Below, in pieces: positions 1 to 11,793 of a stretch of DNA of 11,793 nucleotides. Each line of letters opens with the position of its first letter. Positions within the stretch are counted from its first letter, which is position 1. This stretch comes from Candidatus Hodarchaeota archaeon (GTDB taxonomy: Archaea; Asgardarchaeota; Heimdallarchaeia; Hodarchaeales; Hodarchaeaceae). The translations under genes were made by a program, and so were the position numbers. The stretch spans positions 1-11,793 of the forward strand of contig JAEOTM010000077.1 in assembly GCA_016839815.1 (NCBI GenBank), written 5' to 3'. Under the pieces are notes generated by a model. It did not search any database and was not told the DNA's origin. It saw only the letters and a program-made list of their open reading frames with translations.

Positions 1-74
1 GGCCAATGAGTAATTAAATCTTCTGTTAGCTTATCTACCCAGTGTAACATGATTGGTTTTGGATGGCCACTCAT
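1..74 (-). CDS. lysS: 5' end of probable class I lysyl-tRNA synthetase (partial, runs off the left edge)
   Basis: Not in the ORF track. Minus-strand translation from ATG at 74 (alternative in-frame ATG at 50) gives MSGHPKPIMLHWVDKLTEDLITHW(P). 'M-x-HW-x-D-x-x-x-E-x-x-I' is the typical N-terminus of archaeal class I LysRS. Only about 24 codons are visible. Confidence 0.6.
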   Translation of the reverse strand, partial: MSGHPKPIMLHWVDKLTEDLITHW

Positions 75-295
75 TTATTGCTTCCACATCTGATTATTTT
101 AGTCAAAGAGAAAGATGGCGAAGAGTTTAAAAAGAACAATCTTAATTATCAATTAGCACTCCCTTAATCTAACAATATCAAGTCATCAGGAAAAGGGTAT
201 ATTCGATTTTGGTTGTGATGTTCTCATTTCAAAATCTCATGATAGGGATTACTTGTGATGGATAGTCACTTATTTATGGGTTATTTGAGGTTGTA

Positions 296-311
296 GAGAA
301 TAATTTTTAAT
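296..311 (+). promoter_or_regulatory. Putative BRE/TATA promoter of the GlmU-like gene
   Basis: GAGAA followed by TAATTTTTAAT about 37-50 nt upstream of the ATG at 348. The background is AT-rich, so this is weak. Confidence 0.3.
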
Positions 312-347
312 TTGGTTTACAATTCGGTAATGGGTTAGTGAAAATAA

Positions 348-1565
348 ATGATGAAAGCATTAGTACTCACTGGTGGTAGTGGAAAGGAAATGCTACCATT
401 ATCCAGGTATTGTCCAAAAACTATGTTGCGGATCCATGGGAAATATGTGATCGAGTATGTTTTAGATGGATTAATTGAAACAGGAGTAGAAGAGTTTATC
501 GTTGTCACTGGCTATCAGGGGGAAAAATTACACGGAGTTATTGAGACTTATCGGTCTCGTGGAGTTAATATTCAGACTGTAAATCAAGGAGATAGAAAAG
601 GAATCGAAGGTGCAATTCTGTCTGCACAGGCTCATTTTGGTAAGGATAAACCTTTCCTCTTAGCTTATGGTGATATTATTGCCCCCTCAATGTTTTATCA
701 TCACCTCCTGAACTCGTATATCAATACTGCTGCGGATGGGGCGATTTCAGTAACCCTTATTGGAAAATCCCAAGAATTTGGAATCGCAAATATCGACGAT
801 CATGGGTTCATTAAGAAAATCTCTCCCGATCCTTCTTCTGCGGAAAATGACACAAATTATATCTTCGCAGGAGCTTCCATCCTTCCGGGGGAATTTTTTG
901 ATATGCTGACTGAAGAGGAAAAACTTACTAAAGCACTTACTCGTCTGTTGAAGGAACAACGACGTATCTGTGCTTCTGTCTGGCAGGACGAATGGATTGA
1001 TGTAGGGTATGGATGGGATTTATTAGCCGCGAATCAGGATATTTTCAAGGGTTTAAATTATGCTCGTATCCATAAATCCGCTAAAATTTCTCCCTCAGCT
1101 CACATTTCTGGATTGGTTCTTATAGAGGAGGGGGTTACGATTGATCACAATGCAGAAATTGTTGGTCCTTGTTTCATTGGAAAAAATGCCTATATTGGTA
1201 CTAACAGTTTGATTCGTAATTATGCATGCATCGGTATGAATTCGAAGATTGGTTATTCGGTTGAAGTGAAGAATTCCGTGATCCAACCGAAGGTGAAAAT
1301 TGGCCGTTTATCGTTTGTCGGTGATAGTGTTATTGGAGAGAATGTACTAATCGGATCTGGAGTAACTACGATGAATGTTTTACGAGATGATGAACAACAA
1401 AAATCATCTCAAGAAATCAAGGGAAGAAAATACCATAAACTTGGAGCTATCATTGGTCCGAACTCGGTTATTGGTTCAAATTCCGTTATCAAGCCCTATG
1501 TTATTATTGATGCGGATCAGGTTATTGCAGATGGAACTGTAATAAAAAAGAAAAATTCAAAATAA
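348..1565 (+). CDS. glmU: Archaeal GlmU-like protein (sugar-phosphate nucleotidyltransferase domain + hexapeptide left-handed beta-helix); catalytic motifs degenerate
   Basis: N-terminal MKALVLTGGSG..PLS...PK, LAYGD and WIDVGYGWDLLAAN. C-terminal hexapeptide repeats (VLIEEGVTIDHNAEIVGPCFIGKNAYIG; VEVKNSVI; GDSVIGENV; KLGAIIG). The symbol denotes family homology only; see findings for the lost catalytic residues. The start could be 348 or 351. Confidence 0.85.
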   Translation: MMKALVLTGGSGKEMLPLSRYCPKTMLRIHGKYVIEYVLDGLIETGVEEFIVVTGYQGEKLHGVIETYRSRGVNIQTVNQGDRKGIEGAILSAQAHFGKDKPFLLAYGDIIAPSMFYHHLLNSYINTAADGAISVTLIGKSQEFGIANIDDHGFIKKISPDPSSAENDTNYIFAGASILPGEFFDMLTEEEKLTKALTRLLKEQRRICASVWQDEWIDVGYGWDLLAANQDIFKGLNYARIHKSAKISPSAHISGLVLIEEGVTIDHNAEIVGPCFIGKNAYIGTNSLIRNYACIGMNSKIGYSVEVKNSVIQPKVKIGRLSFVGDSVIGENVLIGSGVTTMNVLRDDEQQKSSQEIKGRKYHKLGAIIGPNSVIGSNSVIKPYVIIDADQVIADGTVIKKKNSK

Positions 1566-1596
1566 AAAAAGAGGGGAAAAGGATGGAACTTCTCCT
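1564..1596 (-). terminator. Pyrimidine/oligo-U terminator downstream of the 233-aa gene, in a convergent junction
   Basis: Minus strand reads ...CCTTTTCCCCTCTTTTTTT shortly after the stop at 1597. Archaeal termination typically occurs at U-rich tracts. Confidence 0.5.
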
Positions 1597-2298
1597 TTAA
1601 ACATCTAGACGTTCAGATGGGACATAGGATAAGATTCCACGAATAGCTTTTTCCTTTTTGTTAACACGAAAAACATTGGGTATTCGGTAGATATGCGGGT
1701 CAGTTTCTGGTTTAATGAAGATATCACCACTTAAGAAAAGCATCTTCTCAAAAATGTCTGGAGTGGTTTTCTCGATATGAGCATGTTGAGCATTCCCAAA
1801 TCGTCGTTCATCTCCAAGAATTCCACGATGATGATAGATTTCTGTTGGAGAGATTAACCAGTAATCGATTCTCGAGTAGAGATACACCAATATGAAGTGT
1901 GCAATCATCAATATGTCAAAAAACAAATAGAAATCTGTCGACATATGAATGTCTGGAGCTGTGAGACTAAGCTTCAGTAGGTCACCAACTTGTTCCTGGA
2001 GTAAAACGAATACAAGAACCAAAATGATAAAACCTGCTGCGATTAAAGCTGTTTTTCCAAGTCCAAAGTCAAAAGCAACAATCAGGAAGTTAAAGGCAAA
2101 GACTGCAAAGAAAAATGTACCCATCTGATTCATTAATGCAGTATCGCCCGCGTCCATGAAGAATGCTTGGATTATGAAAATAATTATTCCTACAATCATT
2201 GATGGATAGAAAAATAGTGTTTCAGGATAAGATCGAACGATTAGATACTTTTTTTCCTTATTATCTTTTGTTTTCTTTTTTTCTGTAACCTGTGCCAT
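1597..2298 (-). CDS. Membrane protein with about 4 TM helices and a C-terminal bacterial PH (bPH_2)-like domain
   Basis: Lys-rich N-terminus and four hydrophobic segments, then YWLISPTEIYHHRGIL...IEKTTPDIFEKMLFLSGDIFIK...IPNV. This matches the bPH pattern (Y-x-I-T/S...G-I-L...G-D/T-I-x-I...I-x-N-V). SD-like AAGGAG lies about 9 nt upstream of the ATG. Confidence 0.65.
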   Translation of the reverse strand: MAQVTEKKKTKDNKEKKYLIVRSYPETLFFYPSMIVGIIIFIIQAFFMDAGDTALMNQMGTFFFAVFAFNFLIVAFDFGLGKTALIAAGFIILVLVFVLLQEQVGDLLKLSLTAPDIHMSTDFYLFFDILMIAHFILVYLYSRIDYWLISPTEIYHHRGILGDERRFGNAQHAHIEKTTPDIFEKMLFLSGDIFIKPETDPHIYRIPNVFRVNKKEKAIRGILSYVPSERLDV

Positions 2299-2524
2299 AA
2301 AAAATATCTCCTTTACAGAATTAAGGAGAAAATATCTTTTTGCCTCTTAAGTATCTTTGTATTCTCGAAACGGTAAGTAACTATATCAATTGATGAACTG
2401 GATAGGGTGAGAATAGTATTATTTAAGATAACCAAACATCTCAAATCTCATTAATCCTCCGTCCTCTAGATCGAGTTGGTCATTTTCGTTTACCTCTGTG
2501 TGAGAACTTTTTCTAGCAGAAGGA

Positions 2525-2700
2525 TAGTAAAATTCTATATAATTTCAAATTCAAAATCATCAACTTTTTTATATCTCCCTTATGAATCATTTTCATGTTT
2601 TCCTGTCGAAATAAATCGAAATTATGGTTGAATGCTTATCACATTCACATTCAACCCTTGAAAAATGATTTCAAGCAGTATAGTAGAATTTATAACCGAG
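2525..2700. other. Candidate replication origin / Orc1-Cdc6 binding region upstream of cdc6
   Basis: AT-rich tract (~2526-2575). TTCCTGTCGAAAT (2600-2612) matches the mini-ORB-type TTCCAGTGGAAAT at 11/13 positions. Two adjacent perfect inverted repeats lie at 2626-2656 and 2657-2675. The region is directly upstream of orc1/cdc6. No G-string-containing full ORB was seen. Confidence 0.35.
2626..2675. repeat. Two back-to-back inverted repeats
   Basis: GGTTGAATG (2626-2634) pairs with CATTCAACC (2648-2656). CTTGAAA (2657-2663) pairs with TTTCAAG (2669-2675). Confidence 0.75.
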
Positions 2701-2806
2701 AATTGCAGACCTCACTTTGATAGAGCACTTAGGAGGTATATTAAGTCCCAATTTTTCTGTATCCTTAGATACGATTTTAATAATTGATTATCTGCTCGTT
2801 CAGTAT

Positions 2807-4060
2807 ATGGAACAGACTTCAATGACTAACTCAAATTATGACTTATTTGAATCGTTAAACCATCCTTCGCATATTTTTCAAAATGAGGAAGTCTTTGAAC
2901 CATCTTTTATTCCCGAATGTCTTTTACATCGGGAGCAAGAGCTTGCAACTCTCGCTCAGTACTTTAAACCTATTCTCAATACTAACTCTCCCGCTTTGGG
3001 AACTCATGCAGTAATTCAAGGATCAGTTGGACTGGGAAAAACTACCATTGTCAAACAATTTGGAAGTACTCTTCAAGCTTATAGTCGACAAAGGCAAAGA
3101 GAAGATATTGCTCAAATTCTCTTTTTTCATCTCAATTGCCGGAGACAAAGGTCTTGGAATATTCTCTTTACTACTATACTTCGTCAGCTAGTACCCGCAT
3201 TTCCTGTAAGAGGATTCAGTGCTGCTGAACTTCTCACTTATATTAGCTCGGTTATGAAGGAACGGAATCAAAAGCTTTTACTTTGTCTTGATGAAATTGA
3301 TTATTTGATTCCTACAGCGAAAGGCCAGGATATTCTCTATGGGTTGATTCGTATGAACGAGGGAAATACTCTCGATTCAAATTCACCTCTTTCATTAATT
3401 CTCGTTACTCGAAGTCCTTATCTCTATTCCTACCTTGATTCTGCCCTCTACTCGTCTCTTAGTAAACGAATGATAATTTTTCATCCGTACAGTACTGCAC
3501 AGCTTTCTGACATCCTTTTTTCAAGAGCAAAACAAGGTTTAAAAGATTGTACATATACTAATGAAATAATTAAGGAAATTGCTAGTATTGCACATACCTC
3601 TGGAGATGCACGGTATGCTCTTGAACTTTTATGGAGAGCTGGGAAGGTGGCTGAGGGTGAACACTGTAGTGAACTTACGTTTGAACACGTGAGAAAAGCT
3701 CAAGTAAGTTGTTTCCCCATTAAACAAACTTTGATTACTGACCTTCCCCTACATCAGAAAATTGTATTATTTTCGATTGCCAGTGTGTTAAACCGTCAAA
3801 CTAATTCCATGTACACATTAACTGCGGATATTAAGCGAAAATATGAAGCTCTGTGTCAATCTAAAGATATTATCCCTCGAAAACAAACTCAATTCTGGGT
3901 TTATATGCAGGAACTTCATAAGATAGGTCTAATTAAACTAGAAGTGATTAATCGTCATAATAAGGGAAAATCACGCGGGAGAATAGGAAAAGTGGGGATT
4001 TCAGACTTTCCTGTCCTTGAACTTATGCAATTACTCCAGTCAGATCTCTTCGAGAAATAA
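2807..4060 (+). CDS. cdc6: Orc1/Cdc6 family replication initiation protein (AAA+ ATPase + winged helix)
   Basis: IFQNEEVFEPSFIPECLLHREQEL N-terminal motif, Walker A GSVGLGKT, HLNCR, FPVRGFS, Walker B LCLDEID, sensor-2 region GDARYALELL, C-terminal wHTH with a KGKSRGR wing. The ORF track starts at TTG 2717. Family similarity begins after ATG 2807/2822, and a TATA-like TTTTAATA (~2776-2783) sits about 25-30 nt upstream of 2807. Confidence 0.95.
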   Translation: MEQTSMTNSNYDLFESLNHPSHIFQNEEVFEPSFIPECLLHREQELATLAQYFKPILNTNSPALGTHAVIQGSVGLGKTTIVKQFGSTLQAYSRQRQREDIAQILFFHLNCRRQRSWNILFTTILRQLVPAFPVRGFSAAELLTYISSVMKERNQKLLLCLDEIDYLIPTAKGQDILYGLIRMNEGNTLDSNSPLSLILVTRSPYLYSYLDSALYSSLSKRMIIFHPYSTAQLSDILFSRAKQGLKDCTYTNEIIKEIASIAHTSGDARYALELLWRAGKVAEGEHCSELTFEHVRKAQVSCFPIKQTLITDLPLHQKIVLFSIASVLNRQTNSMYTLTADIKRKYEALCQSKDIIPRKQTQFWVYMQELHKIGLIKLEVINRHNKGKSRGRIGKVGISDFPVLELMQLLQSDLFEK

Positions 4061-4069
4061 AGGACTTTC

Positions 4070-5350
4070 TTACGAGGCTATATGATTAGGACTTTCAGTC
4101 AATCTATATACCTTTTGTCCTTCAAAAAGGAGAATTTGTCCAGCTATTATCAAAATTAAGATAATAAATGAAAGAAATTGTGCTGAAATACCAGTAATGA
4201 CGAAGAGTGCTAAACAACTAGAAATTACAAGTCGTTGATACAGATCTTTCAAAAAGAGTGCGATGACAAGGATTACACCAAATCCTAGTAACGTGAATAA
4301 CCAAATAATGTCTTGAAGTTTAAGGAATAGTATAAGCTCTGAGAATATTGACCCACCAAATGAACCATCCAAAATCCGTTCCTCTGTGTTATAAAAAAAG
4401 ACTGTAGAATTTAAAACCTCCATTATACCAAATGGAAGACTCACTAGAATGCTTAAAACACCAGCTATCATACTTTTAATGACTACTTCAATATATTCTT
4501 GCTTTCTAAGATATTCCACTATATAAGCAACAATGAATATCCCCGCAAAATATTTTGAAAGCATACTTAGGGACCAGAAAAAGATAACCAGATTTGTTTG
4601 TTTTCGTTTATGGAAATACCACCCAGCAATAAAAAAAGTCTGTGCTAAACAGACATTATTCCAAATGAGGATTAAAAATAAAAATGTTCCAAGTACAGCT
4701 GCCTGTTTACCTTTAATTTCAAGAATTTCTCGTAATAAGTAAATTGATACACACATTAACGCGAGATTAGCAATGAGAATTCCCATCTCGTTGAATCCAG
4801 GTAATGGTATGGCCAGCTCATTAAATCCAGGTAGTTGTATTTCAGATACAGGAATCAGACTGGACAAGAAATTCAACCCTCCTAGAAGCATTGCATACGA
4901 GAGTAAGTCCACTGGTAGATATGCATAAGTCACATATCGAAAAGGGAGAGGATAGGGCTGTGCATGGGGAATCTCTGCGACAACATAGGGATTTTTTCCT
5001 TCCCAAAACAGACGTGCTCCTGCTATCACTCCTTGAGTGATATCCCCTGTAAAAATGATATCTCGGAATACAGTATAAAGAATGAGGGTGATAACAATTC
5101 CTACATAAAGAATTCCCTCTGATAGTTTCATTTCTCGTTTAGTATAGGCAAACCAAATTCCAAAGACTAGAACAAGATTATAAGCGATTATTCCGATCCA
5201 ATAACTGTGATCTAGTACTTGAAAGTCTCCTTTTATCCATGCAATGATGATAAATAAGCTAGTTGGGATAGCGGCAAATAAAATAATTAATAATTCTGTT
5301 TTATATAGGACTGCCTTCTTTTGGAGATTTGAGAATAGTGAATCAGCCAT
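4070..5350 (-). CDS. Polytopic membrane protein, GT87/DUF2029-like (GT-C fold) glycosyltransferase
   Basis: About 11-12 hydrophobic segments. Extracytoplasmic loop TGDITQGVIAGARLFWEGKNPY...YVTYAYLP resembles the GT87 'D...A....G.NPY...Y.Y.P' signature, with a later SKYF motif. ATG at 5350 is preferred; the ORF track extends to TTG 5404. Confidence 0.6.
   Translation of the reverse strand: MADSLFSNLQKKAVLYKTELLIILFAAIPTSLFIIIAWIKGDFQVLDHSYWIGIIAYNLVLVFGIWFAYTKREMKLSEGILYVGIVITLILYTVFRDIIFTGDITQGVIAGARLFWEGKNPYVVAEIPHAQPYPLPFRYVTYAYLPVDLLSYAMLLGGLNFLSSLIPVSEIQLPGFNELAIPLPGFNEMGILIANLALMCVSIYLLREILEIKGKQAAVLGTFLFLILIWNNVCLAQTFFIAGWYFHKRKQTNLVIFFWSLSMLSKYFAGIFIVAYIVEYLRKQEYIEVVIKSMIAGVLSILVSLPFGIMEVLNSTVFFYNTEERILDGSFGGSIFSELILFLKLQDIIWLFTLLGFGVILVIALFLKDLYQRLVISSCLALFVITGISAQFLSFIILILIIAGQILLFEGQKVYRLTESPNHIAS
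4783..4840 (-). repeat. In-frame 30-bp tandem duplication (LPGFNE x2) inside the GT87-like gene
   Basis: 4783-4810 versus 4813-4840 are identical at 23/28 nt. The protein reads IQLPGFNELA-IPLPGFNEMG. Confidence 0.85.
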
Positions 5351-5480
5351 CTTTGTCCTTCCAGCGTTATCTGGAATAGTATCCTCCTTCCTATAATTAG
5401 TCAACGCTAGAAGAATATAATGATGAACATTGATATTATATCGTAAAAACTAAAAAAATTAAGAATTTAGGAACGTATGT

Positions 5481-5507
5481 AAAAAAAGAAAAAAGAGGGA
5501 AGGGGAT
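5481..5507 (-). terminator. Pyrimidine/oligo-U terminator after the surface glycoprotein gene
   Basis: Minus strand reads ATCCCCTTCCCTCTTTTTTCTTTTTTT immediately after the stop codon. Confidence 0.6.
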
Positions 5508-8003
5508 TTACCTTCTCTTCCGAAGGAAGACAGGTAAAGCCATTAAGCTTCCGAGAACGAAAATTGTCTCGAAACCAGGACTGATTTCAACATCTGTAGG
5601 TTCAGTGGTTGTGGTAGGTTCACTGTCATCAGTGGTTGTGTCATCTGAAGGATAGTCAGAAATTGCTACCTCTAGGGCGTATGAAGTGTGTGAACTCATC
5701 CATTCAAATGAACCACTTGGATTCCAATAGTAGTGTTCCTCTGTGTAGACATATCCATCAGTTGTGACGATTTCTAGATCTCCAGTATCGTTATCAACTT
5801 GGGTCATATCAAGTTCAGAGTAAACAGAAGCACCGACATTCGTAGCATTGTTTATCCAGTCTAGATCGAAGCTGAATGAATGAATTGTTAACGAATCACC
5901 TTCATCTTCCATTGGCATATTCATGAGGAATGCAAGGAAATCTGGATCTGTGATAACTGCTGAAAGTTGATCTACATACGCTTCCATTAGGATAACTGCC
6001 CCACCAACTTGATTCCAATCAGGGGTTCGGGCTGGCATGGGAATAATTATCTGAGGATCGACTGGAAGTCTGAAACCTTGTTCTTCTTCAGGAGGTATTG
6101 GATCTTGTGCACCCATTCCAGCATTCATTTCATCGCCACCATTATCTCCACCAAACATAAACATGAAATTGTTTTTGGTGAGATAAGAGGTAAATCCACT
6201 TTCTGGCATAGCTTCAATTTCGAAAAATGCAACGTAGTCAACACCAGGAACGAAGTTTTGACCCACACTGTCATTGATTAGGATATCAGTATAGGTCCAA
6301 TTAACGGGAATATCATACATACCGCTAGTTTCATTCCAATCCCAGCCTTGTTCGATGACTTCGACATAATCAACAAGGCCATTATACACTTCAACAGCTG
6401 AAGATGTGGCAAGGTTTTCCTCAAGTGTTTTAGATTGATCATAATTCATTTCCCAATCTTGTTTCTCAAAGACCTGAGCATTCATTATTCCACGAACCCA
6501 ATCATTAATACGCAAGGTTTGATTGTCTTCGGCTTGCAATGGATGAAATTCTTCAATCCAGTTACCCCATTCATCCCAATAACCCCAGTGGCTTCCATCA
6601 AATCTGCGGAGAAAACTAGTTGTATTTTGATACATTTGAGCATCAAACAGATTGATTGCGAAGTCATGAGTACCCCATTGATCCATACCATCATCAAACG
6701 GATGATAATAGTCATTCAGTGGAGGTAAGGGTTCTTGTGCACCGGAGCCTGCAGGTTCACCACCAAACAGGAATCCTAATCGATCACCTAGGAAACGATT
6801 GAAGTCAAGCATATAACCATCTAAGTGGTAATATAGTCCGTCCATCTCATCAACCGTATAGTTTAAGAGTTGTTCACCATTAAGTTCTTCAACTGCAGCA
6901 ATAATTTCGGTTAACATATCATTTACAAATTGTTCTTCTGTATCATTTACTAAGTCAAGATCATCTAAGGACAAATCTACATTAATTACATATTCACCTG
7001 AATCACCAATACTAATTGGTACGATCGGTTTGGTATTGCTTAGTAGATCAAATACAAAGAAAAATTCTTCCCATTCGTCAATTACACCACTATCATCCAT
7101 ATCTCCAATTGCTTGAACACTAAAGTGTTCCAAGAATCCAGAAACTGAATTCCAGACACCCATAATGGTAATATTACCATGATCGGCTGTGGCATTGAAG
7201 AATTCAACTAGAATTGTCAGCTCAAAGTCAGCTGCTAAATTAGGTGTTGCTGTCACAGAAATATTTTCTGATCCATCATCATCAAAGGGAAATAGCTTAT
7301 CTAGATCGACTTCACTATCCCAATAACTGAAAGCATCATTAACATTTTCTACGAAGAAGATTGCTGGTGAGACAAATGGTAAACCATCATATCCATACCA
7401 GGAGGCCATTTCTGACAAATCTTCAAAGGCTGTGAAGTTTGTTGTAGAACTAACAACTGGGAACGGAGGAGTTCCTGATCCCGCTGGAAGAACAACACTT
7501 GTTGGTAACAAATCAACGGGGACACCTTGATCTGCCAATTCAGGGGGATAATTCACAGATACAGTGATATCTTCACCCAAGGTTAGTACTGCTTGCCAGT
7601 CTAATAATCGACTTGCAGGGTTATATATGGATCGTTGATCGTTAACAATTTTCACAAAAAGCTCTGATCCTTCAAATGTACCATCTATTGCAAATTCTGG
7701 TACAGGACCTGAGTTGGGATCACCACCAAAGAAAAATCCAGCATTGAAGAATTGATCAAGTGGACTCTTTGCACTGGTGACATTGTATCGTAGGTTCGTA
7801 TTTGTGAGATCAGCTGCTGATCCTGTGGTTGGTCCAACTATCCAGTTATTTGTCAAAGAGATGTCAGAGGAAAGGTCTATTAAACCTTCAAAGTCACCCA
7901 TATCTGGGCCTCCGCCATCCTGAGCGGAAACTGGAATAGAAAGACTACCAAGGAGAAGGAAACCGATAGTTACGACTCCTACACAAAAAAGTCTTTTATT
8001 CAT
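5508..8003 (-). CDS. Large acidic secreted cell-surface (S-layer-like) glycoprotein with PGF-CTERM-like sorting signal
   Basis: Sec signal peptide (MNKR-hydrophobic-VSA/Q). Very D/E-rich with few K/R. 14 N-x-S/T sequons counted. Thr/Asp-rich linker DDTTTDDSEPTTTTEPT, then SPGF + TM helix + RKRR. SD AGGTGA lies 7 nt upstream of the ATG. Confidence 0.85.
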   Translation of the reverse strand: MNKRLFCVGVVTIGFLLLGSLSIPVSAQDGGGPDMGDFEGLIDLSSDISLTNNWIVGPTTGSAADLTNTNLRYNVTSAKSPLDQFFNAGFFFGGDPNSGPVPEFAIDGTFEGSELFVKIVNDQRSIYNPASRLLDWQAVLTLGEDITVSVNYPPELADQGVPVDLLPTSVVLPAGSGTPPFPVVSSTTNFTAFEDLSEMASWYGYDGLPFVSPAIFFVENVNDAFSYWDSEVDLDKLFPFDDDGSENISVTATPNLAADFELTILVEFFNATADHGNITIMGVWNSVSGFLEHFSVQAIGDMDDSGVIDEWEEFFFVFDLLSNTKPIVPISIGDSGEYVINVDLSLDDLDLVNDTEEQFVNDMLTEIIAAVEELNGEQLLNYTVDEMDGLYYHLDGYMLDFNRFLGDRLGFLFGGEPAGSGAQEPLPPLNDYYHPFDDGMDQWGTHDFAINLFDAQMYQNTTSFLRRFDGSHWGYWDEWGNWIEEFHPLQAEDNQTLRINDWVRGIMNAQVFEKQDWEMNYDQSKTLEENLATSSAVEVYNGLVDYVEVIEQGWDWNETSGMYDIPVNWTYTDILINDSVGQNFVPGVDYVAFFEIEAMPESGFTSYLTKNNFMFMFGGDNGGDEMNAGMGAQDPIPPEEEQGFRLPVDPQIIIPMPARTPDWNQVGGAVILMEAYVDQLSAVITDPDFLAFLMNMPMEDEGDSLTIHSFSFDLDWINNATNVGASVYSELDMTQVDNDTGDLEIVTTDGYVYTEEHYYWNPSGSFEWMSSHTSYALEVAISDYPSDDTTTDDSEPTTTTEPTDVEISPGFETIFVLGSLMALPVFLRKRR

Positions 8004-8010
8004 TAATTTT

Positions 8011-8016
8011 TCACCT
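8011..8016 (-). promoter_or_regulatory. Shine-Dalgarno sequence of the surface glycoprotein gene
   Basis: TCACCT on + is AGGTGA on -, the canonical archaeal SD, 7 nt from the ATG at 8003. Confidence 0.7.
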
Positions 8017-8369
8017 TATAAGGAATACACACATGTCATCAATAGAAAATACTTATTCTTCGCAGAAGAATCAAGATTTCATTAACGATGGTGTATACTT
8101 GAGGATTTATACTCAATGATTCTATAAAAAGGGCACTGGAATGAAGTTCCGCCAATTGATGTAATCATGAAAGGACAGATTGTTGGTGAATAGAGAGGGA
8201 AAAAGGAGAAAAGACTTTACTAATAATCATTATACTTGCATGTTCCTGCTTATGTATTAAATTACCAGTAAATTTTCTCTCTTATACCAGTATTCAAGAA
8301 TCTCCCAAAAATACTTCTTCACCTAATACTAAGGATATAATAATTAACGCCAAATTAAGAGTATGTACC

Positions 8370-10775
8370 TTGACTGTTCGAGTGGATTTTGAAAAAAAAG
8401 AGATATCTGTCAGTATTAGAGATCTTGCCTTTCTAAATGCCCCTAGGTCTGGTATGTCTCATGTTTATTTCAAAAATGCCGAGAAAGGGAGAGAAGTTCA
8501 TCAACACATTCAAGATGAAAAACAAGCTATTGATCCGAGCTACAGAACTGAATATTTCTTAAAATATGAATTTAAATTCAAAGAATGGACAGTCTTGCTA
8601 CGAGGACGAGTTGATCTATTCGCAGAAACACCAGATAGTATTCAAATTGAAGAGATAAAGTCGATTTATGTAAAGAATTTTGATGGTTCTTCTCATAATC
8701 CGTTTGTGGATCCTTTTACAAAACAACTTCAATGCTATGCATGGATTTATTCTCAATTAGAATCACCTAAATTACCATTAACTCTTGTTTTGATCCTTTA
8801 CAACCGCTTTGACGATTCCAAATATAATTTATCTGTTCCTAATATTGATATGAAAGCATTTATTGAGAAACAAATTGATTTTTTAATAACAGAGGAAACT
8901 GTCCGTTACTCTCAACATCAAAGGCAAATTCAAACACTTAAAAATCTCCACTTTCCTTTTCCATACCGTGATTATCAAGAATCTATAGTTAACTCAATTA
9001 ACCAAATATTAGACGATAAAATCAACATGATTATTGAAGCTCCTAGTGGTTTGGGTAAAACAGTCGTATCGTTATTCCCTCTTCTTTCACGTTCTATTCA
9101 GGAGAACCGTCCGTTATTTTTTCTTACAGCTAAAGCTACACAACGCCGTATCGTCGAAGAAACCCTCAGTTTGTTCCATGATCAAGGAGTTGATTTTTTA
9201 GCTGTAATTCTCAAGGCAAAAGAAAAAATGTGTACCAATTCCATTTATTTCTGTCATGAAGAATACTGTCCTTATCTAAAAAATTACATTCAGAAATATC
9301 CTGAGGACCAGCTCCAAGTACTTATTCAAAAGCGTGGAATTATAACACCAGAAATAATTGAGGACTTGGCATCAACTTCTAGGGCGTTTTGTCCTTTCGA
9401 GCTTATTCTTGATCTTTCTTTGGCTTCAAATGTTATTGTTAGTGACTATAATTACGTTTTTCACCCCCGTGTGACCTTACAACGATTTTTTGGTGTCCAG
9501 ATTCCAAAATCTCAGAAATATTACTTAATTATCGATGAAGCACATAATTTAGTCAATCGGAGTTTAGATTATTACTCACATACTCTAAACCAACAAGATG
9601 TTTTTCAATTCAAGAAAGATTTAAAACTACTAGAACGTAAATACAGTGGAATTCCTACTCCTAATTTCACCCCTCCGATATTAGAAAGAGTTTTTCGAAT
9701 TTTACGGACAAATTACGGAATCGCTCCTTCTATGCATCTCTTAGAATCTCTAGATGTTCGATCATTTGAAACGATTCTTCTCCGCTTAGAAGAGCATATT
9801 CCTCAGTATCTTCGTTATTTGTTTGAGCACGACCTTCACTGGCCCGAAGATCCTGTCCTTTGGTTCTATTATCATTTACGTGATTTTACTGAGACTGCAA
9901 AACTCGCTCAAACAGCTGAAGAGTTTTCGATTATATATAATTCCCAAGAGGGGGAAATACAGCTTTTATGTAAAGATGCTTCTCCATTTCTTAACAGTCG
10001 GCTCAATCAGTTTAAATCAGCGATTGCTATATCGGCAACCATTACTCCGTTTCCATTTTATAGAGATCTTCTAGGTTTTCCTATAGAAAAAACGGTATAT
10101 AAACAATATCCCTCTCCTTTTCCTAGTGAAAATCGGGTAATCTTGGTTTCACCTGAAATTGATACTCGATATAAACATCGTAATGAGTATTATAAAGAAA
10201 TAGCCCAATTAATCATCAAAGCAGTCCAGAAGAAACCAGGTAAGTATTTTGCATTCTTTCCATCTTTTAAATTTGCTTCAGATGTACTATTCCAGATATC
10301 ACCACCAAGTAAACTGACGATAATAAAACAACTAGGTCCAATGCATGATGAGGAAAGAAAAAGATTTATTCAACAGTTAGAATCTGAATCTTTTGTACTG
10401 GCGATTGCTGTAACCGCTGGAATTTTTGCAGAGGGTTTAGATTTTCCTGGTATGTTAAATGGTGTATTTGTAGTTAGCCCAAGCTTACCTACATTAACTT
10501 TCGAAAGAGAAGTGATTCGTCAATATTATGAAGAAAGGTACAGCAATGGTTTTGCCTATGCATATAAATTTCCAGGATTAACTCGTACATTTCAAGCTGC
10601 TGGTCGGTTAATAAGAACTGTTGAAGATAAAGGGGTAATAGTCTTTATAGGCCAACGGTTTGCCTCTCCGGGATATGCAGATTACTTTCCGTCTTATTAC
10701 TATGAACATTCTCCACGGGAATTAATTTCCAGAGATATAATAAAGGATATTGAGAAGTTCTGGGATAAACACTAG
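8370..10775 (+). CDS. XPD/Rad3/DinG-family FeS 5'-3' DNA helicase with N-terminal PD-(D/E)xK (RecB/Cas4-like) nuclease domain
   Basis: Nuclease motifs: GREVH, LRGRVD, IEEIKS, QLQCY. Helicase motifs: Q motif PYRDYQ, I EAPSGLGKT, FeS cysteines (MCTNSIYFCHEEYCPY...FCPF), II IIDEAHN, III SAT, IV FFPSF, V GIFAEGLDF, VI QAAGRLIR. TTG start. Confidence 0.92.
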   Translation: MTVRVDFEKKEISVSIRDLAFLNAPRSGMSHVYFKNAEKGREVHQHIQDEKQAIDPSYRTEYFLKYEFKFKEWTVLLRGRVDLFAETPDSIQIEEIKSIYVKNFDGSSHNPFVDPFTKQLQCYAWIYSQLESPKLPLTLVLILYNRFDDSKYNLSVPNIDMKAFIEKQIDFLITEETVRYSQHQRQIQTLKNLHFPFPYRDYQESIVNSINQILDDKINMIIEAPSGLGKTVVSLFPLLSRSIQENRPLFFLTAKATQRRIVEETLSLFHDQGVDFLAVILKAKEKMCTNSIYFCHEEYCPYLKNYIQKYPEDQLQVLIQKRGIITPEIIEDLASTSRAFCPFELILDLSLASNVIVSDYNYVFHPRVTLQRFFGVQIPKSQKYYLIIDEAHNLVNRSLDYYSHTLNQQDVFQFKKDLKLLERKYSGIPTPNFTPPILERVFRILRTNYGIAPSMHLLESLDVRSFETILLRLEEHIPQYLRYLFEHDLHWPEDPVLWFYYHLRDFTETAKLAQTAEEFSIIYNSQEGEIQLLCKDASPFLNSRLNQFKSAIAISATITPFPFYRDLLGFPIEKTVYKQYPSPFPSENRVILVSPEIDTRYKHRNEYYKEIAQLIIKAVQKKPGKYFAFFPSFKFASDVLFQISPPSKLTIIKQLGPMHDEERKRFIQQLESESFVLAIAVTAGIFAEGLDFPGMLNGVFVVSPSLPTLTFEREVIRQYYEERYSNGFAYAYKFPGLTRTFQAAGRLIRTVEDKGVIVFIGQRFASPGYADYFPSYYYEHSPRELISRDIIKDIEKFWDKH

Positions 10776-10785
10776 ATTTTTTTTC

Positions 10786-11418
10786 TTAGTTATACTTATT
10801 GTTAGATTTTAGAAATTGGATTGGTTCAACACAATCTAACGACTTTTTCTCCTCATTGAAGACCGTAGGGGATTTTTGTATAGTTTTAAAAATTAGAGGA
10901 ATAAGTTCAAGAGGTTTTCTTGGTAGGGAGGTAAATATTAAAGGCACGAGTTCTGCAGTAAGAGCATAATCATCTGGACTAACCATGCAGGATTTTTCAT
11001 TTATTTGTTGTTGTAATTCAAAAATCTTAGTAAAATATGATGTAAATTCAGCTAATTTTTCCTTTAATATATCCAGGGTCTTAGTAGTTATTAATACACT
11101 TAAAATATTGTTCCTTTCTTCTAAAAACACTTTTTTTCGTCCAAGATCTATCATTCTTAATTGTGAACTTGAATCAACGACTTCTTGCATCATATTTAAT
11201 ATCGCAATGAATCCCATTCCTACAAGCTGGTTTTCTATATTGGATATATATCCTAGGTTGAAATGATGGGAAAATAAGCATATTCCATCAGTTTTTCGAA
11301 TAATATAAAGAGAAACAAGGAATTTCTGCCAATACTGAACGTTTTCATTTTTTCTTTGCCTGATTTCATTTGTGATTTTTTTCTTTAGAGCATGAATGGG
11401 TGATGACATGTTAGTCAT
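10786..11418 (-). CDS. Longin/roadblock-like domain protein (Asgard eukaryotic-signature type)
   Basis: SLYIIRKTDGICLFSHHF (beta-beta hairpin), NQLVGMGFIAILNMMQEV (helix), LRMIDLGRKKVFLEERNNILSVLIT (three strands), LKEKLAEFTSYFTKIF (helix). This is the bb-a-bbb-aa longin topology. Confidence 0.75.
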   Translation of the reverse strand: MTNMSSPIHALKKKITNEIRQRKNENVQYWQKFLVSLYIIRKTDGICLFSHHFNLGYISNIENQLVGMGFIAILNMMQEVVDSSSQLRMIDLGRKKVFLEERNNILSVLITTKTLDILKEKLAEFTSYFTKIFELQQQINEKSCMVSPDDYALTAELVPLIFTSLPRKPLELIPLIFKTIQKSPTVFNEEKKSLDCVEPIQFLKSNNKYN

Positions 11419-11434
11419 TAATAATCAAAGACTA

Positions 11435-11450
11435 GGAGGTTTTAAACTCC
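11435..11450 (-). promoter_or_regulatory. TATA box of the longin gene embedded in an imperfect palindrome
   Basis: GGAGGTTTTAAACTCC. Minus-strand TTTAAAA (11440-11446) lies 22-28 nt upstream of the ATG at 11418, spacing consistent with a leaderless transcript. Confidence 0.45.
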
Positions 11451-11520
11451 GAAATATTTTCTAAAAATTGACACTATAGGAATTAAACTAATAACCTCCA
11501 AATACTCAAAATAGATTAAG

Positions 11521-11793
11521 ATGGGTGTAAAATCGATGTTATCAGAAGAAGAGAAGCAATATTTTTCTCGACAAATTGTTCTTCCAAATTTTGGTGAAAA
11601 GGGACAAGAGAAATTAAAACAAGTAAGAATTTTAGTGGTGGGGGTCGGGGGTTTAGGAACATTTTCCACTCTGCTTTTAGCTGAAATGGGAGTTGGATAT
11701 CTTCGCATTGTTGATCGTGATCTTATTGAAAAAACGAATTTACATCGAACTCCTCTCTATACTGAAGACGATTTGGACCAAGCAAAAGTAGAA
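11521..11793 (+). CDS. ThiF/MoeB/HesA (E1-like) adenylyltransferase, 5' part (runs off the right edge)
   Basis: Not in the ORF track. Translation: MGVKSMLSEEEKQYFSRQIVLPNFGEKGQEKLKQVRILVVGVGGLGTFSTLLLAEMGVGYLRIVDRDLIEKTNLHRTPLYTEDDLDQAKVE. It shows the SRQ, GxGGLG, DxDxIExxNLHR and K-V-E motifs. The start is 11521 or 11536. Confidence 0.93.
   Translation, partial: MGVKSMLSEEEKQYFSRQIVLPNFGEKGQEKLKQVRILVVGVGGLGTFSTLLLAEMGVGYLRIVDRDLIEKTNLHRTPLYTEDDLDQAKVE

Follow-up and report, generated by a model that had tools for sequence, protein, structure and literature searches.

A conserved paralogue of archaeal GlmU with replaced catalytic residues in both domains in a Hodarchaeales archaeon

The window analysed here, a stretch of 11,793 nucleotides (positions 1 to 11,793 of contig JAEOTM010000077.1, assembly GCA_016839815.1, Candidatus Hodarchaeota archaeon), contains on the + strand an intact open reading frame of 405 aa (348..1565) that encodes a degenerate paralogue of GlmU, the enzyme producing the sugar donor UDP-GlcNAc. 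The second Met is the start in its orthologues, and therefore the true start may be the ATG at 351. On the other side of an intergenic region (75..347), and divergent from the paralogue, are the first 24 codons of a class I lysyl-tRNA synthetase (LysRS; 3..74, - strand), cut by the contig end, whose N-terminus HW[VI]DKLT..L...W matches the LysRS (PF01921) adjoining orthologues at two loci. A conserved 233-aa multi-pass membrane protein (1597..2298, - strand), for which no Pfam family was found, is convergent with the paralogue and is a syntenic neighbour. No Rfam family was found in the window, the promoter and terminator scans around the paralogue gave chance-level matches only, and the gene adjoins no hexosamine gene within the window.

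The database name of the protein is sugar-phosphate nucleotidyltransferase or GlmU. Its score against the archaeal GlmU model (TIGR03992, Arch_glmU) is 269.7 bits, under the curated cut-off of 292.1, compared with 458.7 bits for a canonical GlmU of a congener. The protein includes a nucleotidyltransferase (GT-A-like) domain (348..1052, + strand; residues ~1-235, with a PF00483 match over residues 3-232) and a left-handed beta-helix (LbH) domain (1053..1562, + strand; residues ~236-405, with Hexapep, LbH_EIF2B and Hexapep_GlmU matches). The closest sequence relative is ST0452 of Sulfolobus tokodaii (2ggo/5z09; HMMER E 3.6e-41, ~30% identity), which is also the best fold match of the AlphaFold2 model (pLDDT 94.7, with secondary structure covering the LbH domain) in Foldseek, with a TM of 0.84-0.86, followed by chains of GMPPB (0.72-0.80) and GMPPA (0.69). 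The compact layout of nucleotidyltransferase and LbH domains in ~400 aa is thus confirmed by Pfam, AlphaFold2 and Foldseek.

Residue equivalences at the active sites were taken from a HMMER alignment with ST0452, of high posterior across all motif regions, and from a MAFFT comparison of 62 sequences (29 members of the clade of the paralogue and 33 canonical archaeal GlmUs), which independently gave the same result. In the G-x-G-x-R signature, the catalytic Arg (ST0452 Arg13, E. coli GlmU Arg18), which is required for catalysis in both of these enzymes and is present in all 33 canonical sequences, is replaced by Glu14 (387..389, + strand; GSGKEM instead of GSGERL), a residue shared by 24 of the 29 clade members. 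The canonical G-T-[AG] (GTAHA/GTGDA) is replaced by G85-I86-E87 (GIEGA; 600..608, + strand; KGIEGA instead of KGTGAA in ST0452); the Thr is invariant in the canonical GlmUs, and Ile or Val takes its place in 29/29 clade members. Similarly, S159-P160-D161-P162 (822..833, + strand; ISPDP instead of IIEKP in ST0452) replaces the [VI]-E-K-P sugar-phosphate motif, whose E156 and K157 are invariant in canonical sequences; in the clade, position 160 is mostly Pro and position 161 varies (E, D, H, K). The Asn of NAG is also lost, with IFAG pairing with the INAG of ST0452, and the canonical SxRGExELTD loop is deleted in the clade in the MAFFT alignment. The catalytic set of the nucleotidyltransferase is therefore incomplete, since the Arg, the Thr and the Glu-Lys pair are gone; Lys24 and the metal-binding Asp109 and Asp218 are kept, and the domain also retains G10, G12, P17, Q80, G85, G145, G175 and W216.

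In the LbH domain, the acetyltransferase His, Tyr and Asn (H363, Y366 and N377 of E. coli GlmU) correspond to R320-L-S-F323 ... L334 (1305..1349, + strand). Here RLSFVGDSVIGENVLIG of the paralogue aligned with HLSYVGDSVIAEDVNFG of ST0452, so that the His becomes Arg320, the Tyr becomes Phe323 and the Asn becomes Leu334, and the catalytic set is absent. Arg320 is present in 29/29 clade members and Phe323 in 25, and the canonical H, Y and N are found in 33/33 canonical GlmUs. The domain retains R290, E306, K308, N343 and K364, equivalents of the residues with which GlmU contacts GlcN-1-P and CoA, and across the clade K24, Q80, D109, D218, R290, E306, N343 and K364 show no or almost no variation. 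The scaffold motifs (PK, YGD, WIDVG..WDLL.AN and the hexapeptide register) are in place and conserved. All the substitutions listed at both sites by a sequence-only reading of this DNA were thus recovered by the two alignments, and its description of intact scaffold motifs in a full open reading frame was borne out as well.

The same substitutions are common to ~75 orthologues, and the clade members (n=29) span 41-91% identity. In comparisons with the four closest congeners (aa identity 88-90%), dN was 0.054-0.068 and dS was at least 1.9, which is saturated, giving an omega of ~0.04 or less. Catalytic residues lost from both sites would also be seen in a recent pseudogene whose frame is still open by chance; this can practically be dismissed, because the frame is open in every genome examined, the orthologues bear identical substitutions under strong purifying selection, and the fold prediction is very confident. 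The changes are accordingly the result of neither chance nor decay, as the sequence-only reading had anticipated in proposing that the fold is under selection.

Other proteins have replaced the acetyltransferase His as well: in the set of the 144 nearest cluster representatives at 50% identity, this column of the LbH domain has 73 His, 42 Arg and 20 Ser. In the same 144 representatives, Glu or Asp occupies the column of the signature Arg in 22, and all 22 sit in lineages already lacking the acetyltransferase His. Of these 22, 18 have lost Lys161, compared with 5 of the 90 representatives that have Arg. This order of losses resembles relaxed catalysis after a first lesion. Glu arises repeatedly at the Arg column, with 16 changes on the tree in several lineages, and this recurrence looks selected and not random, an observation that does not sit easily with a simple loss of function.

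A separate canonical glmU, which the sequence-only reading had suggested looking for, was found in every other sampled genome of the genus (n=14), each having a canonical Arch_glmU (445-466 bits) with GKATRL, EKP and HLSY in addition to the degenerate paralogue (250-290 bits). The search of the paralogue's own assembly (89.5% complete) gave no canonical copy, and hence the coexistence of the two proteins is shown for the congeners only. A canonical GlmU was also not found in one Thermoproteota genome (G041) or in its order; G041 does encode short nucleotidyltransferases and a further protein in which the H/Y/N site of the beta-helix is intact. Relatives of the paralogue can thus be the sole full-length GlmU-like protein of a genome, which is less readily accommodated by a loss of activity. 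The eukaryote-type UDP-GlcNAc pyrophosphorylase (PF01704) had no match in the genome, a result that is uninformative because no control genome matched either.

In a tree of prokaryotic sequences, the clade of the paralogue nests in the archaeal GlmU-like radiation and has as its sister a Thermoproteota clade whose proteins are degenerate in a similar way (99 SH-aLRT). The checked members of this sister clade (P0267, P0291, P0126 and P0134, and P0073, which has no taxon label) are located 10-15 bp downstream of glmS, and a second Heimdallarchaeial lineage with Glu or Asp at position 14 is glmS-linked too. These glmS-linked proteins from Thermoproteota and other Heimdallarchaeia resemble the paralogue in having GIEGA, a non-His LbH site and frequent loss of the signature Arg; in contrast to them, the paralogue and its Heimdallarchaeial orthologues are divergent with class I LysRS. 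GIEGA is kept throughout a clade of 27 rows, even in members that retain Arg14 and EKP. A search with the clade profile for longer homologues found only fusions of nucleotidyltransferase, LbH and phosphohexomutase of ~835 aa and no eukaryotic protein, and the literature search found nothing on this doubly degenerate GlmU family.

Pairing with a divergent class I LysRS gene has been conserved across a range that extends from Hodarchaeales to Heimdallarchaeota LC_3, and basal clade members are flanked by other genes. One genome has aIF2-gamma and aIF5B within 5 kb of the orthologue, and in another an IF-2B family gene is within 6 kb, although neither proximity is conserved. As a functional clue this neighbourhood was set aside, because none of it but the LysRS pairing is conserved, and that no further than Heimdallarchaeia; given this range and the different basal members, the pairing is treated as inherited synteny.

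The two-domain layout and the degenerate sites had led to the suggestion, in the sequence-only reading, of a possible relevance to the origin of eIF2B, whose gamma and epsilon subunits are held to be missing in archaea (PMC7531240). The protein would then be an archaeal forerunner or analogue of eIF2B gamma/epsilon, acting on aIF2 or, given the LysRS pairing, on another translation step. Like those subunits, it combines nucleotidyltransferase and LbH domains and, judging from its two degenerate sites, would have no enzymatic activity; its host belongs to the Asgard lineage closest to eukaryotes, translation genes occur near some orthologues, and the clade profile picks up yeast eIF2B epsilon (63.6 bits). 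However, the two-domain core is common to all proteins of the GlmU, GMPP and AGPase type, and the same profile scores ST0452 at 236.6 bits and GMPPB-type enzymes at 120-131, far above eIF2B epsilon. No eIF2B chain was among the top 50 fold matches, and the LbH_EIF2B Pfam score of the paralogue (52.5 bits, with a cut-off of 54) hardly differs from the 52.2 bits of a canonical Heimdallarchaeial GlmU, so that there is no specific affinity to eIF2B in sequence or fold beyond that of canonical GlmU. Unlike eIF2B, the protein also lacks the W2/HEAT domain, stopping after the beta-helix at 405 aa (PF02020 was unmatched in the whole genome, which is weak evidence of absence since the controls were unmatched too), and it has no conserved link to aIF2 or IF-2B, the three IF-2B genes of the genome being on other contigs. 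With its position among archaeal GlmU-like proteins, beside the glmS-linked Thermoproteota proteins, and with basal members that are not linked to LysRS, this relation to eIF2B is very improbable, and the earlier suggestion is not supported. It is equally far-fetched that the LysRS-linked Heimdallarchaeial clade left hexosamine metabolism to become a translation-associated pseudoenzyme from the pool of nucleotidyltransferase-LbH proteins that fed eIF2B gamma/epsilon; if true, it would be the first archaeal counterpart of the 'missing' scaffold of the eIF2B catalytic subcomplex. The family provides no direct evidence of how eIF2B arose.

An explanation deserving more weight, although we consider it rather unlikely, is that the paralogue still works as a sugar-1-phosphate nucleotidylyltransferase, an acyltransferase or both, its site having been remodelled for a different substrate, possibly a cationic amino-sugar phosphate recognised by E14, E87 and D161. 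The role of the lost Arg could be taken by a basic residue, such as K/R20 of the flexible loop, or by a second metal. The invariance within the clade of the metal ligands D109 and D218, of K24 and Q80 and of the glycine-rich loop also fits an active site with altered chemistry, and nearly all Heimdallarchaeial members have Lys or Arg at position 20. At the Arg column, replacement is most often by acidic residues, which have arisen there repeatedly, GIEGA accompanies even an intact Arg14 and EKP, and relatives are located in glmS operons as expected of a pathway enzyme, with no canonical GlmU detected in the G041 genome or in its order. A general-base His is dispensable in some beta-helix N-acetyltransferases (e.g., QdtC). 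Against a remodelled enzyme, the phosphate-binding and catalytic residues of every characterised member are replaced here, and they are the residues that do not vary in the canonical archaeal GlmUs. The residue preceding Glu14 is variable in the clade (K, T, R, N, I, E), which indicates no compensation for the lost Arg and rules out Lys13 in that role. The equivalent of EKP also varies by subclade (SPDP, LPETP, IEHP, IQRP, FEQP), as expected of a site abandoned for sugar-phosphate binding, and a canonical GlmU is available in each of the 14 sampled congeners.

Based on its sequence, the paralogue probably catalyses neither GlmU reaction, and most likely it is a non-catalytic ligand-binding or regulatory subunit and not the enzyme of its annotation. 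The interpretation that we favour, with somewhat more confidence than doubt, is a catalytically disabled paralogue of the bifunctional archaeal GlmU of ST0452 type that would serve the hexosamine pathway as a sensor, regulator or scaffold. The protein would retain the compact fold and presumably the trimeric beta-helix assembly. In the nucleotidyltransferase pocket, the ligands of base, ribose and metal (K24, Q80, G85, D109, D218) are still in place, and at the positions that bind triphosphate and sugar-phosphate the original residues have given way to largely acidic or neutral ones (Arg by Glu14, Thr-Gly by Ile-Glu87, Glu-Lys by Pro-Asp161), with the SxRGE loop deleted. In the beta-helix pocket, the putative sugar-phosphate and CoA contacts (R290, E306, K308, N343, K364) likewise remain, the residues of the chemistry being replaced by the invariant Arg320, Phe and Leu. 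A uridine nucleotide or nucleotide-sugar and/or an amino-sugar phosphate may thus be bound without turnover, and the role may be that of a sensor, regulatory or scaffold subunit in UDP-GlcNAc supply. Candidate partners are the canonical GlmU, through mixed trimers, or GlmS; the predicted complex of residues 1-390 with the genome's own GlmS had a score of 0.00, which, with no controls alongside, is evidence neither way. From the comparisons above we infer the loss of activity, the retained ligand binding, the regulatory role and the partner alike. The lack of a hexosamine gene beside the paralogue in the window, together with that of a canonical GlmU in its own assembly, fits less well with this interpretation.

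Compared with the ST0452/TIGR03992 family of bifunctional sugar-1-phosphate nucleotidylyltransferases/acetyltransferases (PDB 2ggo, 5z09, 5z0a), the paralogue has the same layout and length and the same K24, Q80, D109, D218, R290, E306, K308, N343 and K364, but it lacks the signature Arg, the GT Thr, EKP, the NAG Asn, the SxRGExELTD loop and the acetyltransferase His/Tyr/Asn, falls under the family cut-off and, in congeners, is accompanied by a true member of the family. Catalytically impaired regulatory paralogues are known in GMPPA (with GMPPB), plant KONJAC/VTC1, GalF (with GalU) and the large subunit of plant ADP-glucose pyrophosphorylase, and replacement of the Arg is what disables GalF and the latter. 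Like these, the paralogue has the nucleotidyltransferase fold, which in GMPPA and AGPase also goes with an LbH domain; its catalytic residues are replaced, with fold and pocket otherwise conserved under purifying selection. In the sampled congeners it occurs beside a canonical GlmU, as is typical of GMPPA-type regulatory pseudoenzymes. Unlike them, it derives from archaeal GlmU, and so lies outside the GMPPA/GalF families by descent, it has two degenerate sites instead of one, and its heteromer and allosteric ligand binding are predicted ones. Of the pseudoenzyme with GMPPA- or eIF2B-like layout in the sequence-only reading, the conserved and selected protein with both catalytic sets lost from its sequence therefore stands, and the specific relation to eIF2B does not.

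The paralogue belongs to a large, strongly conserved and uncharacterised family of doubly degenerate GlmU paralogues in Asgard archaea and Thermoproteota, usually tied to glmS. Because it probably performs neither reaction, reconstructions of Asgard pathways such as N-glycosylation and UDP-GlcNAc supply should not count it as GlmU. If the members of the family are ligand sensors or regulatory subunits, they would represent a new mode of control of hexosamine flux in archaea, where to our knowledge no such control is known, and enzymes combining nucleotidyltransferase and LbH domains would repeatedly have become non-catalytic subunits in prokaryotes, as GMPPA and eIF2B gamma/epsilon did in eukaryotes.

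The open reading frame at 348-1565 (+) is intact, with 405 codons, and its product, the degenerate GlmU paralogue GlmU*, has a nucleotidyltransferase domain at residues 3-232 followed by hexapeptide repeats (Pfam). The top NCBIfam model is TIGR03992, the archaeal bifunctional GlmU subfamily, which matches end to end with 269.7 bits, slightly below the cut-off of 292.1 bits; among solved structures, Sulfolobus tokodaii ST0452 is the nearest relative (E 3.6e-41). AlphaFold2, given an alignment of 102 sequences, modelled the protein with very high confidence (pLDDT 94.7, pTM 0.92); structures of ST0452 rank first among the fold matches of this model (TM 0.84-0.86), followed by GMPPB-type enzymes (TM 0.72-0.80) and then GMPPA (0.69). 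The two-domain layout is shared with eIF2B gamma/epsilon; however, the link to eIF2B proposed in the sequence-only reading was unsupported beyond this common layout, since a profile of the GlmU* clade (its Heimdallarchaeial orthologues) matched ST0452 far better (236.6 bits) than yeast eIF2B epsilon (63.6 bits), with GMPPB-type proteins at 120-131 bits and bacterial GlmU at ~95 bits. For Pfam LbH_EIF2B, GlmU* scored 52.5 and canonical Heimdallarchaeial GlmU 52.2, both below the cut-off of 54. No eIF2B chain was found among the first 50 fold matches of the model, GlmU* has no W2 domain, and the three IF-2B genes of the assembly lie on contigs other than that of GlmU*. According to a review, archaea lack eIF2B gamma/epsilon (PMC7531240).

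In the HMMER alignment with ST0452, GSGKEM corresponds to GSGERL, KGIEGA to KGTGAA, ISPDP to IIEKP and IFAG to INAG, and the beta-helix motif RLSFVGDSVIGENVLIG corresponds to HLSYVGDSVIAEDVNFG. A comparison of 29 clade members with 33 canonical archaeal GlmUs, which keep the catalytic motifs, gave the positions invariant across the canonical set (n=33) and altered in the clade. These include Arg13, which is Glu14 in 24/29 members, the Thr of GT, which is Ile or Val in all 29, Glu156-Lys157 of EKP, replaced by Pro160 and a variable residue, and the Asn of NAG, which is Phe in most members; the SxRGExELTD loop is deleted. In the beta-helix, His is replaced by Arg320 (29/29) and Tyr by Phe323 (25/29), and Asn is variable, being Leu334 in GlmU*. 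The substitutions previously described at both active sites are thus borne out. Also, the clade keeps G10, P17, K24, Q80, G85, D109, G145, G175, W216, D218, R290, E306, K308, N343, K364 and G366. Judged by these conserved and changed residues, GlmU* retains the scaffold, the residues predicted to bind base and metal, and those that contact sugar phosphate and CoA; it lacks those predicted to position the triphosphate and sugar phosphate, as well as those for acetyl-transfer chemistry.

About 75 orthologues (41-91% identity) bear the same motifs, and those with a source name are labelled Hodarchaeales, Kariarchaeaceae or Heimdallarchaeota. Against the four closest same-genus genomes (88-90% amino acid identity), dN was 0.054-0.068 and dS was saturated (at least 1.9), with omega roughly ≤0.04. 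The shared motifs and this omega rule out a decaying gene, and GlmU* is by these measures under selection, as had been argued from its intact frame and scaffold motifs.

With FastTree, applied to the 144 closest representatives at 50% identity, GlmU* is remote from the canonical clade (GTRL / GTAHA / VEKP / HLSY / N) and belongs to a clade of 39 rows whose catalytic motifs vary (support 99). IQ-TREE on 64 sequences (LG+C20 PMSF, quick search) placed an 8-row Hodarchaeales-type clade (support 99) within a 15-row clade that also has LC_3-type proteins (support 91); the sister of the latter (support 99) is a clade of 12 rows that includes Desulfurococcales and Ignisphaera proteins. Proteins of a second Heimdallarchaeial lineage, in which the Arg column is Glu/Asp (GREL, GxDL), group apart as a clade of their own (support 98). 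On the FastTree tree, the beta-helix His was lost few times (4 changes) and the change of Arg to an acidic residue was frequent (16 changes), the latter only in non-His lineages (22/22), so that the acetyltransferase lesion likely came first, followed by repeated erosion of the nucleotidyltransferase site. The Lys of EKP was lost in 18/22 proteins with an acidic Arg column, in contrast to 5/90 keeping Arg.

Members of the sister clade (P0267, P0291, P0126, P0134, P0073) are encoded 10-15 bp downstream of glmS, and in the second Heimdallarchaeial lineage the gene adjoins glmS for P0125 and, according to tblastn, in G007, G010 and G004, the two genes being divergent in G016. Because of this linkage in relatives, the family containing GlmU* is read as belonging to hexosamine metabolism. 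The GlmU* clade has instead a divergent pairing with class I lysyl-tRNA synthetase (N-terminus at 3-74 (-) in the window), also present in two closed Heimdallarchaeota genomes, in G040, in LC_3 and for P0123, which is read as lineage-specific synteny. In Hodarchaeales, a conserved convergent gene for a membrane protein of 233-241 aa lies downstream; the more basal members P0066 and P0122 have neither neighbour. In the window this is a 233-aa multi-pass protein (1597-2298 (-)) of no Pfam family, with a very highly conserved soluble C-terminal part (…YWLISPTEIYHHRGILGDE[KR]RFGNAQHAHIEKTTPDIFEKMLFLSGD…), and its convergent position is retained in other Hodarchaeales-type genomes. The Orc1/Cdc6 homologue (2717-4060 (+)) also stays near GlmU* orthologues in related genomes, where RadA separates it from the membrane protein; the window has no RadA at this place. 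Other genes of the window encode an 831-aa acidic secreted protein of no Pfam family (5508-8003 (-)), whose N-terminus has a signal-like segment and whose C-terminal tail (PGF…hydrophobic…RKRR) is like the PGF-CTERM archaeosortase signal, an XPD/Rad3-type helicase (8370-10775 (+); DEAD_2, HBB, Helicase_C_2) with ~190 additional N-terminal residues of no family match, and the N-terminal part of a ThiF/E1-like protein (11521-11793 (+)).

In the assembly (89.5% complete, 7.8% contamination, 206 contigs), glmS is present, as are three phosphohexomutase homologues and a further five nucleotidyltransferases, the five all with a normal G-x-G-x-R. A separate canonical glmU was not found in this 89.5% complete assembly, GlmU* being its only full-length GlmU; however, all 14 other sampled same-genus genomes have both a canonical Arch_glmU (445-466 bits) and a GlmU* orthologue (250-290 bits), so the lack is most simply, and probably, an assembly gap. 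The canonical congener GlmU (L029:3001-4272 in G020) has the motif AGKATRL and 458.7 bits, and EKP and HLSY are invariant in the canonical alignment that includes it.

The motifs suggest that, among paralogues, each of the two GlmU activities is lost or retained separately, as a module. An example from a different Heimdallarchaeial family is the protein encoded at the canonical GlmU locus (L058:701-1960, G012:C11), beside a phosphoglucosamine-mutase-like gene: its nucleotidyltransferase signature is degenerate (FVSSAKKQTLTPL, without G-x-G-x-R) and its acetyltransferase site is intact (AHLSYVGDS…NFGAG). Fusions of ~835 aa that combine nucleotidyltransferase, beta-helix and phosphohexomutase domains (P0306-P0343; G044-G052) occur commonly in metagenomes, as well as in small genomes of Thermoproteota without canonical GlmU.

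The signature Arg is needed for catalysis in E. coli GlmU (R18) and ST0452 (R13), and it is through Arg or Lys changes that GalF and the plant ADP-glucose pyrophosphorylase large subunit are inactive. By analogy, replacement of the signature Arg in GlmU* should abolish or cripple nucleotidyl transfer, and the His-to-Arg, Tyr-to-Phe and Asn-to-Leu changes should abolish acetyl transfer. The main alternative, an enzyme that remains active with its chemistry remodelled, is consistent with the fully conserved metal ligands of the clade, the recurrence of Glu at the Arg column and the Thermoproteota genome G041, where, as in its order, no canonical GlmU was found and the sole full-length GlmU-like gene encodes a glmS-linked Glu14 protein. 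However, G041 also has a separate 412-aa protein (G041:C70, L056:228-1466) with a degenerate, unrecognisable N-terminal domain and a beta-helix with His, Tyr and Asn intact (RHQSYIGDS…VNIG). GlmU* is a conserved and probably non-catalytic GlmU paralogue, and the binding residues retained in both pockets, together with the invariant Arg320, argue that both are still in use. Their most plausible ligands would be a uridine nucleotide or UDP-sugar, together with an amino-sugar phosphate or CoA, and GlmU* may serve as a regulatory subunit, a sensor or a scaffold, perhaps one that acts on GlmS or joins canonical GlmU in mixed beta-helix trimers. As such, it would be a variant of the regulatory pseudo-nucleotidyltransferases; it belongs to a wide uncharacterised family.
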